Of a stretch of DNA of 64,000 bases, positions 1 through 64,000 are shown one piece after another. The number at the start of each line of letters is the position of its first letter. Position 1 is the stretch's first letter. The notes below the pieces were generated by a model that did no database searches, had not been told where the DNA came from, and worked only from the letters and a program-made list of their open reading frames with translations. Origin of the DNA: Desulfamplus sp. (GTDB lineage: Bacteria; Desulfobacterota; Desulfobacteria; Desulfobacterales; Desulfobacteraceae); assembly GCA_015232455.1 (NCBI GenBank), contig JADFZQ010000018.1, positions 318 to 64,317 on the forward strand. The letters are read 5' to 3'. The position numbers and the translations under genes are program-made.

Positions 1-196
1 ATTAATAGACATATTTAAATTATGATATATGAAAATTTATTTATGACATAAAACAGTATATTTTTATATAAAATTTAAATCTCTTAAGTTTAAACGTTTT
101 AATGCGGATATATTTAGATTATTGCAAGCTCGGGATTTAATACTTCCAGCTTGGTCAAATAGTATTTACTACATCAGATTAGAAAGCTATAAGTTT

Positions 197-316
<120 letters not shown>

Positions 317-365
317 ATTTATATCTTATCTTCATATTTATAAACTTATAAATTTGTGAATTTGT

Positions 366-413
366 AAAAAAGCCTATACATTATGTTTAATTACATAATG
401 TATAGGCTTTTTT
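366..413. terminator. Rho-independent terminator, likely bidirectional
   Basis: Perfect 21-bp inverted repeat AAAAAAGCCTATACATTATGT / ACATAATGTATAGGCTTTTTT, 50 nt after the 5S gene. Confidence 0.85.
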
Positions 414-447
414 GGTTTATTTATTTTGAAATTAACTGGAGAAAGAA

Positions 448-1533
448 TTGAAAAAAAAGAATAAACAAATAGAAAAATATATCTACGCAGATATGCACAA
501 TCACACTACAGCTTCAGATGGAGAGCTATCTCCTGAAGAATTAGTGCGAAAAGCAAAGTCTATTGGAATAGCTGTTGTAGGAGTAACTGATCACGACACA
601 GACAAGGGACTTGAATCAGCAATAAAAGAAGGGGAGAAAATTGGAGTAAATGTATTACCAGGAGTAGAAATATCCGTTCGTTTCAAGGAGAGTTTTTTTA
701 CTGGAACATTACACGTTTTATTATATTTTAATCATAAGATAGCTGAAGAACCTATTTTTAGAGAGTCTCTACGAAAGACCTTAGAAAAAGGCAGAGGCGA
801 TAACTTAGTTCGGGCAAGAGTTGATGAGATTAATAAATTTTTTGCTCCTGAAAACATAATTTCTACTACTCAAGATACAAACAGGTTGAAAAATAATAAC
901 AATCTAACTACTACTATAAATAATAATAAGAAAGTTCCTATACTTAAAAGATCACTAACATTTGAAGAGGTTGCTTCATACAGCACTACAATAACCCGTC
1001 GCCATTTTGCCCTTGCATTGACTGAAAAGCATAACATTAAAAATCCTGAAGTTGTAAATAAAATTATAGGCAACGATAGTCCTGCATATCTACCTTCAGG
1101 TGTTGATCTCGAAAGTATAAAATCGTTTTTTTATAGCATGAATAAGTTGTTTGGAAAAAAAGGAGAAGATCGAGTTGGAGTTGATAATAGTAATAAAAAT
1201 AACTCCCCTATGCTAATGGTTCTTGCACACCCTGCTGCTGGATCATTTCCGGGTGATGGACACTACAAAGATGTTCTTCCCCCTATTGAGATTGTTGAAC
1301 AATTGCTTCCCCGTTTTATTGATGCTGGTATCAGGGGAATTGAGATTAATTATCCCGGACATATTGAAGCTCACAAGGTTATTTTGCATCAATGGGCAAA
1401 GCAATATAGCCTTGTAATAACTGGTGGATCAGATTGCCATGATCAATTAATACGTCCCCTTGGAGTTGAAGGTATTACACGAGAAGAGTTTGAAAAATTA
1501 AATATCACGGCTCACACCTCTCAATCTTTTTAA
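448..1533 (+). CDS. PHP-domain metal-dependent phosphoesterase (YciV/TrpH/RNase AM-like)
   Basis: Motifs DMHNHTTASDG, VTDHDT, GVEIS, LAHP and TGGSDCH. TTG start follows a GGAG RBS. Two Asn-rich insertions. Confidence 0.88.
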   Translation: MKKKNKQIEKYIYADMHNHTTASDGELSPEELVRKAKSIGIAVVGVTDHDTDKGLESAIKEGEKIGVNVLPGVEISVRFKESFFTGTLHVLLYFNHKIAEEPIFRESLRKTLEKGRGDNLVRARVDEINKFFAPENIISTTQDTNRLKNNNNLTTTINNNKKVPILKRSLTFEEVASYSTTITRRHFALALTEKHNIKNPEVVNKIIGNDSPAYLPSGVDLESIKSFFYSMNKLFGKKGEDRVGVDNSNKNNSPMLMVLAHPAAGSFPGDGHYKDVLPPIEIVEQLLPRFIDAGIRGIEINYPGHIEAHKVILHQWAKQYSLVITGGSDCHDQLIRPLGVEGITREEFEKLNITAHTSQSF

Positions 1534-3238
1534 TGATAATTTCTAACCTCTCCCGTCCCTGCCATGAATTAAGATTTAATGTATAAATAACATTTACAAC
1601 CTCTCCTGAATTGATTGGAAATGACTCTCCTGGTTTATCAAGAGCATTGAAAAAAGCAGCTCGAACTCCATCAAGCATCATTGATAGATGAACAGGATTT
1701 TTTCCAATAACCTTTACATCAGTTGCAACCATCTTGTCATGAAAAAGTGGAGCTGGAAAACCCATACCAAAAGGACGTAATGCTTCAATGTTGTAATATG
1801 TATCAAGATTTATTTGATTCTGTAAATGATCAACACTTTTTAAAGAGCCATCTGTATTAATATATGGTGTAGTATCTTTGTTTTTAAGCTGCTCAGCAAC
1901 AATATTGCTAAATTCTTCTTTAAATAACCAAATATTATCTTTGTGCAACTTAAATCCAGCAGCCGCCTTGTGTCCGCCATAGGCTATCAATATACCTGAA
2001 AATCTATCGTCAAATGTTTGAAGGGCGTCTCTTATATGTAAAAATTGGCCAGCTCTACCCGAACCAGTAACAACACCATTACCTATATCTGCAAGCATGA
2101 TCACGGGAATGCCAAAGTTTTCTGTTAGCTTTCCAGCAACAATGCCCTGAACACCAGGATGATTATTTTCACTATAATAGATTAAAATAGGCTCTGATAT
2201 GGCTGCATCAGTAGAATTCATAGATATTGATGCTTTTGCGGCATTGAACATCTCTTTTTCAATTTTTTGTCTTTGGGTGTTAAATATATCTAATTGACGA
2301 TAGGCTTGAGCAATATGATCATGGTTAGTATTTGTAAGAAAATCAATTGCAGTTATAGCCTCACAACTCATACGCGAACTTGCATTTATACGCGGAGCTA
2401 ACCTAAATGCTAAATATCCAGTGTCCGCAGCTTTACCGTTAAGAGCCACCTGCCAACATGGTCTAACCTTACGATTCATAAATTCAAGCCCTTTGTTAAC
2501 AAAATAGCGATTTACGACCGAGTTTAATGGAACAAGATCGGCAACTGTTCCAAGTGCAACATGATCAAGAAGTTGATGAATCTTACGTTTCTGTTCAATA
2601 TTGCAGTTCATTTCTCGTGAAATTGCTGTCATAAGTAACCAAACAACACCACAACCCGCGATATTGTCATCATATTGGCACTGCTCTCTTTTCGGGTTTA
2701 CAACTGCAAATGCAGCTTCTGGCACACCCTCTTTTGGAATTATATGATGATCAGTAACAATGACGTCAATACCAGCATCTGCAACTCTTTTTATCCTTTG
2801 ACCGTCAGAAGCTCCAGCATCAGCAGTAATTACGATAGTAGGCTTAAAGTTTATTATTTTATCAGCAATAGTATCTGTTAATCCATAACCATCAACAGTT
2901 CTATTTCCCGTAAGTCTTATAAGTTTTGAATTAGGAACACCAAATATATTATGCAAAGTTTCATACATTATTGCCATTGATGTACAGCCATCAACATCAT
3001 AATCAGTAAATAATAAGATAGTCTCATTTTTATAGACAGCGTTAACGATCCGTTTGGCAGCTTTTGTACAGTCCACCATAATATCTGCGGGTTTTATAGC
3101 ATCAAGCGTGAATTTAAATATGTTTTTATCAAAAGTATCTGTTCTGCCTGCAATTATTCTTGCAACAATTTCAGGATAACCATGCTCAATGCAGGTGTAA
3201 TAGACCTCTTTATTTATAGTTCTCTCTTTTATAAGCAT
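1505..3238 (-). CDS. recJ: Single-stranded-DNA-specific exonuclease RecJ
   Basis: DHH motifs DYDVDG and TDHH, LGTVAD, APRINA, GSGR, GGHKAAAG. Confidence 0.95.
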   Translation of the reverse strand: MLIKERTINKEVYYTCIEHGYPEIVARIIAGRTDTFDKNIFKFTLDAIKPADIMVDCTKAAKRIVNAVYKNETILLFTDYDVDGCTSMAIMYETLHNIFGVPNSKLIRLTGNRTVDGYGLTDTIADKIINFKPTIVITADAGASDGQRIKRVADAGIDVIVTDHHIIPKEGVPEAAFAVVNPKREQCQYDDNIAGCGVVWLLMTAISREMNCNIEQKRKIHQLLDHVALGTVADLVPLNSVVNRYFVNKGLEFMNRKVRPCWQVALNGKAADTGYLAFRLAPRINASSRMSCEAITAIDFLTNTNHDHIAQAYRQLDIFNTQRQKIEKEMFNAAKASISMNSTDAAISEPILIYYSENNHPGVQGIVAGKLTENFGIPVIMLADIGNGVVTGSGRAGQFLHIRDALQTFDDRFSGILIAYGGHKAAAGFKLHKDNIWLFKEEFSNIVAEQLKNKDTTPYINTDGSLKSVDHLQNQINLDTYYNIEALRPFGMGFPAPLFHDKMVATDVKVIGKNPVHLSMMLDGVRAAFFNALDKPGESFPINSGEVVNVIYTLNLNSWQGRERLEIIIKKIERCEP

Positions 3239-3326
3239 ATATTTTGGTATCTCTTTAAAATTTAATTTCAGTTTTAATATAGCAATCCTATTTCTTTCGT
3301 GTATCCTTGATCCGTTATTATTGAAA

Positions 3327-3354
3327 GTAGAGAGGCACTGTCAAGCGTCTCTAC
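3327..3354. repeat. 28-nt GTAG...CTAC REP-like palindrome (subtype GTAGAGA)
   Basis: GTAGAGAGGCACTGTCAAGCGTCTCTAC; intergenic; related copies at 6335, 24941 and 26853. Confidence 0.8.
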
Positions 3355-3451
3355 TAGTAAATATTGGTTATTTATATTTCCACGAGTCATTTAGGACAGC
3401 TATATATTGTGAATAATTGACATATTTTTATATTTAATGGTAGTCTAATTC

Positions 3452-3892
3452 ATGGAATTTTTAGCAGAATATGGATATGCGGGGCTTTTTGTCTGTGCTT
3501 TTTTGGCAGCAACTATTTTACCTTTGGGTTCAGAGATCGTATTTACGGCACTTTTAATCAATCAATATAACATCTTTTTATTGCTTGGTGTTGCCACATT
3601 GGGTAATGTCCTTGGTTCATTGGTGAATTATGTTGTGGGCATTAGGGGGGGCAACTGGATTATGACAAAATTATTCAGGCTCTCTAATATTGAGATTGAG
3701 TTTGCAGAAAACCGATTTAAAAAATATGGCAATAGAGTGCTTCTTTTATCATGGATGCCTGTAATAGGTGATCCTTTGACTGTAGTTGCAGGAATTTTAA
3801 AAGTAAATTTTTGGCTCTTCATTATTTTTGTATCTATTGGTAAATTCCTGCGTTATTTATTAGTTGCAGTAACTGTTTTAGGGATGTGGTAA
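3452..3892 (+). CDS. YqaA/DedA (VTT) family membrane protein
   Basis: AFLAATILPLGSE, ATLGNVLGSLVNY and LLSWMPVIGDPLTVVAG are typical of YqaA. Confidence 0.88.
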   Translation: MEFLAEYGYAGLFVCAFLAATILPLGSEIVFTALLINQYNIFLLLGVATLGNVLGSLVNYVVGIRGGNWIMTKLFRLSNIEIEFAENRFKKYGNRVLLLSWMPVIGDPLTVVAGILKVNFWLFIIFVSIGKFLRYLLVAVTVLGMW

Positions 3893-3896
3893 AAAA

Positions 3897-5606
3897 TCAA
3901 ACTTTAAATTTACTTACCATCTCGTTTATATCTTTAGCAAGTTTTGCAAGCTCCTTTGCACTTATATTAATCTGAGAGCTGCCATTTGTCATATCTTGGG
4001 CTGCACGGCTCACATCGGAAATATCTCTTGAAATATCTGCTGCAACTGAAGAGGTCTGATTCACATTTTCATTTACCTCCTGTATGCCAGCAGATGCTTG
4101 TGTCAAATTTCCACTTATCTCCTGAGTTGTTACTGTCTGTTCTTCCACTGAACTTGCAATTGTAGTTACAATCTCGTTTACGTTGTTAATAACCTTAACG
4201 ATTTTGATAATTTCAGAAACAGCATCGCTGGTATTAGATTGAATCCCATTAATCTTTTCATTTATCTCATGGGTTGCATTGGCAGTCTGTTTTGCCAACT
4301 CTTTTATTTCAGATGCAACTACGGCAAACCCCTTTCCAGCCTCACCCGCTCGTGCCGCCTCAATTGTAGCATTAAGTGCAAGAAGATTTGTCTGTTCAGA
4401 AATTTCAGCAATAGTCTCTGTAACTTTGCCAACTTCAGTTGCAGCTTTGCCAAGTAGATCAACTTTTTTTGAAATTGCCTCTGCCTGATTAACGGCTTGA
4501 CCAGTGATAGTGCTTGCTGTCCCTGTATTAGATGCTATTTCACGGATTGTCGATGACATCTCTTCCACTGATGCTACAATCATTTGAACATTGCCTGCTG
4601 TCTGCTCTGATGCTGCTGCAACTGTCGTCATTGTGGCACTCATCTCTTCTGAAGCTGCTGCAACAGAAACTGAACGACTTGAGCTCTCTTTAGAACTGCT
4701 ATTCATCTGCTCTGAGACAGCAGTTAGGTCAGATGACGATGTGTTAAGAAGCTCAACTCCACGGCTAATATCTTTGAACATGGTTCTCAAACTTTCAGAC
4801 ATACTATTCAAAGATTTGATAAGCATACCAACTTCATCTTGCTTATCAATATCAATCTTTTGAGTCATATCTCCTTTAGCCATCTTTTCTGCAAATCTTG
4901 TTGCCATAACTATTGGCTTTACGATCACGCTTGTAATCGCAATTCCAAGTCCTATAGAAAATATCATGGCAATTACTGTTGCCACAATTAAATTAGTAAC
5001 CTCACTTTTAATAAAATCCATTGCAGAACTTTCTGCCTGTTTAATAGAATCTCTTGCCTTATCCTCAATCTCACCAATCATTTCAACTAATTGATGACCA
5101 ATTTTATCAATATCAGTTTCAAGTTCATCAAGCACGTTCTCTGAAACAGCTTCTTGAGCTATTTTCTTTTTAACAATTTCATTAACTTTATTAATTCCTG
5201 TAATAAATTTCTCTTTATGGATTTTAGCAGCCTTATCAACTATCTCTCTAATTGACTCATCATTAGATTTAAAAATAGTCACATCCTCTGTCTTTGCACC
5301 ATTTAGTATAGCATCTGCAAAAATTTCAAAATCTTTTGCAGCATCTTCATGTCCTTCCCACTCAGCTCTAAGTTGTTCTTCTGAAGTTGCTTCAAGAATT
5401 TCCATAAGCATATGCATATCATTTACAACAGCTATCTTCATCTCCATTGCTGCATCAATCAAGGGAGATGTCATATTAATGGTGTGAATTCTTTTAGCTG
5501 TATTTTTTAAACCATAGATACCTATTGCAGACACAATTAAAGTTATAAATGAGATCAAAAGAAAGCCAGCCATCTGTTTTTTTGAAAGAGTCATATTGTT
5601 AAACAT
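3897..5606 (-). CDS. Methyl-accepting chemotaxis protein
   Basis: Two TM helices, a HAMP domain, and the signalling hairpin [33 protein letters not shown]. Confidence 0.96.
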
Positions 5607-5806
5607 TTTTTTTAGTCCTTAATCTTTAAAGATTGTAAATAATATTTTTAATTTCTTATCCATTTAATTATATTGTTATAATATGTCAAGAAGCATTTCT
5701 TAATATTTAATGTGAATTTAATTTAAAAATAGTTGAATTTTTCCTTGAAAAAACTCAATTGGCATATAGAATTAAAAAAATAAACCTTTAGCATGGAAGT
5801 TTCGCA

Positions 5807-6274
5807 ATGATACAAATAAAGAATAAAATTATTATTATAACTACAGTGCTTTTATCAGCCATTATTTTTCTTAGCACTACAGTTATTCAATGTGAAGAAC
5901 ATTTTACTACTGCTGCGTCATCTTCTTCTAATGTTCAGACTAAAAGCACTGTATTGGTTCTAACAAAAGCTGTTATGTGTGAATATATCAAAGATTTTGG
6001 ACCAGCAGAACCAGCAGTTGTATTTTCTATATCACTTGGCAAAATTTTCTGTTTTACTGCATTTGAAAATATCTCCCAAAATGCCTTTGTATACCATAAA
6101 TGGTATCACAGAGATCGTTTTGTGGCGACAAATCGATTTCTTGTTAAATCTCCCCAATGGTCAACATTTAGCACCATGCAGTTGAGAATGGCTGATAAAG
6201 GACCTTGGCGTGTTGAAATAACTGACGAAAATGATAACTTACTTGAGACGTTAAGATTTAGCGTAGTTGATTGA
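5807..6274 (+). CDS. Secreted DUF2914-like protein
   Basis: N-terminal signal-like hydrophobic stretch. C-terminal Ig-like pattern HKWYH...WSTFS...KGPWRVEI. Confidence 0.7.
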   Translation: MIQIKNKIIIITTVLLSAIIFLSTTVIQCEEHFTTAASSSSNVQTKSTVLVLTKAVMCEYIKDFGPAEPAVVFSISLGKIFCFTAFENISQNAFVYHKWYHRDRFVATNRFLVKSPQWSTFSTMQLRMADKGPWRVEITDENDNLLETLRFSVVD

Positions 6275-6334
6275 ATTTTTGTATCTATCAAAATTTATAC
6301 TGTTAAAGTTCATAAATTGAGTTCTACCTAAAAT

Positions 6335-6362
6335 GTAGAGACGCACTGCCGCGGGTCTCTAC
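6335..6362. repeat. 28-nt GTAG...CTAC REP-like palindrome
   Basis: GTAGAGACGCACTGCCGCGGGTCTCTAC. Flanks (CTACCTAAA-T before, TTA after) match the 26853 copy. Confidence 0.8.
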
Positions 6363-6446
6363 TTAAATGAAAAGCTCAATTCATGCCCACTTAGAGTATA
6401 CATATTTAAAACTTCTGAAAATAAACATATTTGGATTAATTTTCTC

Positions 6447-7898
6447 ATGGCTAACCTACTTGATTTTTTAAGCTCTCTAAGATGGCAGGATTTGGTTGAT
6501 ATTTTGATAAACAGCTACATTCTCTTCAGACTCTATGTTCTTTTCAGAGGTTCAAGACTTATACGTATTGTTCCTGTTGTATCACTTCTATGGGTACTTA
6601 ATATAATGGCACTATATATGGGACTTGTTGTTACAACATGGGCGATTCAAGGAATTATAACTGCTGCCGCCATTATTTTGATTATTGTTTTTAGAGATGA
6701 GATAGCTTCTGTTTTTCAGACCAAAAACTTGACATCGTTTGTCTGGGGGTTTCCAAACACAAAAATTTCAACACCCATTGAGATAATTATATTAAGTGCC
6801 TTTGAACTTGGCAAAAGAAAAGTGGGTGCTCTCCTTGTTATTCCGGGAAAACAGAGCATTGATGAGATTGTTCAGGGTGGTATTCCTTGGGACGGAGTTA
6901 TCTCAGAACAGATGATCTTTTCTATATTTTGGGACAAGAATCCTGTCCATGATGGTGCTGCTTTAATCTATGGAGATCGTATTACTGATGTCTCTGTACT
7001 TTTGCCTTTGTCAAAACGAACGGACCTTCCATCTCGGTATGGGACACGTCATAGGGCTGCTATTGGTCTTTGTGAATCATGCGATTCACTTGTTATTGTT
7101 ATATCAGAAGAGAGAGGTCACGTTACTGCTGTAAAAGGTTCAGAAATAAGGCATGTAAAAAAAGCTGAAGAGCTTCAAGAAATTTTGATAAGACATACGG
7201 GACAGACAAAAAAAGATAAAGGGATACCAAAATGGAGAGAGGTCTCTGAATTCGCGGTTGCAGCATTTGCATGTTTCATACTTATTACAGGTTTATGGTT
7301 TGGGCTTTCTCGTGGAAAAGAGACATTAAAGACAATAAATGTACCAGTAGAATATACAGATATTAAACCGGGTTTTGATATTATTGAAGCATCAACAAAT
7401 ACTGTTGACTTGCATTTAAGCGGTTCAATGCCTTTATTAAAATCACTAAAACCTGAGAATGTGAAAGTTTTATTAAAACTTGGAAGTGCTTATGCTGGAC
7501 ATAACTCTGTTAATATATCTCTTGATAACATAATTCTTCCTCCCGGGGTTAATTTAAAAAAGGTTGAGCCAAAAACAGTAGAGATTGTCATGGCAGGTAA
7601 AATTGAACGCAATATACCAATTCAAGTTGATTGGTCAGGCAAACTTGCAGATAACCTGATTCTTGAATCTGTAAACATTACGCCTGCAACTATAACAGTA
7701 ACTGGAGTAAGCCCAGGTATTGAAACTGTTGCAACAATTTACACTGAAAAAGTATCTCTTGATAATATAAAAGCTGATGGCACGACTCAGGCTGGGATTG
7801 TTCTTTTTCCATCATCTCTTAAAACAGATGGAACTGTTAAGAGTGTATCTATAGCTTATAGGGTTAGGGAGAGAAAGATCGGAGATATATTTGAATAG
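6447..7898 (+). CDS. cdaA: Diadenylate cyclase CdaA/DacA fused to YbbR (CdaR-like) domains
   Basis: N-terminal TM helices, DAC catalytic motifs HDGA and TRHRAA, an extra TM (AAFACFILITGLWFGLS), then YbbR-like beta-rich repeats. Confidence 0.88.
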   Translation: MANLLDFLSSLRWQDLVDILINSYILFRLYVLFRGSRLIRIVPVVSLLWVLNIMALYMGLVVTTWAIQGIITAAAIILIIVFRDEIASVFQTKNLTSFVWGFPNTKISTPIEIIILSAFELGKRKVGALLVIPGKQSIDEIVQGGIPWDGVISEQMIFSIFWDKNPVHDGAALIYGDRITDVSVLLPLSKRTDLPSRYGTRHRAAIGLCESCDSLVIVISEERGHVTAVKGSEIRHVKKAEELQEILIRHTGQTKKDKGIPKWREVSEFAVAAFACFILITGLWFGLSRGKETLKTINVPVEYTDIKPGFDIIEASTNTVDLHLSGSMPLLKSLKPENVKVLLKLGSAYAGHNSVNISLDNIILPPGVNLKKVEPKTVEIVMAGKIERNIPIQVDWSGKLADNLILESVNITPATITVTGVSPGIETVATIYTEKVSLDNIKADGTTQAGIVLFPSSLKTDGTVKSVSIAYRVRERKIGDIFE

Positions 7899-7906
7899 TT
7901 CATAGT

Positions 7907-7954
7907 AGTTCAAAAATTTGAACTGGTTAATGCGATAGTTCAAATTTTTGAACT
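7907..7954. repeat. Pair of 18-bp near-palindromes AGTTCAAA-N2-TTTGAACT in inverted orientation
   Basis: AGTTCAAAAATTTGAACT (7907-7924) and AGTTCAAATTTTTGAACT (7937-7954). A third degenerate copy lies at 8049-8065. Confidence 0.75.
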
Positions 7955-8277
7955 ATGAATATTCTGGATAACAAAATAAAAAAAACAATATATTCTAATA
8001 GTTAGAACACAATGATTGCATAGCATGACTTATCATAGATTTAATTGCGTTCAAATTTTTGAATTTTAACAGCTTTGAACATCAAATATGATGATAGTAA
8101 TTTGACATAACCGCCATCAATCCAACGAAATTGCTGATAGTTGGCATAATAGTTTTTTTATTTAATATAGATAATTGGCGTAATAAGTAGGGTAATGAAT
8201 TGAAATATTTGAATATTCAGACATAATCAAAATAAGTTTGAATATTTTTTAAAATTAATTAATAAATATAAATAGGT

Positions 8278-8294
8278 TTGGCAAACTATTTGCA
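8278..8294 (+). promoter_or_regulatory. Candidate sigma-54 (-24/-12) promoter
   Basis: TTGGCAAACTATTTGCA with exact GG-N10-GC spacing (GG 8280-8281, GC 8292-8293). Confidence 0.6.
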
Positions 8295-8304
8295 TTAATA
8301 AAAA

Positions 8305-8396
8305 TCAAACACAAACAATGACATTCAGTTAATTTTCATCTTTTTCCTCCTTTTAAAAAAGCCTACATCAGAAATTGTTCTGATGCGGGCTTTTTT
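8305..8396 (+). ncRNA. Candidate sigma-54-dependent small RNA
   Basis: About 90 nt between a -24/-12 promoter and an intrinsic terminator, within a 640-bp gap between convergent genes. No + strand ORF. Confidence 0.45.
8355..8396. terminator. Rho-independent terminator (bidirectional geometry)
   Basis: A6-GCCTACATCAGAA...TTCTGATGCGGGC-T6. Confidence 0.8.
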
Positions 8397-8470
8397 AAAT
8401 TTTACCGCCGCAAATCGCTTCACTATCTTTTAAAAAAATCATGGAATCAATTGAAGTTTTACAAATGGCA

Positions 8471-8535
8471 TCCCGTAAAACCCATTTCCTATTCAGTAAA
8501 TTAAAGATGGCAATTTAAGTTTTGCAGGAAATCTA
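8471..8535. repeat. About 62-65 bp dispersed repeat with terminal inverted repeat TCCTGCAAA, copy 1
   Basis: Shares AAACCCATTTYCTATYCAGTAAA and TTTGCAGGAAATCTA with 35450-35511. Confidence 0.7.
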
Positions 8536-8542
8536 AAGAACT

Positions 8543-9226
8543 TTAATTTCTTGCTACAATATCATCTACCAGAACCTTATACATAGAATTTTCATACCCA
8601 GAAGAGAACTTCTTAAGAAAATCAAGACCTTTCTTGTTATCTCCATTTGTAATTGCACCTATACCAAGATTAAACAATGCGTCATCTTTCATTAAACTAT
8701 TATTGCCATCAACTATAGTTTTAAAGTGTTTCTCAGCTTCATCGTATTTCTTTAATGCCTGACATGTGTGTGCTAATGAGGCTAAAATAATATTTTGCAT
8801 TACAGAGTCGCTTTTAAAATCATCTAACGCAGATGTATAAAGTTTATATGCCATATCATATTGACCAGCAGAGTAACATATTTCAGCAAATCTTAAGTTG
8901 CCAATTCTTCCAGATGATGTATTTGGATATTCATTAAGAAGCGTCTCAAATTGCCCTTTAACAGCAGAATATCCCTCTATTGGCTCTTTATTGTTACTAT
9001 AGTTTTTAAGTGCCTCGGTAAGCATTATAGATGCCTTACTCTCCGCAGAGTTTATTGTATAAATGGTTATTGAGATAATGCAAATAATAGAGAGTATTAT
9101 TATTCCCCCTATGAAAAGCTGTTTTTTAATTTTTTTTGCGGTATCTAAAGTTTTATACATTGACTCAAGAAATGGGTCTGGTTGCTCTAACTCCTTTTTG
9201 CGTGCATTTGATATTCTATCTGCCAT
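8543..9226 (-). CDS. Membrane-anchored TPR protein (YfgM/TPR_21-like)
   Basis: One N-terminal TM followed by helical TPR-like repeats. Confidence 0.75.
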   Translation of the reverse strand: MADRISNARKKELEQPDPFLESMYKTLDTAKKIKKQLFIGGIIILSIICIISITIYTINSAESKASIMLTEALKNYSNNKEPIEGYSAVKGQFETLLNEYPNTSSGRIGNLRFAEICYSAGQYDMAYKLYTSALDDFKSDSVMQNIILASLAHTCQALKKYDEAEKHFKTIVDGNNSLMKDDALFNLGIGAITNGDNKKGLDFLKKFSSGYENSMYKVLVDDIVARN

Positions 9227-9301
9227 AATCTCCTCTTAATAGTTCAGTATTGTTCTCTTATAATCTTATTGATATTTTTAGACTCAAACATAAAGTTATA
9301 A

Positions 9302-9802
9302 TCACCACAGTAGAGACTTAAAAATCCATCCTGTTTCTCCGTCTGCATGTTGAACTTTAACCCATTCCCCTTTGTTTTCAAGTACCTTAAATGGAACTCC
9401 ACGCTCTACAGTAAATGCAAGAGGCTGATCTTGACCAGGTCCTTTTCTGACGTTGCATTTATCCTTTAAAGTTATGACTGATGGGGTCTTATCGACAAGT
9501 GTACCGAGTATCCAGCCAGTGTCATTTTCAAAATCTTTAAACTTGATCCAACCATCTTTTTTCTCCAATACAATAATAGGATAATACATTTCCGTTTTCC
9601 ACAAAACTTCGCCATCAATCTTTGGAGATGAACGCACATTTGCAAGTTTTGCCTTTACAGATAATCTCTCTTCACAAAGAGCCATATCTGGGGAAATTGT
9701 TATAAAAATAAATGAAAGCAGAATCATCTGCATAATAAGCAACCTATATTTTATAGCAAATCTATAAGTTAGCTTTAACCTCTTTACATTTACACACAAC
9801 AT
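9302..9802 (-). CDS. Secreted tandem bacterial SH3-domain protein
   Basis: Two repeats of NVRxxP...GWxKV...GWI and a signal peptide. Start codon uncertain. Confidence 0.85.
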   Translation of the reverse strand: MLCVNVKRLKLTYRFAIKYRLLIMQMILLSFIFITISPDMALCEERLSVKAKLANVRSSPKIDGEVLWKTEMYYPIIVLEKKDGWIKFKDFENDTGWILGTLVDKTPSVITLKDKCNVRKGPGQDQPLAFTVERGVPFKVLENKGEWVKVQHADGETGWIFKSLLW

Positions 9803-9959
9803 GTTTTCTAATTTAACCTCCTAATATGTTTTACTTAAAATTTTTTATAATTTTATTTCATTATTTTGATTACCCTATTATTACAGGTACATTAATATGT
9901 CAACAAAAGCGAAAGCAAGGGCGTAATTCTAATACATATTATAAAAGGAGAGTTCTATT

Positions 9960-10409
9960 ATGAACATTTCACTATCACTTATGTGGTTCTTTGCGGGTGT
10001 TATCTTTATTATTGCAGAGCTTATACTTCCGGGATTTGTTGTTATCTTTTTTGCTGGGGGAAGTTTTATAGCATCAATTTGTGCATGGCTATTTGATATA
10101 AACTTAACTATCCAAACATCAATTTTTCTCTTTTCGTCTCTATTACTGCTATTTACGCTTAGGAAATACAGCTTGAAAATTTTTAAAGGAAAGGTTATCG
10201 AAAATATGGACGATGACTATGCCAATTCAAAAATTGGAAAACATGCTGTAGTTACTAAGAAAATAACACCAGAACTATCAGGTGAGATAAAGTTTATGGG
10301 AAGTTTCTGGCGGGCAACATCAGAAAGCGTAATTGAAGAGGGAAAATCAGTTGTTATAGAGAGTCAAGCTACAGAAAATGGGCTAACTTTTAGAGTAAAA
10401 GCAATTTAG
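9960..10409 (+). CDS. NfeD-like (YbbJ) membrane protein
   Basis: Three TMs with the ELILPG motif, a C-terminal OB-like GEIKFMGSFWRA, and adjacency to an SPFH gene. Confidence 0.88.
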   Translation: MNISLSLMWFFAGVIFIIAELILPGFVVIFFAGGSFIASICAWLFDINLTIQTSIFLFSSLLLLFTLRKYSLKIFKGKVIENMDDDYANSKIGKHAVVTKKITPELSGEIKFMGSFWRATSESVIEEGKSVVIESQATENGLTFRVKAI

Positions 10410-10618
10410 CAGCAACCAACTGTTTTTTTATCAAATTTCACAAATATAGTTTTCCAGAATACCCCAACAAATAAAGTACTTGTTAATCCAAAAATACTTT
10501 TTTTGAAAAACTATAGGTAAGAATGGATTTCCCATTTAACGATTTAAAAAGTTTAAGAAACTGTTAAAGCTATGTAACACAATTCAAAAACAATCAACAA
10601 CAAAGGATGGAGGTTAAA

Positions 10619-11548
10619 ATGAGCGAGTCATTAGTTGTAATGGGTGTCATTTCAATAGTGGTTATTGTTCTTTTGCTTAAAACCGCTGTTATAGTGCCTC
10701 AACGGTCAGAATTTATAATTGAACGTCTTGGTAGATATAGCAACTCTTTAGGAGCTGGTTTTCATATCCTAATACCATTTTTTGATAAGGTTGCTTATAA
10801 AAGATCGCTTAAAGAGGAGGTTCTTGATATTGCATCACAAGAGTGTATCACAAGAGACAACGTATCTGTTGCAGTTGATGGAGTTTTATATATTCAGGTC
10901 ATTGATAGCAAACTATCTGCTTACGGAATAGATGATTACAAACGTGCAGCAGCCCAGCTTGCTCAGACCTCCCTTCGCTCTGTAATTGGACGTATTGAAC
11001 TTGATAGAACCTTTGAAGAGCGGGAAACTTTAAACCAGCAAGTTGTTTCTGCAATAGATGAAGCAGCAGAGAATTGGGGAGTCAAGGTTCTTAGATATGA
11101 AATAAAAGATATTACTCCACCAAAAACTGTAATGGATGCTATGGAGAAGCAGATGCGAGCAGAGAGAGAAAAGCGGGCAGCAATTGCAACTTCAGAGGGC
11201 GACAGACAGTCAAGGATTAACCGTGCAGAGGGTCTAAAACGTGAAGCAATTGAGGTATCAGAGGGTGAAAAACAAAAAAGAATAAATGAAGCTGAAGGTC
11301 ATGCAAAAGAGATTGAGCTTGTAGCCCTTGCAACGGCAGAAGGAATCAAAAAAGTTGCAGAATCTTTACGTGTTGCAGGAGGTGATACTGCTGCAAACTT
11401 AAGAATAGCAGAAAAATACATTGAACAGTTTGGCAAACTTGCAAAAGAGAACAACACAATGATTATCCCATCAAACCTTGCAGATATATCTTCATTGGTT
11501 GCAGCCTCAATGTCTGTTCTTGGTGAAGTAAGACAAAAAAGGGCTTAA
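10619..11548 (+). CDS. SPFH/Band 7 stomatin-like protein (QmcA-like)
   Basis: ERLGRY, ITRDNV, LRYEIKDI and MEKQMRAEREKRA. ATG at 10619 follows a GGAGG RBS; the track start at 10607 is also possible. Confidence 0.92.
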   Translation: MSESLVVMGVISIVVIVLLLKTAVIVPQRSEFIIERLGRYSNSLGAGFHILIPFFDKVAYKRSLKEEVLDIASQECITRDNVSVAVDGVLYIQVIDSKLSAYGIDDYKRAAAQLAQTSLRSVIGRIELDRTFEERETLNQQVVSAIDEAAENWGVKVLRYEIKDITPPKTVMDAMEKQMRAEREKRAAIATSEGDRQSRINRAEGLKREAIEVSEGEKQKRINEAEGHAKEIELVALATAEGIKKVAESLRVAGGDTAANLRIAEKYIEQFGKLAKENNTMIIPSNLADISSLVAASMSVLGEVRQKRA

Positions 11549-11628
11549 GAAGTAAAGATTTAAGATAGAGCTTGTTTAAATATTTAGGCTCTTAAGAAGT
11601 AAGAGAGACTCAAATTCTGAGGTAAAAA

Positions 11629-12123
11629 TTGATTTTAGCTCGTATCACAATCTGGATTACACACCCATTTCCCGCTTTACTTATAAGGTTTTATATTGGG
11701 GGAATATTTGTCTATGCAAGTCTGCATAAAATAAACCTTCCAGCCGAATTTTCAGACAACATTGCATCGTATCTGTTACTTCCGCATTGGATTGTCAATC
11801 CTATGGCTATATTTCTTCCTTGGATTGAACTTGTAAGCGGAGTATGTCTTATGGCTGGAATTCGTGTCAGAGCATCTGCGTCAATTATCTGTGGATTGCT
11901 TTTAATATTCACTATAGCCGTAATAGTCGTTCTTATAAAAGAGACTCCAATTGATTGTGGCTGTTTCCAGAACGTTGGCGATACTGTATCATGGCTTACT
12001 GTTGGGCGTGATTTAATTTGGCTTATTATGGGTTTATATGTTTATAAATACGATAACCTTATTCACCTTGATCGTCTATTTATGATTAAACCAGAAGATT
12101 TGGATAAACCTGATAACCTGTAA
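11629..12123 (+). CDS. MauE/DoxX family membrane protein
   Basis: GGIFVYASLHKI, LPWIELVSG and the IDCGCF motif. Confidence 0.88.
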   Translation: MILARITIWITHPFPALLIRFYIGGIFVYASLHKINLPAEFSDNIASYLLLPHWIVNPMAIFLPWIELVSGVCLMAGIRVRASASIICGLLLIFTIAVIVVLIKETPIDCGCFQNVGDTVSWLTVGRDLIWLIMGLYVYKYDNLIHLDRLFMIKPEDLDKPDNL

Positions 12124-12520
12124 TAAATGGGCTGGATTAAACGCGATGACCAAGACCATCACTTAGGCGAATTATATCTCTTTTTTGCATCTGTCTCAAT
12201 ATAGTGTTTTTTTTTAAGTGCAAAGTAATTTGTATATGACATTTAACTAATTGTTATAAATTTTTCTATTTAAGTAGAAAAGTTAAAGTATTATAATGCA
12301 TATCTTTGAAATTAAAATTACTGATGAAAAAAAACATTTTGATAAATATTAACAAAAGATGTATGTAAAAATAATGGCAACTTTGCAACAATTCTATTAA
12401 TAAATCCTGTTACGTGTAGCCCTACCTATGTTGTACCTTTTACGATAAAATCAAATAATAGTTTAGTAGCAAAGTAGTTAAGCTTAGATGGAAATCAATA
12501 ATTGCAAAAGGAGAGAGTCA

Positions 12521-15500
12521 ATGGATTTAAACAGAAGAGAGTTTATACAGGTTACAAGTGCCACTGCTGCGGGGCTTGCGGTAAGTGGTCTTGGATTTGA
12601 CCTGATGCCTGTAAAGGCACATGCCCAGATGTTAAAGACCAAATACGCCAAAGAGACAACTACAATCTGCTGCTACTGTGCAGTTGGCTGTGGTGCTATT
12701 GTCCACACAAGTCAAAGGGGCGATGGCAGGGTCATCAACATTGAAGGCGACCCTGATCATGTAATTAATCGAGGTGCTTTATGTCCAAAGGGTGCTTCAA
12801 TCAAACAATTAGTTGAAAATGAAAATAGACTAATACGCCCCATGTATCGCGCCCCATATTCAGATAAATGGCAGGCGGTATCATGGGATTGGGCTTTAGA
12901 GAATATTGCTAAGAAAGTTAAAGAGACAAGAGATGCCACTTTTGAGACTAAAAACTCTAAGGGTCAAGTAGTAAATAGAACAACAGCCATTGCATCTGTT
13001 GGTTCTGCTGCAATGGATAACGAAGAGTGTTGGACATATCAGGCAATGCTAAGGTCTCTTGGGCTTGTCTATGTTGAACATCAGGCTCGTATCTGACACA
13101 GTGCAACTGTAGCGGCTCTGGCAGAGTCGTTTGGACGCGGTGCAATGACCAACCATTGGATTGATATTAAAAACAGTGACTGTATTCTCATCATGGGCAG
13201 CAATGCCGCAGAAAACCACCCCATTTCCTTCAAATATGTAACCGAAGCAATGCAAAATGGTGCAAAACTCATAAGCGTTGATCCCCGTTTTACAAAAACA
13301 TCATCAAAAGCAGATATTTATGCCCCCTTACGTTCTGGAACTGATATTGCCTTTCTTGGCGGCATGATCAAGTATATTCTCGACAACAGCCTATATAATA
13401 AAGAATATACTGCTGAATACACAAACGCATCTTTTATTGTAGGTAAAGATTTTGATTTTAAAGATGGCTTCTTTTCAGGCTATACAAAAGGAAAAGAGGG
13501 TCCATCTATGGGCAGTTATGACAAATCTAAATGGGCTTTTGAAGTTGATGACAAGGGTATTCCAAAGATGGATAAAACCCTTGAAAATCCAAGAAGCGTA
13601 TTTCAGCTTATGAAAAAACATTATGAGCGTTATACCCCAGAGATTGTATCTACAATCACAGGCACATCAAAAGAAGATTTGTTAAAAGTTTATGAAACAT
13701 ATTCAGCTACTGGTAAGACAGGTAAAGCTGGCACAATCATGTATGCAATGGGTTGGACTCAACATACAGTTGGAACTCAGATGATCCGCACAATGTGCAT
13801 TATTCAGCTTCTTCTTGGCAACATGGGTGTTGCTGGCGGTGGTGTAAATGCTCTTCGCGGAGAGTCAAATGTTCAAGGTTCTACAGACCACGCATTGTTA
13901 TGGCACTTGTTACCAGGTTATCTTAAAGGAATCAAAGCATCTAACGACACTCTTACTGCCTATAACACCAAATGGACACCTAAGAGCTTTGATCCTCTCT
14001 CCATCAACTGGTGGCAGAATTATCCAAAATATTCTGTAAGTTTGTTAAAATCATTTTTCGGAGATAAGGCAAACAAAGATAATGATTTTGGTTTTTCATG
14101 GCTTCCAAAAGCAGATGACACAGGAAGTTACTCATGGTTTGACATCTTTGATGCAATGTATAAGGAGAAAATCAAAGGCTTCTTTGCATGGGGACAAAAC
14201 CCAGCTTGTTCAGGCTCAAACTCTACCAAAACAAGAAAGGCTTTAGAAAAGTTAGAGTGGATGGTCAATGTCAACCTATTTGACAATGAAACAGGCTCTT
14301 TCTGGCATGGACCTGGTGTTGATCCATCTAAGGTAAAAACTGAAGTTTTCATGCTGCCGGCAGCAGCTTCAGTTGAAAAAGAGGGTAGCATCATAAACTC
14401 TGGACGCTGGATGCAGTGGCGTTATCAAGGACCAAAACCAATGGGTGACAGCCGTCCTGATGGCGATATTATTCTTGAGCTTTTTAATAAGATAAAAGAG
14501 CTTTATCATAAAGATGCTGCAAATGGCGGGAATGAAAAAGTCGGCAAGAATGGCAAAAAAGGCAAGAAAAATAAGGAGAATAAAGTAAATAAAGGCGGAG
14601 CTTTCCCTGAGCCAATCTTAAATCTTAAATGGGATTATGCCACCAATGGTATTTATGATCCTCACAAAGTTGCAAAAGAGATTAATGGCTACTTCTTAGA
14701 AGATGTAACAATCAAAGATAAGCAGTATAAAAAAGGGACTCTTGTTCCTAACTTCACCATGCTTCAAGATAATGGCTCAACATCTTCTGGCTGCTGGGTT
14801 TACTGCGGTAGCTACACTGAAGATGGTAATATGTCAGCAAGAAAAGATACCACAGATGCTCCAAATAACATAGGACTCTATCCTAAATTTGCATGGGCTT
14901 GGCCCCTTAACCGCCGCATTATTTATAATCGTGCGTCAGTAAATGCTAAGGGAGAGCCTTGGAATAAAGATAAATGGGTTGTCAAATTTGCAGGTGAGCA
15001 AAAAGATGGTAAATGGACAACAAATAAGTGGGATGGCGATGTTCCAGATGGTGGTGCATTTCCACTTGAGAATCCTGATGGAACAAAACGTGAAGATGGA
15101 AAAAATCCATTTATCATGCAAAAAGATGGATATGGTCAGATATACGGATCAGGTCTTGCTGATGGTCCATTTCCTGAACACTACGAACCTTTAGAGTGTC
15201 CTGTTGAGAAAAATTATTTAAGTCCGCAGATGACCAACCCAACAGCAGTTGTTTATTCAACAAGTGAAGATGCACACGCAACCTGCGATCCAAGATTTCC
15301 GTTTGTCGGCACAACATACCGTGTCTGCGAACATTGGCAGACTGGTTTAATGACTCGTCCTCAAGCGTGGTTGATGGAGTTGCAGCCCCAGATGTTTGTT
15401 GAGATGAGTGAAGAGCTTGCAGCTTTAAGAGGAATTAAAAATGGAGAGCGTGTAAAGGTCAGCAGTGCAAGAGCATCAGTTGAATGCACAGCTATTGTAA

Positions 15501-15691
15501 CCAAACGCTTTAAACCGTTTAAAATTGGCAATGGTATTGTTCATCAAGTTGGTGTGCCTTGGCATTATGGCTGGATGTGGCCCTCAAGCGGAGCTGAAGA
15601 GAGTGCAAATCTCTTGACCCCATCTGCCGGCGATCCAAACACCCGTATTCCTGAAACCAAAGCATTCATGGTCAATGTAACCAAAATATAA
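12521..15691 (+). CDS. fdnG: Formate dehydrogenase-N-type alpha subunit, selenocysteine-containing, Tat-exported (Mo/W-bis-PGD)
   Basis: Twin-arginine signal NRREF and Fe-S motif CCYCAVGC...CPKG. An in-frame TGA at 13094-13096 lies in EHQARI-U-HSATVAALAESFGRGAMTNHW. Track ORFs 12488-13096 and 13145-15691 share one frame. ATG 12521 follows GGAG. Confidence 0.96.
13094..13130 (+). promoter_or_regulatory. Sec UGA codon plus bacterial SECIS hairpin
   Basis: TGA, then stem GCGGCTCT (13112-13119) / AGAGTCGT (13123-13130) with a G-containing apical loop about 23 nt after the UGA. Confidence 0.8.
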
Positions 15692-15705
15692 GGGAGGTGA
15701 TCAGC

Positions 15706-16425
15706 ATGGAAAAATCGTTTTTTATTGATACAACCATCTGCACAGGGTGCAGAGGATGCCAAGTAGCTTGCAAACAGTGGCATGACCTGCCTGCTGAAAG
15801 CACAAAGAATTTAGGGACATTCCAAAATCCACCTGATCTCTCATTTATGACCTATAAATTGGTGAGAATGAAAGAAGAACTTATTGAAAATAAATTAAAT
15901 TGGCTCTTTTTTCCAGATCAGTGCCGTCATTGCATAGAAGCTCCATGTTTGGAGATTGCTGAAAATTCTAATGCAATTTACAAAGATGCGTCAACTGGTG
16001 CAATTCTCTATACTGCAAAAACAAAAGAGCTTGATGCTGATGCCATTATTGAATCTTGCCCTTACAACATACCAAGAAAAAGAGAAGATGGAACACTTGC
16101 TAAATGTGATATGTGCAACGATCGTGTTCACAATGGACTGAAACCTGCTTGTGTTCAGACCTGCCCAACTGGCACAATGCAGTTTGGCGACCGTCAGGAG
16201 ATGTTGGATATGGCAAACAAAAGGATTGCCGAAGTTAAAGCAAAGTTCCCAAAAGCTTCACTTCTCAATTCTGATACTTTAAGTGTAATTTATCTTGTTG
16301 CCCATGAACCAAAATTTTACCACGACTATGCTGTTGCATCAAGCAGCAAAATGGAGAGAGGAATAAGCCGTAAAGTTGCACTACGTAAGATGATGGGTCC
16401 ATTTGCTTCACTTGTTCGTGTTTAA
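15706..16425 (+). CDS. fdnH: Formate dehydrogenase iron-sulfur beta subunit
   Basis: CTGCRGCQVAC, CRHCIEAPC, CDMCNDR and CVQTCP. No C-terminal TM anchor, so a soluble FdhAB type. Confidence 0.93.
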   Translation: MEKSFFIDTTICTGCRGCQVACKQWHDLPAESTKNLGTFQNPPDLSFMTYKLVRMKEELIENKLNWLFFPDQCRHCIEAPCLEIAENSNAIYKDASTGAILYTAKTKELDADAIIESCPYNIPRKREDGTLAKCDMCNDRVHNGLKPACVQTCPTGTMQFGDRQEMLDMANKRIAEVKAKFPKASLLNSDTLSVIYLVAHEPKFYHDYAVASSSKMERGISRKVALRKMMGPFASLVRV

Positions 16426-16477
16426 TGTTCCTATTTTTCGTGCTTAATTTTTTCTGTTTGATGAATTTAGTTTAATA

Positions 16478-16510
16478 AGATTTGACAACTTTCTAAAAGT
16501 TGTCAAATCT
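16478..16510. repeat. AGATTTGACAACT-hairpin repeat, copy 1
   Basis: AGATTTGACAACTTT-CTA-AAAGTTGTCAAATCT. The same arms occur at 34768-34801. Confidence 0.75.
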
Positions 16511-16550
16511 ATAAATCTATATCTCCAACCTTTTATAACCATTCAAATAC

Positions 16551-16579
16551 AGGGCTGCATATCTTAAATTAGCAGCCCT
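16551..16579. other. GC-rich hairpin between fdnH and fdhE
   Basis: AGGGCTGC / GCAGCCCT stem with no U-tract. Could be an mRNA stability or processing element. Confidence 0.4.
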
Positions 16580-16601
16580 CCATCTCAAATTAATTATAAC
16601 T

Positions 16602-17558
16602 ATGGATAACAGCATGACGATAGTTGATAGTTGTATCACACTGGAACAGATAAGAAAGTCAGCGTCATCTCTGAGAGTCTTAAGACCTGCATATAAAGAG
16701 TTAATTGATTTTTATGAGGAGTTTTTTATTGCTCAAGAAGAGGCTAAAACCCAAATCAACATTGATGCAATTGCAGTTGAGGTTGATAATCTGTTAAAGC
16801 TTAAAGCAGATAATACTATACCCTTGATAGCTACTTCCGACTTTGTGGTTTTTCCAAATCAAGCAGAGGTGCTTTTTGAAAAACTTTGCAAAATCGCAGA
16901 GGGAAAGGGACCTCCTTCTCTTAGCAGTGCAGCAGAAAAGATTGCTCTGCTGTTATTTAGCAACTCTTCTCAAGTAGAGAGCTATGATCAAACAGAGAAC
17001 TATAAAAAGATAGAGAGCATTTTTAAAGCATTATTAGGCAATGATCATGAAATATTAGAAACAACTGCCAAATCTCTTGAGTTGAACAAAGAGGCTCTAA
17101 CTTTTTTGGGATTTGCGGCAATATCTCCTTATATTCATACTTGTGCCGCCCATTTAAGCCAATACTTAAAACCTGACAGCCAAATTAAATCTGCACAAGA
17201 GAAATTATTGTGGAACAAAGGATATTGCCCTATCTGCGGCACTTCTCCTCAAATGGGTTATTTCAATCAAGATGGAGATAAATATCTTATATGCTCTTTT
17301 TGCCATCATAGCTGGAAAACATCGCGAATGGGATGTTCTTTATGTCAAAATCGGGAAAAGGGCAAACAACACTATTTTTTCAATGAAGAGGAAAAAGAGT
17401 ATCGTGTTGATCTTTGCGATAAGTGTGGAAAATATATTAAAGTTATTGATTTAAGAGAGATTACACGAGATTTTTATCCACCACTTGAGATGCTTTGCAC
17501 CCTTCATTTGGATATGCAGGCAACGGAACAGGGGTATATAAGTGTGCTGTCAAAATAA
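16602..17558 (+). CDS. fdhE: Formate dehydrogenase maturation protein FdhE
   Basis: CPICG, CSFC...W, CSLC and YRVDLCDKCGKYIK motifs, downstream of fdnGH. Confidence 0.92.
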   Translation: MDNSMTIVDSCITLEQIRKSASSLRVLRPAYKELIDFYEEFFIAQEEAKTQINIDAIAVEVDNLLKLKADNTIPLIATSDFVVFPNQAEVLFEKLCKIAEGKGPPSLSSAAEKIALLLFSNSSQVESYDQTENYKKIESIFKALLGNDHEILETTAKSLELNKEALTFLGFAAISPYIHTCAAHLSQYLKPDSQIKSAQEKLLWNKGYCPICGTSPQMGYFNQDGDKYLICSFCHHSWKTSRMGCSLCQNREKGKQHYFFNEEEKEYRVDLCDKCGKYIKVIDLREITRDFYPPLEMLCTLHLDMQATEQGYISVLSK

Positions 17559-18864
17559 ATCTATATGGATTTTTATAGTTATAGCTATCTCATTCAACCT
17601 ATTTGCTGGCTGTCAAGATGATGAAATTAAAGTTCCAATTCCCCCTATGACGCTAAATGTTGATGAGAACGAGGTTGTATTTGGATCGTCTTTAGCTTTG
17701 CAGGGTCATGCAGGCTATCTTGGACAGGAGACTCTTAAAGGTGCAATGTGTTATTTAAACCATGTCAATCAAAAAGGTGGAGTTCATGGACGAACTATTC
17801 GACTGATAACACGCGATGATAGTTATGATCCTCCAAAATGTCTTGCAAATACTCAGCAATTTATTATTGAAGATAGAGTTTTTGGGCTTTTCGGTTATGT
17901 GGGAACTCCCACAACCGTGAAGATTTTGCCTTTAGTTGAAGAAGCTGCAATTCCTCTGCTTGGTATGTTCACAGGTGCTAATGCCCTTAGAGAGCCTTTT
18001 TTGCCATACGTGATTAATGTGAGAGCATCATACTATCAAGAGACTGGTGCTGCTCTACAACATCTCGTGCAAGAGCTTGGACTTAACCGCATCGCTGTCT
18101 TTTATCAGTATGATGCTTTTGGATTTGATGGCTTAACAGGCACTGAGCTTGCACTAAAAAAATTTAATCTTGAGCTTGTAGCACGAGGCAGTTACGTTCG
18201 CGGAACACATGATATTAGAGAAGGTCTTGAAAAAATTATGGAGTCAGAGGCTCAGGCTGTTGTTATGATCGGAACATCAGACCCTTGTGCCAATTTTATA
18301 AGAAACTCTTTGCAAAATGGCTTTTCTCCTATTTTTTATATGGTCTCATTTGTTGGAGCACGTGAGTTATCACGAAATATTATGGATACTGATACTTCAA
18401 GTGTTAATGTTATAATGTCTCAGGTTGTTCCTCCTCCACGAACACAAGATGGTGGAATTGCCCCAAGTGCTGAAGAGTTTGCCCGTCTGCTTGAGCATTA
18501 TTATTCAGGTGAAGAGCCAAATTTTGTAGGATTTGAGGGGTATATTAATGCAAAAGTTTTAGTTGAAGGTTTGCAGCGGGCAGGAAGAGATTTAACACGG
18601 CAATCTTTTTTGCAGGCAATAAACTCAATGAATGATTTTTCTTTAGGTCCTGATGTTCGGCTCTCTTTTAGTCCAACTGACCATCAAGGCATGGATACGG
18701 TCTATTTTACGAGATTACAAAATAATCGTTTTACCCTACTTGCAGATTGGAAAGGGCTAAATAAAAAAAAGTCTATTCTCAATCGCGGGTCTGTAAGCAA
18801 TGATGGTAATTATAGCAGCGAGAGCAATGATCACGGAGTTAAAGAAAAAGGTAATTCTCTATGA
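17542..18864 (+). CDS. Periplasmic binding protein type 1 (LivK/branched-chain-like), probable lipoprotein, without a transporter
   Basis: FAGC lipobox-like signal, GGVHGRTIRLITRDDSYDP and EGYINAKVLVEGL. Overlaps the kinase start by 4 nt. Confidence 0.85.
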   Translation: MCCQNKSIWIFIVIAISFNLFAGCQDDEIKVPIPPMTLNVDENEVVFGSSLALQGHAGYLGQETLKGAMCYLNHVNQKGGVHGRTIRLITRDDSYDPPKCLANTQQFIIEDRVFGLFGYVGTPTTVKILPLVEEAAIPLLGMFTGANALREPFLPYVINVRASYYQETGAALQHLVQELGLNRIAVFYQYDAFGFDGLTGTELALKKFNLELVARGSYVRGTHDIREGLEKIMESEAQAVVMIGTSDPCANFIRNSLQNGFSPIFYMVSFVGARELSRNIMDTDTSSVNVIMSQVVPPPRTQDGGIAPSAEEFARLLEHYYSGEEPNFVGFEGYINAKVLVEGLQRAGRDLTRQSFLQAINSMNDFSLGPDVRLSFSPTDHQGMDTVYFTRLQNNRFTLLADWKGLNKKKSILNRGSVSNDGNYSSESNDHGVKEKGNSL

Positions 18865-20990
18865 TACGCTACTATCAACAACTATCTTTAAAAAATCAGA
18901 TTTACGTTACTATTTTGGTTGCAATTCTTATAATCAGTGCCACAATTGCACTTCTTGCCCGCTGGATTCTTATATCTGGATTAACCAAAGAGCTTGAGCT
19001 TCGAGGTATTGCAGTTGCCCACTCAATTGCCGAACGTGGGGCTGGCTTTGTGCTTGAAAAGAACTCACCAGAGCTTCTTAGCCTTATTTTTGATGAGGCA
19101 CGGCTAAGAGAGCGGCAGCACATGATAAATTATATCTACGTTTTAGATAGAGGCGGACAGGTTATCTCCCACACATTCACCTTCCCATTTCCGTTACAGT
19201 TTAGCAAAGCAAACCCAATGCCAGAAAATGCACTTCACAGTGTAAGACTTATTGAGCATGGAGCAAATACATCTTACGATATTGCAGTTCCAATGAGTGA
19301 GGGTTTATATAGAATTGGAACGGTTCATGTTGGTTTAAGCAAAGAGCATATTGATAATTTGGTCTCAAGATTGCGATTCATGTTTTTGGGTTTTATCTCT
19401 GCTGTAATAATACTTATCTTTTACGTAAGCCATCTTATTTCACGTCATATTACAATGCCCATAACCCGTCTGACCAGAATTTCAGATGAGTTGAGCCGCG
19501 GCAATTTTGATTTTAATTTAGATATGGACGATAATGGAGTTGATCCAGATGGAAACATAGGCTGGGGTATGAACAACTGTCCAGCTTATAAAGATACAAA
19601 CATGCCTTGCTGGCATTTTGATGAGCAAAGCCGCCGTTTTAGAAATATTGATAGTAAAAGCGAGCAGTTGTGCAGAACTTGTGTCTTTTATCGTAAAAGT
19701 CATGGACGCGATGAAGTTACTCAATTGGCTGATTCATTTCTTAATATGGTCTGGTCAATCCGGCTTTATCGTAAAAGGCTTCAAGAATCTGAGTTAAAAT
19801 ACCGCTCTCTTTTTGATTCAGCTCCAAACCCTATTTTTGTTGTTGAGTGTAATAACGAGATCATTTTAGATGCAAACCCTCGGGCTGCTGAACTTTATGG
19901 TTATCCACTTGAAAAGCTTTTTGGAATGCCTTTTGAGAAACTTGGACAAGATCACATTAAAGAGTGTCTTATCTCGATTGATAGCTTAGAGAATGAACTA
20001 AATAATCGTGATGGCTCAGAAAATACACTAAATAATAGCCAAGATAGGGGAGAGAATAGCAAATTAAATAAAGAGTTTAATAACAACGATACTCATAGAC
20101 CAACATATTTACGTGCCAGCGATTACGTCTATTATCCCAAGATTCTGCATCTTAAAAACGGTGGACATCCTTTTTATGTTAATATGCACGCCTGTCCAAT
20201 AAGCTATGGTGGAACTCAGGCAATTGTTGTTGCTGTAACTGATATTACAGAGATGATGGAAAAAGATGCTCAATTGGTTCAAGCAGCAAAAATGAAGACC
20301 CTTGGCGAAATGAGTGCTGGTATTGCACATGAGATAAATCAACCGCTCAATACCATTAAAATGGGCAGCGAGTACCTTAATCTGCTTTTAGACCAAAAAA
20401 GAGCAATAACTGAAGCCCAAATAAGAGATATGGCAACGGAGATAAGTGAGCAGGTTGACAGAGCTACTGAGATCATAAATAATCTTAGGGCTTTTGGTAG
20501 GAAATCAGGTTTGACTATGGAGAAGGTAAGTTTAACAGAGCCGATTCAGGGGGTTTTGTCAATTATTGGCCGTCAATTTTCCATTCAGAGAATTGCAATT
20601 CGTCTTGATCTTGCAGATAATCTACCGTTAGTAAAAGGGCACAATAACAGATTGCAGCAGGTTTTTTTTAATCTGCTAAATAATGCAAGAGATGCGATTC
20701 AAGAGAAGATGGATATTGAGCCTGAACTTTATGGCGATATACTTGTCCGTACATACGCTGAAAATGGCAAGGTTGTAGTTCTATTTAAAGATAATGGAGT
20801 TGGTATTCCAGACGAAGTTCGTAATAAAATTTTTGAGCCTTTTTTCACAACAAAACAGACAGGAAAAGGCATGGGTTTAGGTTTAGCAATTACTTATGGA
20901 ATTGTACGAGATTATGGCGGCACAATTACAATTGAGAGCAAACCAGGAGAGGGAACAACATTTGTTCTTACATTTTCAGCAGTGGACTGA
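18861..20990 (+). CDS. Sensor histidine kinase (TM-periplasmic-TM, HAMP with Cys4 insert, PAS, HisKA, HATPase)
   Basis: H-box [12 protein letters not shown]-box NLLNNARDA, and G-boxes DNGVG and GMGLGL. Confidence 0.93.
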
Positions 20991-21091
20991 TATTCTTAGT
21001 AAGAATTTATATAAATTAGGTTAGAAACAAGAATCAAATTCTATGACTTCAGTAAATTTTATAATATTTAATATAACGGGGCAAATAAAGT

Positions 21092-21352
21092 ATGAGGATC
21101 AATGTTATAAAAATAGGTAACTCACAAGGAGTTTTTATTCCACGACCATTTCTTGATCAAATTGGGATCAAAGATGATGTTGAAATTGAAGTGGATAAAA
21201 ATAGAATTATCATAACCCCTATTTTCGATTCAGTCCCAAGAGCGGGGTGGGAAAATGAATTTAAAGCAATGGCAAAAAAATTTGATGATAAATTAATAAT
21301 TGGAAAAGATATTGTTTCTCATTCATGGGATAATGAGGAATGGGAATGGTAG
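21092..21352 (+). CDS. mazE: AbrB/MazE family antitoxin
   Basis: IKIGNSQGVFIP...EIEV...IIITP, overlapping a MazF gene. Confidence 0.88.
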   Translation: MRINVIKIGNSQGVFIPRPFLDQIGIKDDVEIEVDKNRIIITPIFDSVPRAGWENEFKAMAKKFDDKLIIGKDIVSHSWDNEEWEW

Positions 21353-21669
21353 TAAATCGCTTTGATGTATACTTAACAAACCTTGATCAAACTGTTGGTG
21401 CTGAAATACAGAAAATAAGACCTTGTTTAATTATCTCGCCAAACGAAATGAACAAACATATCAATACAGTTATTATTGCCCCTATGACCACTGTTGCAAG
21501 AGATTATCCCACACGAATATTGTGCAATTTCCAAAACAAAAATGGGCAAATTGTTTTGGATCAGATTCGTACTATAGATAAAACTCGGTTAATAAAGAAG
21601 ATCGGTACCATTGATTCAGAAACTCAACATAGAGTCATTTCCGTGTTACTTAAGCTATTTGCATTTTAA
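21340..21669 (+). CDS. mazF: PemK/MazF family endoribonuclease toxin
   Basis: DQTVGAEIQKIRPCLIIS, IIAPMTT and LDQIRTIDKTRL. Confidence 0.93.
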   Translation: MGMVVNRFDVYLTNLDQTVGAEIQKIRPCLIISPNEMNKHINTVIIAPMTTVARDYPTRILCNFQNKNGQIVLDQIRTIDKTRLIKKIGTIDSETQHRVISVLLKLFAF

Positions 21670-21689
21670 ATTAACAAAGGCATAACAAA

Positions 21690-22466
21690 ATGGCAGAAAA
21701 AGAAGAAAAGATTGAAAATATTAATCAGGAAAAAATTGAACAAGAGAAGACTGCTCAAGAAAAAATTTTGGTTATTGATGACGAAAAAACTACACTTAAA
21801 ATGTTCAAATTATTTCTTGATCTATATGGTTTTGATATTCATACAGCAGAGTCTGGAGAAGAGGGGCTTAAAGTCTTTGATAGAGAAAAGCCTGAAATTG
21901 TGCTTACAGATATAAAGATGCCGGGCATGGATGGAATTGAAGTTTTAAAAGAGATTAAAAGACGATCTCCAACCACTGAGGTTATTGTCATTACAGGTCA
22001 TGGAGATATGGATTTAGCAATTCAAGCACTTAACCTTGATGCTGCTGATTTTATCAACAAACCAATCCAGCGTCAGAGTTTAGAACATGGATTAACAAGG
22101 GCGCGTGAGCGTCTAAAACTTGTCCGCAGCCGTCAAAATGATGTGAATACCACAATCCAAGACTCTAATTTTATTATTAAAATTCAGGGTAATGTGGGCA
22201 GTCAAAATGAGCAGTATTTAAGAGATGCATATACAAAAGCATTACAGAGCAAATCAAAACGGATAGTGTTGCATTTTGATTTAAACACCTCTGTTAATGG
22301 TGCTGGCATTGCTATTTTAACCCAGATTGTTCTTGATAGTGCAAAAGATGGAATTGAGATAGTTATGGCTGGTCTTTCGGACAATTTTAAGCGGGTATTT
22401 GATATTGTTGGTTTAAGCCGCATGGTAAGGCTTTACGGAACGATTGAAGAGGCTTGTCAAAAATAG
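21690..22466 (+). CDS. Response regulator with REC domain and C-terminal STAS domain
   Basis: LVIDD, the TDIKMPGMDG phosphoacceptor and FINKP, then a STAS-like segment IKIQGNV...RIVLHF...GAGIAIL...AGLSDNFKRVFDIVGL. Confidence 0.88.
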   Translation: MAEKEEKIENINQEKIEQEKTAQEKILVIDDEKTTLKMFKLFLDLYGFDIHTAESGEEGLKVFDREKPEIVLTDIKMPGMDGIEVLKEIKRRSPTTEVIVITGHGDMDLAIQALNLDAADFINKPIQRQSLEHGLTRARERLKLVRSRQNDVNTTIQDSNFIIKIQGNVGSQNEQYLRDAYTKALQSKSKRIVLHFDLNTSVNGAGIAILTQIVLDSAKDGIEIVMAGLSDNFKRVFDIVGLSRMVRLYGTIEEACQK

Positions 22467-22495
22467 TATATATTAAAAATATGGAGGTTAATGTT

Positions 22496-23071
22496 ATGAA
22501 AACATTCAGAGTTAATATTTTGTTTATTATTGTTAATATCTTGTTGGTTGTTACCTCTATTTACCGTGTAAATCTACTTTTTGCAGCACAACCAAAAGCT
22601 GGAGATAAGCTACCAGCTTTGACTCTACCAGCTCCACACTATGAGGCGGGTAAACAGTCTTTGGGCATAGACCAAAATTCTCCCAAGTTTACTATTTCTG
22701 ACTTTAAAAGCGAGCTTATCATTATTGAAGTTATTGGCGTCTATTGTCCGCAATGTTTTAAACAAGCACCATCATTTAACAATCTTTATGGGCGTTTAAA
22801 CAAGGGAAAGATGAAGGGGCGGGTTGTCATGTTTGCAATAGCTGCTGGCGGCACAGAGCCAGAGATTGATCAACTTATAAAAGGCGGTCAATACAACTTT
22901 CCAGTTATAAGCGATATGAAATATGAGGCTCACAAAACTCTTGGTGAACCTAAAACCCCTTTTACAATAATATCCAGACCAAATGGATCAATAGTTTATA
23001 CTCATCTTGGAATTATTGAAGATATTGATAAATTTTACGGAGAGATAAAGAGTCTTCTTTCTAAACCATGA
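22496..23071 (+). CDS. Exported TlpA/peroxiredoxin-like thioredoxin-fold protein
   Basis: Signal peptide, YCPQC (CxxC), FPVISD and TPFTII. ATG 22496 follows GGAGG. Confidence 0.85.
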   Translation: MKTFRVNILFIIVNILLVVTSIYRVNLLFAAQPKAGDKLPALTLPAPHYEAGKQSLGIDQNSPKFTISDFKSELIIIEVIGVYCPQCFKQAPSFNNLYGRLNKGKMKGRVVMFAIAAGGTEPEIDQLIKGGQYNFPVISDMKYEAHKTLGEPKTPFTIISRPNGSIVYTHLGIIEDIDKFYGEIKSLLSKP

Positions 23072-23142
23072 CCATTTCTAAATACACTCCAATTTCAGCC
23101 ACTGACCCATCGTGGTCAGAAGGCGGCTATATTATCTAAACT

Positions 23143-24831
23143 ATGACAACGTCTCAAGATACTCCACTTTTAGAGCAATGTTTATTTTCAGAGCAATTTG
23201 AACGTAAACACTATCAACTCTCAGTAATTAGAGAGAGTGCTGCTGAATTTGGAGGAGTTCGTAATCCAAAGCAGATTTTAGAGGCATTTTTGATGTCAGC
23301 TCAGGGGGGAGTTGGTGCAAAAGGTGGATTTGTTTTTCTCACAGGAGAGGATAATTACCTATTTTGCAGAGGCATTGATAAGATAGAAGATGATTACATA
23401 AAAAGTTTAATTAATAAAGCATCTGACCATATTATTGACAAATCAGAGAGCTTACCCTTCTTTCTTGATTTATCAATAGTTAAAAATACTATTCAACCTT
23501 TTACTATTCAAACTTCAGCCCCTGTTCTTTTATTAGTATCTCCAATAGAAGATGGCAGATTAGTTTTTTTAGGGTTGATTGATTCACTGCATGGAAGAGA
23601 TTACGACTCAGATGACATGCAGCTTCTAATAATTATAGCCTCTATGTTTCAGATAAGCCTTAACTCCGCTATTTTTTCTACAAAGGTAGAGCTTCTTAAT
23701 TCACAACTTCAAAAAAAGAACATTGAACTTGACCGTCAAGTATTTCATCTCAATGCTTTGCGTGAGCTATCTTTAGAGGTAGGAGAGGCTCATAGCGTGG
23801 ATAATATTCTTTCCTCTTTTTTGCCAACTCTGCTTGGCAGGTTTTTAAGGCATCAAGGTGTTGTAGTTATCTACGATAGAGCAGCAGGATCAATAAATGC
23901 AAAGAGCATGGGAATAGAGCAGGGTGGCTCAATAAATGATATTTTAAATGATCCTCTCCAAGTTGATCGACTTCTATTTCTATCCCTTGCAGGAGTGCAA
24001 AATAAACATATACAGCCGTTGCAGGTAGAGCCTATCATTGAGCTTGAATCTCTGTCATCTTTTATTAAAGACTTTGTGCCTGAAACAGGATTTCTATTCT
24101 TGATAAAAGAACAGATGTATGGGGCTTTACTTCTTGGCAGCCCATTAGAAGAGCGTAAATTTTCTGAACAAGAGCGAGAGCTTCTTTTTGCATCTGTATC
24201 TCAATCTGTTCTCCATATAAAAAATGCAGATTCATTTGCCACGATTGTGGCGTTAAATGAGAACCTTGAGCAGCAAAATGAGGAGCTTCGTAAAACTATT
24301 GATGAACTTATTAACGCACAGAATCGTATAAGTGTTCTTGAAACAGCGGCAAGGCGGATTGCAAATATAGTAAATCGCAATGCTGATAAGATAATGAAGG
24401 TTCGCCCACTTGATTTTCTCCTTATTATTGGAATAAGTGTAATACTTGGTCTATTGTTTAACTTTCAAAGTCCGCGTGGTATTCCAATAATGCCAATACC
24501 CAGACCAGCACTTGTTAAGACAATCTCTGTAGATGATGCCAAAATTTTGATTGAAAAGGATAAAGCTCTCCTTATTGATGCAAGACCTCGTGAGTTTTAC
24601 GAGATGCGCCATGCTAAAGGTGCTGTAAATCTCTCGCCATCTCTTTTTGATTCAAGTTATCCCATGAATTTTGAAAATGAAGACCCAGAGCGTCCGATTA
24701 TAATTTATGGCAGAAGTTTTAGTCGCCTTTATGATGAAGATATTGCAAGGAAATTTTTTAATCGGGACCACGAAAAAATATATTTAGTTGATGATATAGT
24801 TGAGAAAATATATCAGCTTGAAGTAAGGTAA
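23143..24831 (+). CDS. GAF-GAF-coiled coil-TM-rhodanese-like fusion protein
   Basis: Two GAF-like blocks (LGLIDSLHGRDYDSDDMQLL and LLLGSPLEERKFSEQERELL), a heptad coil, one TM, then a rhodanese fold (LIDARP...HAKGAVNL...IIIYG). Confidence 0.7.
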   Translation: MTTSQDTPLLEQCLFSEQFERKHYQLSVIRESAAEFGGVRNPKQILEAFLMSAQGGVGAKGGFVFLTGEDNYLFCRGIDKIEDDYIKSLINKASDHIIDKSESLPFFLDLSIVKNTIQPFTIQTSAPVLLLVSPIEDGRLVFLGLIDSLHGRDYDSDDMQLLIIIASMFQISLNSAIFSTKVELLNSQLQKKNIELDRQVFHLNALRELSLEVGEAHSVDNILSSFLPTLLGRFLRHQGVVVIYDRAAGSINAKSMGIEQGGSINDILNDPLQVDRLLFLSLAGVQNKHIQPLQVEPIIELESLSSFIKDFVPETGFLFLIKEQMYGALLLGSPLEERKFSEQERELLFASVSQSVLHIKNADSFATIVALNENLEQQNEELRKTIDELINAQNRISVLETAARRIANIVNRNADKIMKVRPLDFLLIIGISVILGLLFNFQSPRGIPIMPIPRPALVKTISVDDAKILIEKDKALLIDARPREFYEMRHAKGAVNLSPSLFDSSYPMNFENEDPERPIIIYGRSFSRLYDEDIARKFFNRDHEKIYLVDDIVEKIYQLEVR

Positions 24832-24940
24832 AAAGAGTGATTTTGAAACATATAAGTACGTCAATGGAGCTAAACCAGCCATTAGGTGATATAGCGTCTC
24901 TTAAATTATTTGTGGAAATAAAAATAAGCAATATTTACGA

Positions 24941-24968
24941 GTAGAGATGCACGCCTGTGGGTCTCTAC
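24941..24968. repeat. 28-nt GTAG...CTAC REP-like palindrome
   Basis: GTAGAGATGCACGCCTGTGGGTCTCTAC, between convergent genes. Confidence 0.8.
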
Positions 24969-25083
24969 TCTCAATAACGGAGCAAGGATACACTAAAAAG
25001 AAATAAGTACAATTCATAAATTACAGATTGTACCTATTTCAAAAACTCTATATAATCTAAAATATCATCAATATAGATTATAA

Positions 25084-26736
25084 TTATGTTCTCTCTTGCC
25101 ATATTTTGGTGGACATCTCTGTTAGTTTGAATTTCTGAATCTTTCCACTTGCGGTCATTGGATAATTATCCACAAAAGTTATATACTTTGGAATTTTATA
25201 TCTACTTATCTTACCACGACAAAAATCTTTTACATCGCTCTCATCAATTTGAGCATCTTTTTTCAGTATGATGAACGCCCCTACCTCTTCACCATATTTC
25301 TCGCTTGGAACAGCAGCAACCTGAACATCTTGTATCCCATCCATTCTATAAATAAACTCCTCTATCTCCCTTGGATAGATATTTTCTCCTCCTCGAATAA
25401 TCATATCTTTATACCTTCCAGTTATTGATAGATAGCCATTATCATCCATTATGCCAAGATCACCAGAGTGTAGCCAACCATCTGAATCAATAGCCTTTGC
25501 AGTTGCTTCAGGATTTCTATAATACCCTTTCATCACGTTATATCCACGACAACACACTTCTCCTTGAGTATTGGGCGGTAGAGACTCTCCTGTTTCTGGG
25601 TCAACAATTTTAACTTCTATATGGGGAAGAGGCTGCCCCACTGTTTCAACTCTCTTTCTAATATCATCGTCTATTCTTGTGTAGGTAATTACTGGAGATG
25701 CCTCTGTAAGACCATAGCAGATAGTAATTTCAGACATATTCATTCGAGCAATAACTTTTTCCATCACCTGTACTGGACAATTTGAACCAGCCATTATTCC
25801 TGTTCTAAGTGTGGAAAAATCAAATTTGCGAAATAGTTGATGCTCTAAAATTGAAATAAACATAGTTGGCACACCATAAAGGGCTGTGCATTTCTCATTT
25901 TCTACTGATGCCATAACCATCAAAGGTTCAAACCCTTCAAGTATAACCATTGTTGTGCCATGTGTTATTGCAGCAAGCACTCCAAGAACACATCCAAAGC
26001 AATGAAATAAAGGAACTGGAAGACACAATCTATCATTTGGGGTAAATTTTTGATTTTCACCAATCCAGAAGCCGTTGTTTCCAATATTGTAATGGGTAAG
26101 CATAACACCTTTTGGAAAGCCTGTAGTACCAGATGTATATTGCATGTTGACAACATCATGGGGATTTAAAGAGCTTTGACGCTGTTTATAAGCCTCTTGA
26201 GATGTTATTGATTTGAGAGAGCGTATCTCAGGTATAGAATACATACCGCGATGTTTCTCCTGACCAAGAAAAAACACCCTCTTAAGATGTGGAAATGAAG
26301 AGCTTTTGAGGTTGCCTCGTTGTTGAGTTTTAAGCTCAGGGACAAGTTCATAAATGGTGTTGATGTAGTCAGTATCTTGAAATCCATCAATTAGGAAGAG
26401 ATTTTCTGTTTCTGATTGATGTAAAAGATATTCTAATTCTGCCTTTTTATAGTTAGTATTGACTGTAAGAAGAATTGCTCCAATCTTTGCTGTTGCAAAT
26501 TGGAGAGTTACCCAAAATGGAATATTGGTTGCCCAAACAGCAACTTTTTCACCTTTTTCAACTCCAAGTGCCATCAAACCCATTGCTACCTCATCGACAA
26601 GATTGGAAAACTCTCGATAAGTTAAACGGAAATCTCTATCAACATAAACAAGTACTTCATTATCAGGGTATTTTGCAACGGTATCATCAAGAATATTGCC
26701 AAGTGTTATCTCTCGTAGCTCTTTATCATTTTTCAT
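25084..26736 (-). CDS. AMP-binding acyl-CoA synthetase
   Basis: [38 protein letters not shown] and SGKIQK. Confidence 0.95.
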
Positions 26737-26852
26737 ATATTTGCCTATCTATTTATTGATTTATACAAATTTATTATCTCTTAAATCTTCATAAGTTGAT
26801 TTTGTACTATTTATTTATATCCAGCAAGTTTATAAATTTAGCTACCTAAACT

Positions 26853-26880
26853 GTAGAGACGCACTGTCGAGCATCTCTAC
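26853..26880. repeat. 28-nt GTAG...CTAC REP-like palindrome
   Basis: GTAGAGACGCACTGTCGAGCATCTCTAC. Confidence 0.8.
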
Positions 26881-26936
26881 TTAGGAATAAAAATTTAATA
26901 ATGTCCGAAATTACACTGAGCAAGGATATGTCATAG

Positions 26937-26964
26937 GTAGGGAACAACGATCGTTGTTCCCTAC
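26937..26964. repeat. 28-nt GTAG...CTAC perfect palindrome (subtype GTAGGG)
   Basis: GTAGGGAACAACGATCGTTGTTCCCTAC. Confidence 0.8.
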
Positions 26965-27118
26965 CCAGTTTATTCAATTTCTGGTGTTATTAAATTCCCA
27001 TTCCTTAAATATAAAAGCTCAAATTAATGCCAGCTTAAAGTATATACAAAACTCAACTTATGCCCCCAGTATATATGAATCATATTTATTGCTAAATATT
27101 GATTTAGTAACACTCTAA

Positions 27119-29770
27119 CTACCATCTATGCTGTTTAAGCTCATATTGGTTAGTTGAGTGATTAAACTCCTCTCTAAATACAAAACCTTCACAATCAGCT
27201 TTAAGAACTTGTTTATGATACCTAAACTGAATAACTGTTCCAGCAGGCAACATACTACGCCGTATATCAAGCTCAGGTATCTCTTGTTCTTTTTTGTAAA
27301 TTGCCATTACACTACTATTTAGCTCTTTTTTCTCTTTTTCTAAACTATGTTTCTTATCTTGATATTGCTTAATTTGTTGGGAATTTTGCATAAAGATAGT
27401 GCCATATTTATCAACGCTTGCCTCATACTCTTTCTCTTTCTGCCGTTTTATAACTCGAAGTTCAGCTATCTTATCCACATCACCCTTAGTTTTCTGGTTT
27501 TTAGATAGATTTTTTATCTCTTGATCAATTGCGGCAATATCTTTTTTTTCTATTTTTTCAAAAAGTTCGCGTGATTGTTCCTGAACATCTTTAATTTGAA
27601 TATCAATTAGCTCAATATCGCTGTTTAACTCTTCAATTCTCTTTTTGTAGGTTATTGTCTCTATAGAGTCACCAATAATAAACTTACATTTTTCACCTAC
27701 TGTAACTTTTCTTAGTATAATTTTATTTTTTGCACGAATCACAGAAGCTACTATTTTAGCATCACTTATCCTAAAGATATCATCACTTGTAATTATAGAG
27801 TGGTATATTTTAATGAAAGAGGTATTTGCATCATCGCTGTGTAGTTGAATTGCAATATTCTTTTCGCTGCTAACTACGCTATTTTGAATAGATTTTAGGT
27901 GAATATTGCCTTTAGAGATAATTTCACCGTTTATGGTATCTCCCTGAACAGTAACGTCATCTGTCGCGTTTACCTTGCCTTTAATATTTCCTACTTTTAG
28001 TTGACGACATGAGAAAACAACTCCATCTTCTATCGTTCCCTTAATATGGAAATCACAATCATAACTTAATTGAGTGGTATGCTTAGATGAAATAGATTTT
28101 TGCAAACTCTCCATGGCACTCTGATTAGCAGCTATTATGTTTTCAGGAGTTACATCATAATCAATATAAATCAATGAAGCTAAGGAGATAACTCTGTTTT
28201 CTGAGAAGTTAGGAACTCCATCACATGACGCAACAAAGCTGTTATCATTACGTATAACATTTTCACCTTTAATGATTGTGAGGGGAGTTATCATAGATGG
28301 GGCAATAAAACAGTGATTAACATTGAGACCAGAATTTCCTTTAATTTTTTGAAGAGTAATAAGTTTTGACCCTTTCTTAACAATAGATGAAAGAATCCCT
28401 CTTGAAGTTCTTTTTGAAGAGTCTGTATTAAAGTGAAATTTGTATTTCATCTGAGCAGGAATTGGCTCGTCCCCTTTAGCCAGCAAAATTGATTTTCCTG
28501 GTTTTACTTTATTGGCAATCAAAATATCAATTGCAGAATTGATTCGTCCATATCTTATTTTCTTATGGTATAGCCAGATAATTATATTGTCTTTTGTCAT
28601 ACTCTTAGGAACAGGTTTTATTACTTTGATATAAGCCTCAATGTTGTCTTTTGAATATGACAGCTCAAAATATTGATCCATCTCGTTAAAAAGCTCAATG
28701 TGAGCATCGCTAAGATTCAATCCTAACTTTAGATTGATTCTCTCAATCTTGTATTCCATCTGCTTTTTAACGATTCGTTTTCGATCTCGTTCAGAAAGCC
28801 CAAAATCTTCAACTAAAATATCCCCAATCCACCGAGGTTTTAATTTTTGATTTGAAACCTCGATCATTTTACTTTGACCATTTATTGATTTACGATAATT
28901 TTCAAGTTCTTTTGCTTGAATTTTAAGAGCTTCAACAACCTGTTTTTCGTCAAGAAGACGCTCTTTTAATATCAATGCCCCAAACATTGCATTTTTTTCT
29001 TTCTCTTCTATTGAAGATTGACCAACCTCTTTAAGAGTCTCTTCCCAATCCTCCTCTAAAACTCTATTTTGTATGATTAATATCTCATTTCGTATCTCAG
29101 TAGTTATATGCTGCTGTTCAACAAGAATATCACCGATAATATGGTTTTTATTTGTCTGTTTATATCTTTCTGTCTGCTCATCAAGAGCCTTATTTACGAT
29201 TTCTTGAGTTGTGAATTCATTATTTACTGCTATTTCTCCAAATTTACGATCTTGAACCTTGATCTCTAAATGCTCTGCACTGCTGTGGAGAAATTCTAAC
29301 TGAGACTCTTGTATAAAACCAGACTCCACAAGAATATCATCAATATTTCTCTGACAAGATGCTAAATAGTCATTAGTCAAATCCTTTAATATCTTTGAAA
29401 ACACACCTTGCAGCTTGTCATTTGCCTGTTTTATGGATATAGCATCATGCTTTTGTAATTTTAGCTGCTGAGTAATAGTATTTTTTGCAAACTGCTGGGC
29501 TAATTTTATGATAATTTGATTGTACTTAAAAATCTCTTTGTTGATAATTGGCTCAATATCTTTAAGCGACAAAGATTCAAAATAGCTGCACACCTCTTCA
29601 AATGGTAATTGAGTCCCGTTATTGAGCTGCTCATCAAATATATTTTTTATCTGATTGTATAACTCTTTTGAAAGATGGTTTTTTTCTAAGACGATTTTTA
29701 ATTTACGCCTGTTGTAATTATAAAGTAATAAGGTTGCTCTATCTTTATTTTGTTTAGACTCTGAAACCAT
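27119..29770 (-). CDS. FapA/DUF342 family protein with N-terminal MshEN-like repeats
   Basis: C-terminal half has ILLAKGDEPIPA, FVASCDG and beta-helix-like repeats ending in a coiled coil. N-terminal half has repeated (I/F)GxILVxxxxI...L..Q motifs. Confidence 0.72.
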   Translation of the reverse strand: MVSESKQNKDRATLLLYNYNRRKLKIVLEKNHLSKELYNQIKNIFDEQLNNGTQLPFEEVCSYFESLSLKDIEPIINKEIFKYNQIIIKLAQQFAKNTITQQLKLQKHDAISIKQANDKLQGVFSKILKDLTNDYLASCQRNIDDILVESGFIQESQLEFLHSSAEHLEIKVQDRKFGEIAVNNEFTTQEIVNKALDEQTERYKQTNKNHIIGDILVEQQHITTEIRNEILIIQNRVLEEDWEETLKEVGQSSIEEKEKNAMFGALILKERLLDEKQVVEALKIQAKELENYRKSINGQSKMIEVSNQKLKPRWIGDILVEDFGLSERDRKRIVKKQMEYKIERINLKLGLNLSDAHIELFNEMDQYFELSYSKDNIEAYIKVIKPVPKSMTKDNIIIWLYHKKIRYGRINSAIDILIANKVKPGKSILLAKGDEPIPAQMKYKFHFNTDSSKRTSRGILSSIVKKGSKLITLQKIKGNSGLNVNHCFIAPSMITPLTIIKGENVIRNDNSFVASCDGVPNFSENRVISLASLIYIDYDVTPENIIAANQSAMESLQKSISSKHTTQLSYDCDFHIKGTIEDGVVFSCRQLKVGNIKGKVNATDDVTVQGDTINGEIISKGNIHLKSIQNSVVSSEKNIAIQLHSDDANTSFIKIYHSIITSDDIFRISDAKIVASVIRAKNKIILRKVTVGEKCKFIIGDSIETITYKKRIEELNSDIELIDIQIKDVQEQSRELFEKIEKKDIAAIDQEIKNLSKNQKTKGDVDKIAELRVIKRQKEKEYEASVDKYGTIFMQNSQQIKQYQDKKHSLEKEKKELNSSVMAIYKKEQEIPELDIRRSMLPAGTVIQFRYHKQVLKADCEGFVFREEFNHSTNQYELKQHRW

Positions 29771-29774
29771 CTTA

Positions 29775-31994
29775 CTAATCTCTATCCATCATAAATTCAT
29801 ATCTTCCATAATCTTGAATCTCAACTTGATAATTTCTATTTTCAAAACAGGAAAAAAATTGACGTGCTTCATTAAAGCTTTGAAGGCTGACAAAAATATC
29901 TACTCCATTTCCTAATGTTGATTCTTGTATTAAATGCAAAGTTACTGAAATGGGCATTGAGGCTATTATCTTAATAATATCAATAAGTTTTATTTTTGAT
30001 GTTGTAATTTTTAGACGAAATGCCAATGGAATCTTCCAAAGATAATCCATATCCCATGATACATCCATAATTTGCATTTTATTAAGTGCGTATTCTCGAT
30101 TGTTTTTATATTTCTCGCAATACTCTTTATGAAAAGATACACCATCTTTATTTAACAGTGCAAGACATGAGTCTAATCCAGGTAGTGGGTTACAGCATCT
30201 TGAAAATTTATGAACATCTCGTTCAATTTCTGAGATCGTTAACATAAATCTTTTGGGTTCTTCTTTTTTCCCCTTAATCTCCCATAAAACTTCTCTTGGC
30301 ATATCTATGGATTGCCCCACATTTGTAAAAAGCCTGTCAATATTTTCATATCCTTTGTATGTTAAAAAATGGGGCATTACACTGCTGTTTAAAAGTTCTT
30401 CTATAAAACCATGAGGCTCCATTGCCTGAGTCATAATGCTTTTGCCAATATCTCTTGCAAAGCTGTCTCGTTTTTTTTGGAGTTGTCTATTTACAGCACT
30501 TCTTGCCTTTGGAGTCTTACATCTGCCTTCCATATCTGCACCTATATCAATTGGCTCACTTGATGTTATAATCTCAATTATATCACCATCTTTTAATATA
30601 TGACCTCTATTAACTATTTTGTTGTTTACTTTTGCATAATCACATCTATCTCCGAGCCAGCTATGAACTTTATATGCAAAGTCAAGAACAATGCTTCCTG
30701 TTGGAAGATATTGTATATCTCCTTTAGGTGTAACAACAAATATTTTATCATCTTCAGTCAACTGGCGGATCATATTTTTTCTATTTGCTGGATTTCCCTG
30801 ATACTCTCCTATATTTTTTAAAATATCGGTAATCGCTTTTCTGTATTCCATTGTATTTTCAGGTTCATTCCAATGTAAAAGCAATCCTTTACGGGCAACA
30901 CGCTCCATCTCTGTTGTTCTAATTTTTATAAGATACCTTCGCTCTTTATGTAGGATTCTAAAATGGAGGCTACGATAGCCACTTATCTTTGGGTTTGCAA
31001 TATAGTCTCGTATAGTTTTAGGTACAAGAGAGCAGACTCTGTTTATCATACCCATAGCTGTATAGCAGTGTAAAATATCTTTTGTATCCATTATTACTGT
31101 GAAATCAACTAAATTTTCAGCATTTGCAATATCAAGTGTCCCTTTGTCAAATGAGTAGAAAGCATAAAGGTTTTTTAGACGTGATGAGACTTGAATATTA
31201 AAATTAAAAATTGGTGACCCAATGCTATTTTCACAAGCTAAAGGAGATTTTGATGAGACTTTCAAGGCTCTTTCAAGCATCTCTTTAACCTCACTTATTT
31301 TTCCAGAGGTCTCTTCACTTCTCAAGATAGAGAGCAACTTCTTACTTTTACTTGGAAAACGCTGTCTTATGGAGAGATCAAATAAAATGCGTTTTAAAGA
31401 GAAGAGTCCAAGTTTTTCAGCAAGTGGACCATAAACTTCAATAGTCTCCTGTGCAATACGTTGACGCTTATACTCTTTAAGTGAACCTATAGTTTGGAGG
31501 TTATGAATCCTATCTGCAAATTTTATAAGGAGAATCTCAGGGTGATCGCTTGCCATCAAAATGAGCTTTTGGTAGGTCATGTCTTTATTTAGATTCTGGT
31601 CAAGACTCATCATCTTTAATTTTGTGCACCCATCTACAAAGGCAGCTACATTTTTCCCAAACTCTTTTTCAATATTAAATGTTGTCAAGAAACTTACATC
31701 TTCCACAATATCATGAAGAATAGTTGCAGCAATAAGCTCAGGGTCTTTTAATTCAAGTATTCCAGCAATGATCTCTGCAACTGCAATTGGATGGTTTATA
31801 TATGGCTCTCCTGATTTACGAGTTTGGCCCTGATGGTGCTTAAAGGCAAATACAAGAGCATCAAAAACAATATTCCTTTTACCATGAGTAAGGTCAGCTT
31901 CCTTAGAGCATAGTTCAATAACATGCTTATACTTTTCTAATGGAATAACCTGACTAATCTCCTCAATAAATTGTTCTCTTTTGTTCACAACCAC
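29775..31994 (-). CDS. Long RelA/SpoT homologue (HD hydrolase intact, synthetase degenerate, TGS, ZFD)
   Basis: HHQGQTRKSGEPYINHP, LHDIVED, KFADRIHN, TGS (TPKGD...DFAYKVH) and RCCNPLPG. Confidence 0.88.
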   Translation of the reverse strand: MVVNKREQFIEEISQVIPLEKYKHVIELCSKEADLTHGKRNIVFDALVFAFKHHQGQTRKSGEPYINHPIAVAEIIAGILELKDPELIAATILHDIVEDVSFLTTFNIEKEFGKNVAAFVDGCTKLKMMSLDQNLNKDMTYQKLILMASDHPEILLIKFADRIHNLQTIGSLKEYKRQRIAQETIEVYGPLAEKLGLFSLKRILFDLSIRQRFPSKSKKLLSILRSEETSGKISEVKEMLERALKVSSKSPLACENSIGSPIFNFNIQVSSRLKNLYAFYSFDKGTLDIANAENLVDFTVIMDTKDILHCYTAMGMINRVCSLVPKTIRDYIANPKISGYRSLHFRILHKERRYLIKIRTTEMERVARKGLLLHWNEPENTMEYRKAITDILKNIGEYQGNPANRKNMIRQLTEDDKIFVVTPKGDIQYLPTGSIVLDFAYKVHSWLGDRCDYAKVNNKIVNRGHILKDGDIIEIITSSEPIDIGADMEGRCKTPKARSAVNRQLQKKRDSFARDIGKSIMTQAMEPHGFIEELLNSSVMPHFLTYKGYENIDRLFTNVGQSIDMPREVLWEIKGKKEEPKRFMLTISEIERDVHKFSRCCNPLPGLDSCLALLNKDGVSFHKEYCEKYKNNREYALNKMQIMDVSWDMDYLWKIPLAFRLKITTSKIKLIDIIKIIASMPISVTLHLIQESTLGNGVDIFVSLQSFNEARQFFSCFENRNYQVEIQDYGRYEFMMDRD

Positions 31995-32081
31995 CTCCCT
32001 TAAATTTTAAATTCTCTCTTCTATTGAATCTATGGTTATTACAATTGCAATACAATTATAATAAAAGTAATTTTATAAAAC

Positions 32082-33422
32082 TCAAAAAGTTTTTGATATT
32101 CCAGCCCTTTTCATCTTATAACGCAACACTCTCTCACTTATTCCTAAAACTTGAGCCGCCTTTGTCTGAATCCAATCAGTTTTCTCAAGAGCAGATTTTA
32201 TCATTTGGCTCTCAATCGCCATCAATCTATGTTCAAGTGAGCCATCTTGATCAGAACCAACTGTTTCGTAGTTACGTATCTCATCAGGAAGATCAGAAGG
32301 ATATATAACTGTTGTTCGTGTAAAGGTAACTGTTCGCTGCACAATATGTTCAAGTTCTCTTACATTTCCGGGAAAAGGGTATTTTATAAGTGTGTTGATT
32401 GCATCAGAAGAGAATGAAAGCCTATTTTTGCTGTATTTTTCTAAAAAGTAGTTAAGAAGTATGGGAATATCAATCTTTCTATGTCTTAAAGGAGGAATAG
32501 TTATCTCAAGAACCTTAATTCTGTAGTATAAATCTTCTCTAAACTCTCCTTGTTCAACCATAAGTTTTAAATCTCTGTTTGTAGCTGAAATGAGCCTCAC
32601 ATCAACCTTAAAGTCAGTTTCTCCTCCCACTTTTCTGATTTTTTGCTCTTGTATAGCCCTTAAAAGTTTTGGTTGAAGAGTAATTGGCATCTCACCAATT
32701 TCGTCCATAAATAGAGTCCCTTTATTTGCCATCTCAAACGCTCCTTTACGGTTATTTATAGCACCCGTAAAAGAGCCTTTTACATGACCAAAAAGTTCGC
32801 TTTCAAAGAGATTTTCAGGAATAGCAGCACAGTTAATATCAACAAACGGTTCGTTGTCTCTTATGCTTGTAAGGTGAATGAGCTTTGAGATTAACTCTTT
32901 TCCTGTTCCAGTCTCTCCAGATACCAAAACAGGAAAAGAGCTTTGTGAAACTCTTGAGACTAGTGACAATACCTCTTTCATGGCATCGCTTTGTGCAACT
33001 ATCTTTAATGGAAGTTTTCTCTCAGCCACGCTATTTTGAATATCACAAACATCTTGATCGCGGCATGTTTTAAGTTCAATCTCCTGAATTTTTGTAAGTA
33101 GGATCGATAGATCAACAGGTTTTTCGAGAAACTCAACAGCTCCAAGTTTCATAGTTTTAATAACAGTTGAGAGATCACCGTAAGCTGTAATCATAATCAC
33201 ATTAACTAATGGATTAAGTTGTTTCATCTTTTCAAGAAGCTCATCACCACTCATACCGGGCATTCGGTTATCAAGAAGGGCAAGTTGTATTGGCTCACGT
33301 TGAAAAATTTTCAAAGCATCTTGACCATTCGCAGCTATAAAAGCCGTATATCCTTGATTTTCAAGAAAACCTTGAAGCATCTCTCTCTGAGTTTGGTCAT
33401 CATCAACAATCAGAATTAACAT
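32082..33422 (-). CDS. Sigma-54-dependent response regulator (NtrC family; REC-AAA+-HTH)
   Basis: LIVDDD, GETGTGKE, ELFGHVKGSFTGA, LFMDEIGE, FREDLYYR, FPGNVREL and a C-terminal HTH. ATG 33422 follows GGAG; the track start at 33512 looks over-extended. Confidence 0.95.
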   Translation of the reverse strand: MLILIVDDDQTQREMLQGFLENQGYTAFIAANGQDALKIFQREPIQLALLDNRMPGMSGDELLEKMKQLNPLVNVIMITAYGDLSTVIKTMKLGAVEFLEKPVDLSILLTKIQEIELKTCRDQDVCDIQNSVAERKLPLKIVAQSDAMKEVLSLVSRVSQSSFPVLVSGETGTGKELISKLIHLTSIRDNEPFVDINCAAIPENLFESELFGHVKGSFTGAINNRKGAFEMANKGTLFMDEIGEMPITLQPKLLRAIQEQKIRKVGGETDFKVDVRLISATNRDLKLMVEQGEFREDLYYRIKVLEITIPPLRHRKIDIPILLNYFLEKYSKNRLSFSSDAINTLIKYPFPGNVRELEHIVQRTVTFTRTTVIYPSDLPDEIRNYETVGSDQDGSLEHRLMAIESQMIKSALEKTDWIQTKAAQVLGISERVLRYKMKRAGISKTF

Positions 33423-33505
33423 CAAAGCTCCTATTTTCCATTCTTTGAGTAAAAAAAGGCATATAACCAAATTATCAAATTTGATTATATGCCCTTTAAA
33501 ATTAT

Positions 33506-33522
33506 TTGGCAATCAGCTTGCT
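33506..33522 (+). promoter_or_regulatory. Candidate sigma-54 promoter motif, divergent from the activator gene
   Basis: TTGGCAATCAGCTTGCT with GG-N10-GC spacing. Confidence 0.4.
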
Positions 33523-33547
33523 TTAGTTGAAATCATATAAGTATCTC

Positions 33548-34528
33548 TCACATAGGTAGCCAGATTCCAACCCCTTTTTCTACAGCTTTTTTGAAAACAA
33601 GGGGAGCTACCGCCATATCTTCCATAGCAAGACCAAGGTTTGCTGCAAAATTTTTCTCTTTATCACTCTCACGACCAACTTTTTTACCTGTTACAAGTTC
33701 ACCAAGCTCAGCATAGATTTTGGGACAATTTTGAAAGTAGCCAACCTTATCTTTGTAGTGGTTATATTGGTCAATGTTGTCAGTTGTCCATTTTGAGGCT
33801 TCATTTAAAGCATCTCTTGAGAAATATGAGTCAAAATCAACACAAGAGATAAACGTTCCTTCATCAATCCAGCCAGATTTAATTGTTTCATGTGGTATTT
33901 TTAAAATAGGTCCTGATGTAACTACAATATCGCTCCCTGTAACCGCCATTTTTGGCTCTTCAACAATTTCTGTTTCAAGTCCAAGTTTTTTTGAAGCATA
34001 TTCTGCAAATTTTTCTCTATTCTCTTTGCTTGGGTCAAAAGCCTTAACTTTTTTTAACGGAAATAATACACTCATTGCCTCAAGATTTGTGTGTCCTTGA
34101 AAACCGCAGGCAAGGATACCGATTGTGGAGGAGTTTTTTCTTGCAAGGTACTTTGCAGAGACAGCAGACGCAGCAGCAGTTCTCATTCCAGTTATCCATG
34201 CACAATCCATAATAGATAGTGGAATGCCTGTCTCTGTATCGTTTAGAACTAAAAGCCCCATTATATATGGAAGCCCTTTTTGCTGATTTCCCGGGTAGCC
34301 GCTAACCCATTTAATACCAGCCGATTTCATTGCTGGAATATATGCTGGCATAGCGTGAATAAAGTTATCTTCCCCTAAACCTGGGTGGATTCCGGGTTTA
34401 GGGGGCATCTCTACATTGCCATTACCCATCTCGATAAATCCTTGTTCAACAGCCTCTATTGTTTCTGCCATTGAAAGCCCAACATTTTTAACATCTTCTC
34501 GACTCAAATAAAGAATTTTGTGATTCAT
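33548..34528 (-). CDS. Ornithine cyclodeaminase/mu-crystallin family protein
   Basis: HAMPAY, GIKWVSGYPGN, ITGMRTAAASAV and GLAMED. Confidence 0.92.
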   Translation of the reverse strand: MNHKILYLSREDVKNVGLSMAETIEAVEQGFIEMGNGNVEMPPKPGIHPGLGEDNFIHAMPAYIPAMKSAGIKWVSGYPGNQQKGLPYIMGLLVLNDTETGIPLSIMDCAWITGMRTAAASAVSAKYLARKNSSTIGILACGFQGHTNLEAMSVLFPLKKVKAFDPSKENREKFAEYASKKLGLETEIVEEPKMAVTGSDIVVTSGPILKIPHETIKSGWIDEGTFISCVDFDSYFSRDALNEASKWTTDNIDQYNHYKDKVGYFQNCPKIYAELGELVTGKKVGRESDKEKNFAANLGLAMEDMAVAPLVFKKAVEKGVGIWLPM

Positions 34529-34767
34529 TTTTTTACTCTCCTTATCAATTATGTTCCTCTTGTAGATATAATAAGCAATATTATAAGGTTAATATAGATG
34601 AAATGTTTAAAAACATTAGAGATTTAATTGGGTCAGATAAGAGCCTGAATACTTAAAAAGACTCTTAAGATGGAGAGCTTATTGCTTTGGTGGATAGAGG
34701 CTGTTAATAAAGTGAGCGTAAAGAAAATTTATTCACAATGTTAGTATCTGTTGAATATGGCTGTATT

Positions 34768-34801
34768 AGATTTGACAACTCTTAATGAAGTTGTCAAATC
34801 T
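34768..34801. repeat. AGATTTGACAACT-hairpin repeat, copy 2
   Basis: AGATTTGACAACT-CTTAATGA-AGTTGTCAAATCT, 25 nt past the stop of the 103-aa gene. Confidence 0.75.
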
Positions 34802-34825
34802 CTGTGAACTATACATTTCAACGCT

Positions 34826-35137
34826 TTACTCAATAGTTTGGACACTTGTTGCATCAATAGTTTGGACATCACCCTCTTCAGTAACCATACCAATTACATT
34901 AACCATCTTATCGTCAAAGCCCTGAACCTGATCACATGGAATTATGTATATATTCTCTTTTGCAATAATACCACATACATCTTCAGCTTTAACTACAGTC
35001 CCCTTAACTATAATCTCTTGAATTTGATTATCTCTATTTACAACTTTATCAGCCTCAACTATTGGTTTGAACGAAAGCATCATAGTTAGAGCAGCAAGAG
35101 TTAAACCAACTGTTTTTGTAATCTTGGTTATTTTCAT
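34826..35137 (-). CDS. Small secreted hypothetical protein (OB-fold-like)
   Basis: GGGAG RBS, signal peptide ending VEA, and a short beta-rich mature part with two Cys. Confidence 0.7.
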   Translation of the reverse strand: MKITKITKTVGLTLAALTMMLSFKPIVEADKVVNRDNQIQEIIVKGTVVKAEDVCGIIAKENIYIIPCDQVQGFDDKMVNVIGMVTEEGDVQTIDATSVQTIE

Positions 35138-35274
35138 ACTGTTATCTCCCTGTATAAAATTTCTTCTATTTTATCAAGTTTTTATAAGTTATAGGCAAAT
35201 TATCCTTTGTCTATACAATTTGACTTTTAAATTTATGCCTATTATGGCATTAACATTATAGAAACTTAAATATT

Positions 35275-35291
35275 AGCAATAGATATGCCAA
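35275..35291 (-). promoter_or_regulatory. Candidate sigma-54 promoter for the 103-aa secreted protein
   Basis: Minus strand TTGGCATATCTATTGCT, GG-N10-GC, about 130 nt upstream of the ATG. Confidence 0.6.
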
Positions 35292-35449
35292 CTCTATAAT
35301 TCATAGAAAAGAGAAGGTTAACAACATCATACAGTTAGAGATTACAATATATCTCTCATAGATACCCTTTAAAGTCTTGTTAAACAATCAAGTAAAATTA
35401 CAAATTTTTCACATCAATGCACGGATTTTACCCAAATCAATATTTGAAC

Positions 35450-35511
35450 TCCTGCAAACCCATTTTCTATCCAGTAAACCAAGGGATTAATTCAAATTTG
35501 CAGGAAATCTA
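35450..35511. repeat. About 62 bp dispersed repeat with terminal inverted repeat TCCTGCAAA/TTTGCAGGA, copy 2
   Basis: Similar to 8471-8535; ends 3 nt from the helicase stop codon. Confidence 0.7.
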
Positions 35512-35514
35512 TTG

Positions 35515-37512
35515 TCAACTAAGACAATCCTCAATTTGGTTAATAAACCTGCTTTTCATACAATATTGCCCTTTTCTGTAACCTGTATAAGAGAGATAAA
35601 GTCGCTTTTCAGCCCTTGTCATTGCGACATACATAAGGCGTCTTTCCTCTTGAATAGCTTTATCTCCCAAATCAATTGAACGCCAGTGTGGAAATAGCTG
35701 CTCTTCACAACCAACAACAAACACAGTATCAAACTCAAGACCTTTTGCAGAGTGAATAGTCAAAAGAGCAACTCCATTCTCTTTATCATCTGAATCATCT
35801 CTATCTTCTCTTATCAAAGCTGCCTCTTCAAGATACTCAAGGATAGTGGATTTTTCTTGAGCAGTATGCCACAACTGTTCTAAGTTCTCTTTTTTAGATA
35901 TAAATTCATCTTCAGTTTTTACCTGCTGCCTTAAATATTCGTAGTAATTTGTCTTCTGAATAACTACATCAATAGCTTTTGCTGGTGATAGTTCTCGAAT
36001 TTCATCAAGTATGGCAAGAAGATCAGATAGCTTTTCATGGATTTTTTTGGAAAGAATCCTCTCTTTTATCATCAATCTTGCACAATCTTGAAGGGTTGCA
36101 CCATGTGAGATAATATTCCCGTTAGTCTCTATTTTGTAACCGTTTTTTTTGTCTGCCTCTACCTTATGACTGTTTTCAGCAGAGGCAACATGTTTAAGAT
36201 CGCCTATCTTCTTTACCATTGCTGGACCAATGCCTCTTTTGGGTGTATTGATAATTCTATCAAAAGAGACATCATCTCGTGGAAATACGGCTGCTGCAAG
36301 ATAGGCATTAATATCCATAATCTCCATACGCTCAAAAAAACCCTGTGAACCCATAAGTCTATATGGAATTTTGAACATACGAAAATTTTTCTCAAATGGA
36401 AGAGAGCAAAATTTTGTTCTATAAACCACTGCCATCTTATCAAATGAGATGCCATCTCCTCTCTGATTTAGTGCTTTGATTCTGCTTGTAATCCATTGGG
36501 CTTCGTCAGAATCTGAATAAAAAGAGTGTATCTCGACTACACCACCTTTTTTTGTTGAAAAACATTTTTTATCCATTTTGTCTTTGTTAAAATCAATTAG
36601 CCCATTTGCAGTTTGAACAATCTCATTTGCAGATCGGTAATTTTGCTCAAGTCGAAAAATTTTAGCATTGTTATATCTTTTTGAAAATTCAAGAAAATGG
36701 TCAACATTGCTACCACGAAATCCATAAACTGCCTGCCAATCATCACCTACACAAAATAGGTTGCCATGATCTCCAAGAAGCAGGCGTGTAAGCTCATCTT
36801 GAAGATTATTGGTATCTTGATACTCGTCAACCAAAATATGGGTAAAATAGTTACGGTAATAATCTCTGACCTTTATGTTATCACGCAAAATATCTCTTGT
36901 TTTAAGAAGGATGTTGTCAAAATCAACACTATTTGCAGCCATTAGCTTATCTTCATACTTTTTAAAAAGATCATAGACCTTAACTGGTATGCCTGTCATT
37001 CTGGGTTTTTCATCAAAATAGCGTTCAGGATTTCCTGAATTTTTTGCCCGTGAGATTACAGATAGAAGATTTGAGGCATGTTTTTTGTCAAGATTGTTAT
37101 TGACCAATATCTCTGTTGTTATTTTTTTTTGATGATAAAGTGAGCATATTTGTATAGGGTGGGAATATCCCAAAAGCTCACAATGTTTTTTCAATATGAT
37201 AAGGCAAGCAGAGTGGTAGGTTCTAACCCAAGGGAACTCTTCATATCCTTTTCCTGTAAGGCTATATAAACGGCTTTTCATCTCATCTGCTGCTTTATTT
37301 GTAAATGTTATTGCAAGAACTCTTTTTGACGAAGCAATTGAGGCGTTAGGAGAGTTTATAATATCAACTATTTTGGCTGTAAGAGTTCTGGTTTTTCCTG
37401 AGCCAGCCCCTGCAACAACCAATGCTGGTGAGCCGTAGTGATCTATAGCTTTTTTTTGCTCTTTAGACAGCTCTATCTGTGTTGGTTTTGACTTACCTGT
37501 TTGTGATTCCAA
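35515..37512 (-). CDS. UvrD/PcrA/Rep family ATP-dependent DNA helicase
   Basis: AGAGSGKT, TFTNKAA, LVDEYQDTN, VGDDWQAVYGFRG, LEQNYRS, TIHSAKGLEF and EERRLMYVAMTRA. Confidence 0.95.
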   Translation of the reverse strand: MESQTGKSKPTQIELSKEQKKAIDHYGSPALVVAGAGSGKTRTLTAKIVDIINSPNASIASSKRVLAITFTNKAADEMKSRLYSLTGKGYEEFPWVRTYHSACLIILKKHCELLGYSHPIQICSLYHQKKITTEILVNNNLDKKHASNLLSVISRAKNSGNPERYFDEKPRMTGIPVKVYDLFKKYEDKLMAANSVDFDNILLKTRDILRDNIKVRDYYRNYFTHILVDEYQDTNNLQDELTRLLLGDHGNLFCVGDDWQAVYGFRGSNVDHFLEFSKRYNNAKIFRLEQNYRSANEIVQTANGLIDFNKDKMDKKCFSTKKGGVVEIHSFYSDSDEAQWITSRIKALNQRGDGISFDKMAVVYRTKFCSLPFEKNFRMFKIPYRLMGSQGFFERMEIMDINAYLAAAVFPRDDVSFDRIINTPKRGIGPAMVKKIGDLKHVASAENSHKVEADKKNGYKIETNGNIISHGATLQDCARLMIKERILSKKIHEKLSDLLAILDEIRELSPAKAIDVVIQKTNYYEYLRQQVKTEDEFISKKENLEQLWHTAQEKSTILEYLEEAALIREDRDDSDDKENGVALLTIHSAKGLEFDTVFVVGCEEQLFPHWRSIDLGDKAIQEERRLMYVAMTRAEKRLYLSYTGYRKGQYCMKSRFINQIEDCLS

Positions 37513-37690
37513 TTTTATCTATATCCGTTAATTATTGTTTATGTAATTTTATAAAAATGATGTAAAACCACCTACTAAGTGTAGTAGGTAGTTCGCAATT
37601 AACCATTTAAACTTAAATGGTGCTTGACTGATAAGAGTCCTTACAATATATAAATTTGCACTTTGATTCCACCATTAAATTGAGGATGCT

Positions 37691-39850
37691 ATGAATCTTT
37701 TTTTTCTATCTCTCTTTACGATATTTGCAGGAGGGGTTTTCCCTATTTTCCTAAAGCGTAATTTTTCAAGTATGAAACTATTAGCAGTTACTGCCATAGC
37801 TGTAGGTTCAACTATCGGTTTTGCAGATGCTGTTTTAAAAATTGTAAGTGAAAATATTGCTGTTTATTCATTGTCTTCATCGCATTTTTATCCCAGTTCT
37901 ATAAATCTTCTTTCCTTAAATAGTATTAAATCTCTTAATTTATCATTTCAAATAGACACTTTATCAGCTTTTTTTCTGGTTATTATTTTCAGCATTGCTT
38001 TAATGGCTTCTATTTATAGCTTTCACTACATGGACAAATCAGAAAAAGCACTTGCTATAGCTGTAAATTACCTTTTTTTCAGCTTACTTATAATCTCAAT
38101 GGCTCTTGTTGTAACTGCATCAAATATGATTACCTTTATGCTTTCATGGGAGATGATGTCTCTTACTTCATTCTTTTTAGTGATATACAATTATAAATCA
38201 AATGATAACAGACGTGCTGGGTATCTATATTTTGTATTTTCTCATGTAGGTGCAATGTTTATTCTATCAGCTTTTGGGCTTTTATATGCTTTTACAGGCG
38301 ATTTTAATTTAATTCCAATGGTATCAAAAACAGCTGATTTAACTTCATCGCTTGCATCAACATCACTTGAATTAACAAATTCTTCTATTTGTTCTTTGGC
38401 TTCCTTATCAAATAATCAGAAAATACTAATCTTTATACTTGCTTTTATTGGATTTGGCTCAAAAGCTGGAGTTTTTCCATTTCATGTATGGCTTCCCCAC
38501 GCACACCCAGCAGCCCCCAGCCATATATCAGCACTCATGTCTGGAGTTATGATTAAAATGGGTATTTATGGCATTATCAGAATATATTTGTTGTTGCACT
38601 CTTCTTTAGACAACTTAACTGAACTTAGCATTAACTCTCAACTTGCTGCAAATCACCACCTTATAGGAAGCATAGTTATTTTGGCTGGGGTCATATCTGG
38701 AATACTTGGTGTTATTTATGCTTTAGGTCAGCATGATATAAAACGTCTCTTAGCATACCACAGCGTCGAAAATATCGGCATTATTCTTATTGGCATTGGT
38801 ATTGGTATGGTTGGTATTTCATCAAACAATCCTTTAATGGCTGCTTTAGGTTTTACAGGCGGACTTCTCCATGTTTTAAACCACGCAATTTTTAAGTCTC
38901 TTCTTTTTATGGGAGCTGGAATGGTTTTACATAAAACAGGTTCACGCTCAATTGATGCACTTGGCGGGCTTCTTAAAAATATGAAAATAACAGGCTCAAC
39001 TTTTCTTATAGGGTCTCTTGCTATTTCAGGACTTCCTCCATTTAACGGTTTTGTAAGTGAATTTTTTATCTATATGGGGGCTTTTCAAGGTATTTTTAGT
39101 GGTAAAATGACATTTGCTATTGGCAAATTTAACACAGAAACTCTTGCTATTATCAGCCTTGCCATTATCGGCGGTCTTGCTTTAGCCTGTTTCACAAAGG
39201 TTGTTGGAGTTGTCTTTCAAGGAGAGCCAAGAACTCATGCTGCTGAAAATGTTAATGAAAAAGGGATATTTATGCTCTTGCCGATGATAATTCTTGCTGG
39301 TTTCTGCATTGCTATTGGTATTTTTCCTGAAATTCCTGTTTTAATGACTGTAAAAGCACTTAATTCTATACCTATGTTAGAAATTTCAAAAAAGGCTTTG
39401 TCCTCTAATTCAGAAGTAATGGCTGATATTGCAGGCAAAATTTCTGGTGCAGCATTACTGTTTATTGCAATAACTCTTTTTATTATAATGATTCGTAATG
39501 GTTTATATAAAAATAAAGCTGTTACAAGGTCAACTACATGGGGGTGTGGATTTACAAAACCTACAGTTAAAATGCAATACACAGGGACATCTTATGCAGC
39601 TTCAATTGTTGATTTTTTCAAACCTTTTGCCCCTTTGCATGAAGATCAGCTGCCTGTAAAGGGCAGAATGGCTGGAAAATCTCATTACTACAGCCGTATA
39701 AATGACATTGCTGAACTTTATATGGATAGCGTAACTCTAAAGCCCGTAGTATTTTTGTTTGATAAGCTCCACTGGATTCAAAATGGAGAGATTCATCTCT
39801 ATATTGGGTATATACTTCTTGCTATAGTTGTGGCGATGTTTTTTGTTTAA
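37691..39850 (+). CDS. hyfB: Ehr/hydrogenase-4-type antiporter-like membrane subunit (HyfB-like)
   Basis: SWEMMS, GSKAGVFPFHVWLPHAHPAAPS, KRLLAYHSVENIG, TWGCG and MQYT. Confidence 0.9.
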   Translation: MNLFFLSLFTIFAGGVFPIFLKRNFSSMKLLAVTAIAVGSTIGFADAVLKIVSENIAVYSLSSSHFYPSSINLLSLNSIKSLNLSFQIDTLSAFFLVIIFSIALMASIYSFHYMDKSEKALAIAVNYLFFSLLIISMALVVTASNMITFMLSWEMMSLTSFFLVIYNYKSNDNRRAGYLYFVFSHVGAMFILSAFGLLYAFTGDFNLIPMVSKTADLTSSLASTSLELTNSSICSLASLSNNQKILIFILAFIGFGSKAGVFPFHVWLPHAHPAAPSHISALMSGVMIKMGIYGIIRIYLLLHSSLDNLTELSINSQLAANHHLIGSIVILAGVISGILGVIYALGQHDIKRLLAYHSVENIGIILIGIGIGMVGISSNNPLMAALGFTGGLLHVLNHAIFKSLLFMGAGMVLHKTGSRSIDALGGLLKNMKITGSTFLIGSLAISGLPPFNGFVSEFFIYMGAFQGIFSGKMTFAIGKFNTETLAIISLAIIGGLALACFTKVVGVVFQGEPRTHAAENVNEKGIFMLLPMIILAGFCIAIGIFPEIPVLMTVKALNSIPMLEISKKALSSNSEVMADIAGKISGAALLFIAITLFIIMIRNGLYKNKAVTRSTTWGCGFTKPTVKMQYTGTSYAASIVDFFKPFAPLHEDQLPVKGRMAGKSHYYSRINDIAELYMDSVTLKPVVFLFDKLHWIQNGEIHLYIGYILLAIVVAMFFV

Positions 39851-39895
39851 ACGGAAAGTAAAAAATATTTTATCAGATAAAATTGGAGATTTGAT

Positions 39896-40159
39896 ATGGA
39901 TGTCATTACTCACTCCCAAGTTTATGAATTAGTTATGAGGCTTCCTGCTGCTAAACTCTCTCTTGCATATAATCTATTGAAAGAGTTAAATAAAAAAAAA
40001 GAGAGTGAAGTATTATCAAAATCAGATTTTATGGATCTTCCTTTGAATGAGCGTAGTAGAATAATGGCGGAACAAGCACAAAAAATGATTTTTCATTATG
40101 AAAATAATATAGAAGAGCGTCAAGAGTGGGAAGCTGGAGAGTTTAATGATGAATATTAG
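39896..40159 (+). CDS. Putative antitoxin of an atypical, non-AbrB family
   Basis: 87 aa with an acidic C-terminus and a GGAG RBS. Overlaps the downstream MazF gene. Confidence 0.65.
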   Translation: MDVITHSQVYELVMRLPAAKLSLAYNLLKELNKKKESEVLSKSDFMDLPLNERSRIMAEQAQKMIFHYENNIEERQEWEAGEFNDEY

Positions 40160-40493
40160 TCGTGGCGATATTTGGAGAGTAAATCTTGATCCAACTGTAG
40201 GAGCAGAAATCAAAAAAAGCAGACCCGTTGTTGTTGTCAGTTCAGATGCTGTTGGATTGTTGCCGATTAAATTGGTAGCTCCTCTTACAGAATGGAAAGA
40301 TTACCTCACTTATAATATATGGCATGTAAAATTAATTCCAGACTGTTCAAACGGACTTGCAAAATCATCGGCTGTTGATACTTTGCAACTTCGTGGTGTT
40401 GATAAAAAGAGGTTTATTAAAAAAATAGGGATTGTGTCCCCTGAAATTTTGAGATCTATAGTAACATCAATAGCGGCTGTGATTGAATATTGA
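40146..40493 (+). CDS. mazF: PemK/MazF family endoribonuclease toxin
   Basis: RGDIWRVNLDPTVGAEIKKSRPVVVVS and QLRGVDKKRF. Confidence 0.93.
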   Translation: MMNISRGDIWRVNLDPTVGAEIKKSRPVVVVSSDAVGLLPIKLVAPLTEWKDYLTYNIWHVKLIPDCSNGLAKSSAVDTLQLRGVDKKRFIKKIGIVSPEILRSIVTSIAAVIEY

Positions 40494-40577
40494 ATTATAA
40501 TAAAAATTGCTAATCAATGGGTGAATCGAACGGGTAACTCTGTTTAGCTTGTTATAACAAAAAATTTGGAAATAATT

Positions 40578-41504
40578 ATGATTGAATCAATCTTACTCTG
40601 GATTTTTGGAATTATCATTGCACCTTTTCTCTCTGCTGTGATTCTTAAAGTAAAAGCCTTTTTCGGAGGAAAAAATGGACCCCCAATTTTTATAAACTAC
40701 TACACACTAATAAAGCTCTTTCAAAAAGGTTCAGTTTATAGCAAAAGCACAACCTTTATATTTAAAATGGGACCTATTATATCTCTTGCCTCTGCTTTAA
40801 CTGCGTTGATGTTTTTGCCCATTTTTGGATATAGACCTATTTTCTCATTTGAGGGCGATGTTATCTTTGTTCTTTACCTTTTTGGATTGGGAAGGTTTTT
40901 CACAATTGCCGCTGCAATGGATACAGCCTCTCCATTTGAAGGTATGGGAGCAGCAAGAGAGGCATTTTTCCCAATAATCTGCGAAGCCACAATGTTTATG
41001 ATTTTCATTCTATTTTACAAGTTAAATAATCATTTAAGCCTTGCTGGCTATTTTTCAAGCTCCTCTCCATCACATCTTTGGGATATGGCTGGCACTTCAA
41101 TGGTGTTTATAATTATCTCTTTGTTTATAGTACTTTTAACAGAAAATTCCCGTGTGCCAGTTGATGATCCAGCAACCCACCTTGAACTTACAATGATCCA
41201 TGAAGTTATGGTTCTTGACCACAGCGGACCTGATTTTGCATTTATTGAACTTGGTGCTTTTATAAAGCTGTTTTTCTATTCAAATATGGTATCAAGTCTT
41301 ATTTTGCCTTTTCAAAGAGATGGTATAGTTTTTCCACATTCTCTTATCTTAGGTATAGTTTCTACTTTAATTGTCTATACCTGCGTTGGAGTTATGGAGT
41401 CAGTAGTTGCTCGTTATAAAATGAGCAAAGTCCCTAAATTTGTCCTCACATCTTTTGCATTAGCCTTTTTTGCAACTGTTATAACTATGGAGTTTATAAA
41501 ATGA
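40578..41504 (+). CDS. hyfC: HyfC/NuoH-like membrane subunit
   Basis: GPPIF, DTASPFEGMGAARE and ENSRVPVDDPATHLELTMIHE. Confidence 0.9.
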   Translation: MIESILLWIFGIIIAPFLSAVILKVKAFFGGKNGPPIFINYYTLIKLFQKGSVYSKSTTFIFKMGPIISLASALTALMFLPIFGYRPIFSFEGDVIFVLYLFGLGRFFTIAAAMDTASPFEGMGAAREAFFPIICEATMFMIFILFYKLNNHLSLAGYFSSSSPSHLWDMAGTSMVFIIISLFIVLLTENSRVPVDDPATHLELTMIHEVMVLDHSGPDFAFIELGAFIKLFFYSNMVSSLILPFQRDGIVFPHSLILGIVSTLIVYTCVGVMESVVARYKMSKVPKFVLTSFALAFFATVITMEFIK

Positions 41505-42142
41505 TCTACTCAGTTGACACGGTTCTATCATTAGCACTTTTATCAAGCCTGTTTGCTCTTGGCTCAAGCCGTCTTCCGGGACTTATTAAAGTTGTTGGGT
41601 TTCAAGGTATCGTAGTATCAATAGTGCCGATATTTATTGACCATAACGTAACCAGCACGGCTGTAACCTTTTATATGTTTACTATGACAATAAGAGGTGT
41701 TGTTATTCCGCTTTGCATCTATCTTTTGATAAAAAAGATTGCGATCCGCCGTGAAGTTCAGCCCATAATTGGATATAATGCCTCATTGTTTGCAGGTCTT
41801 ATTCTAATTGTTGCTGCATCTATTATAAACAAGCAGTTAGTTTTACCAGCAACTACAAGCAGTGTTCTTCTTATGCCGACAGCTATTACGATTCTTGTAA
41901 CTGGAATGTTTATTTTAATGGTAAGAAGAAACGCAATAGCTATGGTTCTTGGTTATCTTATGATGGAAAACGGCATATACCTTGTAGGAACAACATTTTC
42001 AATGGGAACGCACCATATTGTGGAGTTTGGTATTTTGCTTGATGTGCTTGCCGGCGTTATGATTATGGCTATAATGCTTGAGAACATGAAACAGCAATTT
42101 GATGATGTTGACACTGCATTTTTAAGCGAATTAAAGGAATAG
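41501..42142 (+). CDS. hyfE: HyfE-like membrane subunit
   Basis: Hydrophobic; RREVQP, GYLMMENG and LDVL. Confidence 0.88.
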   Translation: MIYSVDTVLSLALLSSLFALGSSRLPGLIKVVGFQGIVVSIVPIFIDHNVTSTAVTFYMFTMTIRGVVIPLCIYLLIKKIAIRREVQPIIGYNASLFAGLILIVAASIINKQLVLPATTSSVLLMPTAITILVTGMFILMVRRNAIAMVLGYLMMENGIYLVGTTFSMGTHHIVEFGILLDVLAGVMIMAIMLENMKQQFDDVDTAFLSELKE

Positions 42143-42153
42143 ATTATTTTATC

Positions 42154-43683
42154 ATGGTTAAAATTTTAATAATTCTTCCATTTATTGTCGGTATGATTGC
42201 CTTTTTTCTTCCAAAAAAAGTGGGTAGAAAGCTGCTTGTTATAATTGGAGCTATACATCTTATAACTTCAATTCTTTTGTGGATAAATCGTCCTGAAATG
42301 CCTTTTCCAGATTATTTTGCACTCACTCCAGAGGGGCTTTTGTCTCTGCTTGTCATATCTTTTCTATTTTTCCTTATCTCCATATATTCAGCAGCTTATC
42401 TTGAATACGAAGAGACTATCTCTTCATTATCAAATATTCATAATCAATCATTGCCAATACCTGAACCATCACAAATACCGCATAATGAGCAGATCAAGTC
42501 TGAAAATATTTTTATTGGCTCAATGCTGATATTTTTATCAACTATGACTATGGTAACTTTATCTGATCATATTATGGTTATGTGGATTGCAATAGAGGCA
42601 ACAACAATTGCAAGTGCACCTCTTATTTACTCTCACAGAACAACAGCATCTCTTGAAGCTACTTGGAAATACGTTATTATCTGCTCAGTTGGTATCGCAA
42701 TGGCACTTCTTGGGTCAATTTTTATTGCTATAGCTATGGATGTTGGAAAGATAAATGTTTCTGTCTCTTTTTCAGCTTTAATATCTGTTGCAAAAGAGCT
42801 TGATCCAATTTGGCTGAAAACTGGCTTTGTCTTTATACTTGTAGGATATGGCACTAAAATGGGTCTTGCTCCAATGCACACATGGGTTCCCGATGCCCAT
42901 TCTGAAGCACCAAGTCCTGCATCAGCTCTATTATCAGGAGTTTTGCTTAACTGTGCCTATCTTGGAATTTTCAAAACTAATAAAATCATGCACAGTGCTG
43001 GTCTTGGTGAGTTTTCTGGTAATATTCTTATTGCTTTTGGTCTGATTTCCATTGTTGCTGCTGCCACGTTTATCCTTAAACAGACTGAATACAAAAGGCT
43101 TCTTGCATACTCAAGTATCGAGAACATGGGAATTATTGCATTTGGCACAGGCATTGGCGGAATGGGTGCTTATGGTGCAATTTTATGTCTTATCCATCAT
43201 AGCTTGATTAAATCTTCACTATTCTTAACTTCTGGAAATATTCTTCTTGGTTATGGAACTAAATTTATTAAAAAAACAGGCTGCATGGTAAAATTTATGC
43301 CAAAAAGTTTTACAGCCTTTTTTGCTGGATTTACTGGCATTGCTGGATTTCCACCTTTTGGGATATTTATTGGTGAATTTTTTATTATTATGGCTGCTTT
43401 TCGTTCTGGGCATTTTTTTGAAGCTGCAATTTTTATATTGATGCTTTGTATAATATTTGCTGGTTTCTCAACTCAAATGATGAAAATATCATTTGGTCCC
43501 CCCTCAGATAATGAGAGTTCTAAGGTAAAAACTGCTCATATAACTTCTAAAATAGAGAAAGACGCGGCAATGATATTCCCTCAATATATTCTTCTTATAA
43601 CATCAATTATATTGTGCTTCTGGATGCCTGATTCGCTCTATGAGACGGTTGTGAGTGCAGTTGCATTTATGGGGGGAATGTAA
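42154..43683 (+). CDS. hyfF: HyfF-like antiporter-like membrane subunit
   Basis: WIAIEATT, LEATWKY, GYGTKMGLAPMHTWVPDAHSEAP and KRLLAYSSIENMG. Confidence 0.9.
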   Translation: MVKILIILPFIVGMIAFFLPKKVGRKLLVIIGAIHLITSILLWINRPEMPFPDYFALTPEGLLSLLVISFLFFLISIYSAAYLEYEETISSLSNIHNQSLPIPEPSQIPHNEQIKSENIFIGSMLIFLSTMTMVTLSDHIMVMWIAIEATTIASAPLIYSHRTTASLEATWKYVIICSVGIAMALLGSIFIAIAMDVGKINVSVSFSALISVAKELDPIWLKTGFVFILVGYGTKMGLAPMHTWVPDAHSEAPSPASALLSGVLLNCAYLGIFKTNKIMHSAGLGEFSGNILIAFGLISIVAAATFILKQTEYKRLLAYSSIENMGIIAFGTGIGGMGAYGAILCLIHHSLIKSSLFLTSGNILLGYGTKFIKKTGCMVKFMPKSFTAFFAGFTGIAGFPPFGIFIGEFFIIMAAFRSGHFFEAAIFILMLCIIFAGFSTQMMKISFGPPSDNESSKVKTAHITSKIEKDAAMIFPQYILLITSIILCFWMPDSLYETVVSAVAFMGGM

Positions 43684-45362
43684 TGGAAACACAATTTTTA
43701 GAAATCTCAAATGGAACTGCAATATCAAGAAAAGAGATACCTAATTTGACATTTGATGTTTTTAGAGAAAATGCAGTTAAGTTGGTCAGAAACAATGCAA
43801 AGATTGTTCAATTTTTTGGTTATGAAGATATTGATAATGATTCGTACAAAAATAGTAACGCAATAAAATTGTTAGCGGTTCTTAGGACAAACAGAGTTCA
43901 CGCTGGCAGGCACTACACACTTTTTGCTGCAACGTGCGATGCCCCTTCCTCTTATCCATCTTTAACTTTAGAGTGCGAGCCTTTTCATCTGTTTGAAAGA
44001 GAAATTGCAGAACAGTTTGGAATAGTGCCAGAAGGACACCCTTGGCTTAAAATGGTAAGATACCACCCAAACAGTCAAGGCAGACCCGATGTTTTTGGCA
44101 ATGATTATGCCAAAGATAGTCAGGGCAACTACTATTATAAAGACGATATTCCGGGAAATTATCCATATTATTCAGTTGAGGGAAAAGAGATTCATGAAGT
44201 TGCTGTAGGTCCTGTTCATGCTGGAGTTATTGAACCCGGACATTTTAGATTTAACTGTATTGGTGAGAAAGTTCTCCATTTAGAGATTCAGTTGGGTTAT
44301 CAGCATAGGGGAGTTGAAGAGCTTATTCCTAAAGCAGAGCCGAAACGTCTGCCAATTATAATTGAATCAATTGCTGGAGATACTTCAGTTGCAAATGCTG
44401 TCTCTTTTGCACAAGTTATTGAATCTCTAATCCACAAGGAATATAAAGAACAGAGGCACAAAGACCATAAAGAACATAGATTCCAGCCTGACACTGGTGC
44501 AAAGAAGATAAGAACAATTGCTCTTGAACTTGAACGCATTGCAAACCATGTTGGCGACCTTGGGGCATTAAGTGGTGATGTTGCCTTTTTACCACCCGCC
44601 AACTACTTTGGGCGTATGAGAGGCGATTTCTTAAACATGACTCTTCTTATCTGTGGGAACAGATTTGGCAAAGGTTTAGTAAGACCCGGAGGAGTTCGAT
44701 TTTCCATTGAAACCTCTCTTCGTGAAGAGCTTATGAGGCGTATAAATGAGCTTGAGATTCAAGTTGCTAATGTAATTGAACTTTTGCTTATAACAACACC
44801 AAGTGTCAGAGATAGATTTGAAGATTGTGGAGTTGTCAGCCGTTCAGACGCACATGAGCTTGGACTTGTTGGACCCGCTGGTCGTGCTTGCGGTCTATCT
44901 TACGATGCAAGAAGAGCATTTCCAACCGAATACTATCCAAATATTGATATTCCTGAGAATGCAAAATCTACAGGAGATGTCTATGCAAGGGCAACAGTTA
45001 GAGCCGACGAGATTATGCAATCTATTGCAATTATTAAAAATCTTCTACAAGAGCCAATTGAAACTTCTATTGAAAACAGTTGTTTAGGTTTTAAAGATAA
45101 CCAGATTGATAAAGGTAATTCAAAATTGTTGTCTGATTTTGCCCCTGACTCATTTGTAGTAACAATCAACGAAGCATGGAGAGGCGAGCTTTCACACTCT
45201 ATTCTTACAGACAAAAATGGAAAAATTATCCGTTACAAGATAAAAGACCCCTCATTTCACAATTGGAGCGGTCTTGCAATGTCTCTTAGAAATACTGAAA
45301 TTTCAGATTTTCCATTAAACAATAAGAGCTATAACCTATCTTACTGTGGATTTGATTTGTAA
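43683..45362 (+). CDS. EhrL: HyfG/HycE-like (NuoCD-like) large subunit lacking NiFe-binding motifs
   Basis: EREIAE, VGPVHAGVIEPGHFRF, ELERIANH and KDPSFHNW. No RxCGxC or DPCxxC; ends SYNLSYCGFDL. Confidence 0.88.
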   Translation: METQFLEISNGTAISRKEIPNLTFDVFRENAVKLVRNNAKIVQFFGYEDIDNDSYKNSNAIKLLAVLRTNRVHAGRHYTLFAATCDAPSSYPSLTLECEPFHLFEREIAEQFGIVPEGHPWLKMVRYHPNSQGRPDVFGNDYAKDSQGNYYYKDDIPGNYPYYSVEGKEIHEVAVGPVHAGVIEPGHFRFNCIGEKVLHLEIQLGYQHRGVEELIPKAEPKRLPIIIESIAGDTSVANAVSFAQVIESLIHKEYKEQRHKDHKEHRFQPDTGAKKIRTIALELERIANHVGDLGALSGDVAFLPPANYFGRMRGDFLNMTLLICGNRFGKGLVRPGGVRFSIETSLREELMRRINELEIQVANVIELLLITTPSVRDRFEDCGVVSRSDAHELGLVGPAGRACGLSYDARRAFPTEYYPNIDIPENAKSTGDVYARATVRADEIMQSIAIIKNLLQEPIETSIENSCLGFKDNQIDKGNSKLLSDFAPDSFVVTINEAWRGELSHSILTDKNGKIIRYKIKDPSFHNWSGLAMSLRNTEISDFPLNNKSYNLSYCGFDL

Positions 45363-45392
45363 ACTTTTATATACCCAGCAAGGTCATAATTT

Positions 45393-45420
45393 GTAGGGTT
45401 TAACCATGGTTAAACCCTAC
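45393..45420. repeat. 28-nt GTAG...CTAC perfect palindrome inside the Ehr operon
   Basis: GTAGGGTTTAACCATGGTTAAACCCTAC; the palindrome extends to 32 bp with TT/AA flanks. Confidence 0.8.
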
Positions 45421-45450
45421 AATAAAAACAAACGATAAAGAAGAATAACA

Positions 45451-46203
45451 ATGCTTGATACTTTAAAAAATAGAATTAAACAGGGCTATAGAACTACTGA
45501 ATATCCAAAAAAGACAATCGCTTTACCAGCAAGGTATCGGGGATTACCCAAAATAAGCCAACATAGTGATTCCAAAATTATTAATATATGTGCCGATGCC
45601 TGTCCTCAAGATGCTATTAATATAGAAAAAAAAAAGGTTGATATGGGTCGATGTGTTTTTTGCGGAACTTGCGAAAAATTATCAGATGGACAATTTATAA
45701 AATTTACCCAGAATTTTGAATATTCTGTTGCAAATAAAGAGCATCTTCTAACATCAGGAACTTTGCCAGACCTTGCAAAACACTCTAAACAGCACTTTAA
45801 AAAGCTGTTTGGGCGTTCTTTGCAGCTTCGTCAAGTATCTGCTGCTGGCTGCAATGCTTGTGAAGCAGATTTGAATGTTCTTGCAACCCCTTTTTTTGAC
45901 CTTGCACGTTTTGGCATCAACTTTGTAGCATCACCAAGACATGCTGACGGCTTGGTTGTTACAGGTCCAATATCTAAAAATATGAAAACAGCTTTAATTC
46001 AAACTTATGAAGCTATGCCAGAGCCAAAGGTTGTAATTGCTGTTGGAAGTTGTGCTATCACAGGCGGACCATTTAGAGGATATCCTGAAGTATCAGATGG
46101 TCTTGACAGTATCATTCCTGTTGATCTTTACATTCCGGGCTGCCCGCCACATCCTCTTACAAATCTTCATGCACTTCTTACATTTTTCAAAAAAAACGTG
46201 TAA
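45451..46203 (+). CDS. EhrS: ferredoxin (HyfH-like) fused to NuoB/HyfI-like small subunit
   Basis: CADACP and CVFCGTC, then AAGCNACE, SPRHADG, AVGSCAITGG and IPGCPP. Confidence 0.9.
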   Translation: MLDTLKNRIKQGYRTTEYPKKTIALPARYRGLPKISQHSDSKIINICADACPQDAINIEKKKVDMGRCVFCGTCEKLSDGQFIKFTQNFEYSVANKEHLLTSGTLPDLAKHSKQHFKKLFGRSLQLRQVSAAGCNACEADLNVLATPFFDLARFGINFVASPRHADGLVVTGPISKNMKTALIQTYEAMPEPKVVIAVGSCAITGGPFRGYPEVSDGLDSIIPVDLYIPGCPPHPLTNLHALLTFFKKNV

Positions 46204-46330
46204 AAGCCCGTTAAAATATTCACCTTATAGAATAGAATTTATCAGGTCAAAAACAGATGAAATTAACTTTTTAGAGTTATTTCAGAAAAAATTTATAATA
46301 GCCAATATGGCAAAAAGGATATATTTCTTG

Positions 46331-47590
46331 ATGGAAGAAAATAACCACTTAGTAGAAAATAAAATGGTTGAAAAATTTGTTTGTAATGGAAAAAATATAA
46401 CTCTTATTGGCACAGCTCACGTATCAAAAGAGAGTGCAGAGCTTGTAAAAGAGGTGATTCATAGAGATAAACCAGATACTGTATGTGTAGAGCTTTGTGC
46501 TACAAGGCTTAAATCTATTCGAGATAGTGATAGCTGGCGAAATATGGATATTGTAAAAGTTATTCGAGAAAAAAAATCTATGTTTCTTCTTATAAATTTG
46601 ATGCTTGCATCTTTCCAGAAACGAATTGCTCAAAAATTTGATATAAAGCCTGGACAAGAGATGATAAATGCGATTGAAGCTGCAACTATAGAGAATGCAC
46701 AAATTATACCTGCTGATCGTGAAGTCCAAATTACAATTACACGGGTATGGCGCAGCATGGGATTTTGGGAAAAGATTAAATTAATGTTCCAGTTAATTCT
46801 CTCTCTCTTCAGTTCAGAAGATATAACTGAAGAAGAGATTGAGAAGATGAAACAAGAAGATATTTTGCAAACCCTTTTAGCAGATGTCAAAAAAGAACAC
46901 CCAATAATGGAAAGAGTACTTATTGATGAGCGAGATCAATATCTTGCTAAAAAAATAAGAACAGCTCCAGGAGAAAAGATTGTTGCTGTTGTGGGTGCTG
47001 GACATCTTGCAGGAATTAAACGTTATATAGGAGTTGATAATAACAACTATTTAGGGGAAGGGGTTGCTAAACAAAATGTTGCAGAGAACAATAAGAGTAT
47101 CTCTTCATATCAAGATATTGACATCTCAAAACTTGAGGAGTTGCCAGAGCCTGATCTTTTTACAAAAACATTAAAATGGTTAATTCCTTTATCAATTATC
47201 TTTCTTTTTGCCGCTGGTTTTTTTATGAAAGGAACAGATACTGGAACAGATATGGTTTGGCTTTGGATTGGAATAAATGGTTTATTTGCTGGTATCGGTT
47301 CACTTGTAGCACTTGCACATCCCTACAGTATTATTTCAGCTATGGTTGCAGCACCTATCACGATTTTACATCCAATGATTGCTGCTGGTTGGGTTTCAGG
47401 GCTTGTTGAGGCAATCACAAGAAAACCAAAAGTTAGAGACCTTGAGTCAATACCTATTGACATTATGTCTGTTAGAGGATTTTGGCGTAATAGTGTTACA
47501 AGAATTTTGCTTGTTGTTGTCTTTACAAATATAGGAGCAACTATTGGTGCGTTTACAGCTATCCCTATTATGCTAAAGATCATAAATTAA
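46331..47590 (+). CDS. TraB/GumN (pheromone-shutdown-like) family membrane protein
   Basis: LIGTAHVS, VCVELC, PGQEM, LIDERDQY and VVGAGH, with C-terminal TMs. Start is 46307, 46331 or 46364; the track start at 46037 is over-extended. Confidence 0.9.
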   Translation: MEENNHLVENKMVEKFVCNGKNITLIGTAHVSKESAELVKEVIHRDKPDTVCVELCATRLKSIRDSDSWRNMDIVKVIREKKSMFLLINLMLASFQKRIAQKFDIKPGQEMINAIEAATIENAQIIPADREVQITITRVWRSMGFWEKIKLMFQLILSLFSSEDITEEEIEKMKQEDILQTLLADVKKEHPIMERVLIDERDQYLAKKIRTAPGEKIVAVVGAGHLAGIKRYIGVDNNNYLGEGVAKQNVAENNKSISSYQDIDISKLEELPEPDLFTKTLKWLIPLSIIFLFAAGFFMKGTDTGTDMVWLWIGINGLFAGIGSLVALAHPYSIISAMVAAPITILHPMIAAGWVSGLVEAITRKPKVRDLESIPIDIMSVRGFWRNSVTRILLVVVFTNIGATIGAFTAIPIMLKIIN

Positions 47591-47657
47591 ATCTGAGTTA
47601 CCTACATTTTTTGTTCTTGTAAAAAAATTGCTTTTCTGTTAGCAGAGGGCTTTTAAT

Positions 47658-47686
47658 ATTATGACGCAAATTATGACGCAAATTAT
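47658..47686. repeat. 12-bp tandem direct repeat ATTATGACGCAA (2.4 copies) upstream of mreB
   Basis: ATTATGACGCAA ATTATGACGCAA ATTAT. Confidence 0.7.
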
Positions 47687-47775
47687 TTTTTAAGAGCAAT
47701 TTAACGATTAGACTCAATAATATGTTTTTAAAAAGAGTTGTTTTACAAATACTTATTTTAGTCATGTTTTTATAA

Positions 47776-48879
<1,104 letters not shown>

Positions 48880-48883
48880 TTCA

Positions 48884-49987
48884 ATGTTCTCAAGAAAAAC
48901 AGCATTTCTTATAGGGATTGTCCTTTTTGTGGCAACGACTTTTACAATACTAACTGTTAGCAGTCGTAACTCCTTGACTGACAATGGTGTTGAGCGTATT
49001 GCTATATCTCTTATTTCACCTTTTCAGATGGCGGTTTCAGCTTCATTTAGGTGGTGTTCTGATATTTGGTATATCTATTTTTCAACTGTTTCTGCTGGTG
49101 AGGAGAACATTGAGCTAAAGAGGCAGCTTGCCATTGCAATGGCTTCTCAAAATAGATGCAAAGAGCTTGAGCTTGAAAATAGTCGTCTTAGAAGATTTAT
49201 TGACTTTGATGATGCTTCTGACCATGTTTTTATTGCCGCAAAGGTAATTGGTAGGGATCCATCTCCTTGGTTTCAAACTCTAATGATTAACAAGGGAGGG
49301 AGAGAGGGGCTTGTAAAAGGACTTCCTGTTCTTGTTTCTGAAGGCGTAGTAGGACAGACTGTAGAGGTATCTGAAAAATTTTCAAGAGTACTCCTGATTA
49401 CTGATCGTAATAGTGCCGTAGATGCACTTGTTCAAAGTTCAAGAGCAAGAGGTATTGTTCAAGGTAACAATACAGATAGATGTCTTTTTAAATATGCTTT
49501 AAGAAAAGATGAGATTATGCAGGGAGATATTATAATCTCTTCAGGATTAGATCAGGTTTTCCCAAAAGGATTAAGAATTGGAGAGGTGATTGAAATAAAA
49601 AAAGATAATTCTGATCTTTTCCAAATGATTTTTATTAAGACATTTGTTGATTTTGATAAGTTAGAAGAGGTTCTTGTCTCAAGTAAACCCGTAGATACGG
49701 CAATTGATAGCAATGAACTTTATATGATAGAAGATGAAGAAGATCATATAGATAGCAATATAGAAGAAGAAGATTTGCAACTACAAGAAGAGAGTAGTGT
49801 AGTAAAATCGGTTAAAAAATCTGTTAAGAATACATCATCTAAGCAGTCAAATATCTCAACAAAAAGAACTATTTTAGAAAAACCTTCAAATATAGAAGGT
49901 TCAGGAACTATTCCAAATAAAGAAGCGTTGGAGAAGCCAGCAAAGAGAGAGTCATCATCAAAATTACAAAAGAAAGAGGAACAATGA
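48884..49987 (+). CDS. mreC: Rod shape-determining protein MreC with a long charged C-terminal tail
   Basis: N-terminal TM, coiled coil, INKGGREG, SSGLDQVFPKGLRIG, and operon position. Confidence 0.93.
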   Translation: MFSRKTAFLIGIVLFVATTFTILTVSSRNSLTDNGVERIAISLISPFQMAVSASFRWCSDIWYIYFSTVSAGEENIELKRQLAIAMASQNRCKELELENSRLRRFIDFDDASDHVFIAAKVIGRDPSPWFQTLMINKGGREGLVKGLPVLVSEGVVGQTVEVSEKFSRVLLITDRNSAVDALVQSSRARGIVQGNNTDRCLFKYALRKDEIMQGDIIISSGLDQVFPKGLRIGEVIEIKKDNSDLFQMIFIKTFVDFDKLEEVLVSSKPVDTAIDSNELYMIEDEEDHIDSNIEEEDLQLQEESSVVKSVKKSVKNTSSKQSNISTKRTILEKPSNIEGSGTIPNKEALEKPAKRESSSKLQKKEEQ

Positions 49988-50493
49988 TAAAGTGTTTTTT
50001 TCATGCTTTTCTATCCTTGAGTCTAATTATGATACAAACCTCTATTATCCCATCTCTCCCTATTTTTTCTGGTTTTTTTGATATCATACTAATAGTTGTG
50101 CTTTTCCTATCTCTTATGTGTTCTAACTCTATCCTAATAATTGGAATAATTCTTGTCGGTTTTTTTATGGATAGCCTTTCTGATGCACCTTTAGGTTTAT
50201 ATACAGTTACCTATATATGGATATTTATACTTATACAATTTCTTAAAAGATTTATACATCGTGGTAATATTATCTTTCTCCCCTGTATAAGTGCCTTTTC
50301 TGTTACTATGGAAAATAGTTTTCTCTTTTTTTCATTTTTTGTTAGATATGGTCGTGATGCTATCTCAATAGAAGATATTGTTTTTGCTGGAAAACAGAGT
50401 GTTTGGGCTTTTTTTGTGATACCTATATCTATTGTTCTAATTCATGGAGTGCATAGTTTCTGTGATAAATTAGATTCAAAAGGTATTTTATGA
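49984..50493 (+). CDS. mreD: Rod shape-determining protein MreD
   Basis: Hydrophobic with DSLSDAPLG, between mreC and mrdA. Confidence 0.85.
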   Translation: MIKCFFHAFLSLSLIMIQTSIIPSLPIFSGFFDIILIVVLFLSLMCSNSILIIGIILVGFFMDSLSDAPLGLYTVTYIWIFILIQFLKRFIHRGNIIFLPCISAFSVTMENSFLFFSFFVRYGRDAISIEDIVFAGKQSVWAFFVIPISIVLIHGVHSFCDKLDSKGIL

Positions 50494-52337
50494 AGAATCC
50501 AGACAGGGAATGGCTGAAAAAAAGACTTATGAATGCAGCAATCATAATTTTAGCTGCTTTTTCTCTTCTACTGTTACGATTTGTCTATCTTCAAATTGTT
50601 GAAGGTGATGAGTATCGAAGGCTTTCAGAAAATAACTGTATCAGGCTTCAAAGCGTGCCTGCACCACGCGGTATGATTTATGATAGAAATGGTACTTTAT
50701 TGGTTGATAATATACCATCATTTGACTTAAAAATGGTATTGCAAGATGCAGAACCAGTTGATGAGACTATTGGAAAATTAGCTGAGTTTACTGAAATTGC
50801 TTTAGAAGAACTAATGGAACGAGTTGATGCTGGTAAAAAGGTCTCAATTTATAAACCAGTTGTATTAAAGAAAAATATTACAAGAGATCAGCTTGCTGTA
50901 GTGGAGGCACATGGTTTTGATCTACCAGGTGTCAGAGTAGAAATTGAGCCTATGCGTAATTACATATATAAAAAAAGTGCTGCTCACCTTATTGGTTATC
51001 TTGGCGAAGTCAATTCTCAAGAAATTGAGAATAACATTTACCCTGACGTGAAATCGGGCGATTCGATTGGCAGATATGGTGCAGAGAGGGCATTTGAACA
51101 TATTTTACATGGTAAAAGAGGCGGTAAACAGATCGAGGTAGATGCAAGTGGACGTTTAGTTCGTGTAATAAATACTGTTGAGCCAATTCCTGGTAAAAAT
51201 ATATTTTTGACTATTGATGCAACTCTCCAGCAAAAGACAGAGTCAATAATGGAAGGCCAAACTGGAGCAGTTGTTGCTATTGACCCTTCTAATGGCGATG
51301 TATTGGCTATGGTTAGCTCGCCTTCATTTGATCTTAATGATTTTATAGGTGGTATTTCAAGTGAAAAGTGGAAAGCTCTTATGTCAGACCCTGGTAAGCC
51401 AATGTCAAATAAAGCTATTCAAGGTGAATATCCTCCAGCATCTACATATAAAATTGTTACTTCAATCGCCGCACTTGAAGAAGGTGCATCAGATATACAT
51501 ACTACCTATTTTTGTCCTGGTTATTATAAATATGGTAACCGAACCTATCGTTGTTGGAAAAAATGGGGTCATGGTAGAGTTAATATTGTATCGGCTCTCG
51601 AAAAATCTTGTGATGTCTATTTTTACCGTTCTGGAGAGGCTCTTGGAGTTGATACCTTAGCTAAATATGCAAATGGATGCGGTCTTGGTAAGTTGACCCA
51701 TATTGAACTTGCTAATGAGCGTTCTGGTCTTATTCCTACGGCAGCATGGAAAAAGCGGCGATTTGGTAGTTCATGGCAAGGAGGAGAAACCTTATCAATA
51801 GCTATTGGTCAAGGGTTCAATTTAGTAACTCCTCTGCAAATGGCTATGTTTATTGCAGCAGTAGGTAATAATGGAACTATTTATCGCCCCAAAATATTAA
51901 AATTTACACAAGATTATAACGGCTCATTAGAGAGTCGTTTAGAGACAAAAAATGAAATATTGGGAGGTCTTCCAGCCAGTAAACAGACTCTTAAACTTGT
52001 TAAAGAGGGGCTTTTAAATGTTGTTGAAAGTGAAGGTGGCACAGCAAAACGAATTCGTATAGAAGGTATTGATATTGCAGGTAAGACAGGAACTGCCCAG
52101 GTATTTAGTCTTAAAAAAAGTGACAGAGATAGTAATCGTAAATTTGACCGTCATTTAAGAGATCATGCTTGGTTTGTCTGCTATGCACCTGCACAAAATC
52201 CCGTTATTGCAGTTTCAGTAATAATTGAGCATGGTGAACATGGTTCAACAGCTGCTGCACCTGTGGCAAGTGAAGTATTGCGAACATGGTTGCAAATTAA
52301 GGGAATGCTTCCTGGTGTTAAAGGTAAGACAATGTAA
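50490..52337 (+). CDS. mrdA: Penicillin-binding protein 2
   Basis: APRGMIYDRNG, SxxK (ASTYK), SCD and KTGT. Confidence 0.96.
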   Translation: MKNPDREWLKKRLMNAAIIILAAFSLLLLRFVYLQIVEGDEYRRLSENNCIRLQSVPAPRGMIYDRNGTLLVDNIPSFDLKMVLQDAEPVDETIGKLAEFTEIALEELMERVDAGKKVSIYKPVVLKKNITRDQLAVVEAHGFDLPGVRVEIEPMRNYIYKKSAAHLIGYLGEVNSQEIENNIYPDVKSGDSIGRYGAERAFEHILHGKRGGKQIEVDASGRLVRVINTVEPIPGKNIFLTIDATLQQKTESIMEGQTGAVVAIDPSNGDVLAMVSSPSFDLNDFIGGISSEKWKALMSDPGKPMSNKAIQGEYPPASTYKIVTSIAALEEGASDIHTTYFCPGYYKYGNRTYRCWKKWGHGRVNIVSALEKSCDVYFYRSGEALGVDTLAKYANGCGLGKLTHIELANERSGLIPTAAWKKRRFGSSWQGGETLSIAIGQGFNLVTPLQMAMFIAAVGNNGTIYRPKILKFTQDYNGSLESRLETKNEILGGLPASKQTLKLVKEGLLNVVESEGGTAKRIRIEGIDIAGKTGTAQVFSLKKSDRDSNRKFDRHLRDHAWFVCYAPAQNPVIAVSVIIEHGEHGSTAAAPVASEVLRTWLQIKGMLPGVKGKTM

Positions 52338-52425
52338 TGTGGGACAAATGATAATATACATATCTACTTGGGACTTTAATTTAAAAATATTTAGATAACG
52401 GATAACTTTTTTGTGGGTATTTTTT

Positions 52426-53535
52426 GTGTTTGATAGACGACTTATTGAAAATTTTGATTGGGGATTGATGCTAATTACCTGCTTAATTGGTATGGTAGGT
52501 CTATGTGTGCTTTATAGTGCTGTTAATGCTGGAGAGCCAGGAGGTCCTATGCATTTGCTTTTCCAAAAGCAGATGATTTGGATTGCTGGTAGCTTTGCTA
52601 TTGTGCTGCTTTCACTCTCTATTCCTTATAAATTATTCGATAGAGGAAGTTTTGTTGCATATATAATTTGTGTTGGACTTTTAGTTGCGGTATTGCTATT
52701 TGGTAAATATGTTGCTGGATCAAGACGTTGGCTTGCTTTAGGTCCATTAACCATGCAGCCATCAGAGCTTATGAAACTTTCATTGATTTTTGTGCTTGCA
52801 TCTGCATATTCAGGTATTATTTCTGAATCAGGACTTGCTTTTAAATATCTTATAAAGCCAGCTTTGCTTCTTTTTTTTCCTTTTATATTGATAATTCTTC
52901 AGCCGGACCTTGGAACAGCTCTACTTCTTCTTTTTATTGCAACTTCGATGACTCTCTTTGTTAAAGTTAAAAGAAGCGTATTTTTTTCATGTTTGATTGT
53001 AGCTATATCTGCGGTTCCTCTTGCATGGATGTTTGTTTTAAAAGAGTATCAAAAAGGTAGGGTACTCACATTTCTTGATCCAGACAGAGATCCTCTTGGT
53101 TCTGGTTATCACATTATTCAATCAAAAATTGCAATTGGCTCAGGAATGCTATCTGGTAAAGGTTTTTTGAAAGGTACTCAAAATGCTCTTGCATTTTTAC
53201 CTGAACACCATACTGATTTTATACTCTCTGTTTTAGCAGAGGAGTGGGGACTCATTGGGTGTTGCGTACTTCTATTCTTGTATTTTATGTTGCTTTTATG
53301 GGGGCTTAATATCGCTTACTGCTGTAGAGATATGTTCGGGTCTATTCTTGCATTTGGTATAACAATTATGATTTTTTGGCAAATTTTCATTAATGTCGGT
53401 ATGGTTATGGGGCTTATGCCTGTCGTTGGTGTCCCTCTTCCGTTGATAAGTTATGGTGGCTCTTCTGTTGTAACTAATATGATTGGAATAGGTGTGCTAT
53501 TAAATATTAGTATGCGTAGATTTGTTGTTGTTTGA
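52426..53535 (+). CDS. rodA: Rod shape-determining SEDS protein RodA
   Basis: QPSELMK, QPDLGT, LPEHHTDF and PLISYGGSS. GTG start giving MFDRRL is preferred over 52411. Confidence 0.96.
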   Translation: MFDRRLIENFDWGLMLITCLIGMVGLCVLYSAVNAGEPGGPMHLLFQKQMIWIAGSFAIVLLSLSIPYKLFDRGSFVAYIICVGLLVAVLLFGKYVAGSRRWLALGPLTMQPSELMKLSLIFVLASAYSGIISESGLAFKYLIKPALLLFFPFILIILQPDLGTALLLLFIATSMTLFVKVKRSVFFSCLIVAISAVPLAWMFVLKEYQKGRVLTFLDPDRDPLGSGYHIIQSKIAIGSGMLSGKGFLKGTQNALAFLPEHHTDFILSVLAEEWGLIGCCVLLFLYFMLLLWGLNIAYCCRDMFGSILAFGITIMIFWQIFINVGMVMGLMPVVGVPLPLISYGGSSVVTNMIGIGVLLNISMRRFVVV

Positions 53536-53856
53536 TAATACTAATCTGCTTTTGTCGTCTTGTCGAATTTTAAACTGCTATCAAGTCTATATTATAATAT
53601 TAAAAATCAGAATTAGCTATCAAGATGATTTGCATGTTGACAAAAAAGCATCTTGGTGATACTCAACTTTTTTGAATTTTTGCCTGTTTTTAATAGTCAT
53701 CAATAATTTCACTCAAAAATAGTTTAATAAAAAGTTTTTCTTTAATTACAGCTTGTTATATTTATTGTATTTAAGTCATATCTATTAAGAATTAGGTATG
53801 GCATAGTGAATAGTGTGTTGCATAATATTAATTATTAACTGGCGGAGGGAAAATCT

Positions 53857-54282
53857 ATGGTTAGTGTTGATGGGTCTCTGTTCATTCAGATCATCAATTT
53901 CCTTTTTCTCCTTTATGCCCTAAATCTGGTTCTATTTAAGCCTATCCGTAAAATTCTCCTTGAACGTAAGGAGAAGATTGACAGTCTTGAAAAAGGTGTC
54001 CAAAGCCTTTCATTAAAAGCTGTCGATAAGGATAATGCCTATAAAGAAGGTCTTAAAAAAGCCAGAGCAGAAGGACTCAAACATAAAGAGACTTTTGTGG
54101 AACAGGCATCAAAGGAAGAGAAAGAGATACTTGACAGAATTAACAAAAAGGCTCAGGCAAACCTTGCGGCAATTCGTAGTCAGGTAGCTGACGAGACTGA
54201 AAAGGCTCGGCTTGCACTGGAAAAAGAGGTTGATATTTTTGCCAAAGCAATTGGCGAAAAAATACTTGGGAGGGCGTGTTAA
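53857..54282 (+). CDS. atpF: ATP synthase Fo subunit b'
   Basis: N-terminal TM plus LFKPI...RKEKI coiled coil; first of two b-type genes. Confidence 0.9.
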   Translation: MVSVDGSLFIQIINFLFLLYALNLVLFKPIRKILLERKEKIDSLEKGVQSLSLKAVDKDNAYKEGLKKARAEGLKHKETFVEQASKEEKEILDRINKKAQANLAAIRSQVADETEKARLALEKEVDIFAKAIGEKILGRAC

Positions 54283-54884
54283 TGAAAATTGAAGAAACAA
54301 TGAAAAGCCTTTTCACAACAACTCTTCCTGTTGCTTCAGCCATATTTTTTGTATTTGCAGGTATCGCTTTAGCCTCTTCTGGAGGCGGACATGAAGCTGC
54401 ACCAAAGGGCTGGGTGGCAACAGATACCTATAAAGTTCTTAACTTTCTTGTGCTTGCAGGGGTGCTTTTTTACATTGCAAGGAAGCCGGTTGCACAGTTT
54501 TTTTCATCACGTATAAAAGATATTCAAGGGCAACTTGCAGACCTTGAACAAAAAAAGACAGATGCACAGAAGATGCTATCTGAGTACGAAAATAAAATTG
54601 CAGAGTTAAGCAAAGAGTCTGAAAAAATTGTGCAAGATTATGTTCGTCAGGGAGAAGATGCAAAAAAAAGAATTCTTGCTGAGGCTGAAGCACAGGCTCT
54701 AAAACTTGAAGAGAGTGCCAAACGCAATATTGAGCAAGAATTTAAAGCTGCAAAAGCCAAATTACAGCAAGAGATTGCTGAAAAAGCCCTTGCACAGGCA
54801 GAACTGCTTGTAAAGGAATCAATATCTTCTGAAGATCAAGATAGATTAGTTGATGAATATTTGGATAAGGTGGTGGCATCATGA
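54282..54884 (+). CDS. atpF: ATP synthase Fo subunit b
   Basis: YKVLNFLVL...RKPVAQFFSSR...; TAATG overlap with b'. Confidence 0.9.
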   Translation: MKIEETMKSLFTTTLPVASAIFFVFAGIALASSGGGHEAAPKGWVATDTYKVLNFLVLAGVLFYIARKPVAQFFSSRIKDIQGQLADLEQKKTDAQKMLSEYENKIAELSKESEKIVQDYVRQGEDAKKRILAEAEAQALKLEESAKRNIEQEFKAAKAKLQQEIAEKALAQAELLVKESISSEDQDRLVDEYLDKVVAS

Positions 54885-55432
54885 AAAATTTAGCTGTTGC
54901 AAGGCGTTATGCCAAAGCGTTGATGCTTATCGGTAAAGAAGATGGTCAAGCAGAGAAATATACAGATGAGCTTGAATCTTTTGTTTCACTTTTTAATAGC
55001 AGTGTTGAGCTTGAAAAAGCTATAACAAATCCACTGTTTGATAGAAATGACAGAAGGCATGTTCTTGCTGCTGTTCTTGAAAAGACAGACTCTTCTCGCA
55101 TCATCAAATCCTTTATGATGTTGCTTTTTGATAAGGGACGTATTGGATTTTTGCGTGAGATTTGTCAATTTTATAAAAAACTTGCTGATGAGTTAAAGGG
55201 TGTTGTCCATGCGACTTTGGTTTCTGCAACACAGTTGTCTTACGAGGCAACTGAGAAGATAAGAGAGGGACTTGCCAAGAGAACTGGTAAGGATATTATC
55301 TTGGATGTTGAACAGGACCCAGCTCTTATTGGTGGAATTATTACAAAGATAGGAGACCTTGTTCTGGACGGCAGTGTAAAAACTCAACTGTTCAATATGA
55401 GAGAAACATTAAAAAGAGGTGAAATGGTCTAA
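54881..55432 (+). CDS. atpH: ATP synthase F1 subunit delta
   Basis: ARRYAKAL and DPALIGG...DGSVKTQL. Confidence 0.95.
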
Positions 55433-56946
55433 TGGAAATAAGAGCTGAAGAGATAAGCCAGATTATAAAAGAGCAGATAAGAGATTTTGATAAAGAGGTG
55501 GAGTTAAGCGAAACGGGCGTGGTTCTATCCGTAGGTGATGGTATTGCCCGCGTTTATGGGCTTGAAAAGGTAAAGGCGATGGAACTTGTTGAGTTCCCAG
55601 GCGGTATTCTCGGTCTTGCCCTTAACCTTGAAGAGGATAACGTTGGTATTGCTATTCTTGGTGAAGACAAGAAGATTAAAGAAGGCGATATTGTAAAAAG
55701 AACTGATCGTATCGCCTCTGTTCCGGTAGGTGAAGCTGTTCTTGGTCGTGTTGTTACAACTACAGGTGAGCCAATTGATGGCAAAGGTCCAATCAATGCT
55801 ACAGCAACTATGAATATGGAGCTTGTTGCTCCTGGTGTTATTGCAAGAAAATCTGTGCATGAACCGTGCTATACTGGTTCAAAAGCTGTTGATGGTATGA
55901 CTCCTGTTGGAAGAGGTCAGCGTGAGCTTATCATTGGTGACCGTCAGATTGGAAAAACTGCTATTGCAGTTGATGCCATTATTGCACAGAAAAATACTGA
56001 TGTTAAATGTATCTATGTTGCCTGCGGTCAGAAAAAATCTACAGTTGCACAGGTTGTAGCAGCACTTGAAGAGCATGGTGCAATGGAATACACAACAGTT
56101 GTTGTTGCAAGTGCAAGCGAGCCGGCAGCTATGCAGTATCTTGCTCCTTATGCAGGATGTGCAATGGGTGAATATTTCCGTGATAAAGGTGAACATGCCC
56201 TCATTATTTATGACGACCTTTCAAAACAGGCAGCAGCTTACCGTCAGGTATCTCTGCTTCTAAGACGCCCACCAGGACGTGAAGCATTCCCTGGAGATAT
56301 TTTCTACAACCACTCTCGTCTGCTTGAGCGTTCTGCAAAACTTTCTGACGAACTTGGTGCGGGCTCATTGACAGCACTTCCAATTATTGAGACTCAAGAA
56401 GGTGACGTTTCCGCATTTATTCCAACTAATGTTATCTCAATTACAGATGGTCAGATTTATCTTGATAAGGGATTATTCTTCTCAGGTATTAGACCAGCAA
56501 TTGACGTAGGTCTCTCTGTTTCCCGCGTAGGTGGTGCTGCACAGGTTAAAGCTATGAAACAGGTTGCTGGAACCTTGAGGCTCGACCTTGCTCAATATCG
56601 CGAACTTGAGGCATTTGCTGCATTTGGAAGTGATCTTGATGCTGCTACACAAAGGCAGCTTACTCGTGGTGAAAGGCTTGTTGAAATTTTGAAACAGCCA
56701 CAGTTTCAGCCACTTCCAATGGAAAAAGAGGTTCTTATTCTTTATGCAGGTACCAGAGGGTATCTTGATAAATACCCAAAAGCTGCTTTGACAAAATATG
56801 AAAAAGGTCTCTATGCATTTGTTGAGAATAGGTTCCCTGATGTATTGACATCACTTGCAGACAAAAAACAGATCACAGCCGATATTGAAGCCAAAATGAA
56901 AAAAGCCCTTGAAGCTTATGACGAAGAGTTCAAAGAAACTGTGTAG
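55432..56946 (+). CDS. atpA: ATP synthase F1 subunit alpha
   Basis: [16 protein letters not shown] and [10 protein letters not shown]. Confidence 0.98.
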
Positions 56947-57068
56947 ATTGCTAAAATATTATATTGCAAATAGTTAAACACTATTTATGATAAATAGTGC
57001 AACATATTGATATTACTTAGAATTCTTTATAGTATTTTTATTAACTCAAAGGCTTTAAAGGTAGATTT

Positions 57069-57971
57069 ATGGCAACGTTAAAGGAAGTCAAAACAAAGAT
57101 AAGCAGTGTAAAGAAGACCAAGCAGATCACCTCTGCCATGAAAATGGTTGCTACTTCCAGACTGCGCGGTGCCCAGGAGAGCATGGAGGCTTTTAAACCT
57201 TATGCATCAAAGTTTGCTGAAGTGCTCGGAAGCATTGCTGGGAAAGCTGGCGAAGAGGCAAGTCCTCTTCTAGTGCCAAAGGAAGAGGTAAAAAAGGTGA
57301 GCGTAATTCTCTGCACATCAGACAGAGGACTTTGCGGTGGTTTTAATGTTAATCTTATCGAAAAAGCTGATAAATTTATCAAAAACAACCTTGCTGGCAA
57401 GGAAGTGTCATTGACTTGCTTTGGAAAAAAAGGCAGAGATTGGGCAAAAAAAGTCCCAATGGCAATTGATGACCAATATATTGGGGTTGTAGGTGGTAAA
57501 TTTGATTTCAGCGTGGCATCAACTTCAGGACAAAAACTTATTAATCGTTTTCTTGAAGGAGCTGTTGACGAGGTATATCTGGTATATTCACATTTTAAGA
57601 GCATGGCAAGGCAAGAACCTGTTATAAAACAGCTTTTGCCTATTCCTTCGCTTGATGAGATGGCAAAAAATGATGCTGCCCCTGAGGCAGGTAAAGATGC
57701 TGCATATCTTGCAGAGCATATCTGTGAGCCATCATCAGATGTTTTGCTCGGAGAGATGCTTCCAAAGAATATTTTCATTCAGATATATGATGCACTGCTT
57801 CAGACCTCAACCAGTGAACATGGTGCAAGAATGAAGGCAATGGAAAATGCCACCAAGGCGTGTCAGGATATGATTGGCGAATTAAAAACTATTTTTAATA
57901 AGAGACGCCAATCAGGCATTACATCAGATCTGATGGATATTGTGGGGGGTGCTGAGGCACTTAAAGGGTAA
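57069..57971 (+). CDS. atpG: ATP synthase F1 subunit gamma
   Basis: QITSAMKMVA, SDRGLCGGFN and SEHGARMKAM. Confidence 0.98.
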   Translation: MATLKEVKTKISSVKKTKQITSAMKMVATSRLRGAQESMEAFKPYASKFAEVLGSIAGKAGEEASPLLVPKEEVKKVSVILCTSDRGLCGGFNVNLIEKADKFIKNNLAGKEVSLTCFGKKGRDWAKKVPMAIDDQYIGVVGGKFDFSVASTSGQKLINRFLEGAVDEVYLVYSHFKSMARQEPVIKQLLPIPSLDEMAKNDAAPEAGKDAAYLAEHICEPSSDVLLGEMLPKNIFIQIYDALLQTSTSEHGARMKAMENATKACQDMIGELKTIFNKRRQSGITSDLMDIVGGAEALKG

Positions 57972-58029
57972 TTTGACCTCATATATATTAATCTTAAATG
58001 ATAACTTTTTGAATATACAGAGAATTTAA

Positions 58030-59469
<1,440 letters not shown>

Positions 59470-59482
59470 TACAGGGGGTAAA

Positions 59483-59890
59483 ATGGCTGAAAATATATTT
59501 TTGGAAGTAGTTACCCCTTCAAAGGCTGTTGTCAGTGAAGAAGCTCAAATTGTTGTAGCTCCTGGTTCAGAAGGTGAATTTGGAGTTCTTAAAGGACACA
59601 CTACCTTTTTGACATCACTGAAACTTGGCTCTCTCCGGTATAAAGATAGCTCTGGACAAGAGAGAGTGGTCTTTGTCAGCGGTGGCTTTGCAGAGGTTCT
59701 TCCAAACAAAGTAACGGTTCTGGCAGAATCAGCGGAGAGAAGAAAAGACATTGATGTTGACAGGGCAAAACGAGCTAAAGATAGAGCTGAAAAGAGATTG
59801 TCCTCTGGTTCTGCTGACATTGATTTTGTAAGAGCTGAAGCTGCCTTGAGAAGGGCTATTCATAGACTTTCAATAAAAGGTGTTGCCTGA
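59483..59890 (+). CDS. atpC: ATP synthase F1 subunit epsilon
   Basis: EVVTP, GEFGVLKGH and VSGGFAEV. Confidence 0.97.
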   Translation: MAENIFLEVVTPSKAVVSEEAQIVVAPGSEGEFGVLKGHTTFLTSLKLGSLRYKDSSGQERVVFVSGGFAEVLPNKVTVLAESAERRKDIDVDRAKRAKDRAEKRLSSGSADIDFVRAEAALRRAIHRLSIKGVA

Positions 59891-59983
59891 TTTTATGATA
59901 TTGTGAAGTTATAAAAGCTATTTTTATAAAATTGTATAGTTACTTATAACGAACAAATCTTATTCAGGGATTGATCAAATATT

Positions 59984-60022
59984 GAGGGATACTCGTAAAT
60001 CAAAGGGTATCCCTCTTTTTTT
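59984..60022 (+). terminator. Rho-independent terminator of the atp operon
   Basis: GAGGGATAC / GTATCCCTC stem followed by T7. Confidence 0.8.
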
Positions 60023-60119
60023 AATCTTATAACGTAAAAATAATTTTTTATATTATAGGTATTATCTCTATTTTTGACTTTAATCATAAAAGTTAAACTC
60101 TAATTATAGGTATTTTATA

Positions 60120-60869
60120 ATGGATATAACAAAAATTGCGGTTATTATACTTGCGGCTGGTAAAGGTACAAGGATGAAATCAGAGCTTCCTAAAGTGCTG
60201 CATAAAATTAATGGTCAAAGTATGATAAACCTAGTTCTTAGCTGTGCGTCTTCTATATTTGATAAAAAAAATATTATTGTTGTAGTTGGGCATAAGTCAG
60301 AACTAGTTAAAGAAGAGATAAATAGTAGATTTGAAGTGTTTTACGCATTACAAGAAAGGCTTATTGGAACAGGTGATGCTGTAAGGAGTGCAATTCCTTT
60401 TTTGCAAAGTGATATTAATCATGTTGTTATATTATGCGGTGATGTGCCTTTAATTAAAAGAGATACCATTTTAAATTTTGCTCATTATCACGTTAAAAAC
60501 AACCATGATATATCCTTACTTGGTGTAACTGTTGAACAGCCAAAAGGATATGGTAGGCTTATATTTAATGAACATAATAAGCTAACCGCTATATGTGAAG
60601 AAGCTGACGCAACTGCTGAAGAGAAAAAAATAAACACTGTAAATTCAGGAATATATTGCATAAAAAAGGAATTTTTAATTTATGCACTTGATTTAATAGA
60701 TACAGATAATGTACAGAATGAGTATTATTTAACAGATTTGGTTTCTATAGCGTCTCGACAAAAAAGTTCTATAGGTTGCTTTATTGGTAATAATCCTTCT
60801 GAAGTTATTGGTGTAAATACTGTAGAAGAGTTGGAAAAAGCAGAGCAGATGCTTAATAAATTATCTTGA
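60120..60869 (+). CDS. GlmU-like uridyltransferase domain only (no hexapeptide acetyltransferase domain)
   Basis: LAAGKGTRMKSELPKVLH, GTGDAV, GDVP, GYGR, NSGIY and EYYLTD; stops at 249 aa. Confidence 0.85.
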   Translation: MDITKIAVIILAAGKGTRMKSELPKVLHKINGQSMINLVLSCASSIFDKKNIIVVVGHKSELVKEEINSRFEVFYALQERLIGTGDAVRSAIPFLQSDINHVVILCGDVPLIKRDTILNFAHYHVKNNHDISLLGVTVEQPKGYGRLIFNEHNKLTAICEEADATAEEKKINTVNSGIYCIKKEFLIYALDLIDTDNVQNEYYLTDLVSIASRQKSSIGCFIGNNPSEVIGVNTVEELEKAEQMLNKLS

Positions 60870-60923
60870 CTTTGTGAAATGCTATGAATTATATTTGACC
60901 ATAAGATTTGTGAGGTAGTTGAA

Positions 60924-61166
60924 GTGGAAAATGAAGCAATAGATAAAAAGTTTAATGATATTGACGAGAAAGTCGATTTTATAATAGAGCTGTGTCAGAC
61001 CTTACAGGCTGAAAACGCCGAGTTGACATCAAAGGTTGAAATTCTTGAATCTGAACTTAAAGAAAAAAGGGAAAAAGAGAGCCTTCAAATTGAGCAGCAA
61101 TCTGCTATACAGTTAAAGATAGATAAGTTGCTATCTAAACTTGATAACTTTTCCGAGATTCTTTAA
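60924..61166 (+). CDS. zapB: Cell division protein ZapB-like coiled coil
   Basis: 80-aa coiled coil directly upstream of zapA; GTG start. Confidence 0.7.
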   Translation: MENEAIDKKFNDIDEKVDFIIELCQTLQAENAELTSKVEILESELKEKREKESLQIEQQSAIQLKIDKLLSKLDNFSEIL

Positions 61167-61171
61167 AGAAG

Positions 61172-61513
61172 ATGTCGTATATAGAAGCTAAAGGGTCTAT
61201 AGGTATGGAGAGGTCAATTGATGGAGTTATAACTATTGACCTATACGGTATAAAATTCAGATTTAAGCCTGATAGTAATGTTGAGAATCCTGAGCAAATT
61301 ATTGATGAGCTTCATCAATATGTTGTAAATGCAGAAAAGCATATTAAATATACAGGTTCGGATAGAAATAGATTAGCAATTCTTCTATTAGCTGCTATGA
61401 ACTTATCCAATGATTTTCGTCAGCTTAAATTGCAATATGAGCGTTTTGAATCTAAAGTAATGGATAGAGCGGCATCATTGCTGGATAAAATTGAACATGA
61501 AATCTGTGATTGA
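61172..61513 (+). CDS. zapA: Cell division protein ZapA
   Basis: IDLYG...AILLLAAMNL pattern, in the zapA-6S-rny context. Confidence 0.8.
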   Translation: MSYIEAKGSIGMERSIDGVITIDLYGIKFRFKPDSNVENPEQIIDELHQYVVNAEKHIKYTGSDRNRLAILLLAAMNLSNDFRQLKLQYERFESKVMDRAASLLDKIEHEICD

Positions 61514-61599
61514 CTTTGTATAGTATCTGTTATTATAAATTTTGAAGTCGAATTTTTAATTCTTATTGACTTTGAGATAATCGTTTTTAAGAGTTTGAC

Positions 61600-61781
61600 A
61601 CCCCTGCTATGTTTGTGATTGCATTATGTCCTTTGCCTAACATTACAAAAAAAGGGTCTTCACTCTGATACCGGTGTGCATATTCCTTCAATAAGATGGA
61701 AAAGCCTAAAAGTATTACTGGAGAGCCATATATTGAACCTTCGGTTCAAAGACATCGGCAACACGGCACAATGTGGGGGTT
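61600..61781 (+). ncRNA. ssrS: 6S RNA
   Basis: About 180 nt between zapA and rny. The 5' ACCCCTGC..GTTTGTG pairs with 3' CACGGCACAATGTGGGGGT, with an internal TTGAACCTTCGGTTCAA hairpin. Confidence 0.8.
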
Positions 61782-61957
61782 TTACAATATCCTCAAAATT
61801 TACCTTCATTCCTTCTAAGTATAAAAAATACTTCCTTTTTCCTCCCAAATTGTATTATGAAGTTTAATTTACCTTAAATATTTTGTTCCTTTTGTTATTT
61901 TAAACTTTAGCAAGGTTTATTTCAACCATATACGCAATATTAGGAGAGCATAGATTA

Positions 61958-63520
61958 ATGGAATACTTTGTCGTAATCAGTGCAATATGTGGTGCCTCGT
62001 TCGGAGCTGGGACTGCATATTGGCTTACTATAAAACAATTAAAATACCGCTTAGAAGAGGCTACTAAAGAAGAGTTTCGTATTATTGAAGATGCAAGAAA
62101 AAAAGCTGAAACTCTTATAAAAGATGCTCAACTTGAGGCTAAAAGCCGTCTTCTTGAGATGAAAAGCGTATTTGATAGTGAAACAGGAGAGGCAAGAGCA
62201 GAGCTTAAAAAAGAGGAACGCCGCCTTTTACAACGAATCGAAAATATTGATAAACGTCAAGATCAATTTCAAAAAAGGGAAATTGAGTTTCAGTCAAAGG
62301 AAAAAGAGTTAAATAGCCGTATTGAAACATTGACAGCTAAGGAGCAGGAATATCTACAATTACTTGATGATACGAAAAAAGAGTTAGAAAAAATCTCAGG
62401 ATTAACTTCTGAGCAGGCAAAAGAGATACTTATGAAAAGCATGGAAAACGAAGCTCGACATGAAGGTGCAATGCTTGTCAAAAGAATTACCAGTGAAGCT
62501 AAAGAGCGAGCAGATAAAGAGGCAAAGAAGATTATTTCTACAGCTATTCAAAGGTATGCAGGCGATTTTGTAGCAGAACGAACCGTATCTGTTGTCCAGC
62601 TACCGGGTGATGATATGAAAGGTAGAATTATTGGAAGAGAGGGTAGAAATATCAGAGCTCTTGAAGCAGCAACAGGAATTGATTTGATTATTGATGATAC
62701 ACCCGAAGCGGTTATATTATCTGGTTTTAATCCTGTAAGAAGGGAGATTGCAAGAATATCTCTAACTCGCCTTATATCTGATGGAAGAATTCATCCAGCA
62801 AGAATTGAAGATGTTGTTGCAAGAGTTACTGAAGAGGTTGAGATAATTATAAAAGAGGCTGGAGAACAAGCAGCGTTCGATCTTGGTGTGCATGGCATTA
62901 ATAGTGAGCTGATTAAAGTTTTGGGACAACTTAAGTTTCGGACAAGCTATGCCCAAAATGTTCTCCAGCACTCTGTTGAAGTTGCATTTTTAGCTGGAGT
63001 TATGGCTGCCGAACTTGGGCTTAATATCAAACTTGCTAAACGTATGGGACTTTTGCACGACATTGGAAAGGCAATTGACCATGAAGTTGATGGACCTCAC
63101 GCATTAATTGGTTCAAAACTTGCGAAGAAACATGGAGAATCGGATGCTGTGGTAAATGCGATTGCTTCACACCATGAAGATAAAATGCCAGAAAGTGTTT
63201 ATGACTATATAGTTCAGGCTGCTGACGCACTATCAGGAGCAAGACCAGGTGCAAGAAAAGAGACTTTAGAAAATTACATAAAACGACTTGAAGAGTTAGA
63301 AAGTGTTGCAAACTCTTTTGAAGGTGTTTCAAATACCTATGCAATACAGGCGGGTAGAGAGATTAGGGTACTTGTTGAAAGTGATAAAATTTCTGATACA
63401 GATTCGGTTTTATTGAGTAGAGATATTGCACAAAAGATTGAAGCAACTCTAACATTTCCAGGCCAGATAAAAGTTGTTGTAATAAGAGAGACTCGAGCAG
63501 TTGAATACACAAACAAATAG
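61958..63520 (+). CDS. rny: Ribonuclease Y
   Basis: N-terminal TM, coiled coil, KH ([14 protein letters not shown]), HD (LLHDIGKA) and [11 protein letters not shown]. Confidence 0.97.
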
Positions 63521-63550
63521 CTAAGTAATTGTTTAAAATTGAACAATTTA

Positions 63551-63576
63551 CAAGCTATATCTCAAAATATAGCTTG
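63551..63576. other. Hairpin between rny and tyrS
   Basis: CAAGCTATAT / ATATAGCTTG 10-bp arms. Confidence 0.45.
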
Positions 63577-63598
63577 ATTTTATAGGGAGTTAATTTAA

Positions 63599-64000
63599 AT
63601 GAATATCCTTGACATATTGAAAGAGCGTGGATTTATTGAATCTGTTACCCATGAAGAGGAATTAAGAGATTATCTTAATAATAAATCAACTTGCTATATT
63701 GGCTTTGATCCTACAGCATCAAGTCTTCATGTGGGAAGTCTTGTCTGTATTATGGCTTTGACACACATGCAACGAATGGGACATAGACCAATAGCGTTAG
63801 TAGGCGGTGGAACAGGATTGATTGGTGATCCAAGTGGTAAAACTGAAATGCGTAAAGTTATTACTCAAGAGCAAATTGATGAAAACAAAAAGGGAATAAA
63901 AAAACAACTTTCAAAATTTCTTAACTTTGAAGATGGCAATGCCCTGTTACTTGATAATGGAGATTGGCTGACATCGCTTCATTATATTCCATTTTTGCGA
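63599..64000 (+). CDS. tyrS: Tyrosine--tRNA ligase, 5' part (runs off the window; absent from the ORF track)
   Basis: MNILDILKERGF...YIGFDPTASSLHVGSL...LVGGGTGLIGDPSGK, after a GGGAG RBS. Confidence 0.95.
   Translation, partial: MNILDILKERGFIESVTHEEELRDYLNNKSTCYIGFDPTASSLHVGSLVCIMALTHMQRMGHRPIALVGGGTGLIGDPSGKTEMRKVITQEQIDENKKGIKKQLSKFLNFEDGNALLLDNGDWLTSLHYIPFLR

Follow-up and report, generated by a model that had tools for sequence, protein, structure and literature searches.

A conserved candidate sigma-54-driven small RNA gene with an anti-Shine-Dalgarno seed and a predicted porin target in the Desulfobacteraceae

The window, i.e. the whole stretch of 64,000 nucleotides analysed here, originates from a Desulfamplus genome, called the source genome in the following. 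It contains a cdaA-ybbR fusion gene (6447-7898, + strand) and a convergent TPR gene (8543-9226, - strand), separated by a gap of 644 bp. The 483-aa product of the fusion gene combines CdaA, a c-di-AMP synthase with DAC domain, with a YbbR/CdaR-like domain. Predicted activator sites, a putative sigma-54 promoter, an invariant stretch which would block ribosome-binding sites and a terminator are the proposed parts of one module within this gap (Table 1). The order cdaA, small RNA (sRNA), TPR, SH3 was kept at 20 of 30 loci from many genera. In most relatives the TPR stop codon lies 7-28 nt from the terminator, which there also ends the TPR gene. The distance between sRNA and TPR gene amounts to 145 nt in the source genome, which is explained by a repeat of about 72 nt. 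This dispersed repeat (8463-8536, between terminator and TPR stop) is present in 36 copies in the source genome. Its consensus is roughly TTGACCT-CCTGCAAAAC...GTTTTGCAGG-AACTCTA, an internal hairpin is formed, and the element resembles a REP- or MITE-like insertion. In four species of the source genus the complete unit is surrounded by other genes and is therefore independent of cdaA or TPR. Paralogous sRNA copies were not found in the source genome; short blast matches were ordinary gene starts.

Table 1 Predicted features of the candidate sRNA module (positions in the window)
Feature	Position	Strand	Remarks
Activator site 1, palindrome GTTCAAAAATTTGAAC	7908-7923		18-bp form AGTTCAAAAATTTGAACT at 7907-7924
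Activator site 2, GTTCAAATTTTTGAAC	7938-7953		30 bp from site 1
Activator site 3, GTTCAAATTTTTGAAT	8049-8064		one arm mismatch; 111 bp from site 2
Putative sigma-54 promoter TGGCAAACTATTTGCA (TGGCA AACTAT TTGCA)	8279-8294	+	GG at -24, GC at -12
Predicted sRNA, about 92 nt	8305-8396	+	start from promoter geometry (+/- 2 nt); 3' end in T-run
5' hairpin	8319-8331	+	weak in source genome: UGAC/GUUA, 4 bp
Single-stranded seed UUUUCAUCUUUUUCCUCCUUUU (DNA TTTTCATCTTTTTCCTCCTTTT), 22 nt	8333-8354	+	between hairpin and terminator
Bidirectional intrinsic terminator	8355-8396		A-run, stem GCCUACAUCAGAA/UUCUGAUGCGGGC, U-run; scan calls both strands

The original prediction, which was made from the sequence of this stretch, had claimed a -24/-12 motif in the gap between cdaA and TPR. 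This motif was confirmed at 8278-8294 (TTGGCAAACTATTTGCA). With GG-N10-GC and 12 nt from GG to GC it has the canonical -24/-12 geometry. The strict form TGGCA-N6-TTGCW occurs four times in the window, compared to 0.43 expected occurrences. The three further exact matches are located at 19208-19223 (-), 33507-33522 (+) and 35275-35290 (-), the last one upstream of a gene for a 103-aa exported protein starting at 35137 (-). A gene for an enhancer-binding protein (EBP) is found in the window at about 32337-33002 (-). Upstream of homologues identified with a covariance model, from which the promoter was excluded, TGGCA-N6-TTGC was detected in 61 of 62 cases and in 1.3% of random windows of the same loci, when up to one mismatch outside GG and GC was tolerated. 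In the homologues with motif, its GC sits 30-42 nt upstream of the seed. Among the 61 homologues passing the motif filter T-G-G-C and T-G-C are invariant and the spacer is variable; the consensus TGGCA-N-(G/A)-N-N-A-(T/A)-TTGC(A/T)TT corresponds to the canonical sigma-54 motif. A weak sigma-70-like match (TTGGCA, 16 nt, AAAAAT) overlaps it, but the bases conserved across genera are those of the sigma-54 motif. The source genome encodes one rpoN gene, recognised by its Sigma54_DBD domain (C7:55167-55643), and 27 EBPs (Sigma54_activat genes). From the motif and its conservation we infer a sigma-54-dependent transcription.

For the 92-nt RNA a fold with -22.3 kcal/mol (z = -5.3) was predicted, in which 8332-8354 is unpaired. 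The original prediction had described single-stranded-looking sequence followed by a strong terminator. Seed and terminator were found accordingly, but the RNA additionally contains a small conserved hairpin at its 5' side. Moreover, the terminator is bidirectional, and most relatives share it with the TPR gene. The 5' hairpin consists of 6 bp (ACUAAC/GUUAGU) in most relatives, with compensatory changes in six of six pairs among 55 distinct sequences. Such changes were also detected in 18 of the 20 pairs of the terminator stem. Hence, covariation was observed for both helices, with double changes in 24 of 26 pairs, and 96.7% of the cells are paired over 58 full-length matches. The covariation score was 0.395, compared to 0.123 for shuffled alignments (none of 500 reached the score) and at most 0.084 for slid partners; the alignment was fitted to the model, and the slid-partner control and an independent MAFFT/RNAalifold result agree. 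Conservation is strongest in the seed, whereas the terminator sequence covaries freely. No conserved open reading frame was found on either strand of the unit.

The complement of a start region, claimed for the sequence just before the terminator, is present there. The seed is the exact complement of AAAAGGAGGAAAAAGAUGAAAA, comprising Shine-Dalgarno (SD) sequence, spacer, AUG and AAA; GUUAAUUUUCAUCUUUUUCCUCC is located at 8328-8350. Genera are numbered in the following (g1, g2 etc.). The seed is identical in g1, g11, g31 and g34. In g10, g12, g29 and g5 the variant UUUCAUCUUUUUU(U)CCUUUUCUU was found, with the form UUUCAUCUUUUUU(U)CCUUUUCUUAA in g10.

An Rfam scan and a search of related genomes had been named as checks together with the original prediction. 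In a DNA search of relatives the region was present in 11 of 13 genomes of the source genus. The alignments start at query base 79, corresponding to position 8278 of the window, the first T of TTGGCA. An alignment of ten loci of this genus showed identity from TTGGCA to the terminator and unrelated flanks; TTGGCA and TTGCA do not vary, in contrast to the five bases between them, and the seed is invariant. Thus, promoter, anti-SD sequence and terminator are conserved in relatives, the helices with covariation. The covariance model R1 was built from the transcribed part alone, with the promoter deliberately excluded. It matched in full length in 129 of 151 Desulfobacteraceae genomes and in 16 of 19 genera, some of the genomes carrying two to three copies; since the genomes share ancestry, the independent events are fewer than these counts indicate. 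In other families of the order, three of about 118 genomes were identified, all with the -24/-12 motif. Elsewhere in the phylum none of 150 sampled genomes gave a match, and this sample doubles as specificity control. The three loci from other families (L153, L154, L155) are distant relatives with -24/-12 motif, hairpin, C/U-rich seed and terminator; one of them has two CCUCC-like boxes (UUUUCCUCCUUUUUCCUCUUU).

With cmscan against Rfam 15 (positions 7000-9500, E up to 10) no family reached the gathering threshold. The sub-threshold matches were driven by the terminator, among them Thr_leader with 27.4 bits against a gathering threshold of 55 bits. The sRNA family, its activator site and the link to a porin described below were not found in Rfam 15 or in the literature searched. 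No sRNA of the Desulfobacteraceae was encountered in these sources either. The putative sRNA genes form a real family with clear limits, which had not been described before, and the locus very probably encodes a sigma-54-driven sRNA.

The candidate activator sites share the palindrome GTTCA-N6-TGAAC with the best form AGTTCAAAnnTTTGAACT. In all 29 loci with enough flanking sequence for the count, one to three copies were found at most 450 bp upstream; downstream they were found in none of the 29. Site 3 lies about 240 bp upstream of the predicted sRNA start. Other genera also show about 30 bp between sites 1 and 2, and a third palindrome is conserved among genera 90-110 bp downstream of these two. 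Paralogous sRNA copies are likewise preceded by GTTCA-N6-TGAAC. In the source genome, perfect 18-mer palindromes are confined to the sRNA locus, which is also the sole cluster of three sites. Therefore, the activator seems to be dedicated to the sRNA gene, as LuxO is to the qrr genes. The palindrome matches at C11:404341 and C55:187378 were dismissed, as they are inside coding sequence.

A candidate for the activator was found in genus g9, where the second sRNA copy (L159, L160) is located 0.8 kb downstream of a gene for a 515-aa EBP. The N-terminal domain of this EBP is not recognised by Pfam. Its orthologue in the source genome (C7:9549-11360; L166:2550-4361) shows 63% identity including the N-terminal sensory part, and is followed by two PilZ-domain genes. 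Searches with the N- and C-terminal parts of the EBP detected neither in g11, g34 and G013, a genome of the source genus. All of these retain the sRNA and the palindromes, and the EBP at C7:9549-11360 is therefore only a weak lead to the possible activator. In genus g10 (L156, L157, L164, L165) the second sRNA copy is always located just downstream of putative metK and ahcY genes, named by their N-terminal sequences alone. This copy has its own putative sigma-54 promoter and two GTTCA-N6-TGAAC sites.

As one possible target within the window the 103-aa gene at 35137 had been put forward. This assignment did not hold, as the gene ranks only 863rd among 13,636 candidate start regions of the source genome in a duplex scan. 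A better candidate is a porin gene in another part of the genome: the mRNA of the major outer-membrane porin of the Porin_4 family is, from these comparisons, the most likely conserved target. The single homologue of the source genome (G000:C26:7655-8887) was 11th in the scan with -25.1 kcal/mol. Further top matches were a Bmp-type binding protein, an LPP20 lipoprotein, an ammonium transporter, an OmpA-like protein and SBP_bac_3. None of 60 shuffled seeds ranked the porin as high (median percentile of the porin 0.34). A second perfect complement of the 22-nt seed was not found in the source genome besides the sRNA gene itself.

The complement of the variant seed was sought in five g10 genomes. 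The exact matches checked, few in number, were the sRNA genes and starts of porin genes: G081 contributed two of these porins, G151 one and G116, for its 7-A form, another one. G152 contains a similar match outside the checked set. The respective porins have about 400 aa and are homologous to the porin of the source genome. A conserved hairpin TTATTGCA-TTTAAAAGGAG-TGCAATAA is found in the 5' UTR of the g10 porin genes about 40 nt upstream of the start (L097:1560-1615, L098:1020-1074 and other g10 porin loci). It presents an SD-like AAGGAG in its loop and possibly serves as a further regulatory element or as standby site.

Furthermore, the type of seed follows the ribosome-binding site of the porin, as compared for porin starts and sRNAs of 27-28 genomes from nine genera. 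Seeds with CCUCC are accompanied by GGAGG sites in g1, g11, g31 and g34, and seeds with UCC by AAGGA sites in g10, g12, g29 and g5. In G052 a UCUCC seed is opposite to a GGAGA site. Seed runs of six or seven U are mostly opposite to six or seven A of the porin. For g9 a match of 25 of 26 nt was found, including the lineage-specific extension CUUAA/UUAAG. This co-variation comprises only a few independent seed switches. In the source genus, g11 and g34 the predicted pairing with the porin is not continuous but consists of one block of about 18 nt and another of about 9 nt, separated by three to six unpaired target bases. For the source genus these are UUUUUUGUAGGAGGAAAA (one mismatch, one wobble) and AGAUGAAAA, with six unpaired target bases. 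Duplex energies of own and foreign pairs of sRNA and porin, tried as a test of co-evolution, barely differed, as A/U-rich runs make up both partners.

Members of the porin family were detected in only 31 of 112 genomes. In g2 and g35, both with sRNA, it was not found; thus, other targets must exist. The complement of the seed corresponds to a generic strong start region. In other genomes, near-perfect complements were seen for a second type of porin and for further secreted proteins, among them a probable TonB-dependent receptor, judged by its N-terminal sequence alone. For the second porin type, seen in G001, no homologue was found in the source genome. Signal peptides are present in 30% of the top targets and in 16% overall, which is not significant against the background of MK starts. 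Secondary targets may be found among other exported or envelope proteins.

Based on these observations, we propose 7908-8396 as a single regulatory module, the gene for a trans-acting sRNA, with a probability of about 0.62. An EBP would bind to the three GTTCA-N6-TGAAC palindromes 240-400 bp upstream and activate sigma-54 RNA polymerase at TGGCA-N6-TTGCA. Transcription from near 8305 to the terminator at 8396 would yield an RNA of about 92 nt. Between its hairpin and the terminator, this RNA would expose 22 nt antisense to a ribosome-binding site and start codon. The exposed seed is predicted to pair with translation-initiation regions of mRNAs and to block the 30S subunit. The porin mRNA (Porin_4) would be the best-supported conserved target, and synthesis of the porin would be shut off. 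No hfq gene was found in the source genome (98.5% complete), so the RNA may act without Hfq. The full mechanism including the repression of the porin is considered rather probable. The analysis shows the conservation of the unit, its promoter motif, the palindromes, the structure and the complementarity of seed and target; transcription, its dependence on sigma-54, repression and a triggering signal are what we infer. The claim of a free-standing sigma-54-type sRNA gene on the + strand with an anti-SD/anti-AUG seed gained comparative support by the conserved limits, the promoter, the palindromes, the invariant seed and the covariation of its flanking helices.

Two freshwater metatranscriptome runs contain the sRNA region, in unstranded contigs with a depth of 2-3. 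They cover 8323-8437 and 8342-8422, and one is joined to the 3' end of TPR. No metatranscriptome contig was found over 8232-8308 or cdaA. The contigs fit the sRNA and, equally, a minus-strand 3' UTR of TPR ending at the shared terminator. They are therefore also compatible with the explanation that no sRNA is present, with the hairpin serving as TPR terminator only and GGAGG-N6-ATG being a relic of a minus-strand gene or a mini-ORF. The bidirectional terminator would agree with this, as would the weak Thr_leader match and the minus strand itself, where GGAGGAAAAAGATG follows the terminator and a perfect SD with ATG gives MKIN-stop. However, the frame after this ATG has four codons in the source genome, six in g9 and about 24 in g11; as its length differs among genera, the ATG does not belong to a decayed gene, in accordance with the original prediction. 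The substitutions compensate each other in the stems and are not codon-like, a relic would hardly stay invariant across 16 genera, and neither the invariant GG-N10-GC nor the upstream palindromes would have a meaning on the minus strand. Since the module also occurs without any TPR gene, this explanation appears already contradicted by the comparative data and is extremely unlikely. An action in cis would likewise involve the TPR gene: sigma-54 transcription toward the convergent TPR-SH3 operon could cause interference or an RNA duplex at the 3' ends, with the seed being incidental. The kept arrangement with cdaA and SH3, the mostly short distance between TPR stop and shared terminator, about 40 complementary nt common to both transcripts and the RNA contigs connecting the TPR 3' end with the terminator point in this direction. 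On the other hand, the complete module is found at a distance from any TPR gene in the four species of the source genus mentioned above and for every second copy, e.g. after metK-ahcY or near an EBP gene, and the seed is conserved most strongly while the terminator sequence changes. We regard an action in cis as very unlikely.

If the sRNA acts in trans, its range of targets has to be discussed. The same sigma-54-driven RNA could be a broad anti-SD regulator, as CCUCCUUU copies the 3' tail of the 16S rRNA; it would dampen many mRNAs with strong SD sequences or a large envelope regulon, the porin being one of many or incidental. The 22-nt seed is invariant in at least five genera even where the pairing with the porin is interrupted, and g2 and g35, for which the porin family was not found, also possess the sRNA. 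In addition, many top-ranked starts belong to exported proteins (Bmp, LPP20, OmpA-like, SBP_bac_3), and the near-perfect complements in other genomes, with the second porin type, the probable TonB-dependent receptor and secreted proteins, suggest the same. A mimic of the 16S tail should not drift, but in g10 the anti-SD sequence turned from CCUCC to UCC along with a change of the porin site. The few exact g10 complements checked are porin starts, and the invariant CAU opposite to AUG together with the fixed spacing favours specific start regions. A broad regulator is considered unlikely. An extended version, in which an inducible, Hfq-free mimic of the 16S anti-SD tail under one sigma-54 activator throttles the strongest SD-AUG-AAA starts throughout the transcriptome, is to be considered improbable; it would provide a global control of envelope and secreted proteins with the porin as most sensitive client. 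Instead of blocking translation starts, the RNA might also bind a protein or another RNA as sponge or decoy. CrcZ and GlmY are sigma-54-dependent sRNAs acting by sequestration, no hfq gene was found, and long invariant U/C-rich stretches can serve as protein-binding sites. However, the invariant stretch is the exact antisense of SD-spacer-AUG-AAA in correct register, co-varies with a real start region and lacks repeats of a protein-binding motif like GGA, which makes a sponge or decoy a highly unlikely explanation. The repression of specific start regions in trans, with the porin as best-supported target, is the preferred reading.

The proposed circuit can be compared with known systems. The Qrr sRNAs of Vibrio, controlled by LuxO and sigma-54, are similar in several aspects: an sRNA gene of about 100 nt with sigma-54 promoter and upstream activator sites, which are recognisable essentially only at the sRNA genes, one to three paralogous copies per genome with invariant seed, and pairing at ribosome-binding sites, which is predicted here. 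In contrast to Qrr, the Desulfamplus sRNA gave no sequence or structure match in the Rfam scan, its activator site GTTCA-N6-TGAAC differs from the LuxO site, and its predicted target is a porin instead of a quorum-sensing regulator. Moreover, Qrr needs Hfq, whereas an hfq gene was not found in the source genome. The enterobacterial MicF, MicC, MicA and RybB and the Vibrio sRNA VrrA/MicV are likewise short sRNAs with terminator, and a single-stranded region pairs with the SD/AUG of the mRNA of an outer-membrane protein and blocks translation, as predicted here. These sRNAs are expressed from OmpR, sigma-E or sigma-70 promoters and employ Hfq. The Desulfamplus unit differs by its putative sigma-54 promoter with enhancer sites, the absence of a detected hfq gene and the missing Rfam match.

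GlmZ activates glmS, and GlmY serves as decoy. The input of this system resembles the locus described here, with three activator sites and a sigma-54 promoter upstream of the sRNA, and the weak overlapping sigma-70-like match of the Desulfamplus unit recalls the dual promoters of glmY. The palindrome of GlmY/GlmZ is a different one, and again no Rfam match was obtained for the Desulfamplus sRNA. For GlmY/GlmZ, controlled by GlrR and sigma-54, expression of the sRNA driven by three upstream activator sites and a sigma-54 promoter was described (PMC3045617). By analogy, the input side of the circuit would be similar to Qrr/LuxO or GlmY/GlrR and the output side to MicF, MicC or RybB.

In Desulfovibrio vulgaris sigma-54-dependent ncRNAs with their own EBP were predicted as targets of DVU0653, DVU0679, DVU1419 and DVU2359, some of them just downstream of the EBP gene (PMC3333781, PMC4641369). 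Thus, this kind of RNA is already known in the phylum. The second sRNA copy of g9 is also located downstream of an EBP gene, and both groups are sulfate reducers of the same phylum, but no homologue was found by model R1 in the 150 genomes across the phylum. The original prediction knew of no precedent in the lineage. This is correct for the family as such, which is undescribed, but not for sigma-54-dependent ncRNAs in view of D. vulgaris (PMC4641369, PMC3333781).

Desulfobacteraceae are major carbon and sulfur cyclers of marine sediments (PMC11887813). The locus provides a complete candidate circuit consisting of activator site (GTTCA-N6-TGAAC in two or three copies), sigma-54 promoter, RNA of about 90 nt and a predicted porin target with co-variation of seed and target. 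Most genomes of the family carry it, cultured strains such as Desulfocicer vacuolatum DSM 3385 (locus L066) among them, and the covariance model is directly usable for annotating the sRNA in metagenomes. The circuit suggests that in these bacteria the permeability of the outer membrane may be set post-transcriptionally by a dedicated sigma-54 signalling pathway.

Follow-up and report, generated by a model that had tools for sequence, protein, structure and literature searches.

The gene run at positions 11629-24831 of a 64,000-nt stretch of Desulfamplus sp. DNA (the window) sets a selenocysteine formate dehydrogenase (FDH) among a sensing core (periplasmic binding protein, histidine kinase and REC-STAS response regulator) and a redox trio (redoxin, GAF-TM-rhodanese protein and MauE), and raises the question of whether these neighbours serve the enzyme and, if so, by what route. 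Every gene named for this run in the first-pass annotation was found, all on the + strand, and the run exceeds chance, since the same neighbours recur in more than 100 loci of other genomes. The features are as follows.

11612..11647, + strand: 3' tail of the GAF-rhodanese gene, left as a relic and fused to the start of MauE, a permutation breakpoint (alignment to relative G005)
11629..12123, + strand: MauE (MauE/DoxX family) membrane protein (PF07291, 94 bits against a cut-off of 27)
12124..12487, + strand: AT-rich gap 5' of fdnG (base composition, 26% GC)
12488..15691, + strand: FdhA/FdnG catalytic subunit (TIGR01553, 1472 bits against a cut-off of 814)
15697..16425, + strand: FdhB/FdnH iron-sulfur subunit (Fer4_11 and TIGR01582 matches)
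16602..17558, + strand: FdhE-like accessory protein (FdhE_central and FdhE_C domains; TIGR01562 at E = 2.8e-14, below cut-off)
17542..18864, + strand: type I periplasmic binding lipoprotein (Peripla_BP_6 domain match; without transporter genes nearby)
18861..20990, + strand: histidine kinase (sCache_3_2, HAMP, PAS, HisKA and HATPase domain matches)
21092..21669, + strand: MazE/MazF toxin-antitoxin pair (domain matches)
21690..22466, + strand: REC-STAS response regulator (domain matches; STAS PF01740, 50 bits)
22454..23071, + strand: exported TlpA/ResA-like redoxin with C98-P-Q-C101 (Redoxin and AhpC-TSA domains)
23143..24831, + strand: 562-aa protein of tandem GAF, long helix, TM and periplasmic rhodanese-like domain (structure model and fold search)
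24818..24853, + strand: GAF-rhodanese gene end, then a leftover of the start of MauE, the second breakpoint (alignment to G005)

The overlaps reported earlier were reproduced, with 17 nt shared by the FdhE and binding-protein genes and 4 nt (ATGA) by the binding-protein and kinase genes, and the description of the binding protein as transporter-less was borne out by the lack of ABC genes in the run. Gaps of 364 nt before fdnG and 176 nt before fdhE may be boundaries of separate transcription units, and the first of these (12124..12487) is likely the FDH promoter region. A promoter and terminator scan of the run gave counts not above those in shuffled sequence and placed no terminator in any intergenic gap, an outcome that argues neither for one transcription unit nor for several. 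In metatranscriptome run X12 the contigs, 90-95% alike to the window, belonged to relatives, and none of those listed bridges a gene junction. A sigma-54 promoter 5' of fdnG was rejected, with none in the window and one weak match among 49 upstream regions; a TGGCAAC...TTGCAAC stretch of the window has the wrong spacing for such a site.

In G005 there is a single GAF-rhodanese/MauE junction, to which two stretches of the window align, 11612-11647 and 24818-24853; the MauE-first order of the window is a recent circular permutation, not the ancestral order. The toxin-antitoxin pair had already been taken for an insertion. Among relatives MazEF is confined to the window and G005, and in a metagenome contig from a related strain position 20994 is followed by 21643; the pair is a recent insertion outside the module. 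The earlier statement that no component binds DNA fails for the inserted MazE (AbrB-type) and holds for the rest of the window. With its order permuted and MazEF inserted, the run might be a rearrangement mosaic whose parts have no functional tie, and three genomes of the same genus carry the core, the trio and FDH on separate contigs. Such fortuitous adjacency is highly improbable and is already disfavoured by the neighbourhood counts: linkage is kept over those more than 100 loci, in many families, several classes and differing gene orders.

The conserved unit comprises the binding lipoprotein, the sCache-HAMP-PAS kinase, REC-STAS, the CPxC redoxin, the tandem-GAF/TM/Cys-less rhodanese protein and MauE. 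It was found in Thermodesulfobacteriota (Desulfobacterales, Desulfomicrobium, Syntrophobacteraceae and Desulfarculales), its genes often joined by 4-nt overlaps. Among well-flanked loci, the kinase adjoins the binding protein in 35/37 and 39/41, REC-STAS lies near it in 25/37 and 41/41, the GAF-rhodanese protein and MauE lie near it in 13/37 and 33/41, and a periplasmic Sec-FDH lies less than about 9 kb away in 16/37 and 18/41 (43-44%). Proximity to FDH is expected by chance at about 0.5% per locus (one such FDH in 4.35 Mb). The linkage of FDH to the module was seen in at least four gene orders and requires at least nine changes, at least seven of them forced, on a binding-protein tree of 62 loci. 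FDH is present in 32 of the 35 sampled genomes with a full-length GAF-rhodanese protein, against 147 of 366 without one; in the genome of the window the core, the trio proteins and the periplasmic FDH are each single-copy. The first-pass annotation had named homologues mostly unlinked to FDH and to each other as the pattern that would speak against it, and the counts show strong linkage instead. A description of the module was not found in literature on FDH with a binding protein and kinase, on STAS regulators of sulfate reducers, or on FdhAB with a periplasmic thioredoxin; the set around FDH in sulfate-reducer relatives is conserved but, in the literature searched, undescribed.

The FDH genes had been called fdnG(Sec) and fdnH. 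The selenocysteine part of this naming stands: fdnG contains an in-frame TGA at 13094-13096 (context ARI-U-HS), a SECIS_3 match at 13091-13149 (E = 7.7e-4) that falls short of Rfam's gathering score, and at the Sec codon a 52-nt gap between two matched halves of FDH that is the same in relatives. The enzyme is of the soluble FdhAB type and not FdnGHI, its best solved relatives (those nearest to FdhA, E = 0) being 1H0H and 6SDR. No gene for a third subunit (membrane cytochrome b) lies between fdnH and fdhE, and no hydrophobic anchor was apparent by eye in the C-terminal sequence of FdnH. Together with the Tat signal motif NRREFIQ at the FdnG N-terminus, these features mark it as a periplasmic, Tat-exported, Sec-containing FdhAB-type FDH with FdhE. 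It is the sole periplasmic Sec FDH of FdhAB type in the genome, and FdhE is likewise single-copy.

A thiol-redox link to FDH activity, as proposed before, fits the literature on both MauE and the FdhAB switch. Desulfovibrio FdhAB has an allosteric disulfide switch, whose disulfide keeps the enzyme inactive and protected from O2; the switch is described in PMC13397495, after Oliveira et al. 2024, for Desulfovibrio (Nitratidesulfovibrio) vulgaris FdhAB. In FdhA of the window, a Cys pair (LECPV...HATCDPR) aligns with cysteines of 1H0H in ECPV and AVCDPR, is retained in 36 of 42 module-adjacent FDHs, and is homologous to the pair that forms this allosteric disulfide in Desulfovibrio FdhA. The pair is likewise present in the solved 1H0H enzyme (Desulfovibrio gigas), which counts against reading FDH as a client of the module. 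An in-cell maker or breaker of the FdhAB disulfide is not described in the literature searched.

The trio offers candidates for that chemistry. MauE has been characterized as a DsbB-like disulfide former with CXC as its active site; Desulfatibacillum MauE substituted for DsbB in E. coli, and a generalist role in disulfide formation is proposed for MauE in phyla without DsbB and VKOR (bioRxiv 10.64898/2026.03.05.709764). MauE of the window has the CXC motif as C110-G-C112 (CGC is kept by at least 90% of 53 orthologues), and by its fold and motif is predicted to be DsbB-like. The redoxin, with CPxC conserved in at least 90% of 61 orthologues, matched in NCBIfam ResA (1.6e-11, below cut-off) and StoA only; assignment as MauD was rejected, the MauD equivalog model giving no match. 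Its start is more likely the ATG at 22496, behind GGAGG, and the overlap with REC-STAS is therefore doubtful. In the GAF-rhodanese protein, the TM helix spans aa 422-442 and the rhodanese-like domain aa 459-560. Of the GAF-GAF-TM-rhodanese architecture annotated earlier, the rhodanese domain is detected by Pfam; the GAFs appear in the structure model and not in Pfam. That model (pLDDT 76) contains two GAF folds linked by long helices, which Foldseek matched to tandem-GAF structures (PDE5, PDE2, phytochrome) at probability 1.0 and E = 4e-9 to 1e-6 (about 1e-8 for the three named), and sequence relatives include GAF-GAF class III cyclases. Assignment as a rhodanese sulfurtransferase was rejected: in the loop IIIYG-RSFS a conserved Gly523 takes the place of the catalytic Cys, and G523, R524 and S527 are each conserved in at least 90% of 52 orthologues. 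Mostly from Thermodesulfobacteriota, the family carries no annotation beyond 'rhodanese-like' or hypothetical. A short variant of the trio consists of a redoxin, a cNMP-binding-TM-rhodanese protein, MauE and a small lipoprotein; it was found near fdhE at locus L186, where the sequence runs on into the FDH gene on the same contig. The cNMP_binding domain that replaces the GAFs in this variant is the sole hint of a cyclic nucleotide.

Alternatively, the module may serve general envelope redox homeostasis: it would sense an envelope or oxidant cue and tune MauE-dependent disulfides of many periplasmic proteins, with FDH a mere neighbour through the clustering of periplasmic redox enzymes with the systems that tend them. 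The genome of the window, in which neither DsbB nor VKOR was found, is of the kind for which the generalist role is proposed; more than half of the well-flanked loci have no FDH nearby, NiFe hydrogenase genes adjoin 4/37 loci, and the binding protein has two invariant cysteines beyond that of its lipobox. We nevertheless hold this explanation to be quite unlikely: the genome encodes three MauE paralogues, the window copy included, so that this copy can be specialised; proximity to FDH is far above chance and has been regained in several gene orders; and nearly all carriers of the GAF-rhodanese protein have FDH. Selenium as a cue shared by FDH and hydrogenase was considered and rejected, as 4 of 5 hydrogenase large-subunit ORFs end in a DPCxxC-type motif with Cys at the Sec position; none of the five neighbouring ORFs shows TGA read-through at that position, and the ORF at L054 lacks the DPCxxC motif.

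In the sensing core, the binding protein starts at a GTG behind AGGGG, carries the lipobox LFAGC, and has invariant cysteines at C24 (lipobox), C100 and C249. The solved structures closest to its model (pLDDT 84) are 4KV7 and 3LOP, with no ligand in the entry titles. The kinase HAMP domain contains a four-cysteine insert (19521-19706) that gave no match in a Pfam search; it was found in 87/109 orthologues, and more often in company of the GAF-rhodanese gene (50/55) than otherwise (16/31). The receiver of REC-STAS, the sole full-length copy in the genome, is intact (D30, D31, D74, T102, K124). Its STAS domain has the motif NGAG, with Asn203 conserved in at least 90%; from a manual reading against the SpoIIAA motif DSSGLG, this residue presumably sits at the site of the phosphorylated Ser of SpoIIAA/RsbV. 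Because Asn replaces Ser in this reading, REC-STAS would answer to receiver phosphorylation only. Compared with SpoIIAA/RsbV-type antagonists, the protein shares the STAS fold and lacks both the phosphorylatable Ser and a cognate RsbW/PP2C nearby; genes for an RsbW-type kinase, a PP2C phosphatase or a sigma factor were not found in the module. Co-folding REC-STAS with aa 1-420 of the GAF-rhodanese protein gave a score of 0.00, which lends contact no support but does not speak for or against binding.

The output of this core differs among lineages. Where the trio is missing, the FDH genes are separated from REC-STAS or the kinase by a STAND ATPase-TPR-wHTH-BTAD protein, and tandem TGTAACC heptamers with an 11-nt period occur 5' of fdnG in 7/8 loci with this regulator vs 3/41 others and 3/2450 shuffled sequences. 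The relatives with both the wHTH-BTAD regulator and the repeats are L022, L025, L064-L067 and L071, and 2-3 heptamers stand just before a -10-like box. Loci of Desulfovibrionales have a conserved Zn-ribbon/HTH/IS1595-like protein 5' of fdnG, divergent from the core. As partners of one core, the trio and the STAND-SARP regulator exclude each other, which suggests that both are outputs of it, and judged from gene neighbourhoods the core can apparently also act on transcription. The circuit had been proposed as post-translational; a purely post-translational reading is not supported, in view of the STAND-wHTH-BTAD regulator beside the core elsewhere and the SARP-type repeats 5' of fdnG.

These lineages give weight to an explanation by transcriptional control, in which the binding protein, kinase and REC-STAS regulate fdh, REC-STAS contacts a distant regulator, and the trio is a separate, co-travelling system for oxidative folding or envelope thiols. 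The linkage to FDH is alike for cores without the trio (10/22) and with it (6/13), and because of this equality the FDH link may belong to the sensing core alone. We regard transcriptional control as possible but rather unlikely for the window: searches of its 98.5% complete genome turned up no homologue of the STAND-BTAD regulator or the IS1595-like protein, the region upstream of its fdnG has no TGTAACC tandem repeats, the trio follows REC-STAS at short gaps or overlaps in most carriers, and the short trio variant itself adjoins FDH genes.

Our preferred reading, held tentatively and at somewhat less than even confidence, is signal-controlled periplasmic disulfide chemistry with FDH as its main client. 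It builds on the domain content, the conservation of the module, the recurrent FDH linkage and the presence of the Cys pair, all of which were observed, and takes MauE as disulfide former and the FdhAB redox switch from the literature. The kinase would integrate a periplasmic ligand, sensed via the binding protein and/or its own Cache domain, and probably also a cytoplasmic redox or metal signal via the four-cysteine insert, and would phosphorylate REC-STAS. REC-STAS could then act on the GAF-rhodanese protein, directly or via a small ligand of the GAF domains, and the GAF-rhodanese protein would gate the MauE/redoxin pair from inside to outside. The pair would set the periplasmic disulfide state, with the FdhA Cys pair as prime client. 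How the proteins act on one another, what the ligand is, which way electrons flow and that FDH is the client are all inferred; formate, named earlier as a candidate ligand, gained no support. In its complete form, an inside-out device in which the two-component system commands MauE/redoxin via REC-STAS and a GAF-TM-(dead rhodanese) protein and so writes or erases the allosteric disulfide of FDH, the scheme is unlikely to hold throughout. The module may nonetheless switch a CO2-reducing FDH on and off.

FdhAB enzymes of sulfate reducers are among the best biological catalysts of CO2 reduction. If the preferred reading is true, a dedicated MauE/redoxin pair gives the question of what operates the FdhAB switch its candidate genes, and signal transduction, not ambient redox chemistry alone, would govern how active FDH is and how well it is protected from oxygen. 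The module would then exemplify a two-component system with periplasmic thiol chemistry instead of transcription as its output, and would provide a role for a family of proteins, about 250 in number, now called 'rhodanese-like' or hypothetical and a physiological context for MauE, only just recognised as a disulfide former in this phylum. For other lineages, the SARP-like output and TGTAACC repeats offer a testable model of fdh transcription control.

Compared with the known systems, the FDH of the window is a close homologue of D. vulgaris FdhAB with both switch cysteines present, and a tie between that disulfide and the module would be specific to our interpretation. The MauE/MauD pair of the methylamine-utilisation cluster resembles the window in encoding, next to an exported thioredoxin-fold CxxC protein, a four-helix MauE whose CXC is periplasmic, and Desulfatibacillum, the source of the MauE that replaced DsbB, belongs to the same taxonomic order as the source of the window. 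The MauE preprint makes no mention of rhodanese or gene neighbours (bioRxiv 10.64898/2026.03.05.709764). The window differs in being without mau genes, in having a TlpA/ResA-like redoxin that is not a MauD equivalog, and in placing a GAF-TM-rhodanese gene between the pair and a two-component system upstream.

In TorT/TorS and LuxP/LuxQ, periplasmic binding proteins are the ligand receptors of sensor kinases, and TorTS controls a periplasmic molybdoenzyme. The window has the like arrangement of a transporter-less binding-protein gene overlapping the gene of a kinase with a periplasmic PAS/Cache-type domain; its binding protein, however, is of the LivJ/AmiC type (Peripla_BP_6) and not ribose-binding, and its regulator has no DNA-binding domain. 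A receiver that drives a protein-contact output is shared with RsfS/RsfR of Mycobacterium smegmatis, RsbK/RsbY of Bacillus cereus and PhyR of Alphaproteobacteria, of which RsfSR reports on the respiratory chain (PMC10950880). In those systems the fusion partner of the receiver is a PP2C phosphatase or sigma-like domain, whereas in the window it is STAS itself.

DoxX-SseA-SodA is a membrane oxidoreductase complex of Mycobacterium tuberculosis in which SseA is an active sulfurtransferase. It likewise combines a DoxX/MauE-type membrane protein with a rhodanese-fold protein, there working in thiol homeostasis; the rhodanese fold of the window differs in having no Cys and in being tethered to cytoplasmic GAF sensors. 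SARP regulators (AfsR, ActII-ORF4, DnrI) use heptamer direct repeats, and the relatives resemble them in carrying a wHTH-BTAD protein with STAND ATPase and TPR beside fdnG and TGTAACC heptamers upstream, but their regulator differs from AfsR in its reversed domain order (ATPase first) and in its host, Thermodesulfobacteriota.

All of the genes named in the first-pass annotation were found on the + strand of the window, at the following positions:

11629-12123, +, MauE/DoxX protein (MauE)
12488-15691, +, formate dehydrogenase (FDH) alpha subunit (fdnG), with a twin-arginine signal
15697-16425, +, FDH beta subunit (fdnH)
16602-17558, +, FdhE-like gene
17542-18864, +, Peripla_BP_6 lipoprotein (binding protein)
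18861-20990, +, kinase with sCache_3_2, HAMP, PAS, HisKA and HATPase domains
between the kinase and REC-STAS genes, +, MazE/MazF
21690-22466, +, REC-STAS protein
22454-23071 as called, +, CPQC redoxin
23143-24831, +, 562-aa GAF-rhodanese protein

The binding-protein gene had been described as overlapping both of its neighbors, and these overlaps were measured at 17 nt with fdhE and 4 nt with the kinase gene; its GTG start, with AGGGG upstream, is the sole start that retains the signal peptide. For the redoxin, ATG 22496, with GGAGG upstream, is the probable start, which makes the overlap of its gene with REC-STAS doubtful. In the fdnH-fdhE gap, a short AT-rich stretch (16477-16510) recurred, at a word depth of 47-147, in numerous unrelated contigs from metagenomes, and its two sides had loose ends in 4/4 runs; it looks like low-complexity or repeated sequence.

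Homologs of the binding protein were searched in 41 relatives and 401 genomes of the order, and then by profile against all GTDB species; ~160 loci were fetched and the window proteins mapped onto them. Neighbor counts were limited to loci flanked by at least 7 kb on either side, in two samples, one from the order and one from the GTDB top 80. The recurring gene order was binding protein, kinase, REC-STAS, redoxin, GAF-rhodanese and MauE, with the genes frequently linked via 4-nt overlaps; a ~110-aa lipoprotein usually comes next after MauE and is missing from the window. The proposed linkage of these components was borne out across genomes, as the kinase adjoins the binding protein in 35/37 loci of the order sample and 39/41 of the GTDB sample, REC-STAS in 25/37 and 41/41, and GAF-rhodanese plus MauE in 13/37 and 33/41, respectively. 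Carriers include Desulfobacula, Desulfotignum, Desulfatibacillum, Desulfomicrobium, Syntrophobacteraceae and Desulfarculales, and the isolate Desulfoferrobacter suflitae DRH4 (L135), which is culturable and has all parts of the module. Binding-protein/kinase pairs at six loci (L052, L054, L063, L070, L071, L084) neighbor genes for a periplasmic NiFe hydrogenase and an MMPL-fused histidine kinase; in four of the five hydrogenase large subunits read, the C-terminal motif has Cys in place of Sec.

The "MauE first" order of the window was attributed to a recent circular permutation on three grounds. The close relative G005 is colinear with window 12206-24853, with MauE following the GAF-rhodanese gene. 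Each end of the window's cluster carries a copy of the GAF-rhodanese/MauE junction, with a GAF-rhodanese 3'-end relic ahead of MauE (11612-11647) and a MauE-start relic behind the GAF-rhodanese stop (24818-24853). Groundwater metagenome contigs of a related strain join Band7 straight to the binding protein and the GAF-rhodanese gene straight to MauE. The simplest inferred route is a tandem duplication and then two deletions. MazEF (window 20994-21643) is polymorphic, missing in all relatives but G005 and in a contig of the related strain that joins the kinase end to the REC-STAS upstream region, and is a recent insertion.

The window FDH is of the soluble FdhAB type: the alpha subunit scored 1472 bits against TIGR01553, and its top solved relatives were 1H0H and 6SDR. 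Its in-frame TGA (13094-13096) lies in the active-site context ARI-U-HS, and a SECIS_3 match (13091-13149; E 7.7e-4, under the Rfam gathering score) begins 3 nt ahead of it. No second FDH of this type was found in the window's genome (98.5% complete), which the names of its nearest relatives place in a Desulfamplus-like genus. Co-occurrence with FDH, a check suggested earlier, was seen in the neighborhood counts: a Sec-FDH alpha gene was present in the fetched flanks of 16/37 and 18/41 well-flanked loci, where chance proximity is expected at ~0.5% per locus (one such FDH per 4.35 Mb). FDH-linked loci show at least four arrangements: FDH may come 3' of MauE and the small lipoprotein; in the Desulfomicrobium and Desulfovibrio types it is divergent from the binding protein; in the window's clade and others it immediately precedes the binding protein; and in a fourth arrangement it lies behind the kinase or REC-STAS in convergent orientation. 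In a maximum-likelihood tree built from 62 binding proteins, linkage to FDH changed at least nine times, at least seven of these forced by well-supported branches; the remaining seven rows of the window's clade are without FDH linkage. Among sampled genomes, 32/35 with the full-length GAF-rhodanese protein carry FDH, versus 147/366 without it, counts that are descriptive because kin are not independent. A shorter trio (redoxin, cNMP_binding-TM-rhodanese, MauE and lipoprotein) also adjoins fdhE and an FDH gene on a single contig. That the module and FDH are adjacent by accident is very improbable.

A strict tie is counted against by genomes G004 and G006, where the sensing core (binding protein, kinase and REC-STAS), the redox trio (redoxin, GAF-rhodanese protein and MauE) and FDH lie on separate contigs, and by G013, where core and FDH do so and a full-length GAF-rhodanese protein was not detected. 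A general envelope-redox role for the module is considered improbable.

The REC-STAS receiver is intact (D30, D31, D74, T102 and K124 all present). Its STAS motif is NGAG; in a hand comparison with the DSSGLG motif of SpoIIAA, Asn203 presumably takes the position of the phosphorylated Ser of SpoIIAA/RsbV. Genes for an RsbW-type kinase, a PP2C or a sigma factor are absent from the module. A 4-Cys insert between the kinase HAMP helices was present in 87/109 orthologs and was commoner alongside a GAF-rhodanese gene (50/55) than without one (16/31). The binding-protein model (pLDDT 84) is similar to 4KV7 and 3LOP, neither of which has a ligand in its entry title; the invariant cysteines of the binding protein are C100, C249 and the lipobox Cys. 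The closest solved homolog, 4KV7, retains C249 but not C100.

In trio-less loci, a ~1100-aa protein with AAA_16/NACHT, TPR, weak Trans_reg_C and BTAD matches often separates REC-STAS or the kinase from the FDH genes; this STAND-wHTH-BTAD protein and the trio were never seen together at one locus. TGTAACC heptamers, two or three at a 10-12-nt period just ahead of a -10-like box, lie upstream of fdnG in 7/8 loci with this gene (loci for repeats or gene: L022, L025, L064-L067, L071, L075), as against 3/41 other loci and 3/2450 shuffles. We take this arrangement to be a SARP type of promoter, which speaks for fdh transcription being under the control of the sensing core in trio-less lineages, and the protein looks like a SARP-type activator of FDH genes in Thermodesulfobacteriota. 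Neither the regulator in the window's genome nor the repeats upstream of the window's fdnG were found. As a reading of the window's module, transcriptional control by the core, with the trio independent of it, is rather unlikely. Loci of Desulfomicrobium and Desulfovibrionaceae have a conserved protein that combines a zinc ribbon and a DDE domain, both of IS1595 type, with a weak HTH; it lies immediately upstream of fdnG, divergent from the binding-protein gene (L105:8860-9720, L156:8825-9763, L167:18128-19069), and may be a domesticated transposase in a regulator role.

The GAF-GAF-TM-rhodanese make-up proposed for the 562-aa protein was upheld by a structure model, Pfam detecting the rhodanese alone. 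Its AlphaFold model (mean pLDDT 76, 15 orthologs as input) has two GAF-like folds linked through long helices, a 75-residue helix, a membrane helix (422-442) and a rhodanese fold, and Foldseek matched the N-terminal part to tandem-GAF structures of PDE5, PDE2, PDE6 and phytochromes (E 4e-9 to 1e-6). The catalytic Cys position is Gly523, and G523, R524 and S527 are kept in at least 90% of 52 orthologs, which makes the dead rhodanese site a trait of the family. Its members, mostly from Thermodesulfobacteriota, are annotated solely as "rhodanese-like" or hypothetical. A short rhodanese membrane protein (L186:3008-3922, also L187-L189) occupies the same slot between redoxin and MauE, with a cyclic-nucleotide-binding domain replacing the tandem GAFs. 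By sequence, the GAF part is most closely related to GAF-GAF class III nucleotide cyclases (L185:1282-7200), whose genes adjoin those for a STAS protein, an RsbW-like kinase, a receiver and a cNMP-binding protein.

The window MauE retains C110-G-C112 and the redoxin CPxC, both motifs at least 90% conserved among orthologs; the window's genome has three MauE paralogs, and neither DsbB nor VKOR was found in it. The tentative reading of the module is that it would place disulfide chemistry in the periplasm under signal control, FDH being the putative main client. MauE of Desulfatibacillum and Caldithrix substitutes for DsbB in E. coli, with a CXC active site and a probable thioredoxin-fold partner, in a 2026 preprint that does not mention rhodanese or gene neighbors (bioRxiv 10.64898/2026.03.05.709764). 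In Desulfovibrio vulgaris FdhAB, a surface disulfide keeps the enzyme inactive and O2-stable until activation by reduction (PMC13397495); by sequence comparison the window FdhA retains both cysteines homologous to this switch pair, as do 36/42 module-adjacent FDHs.
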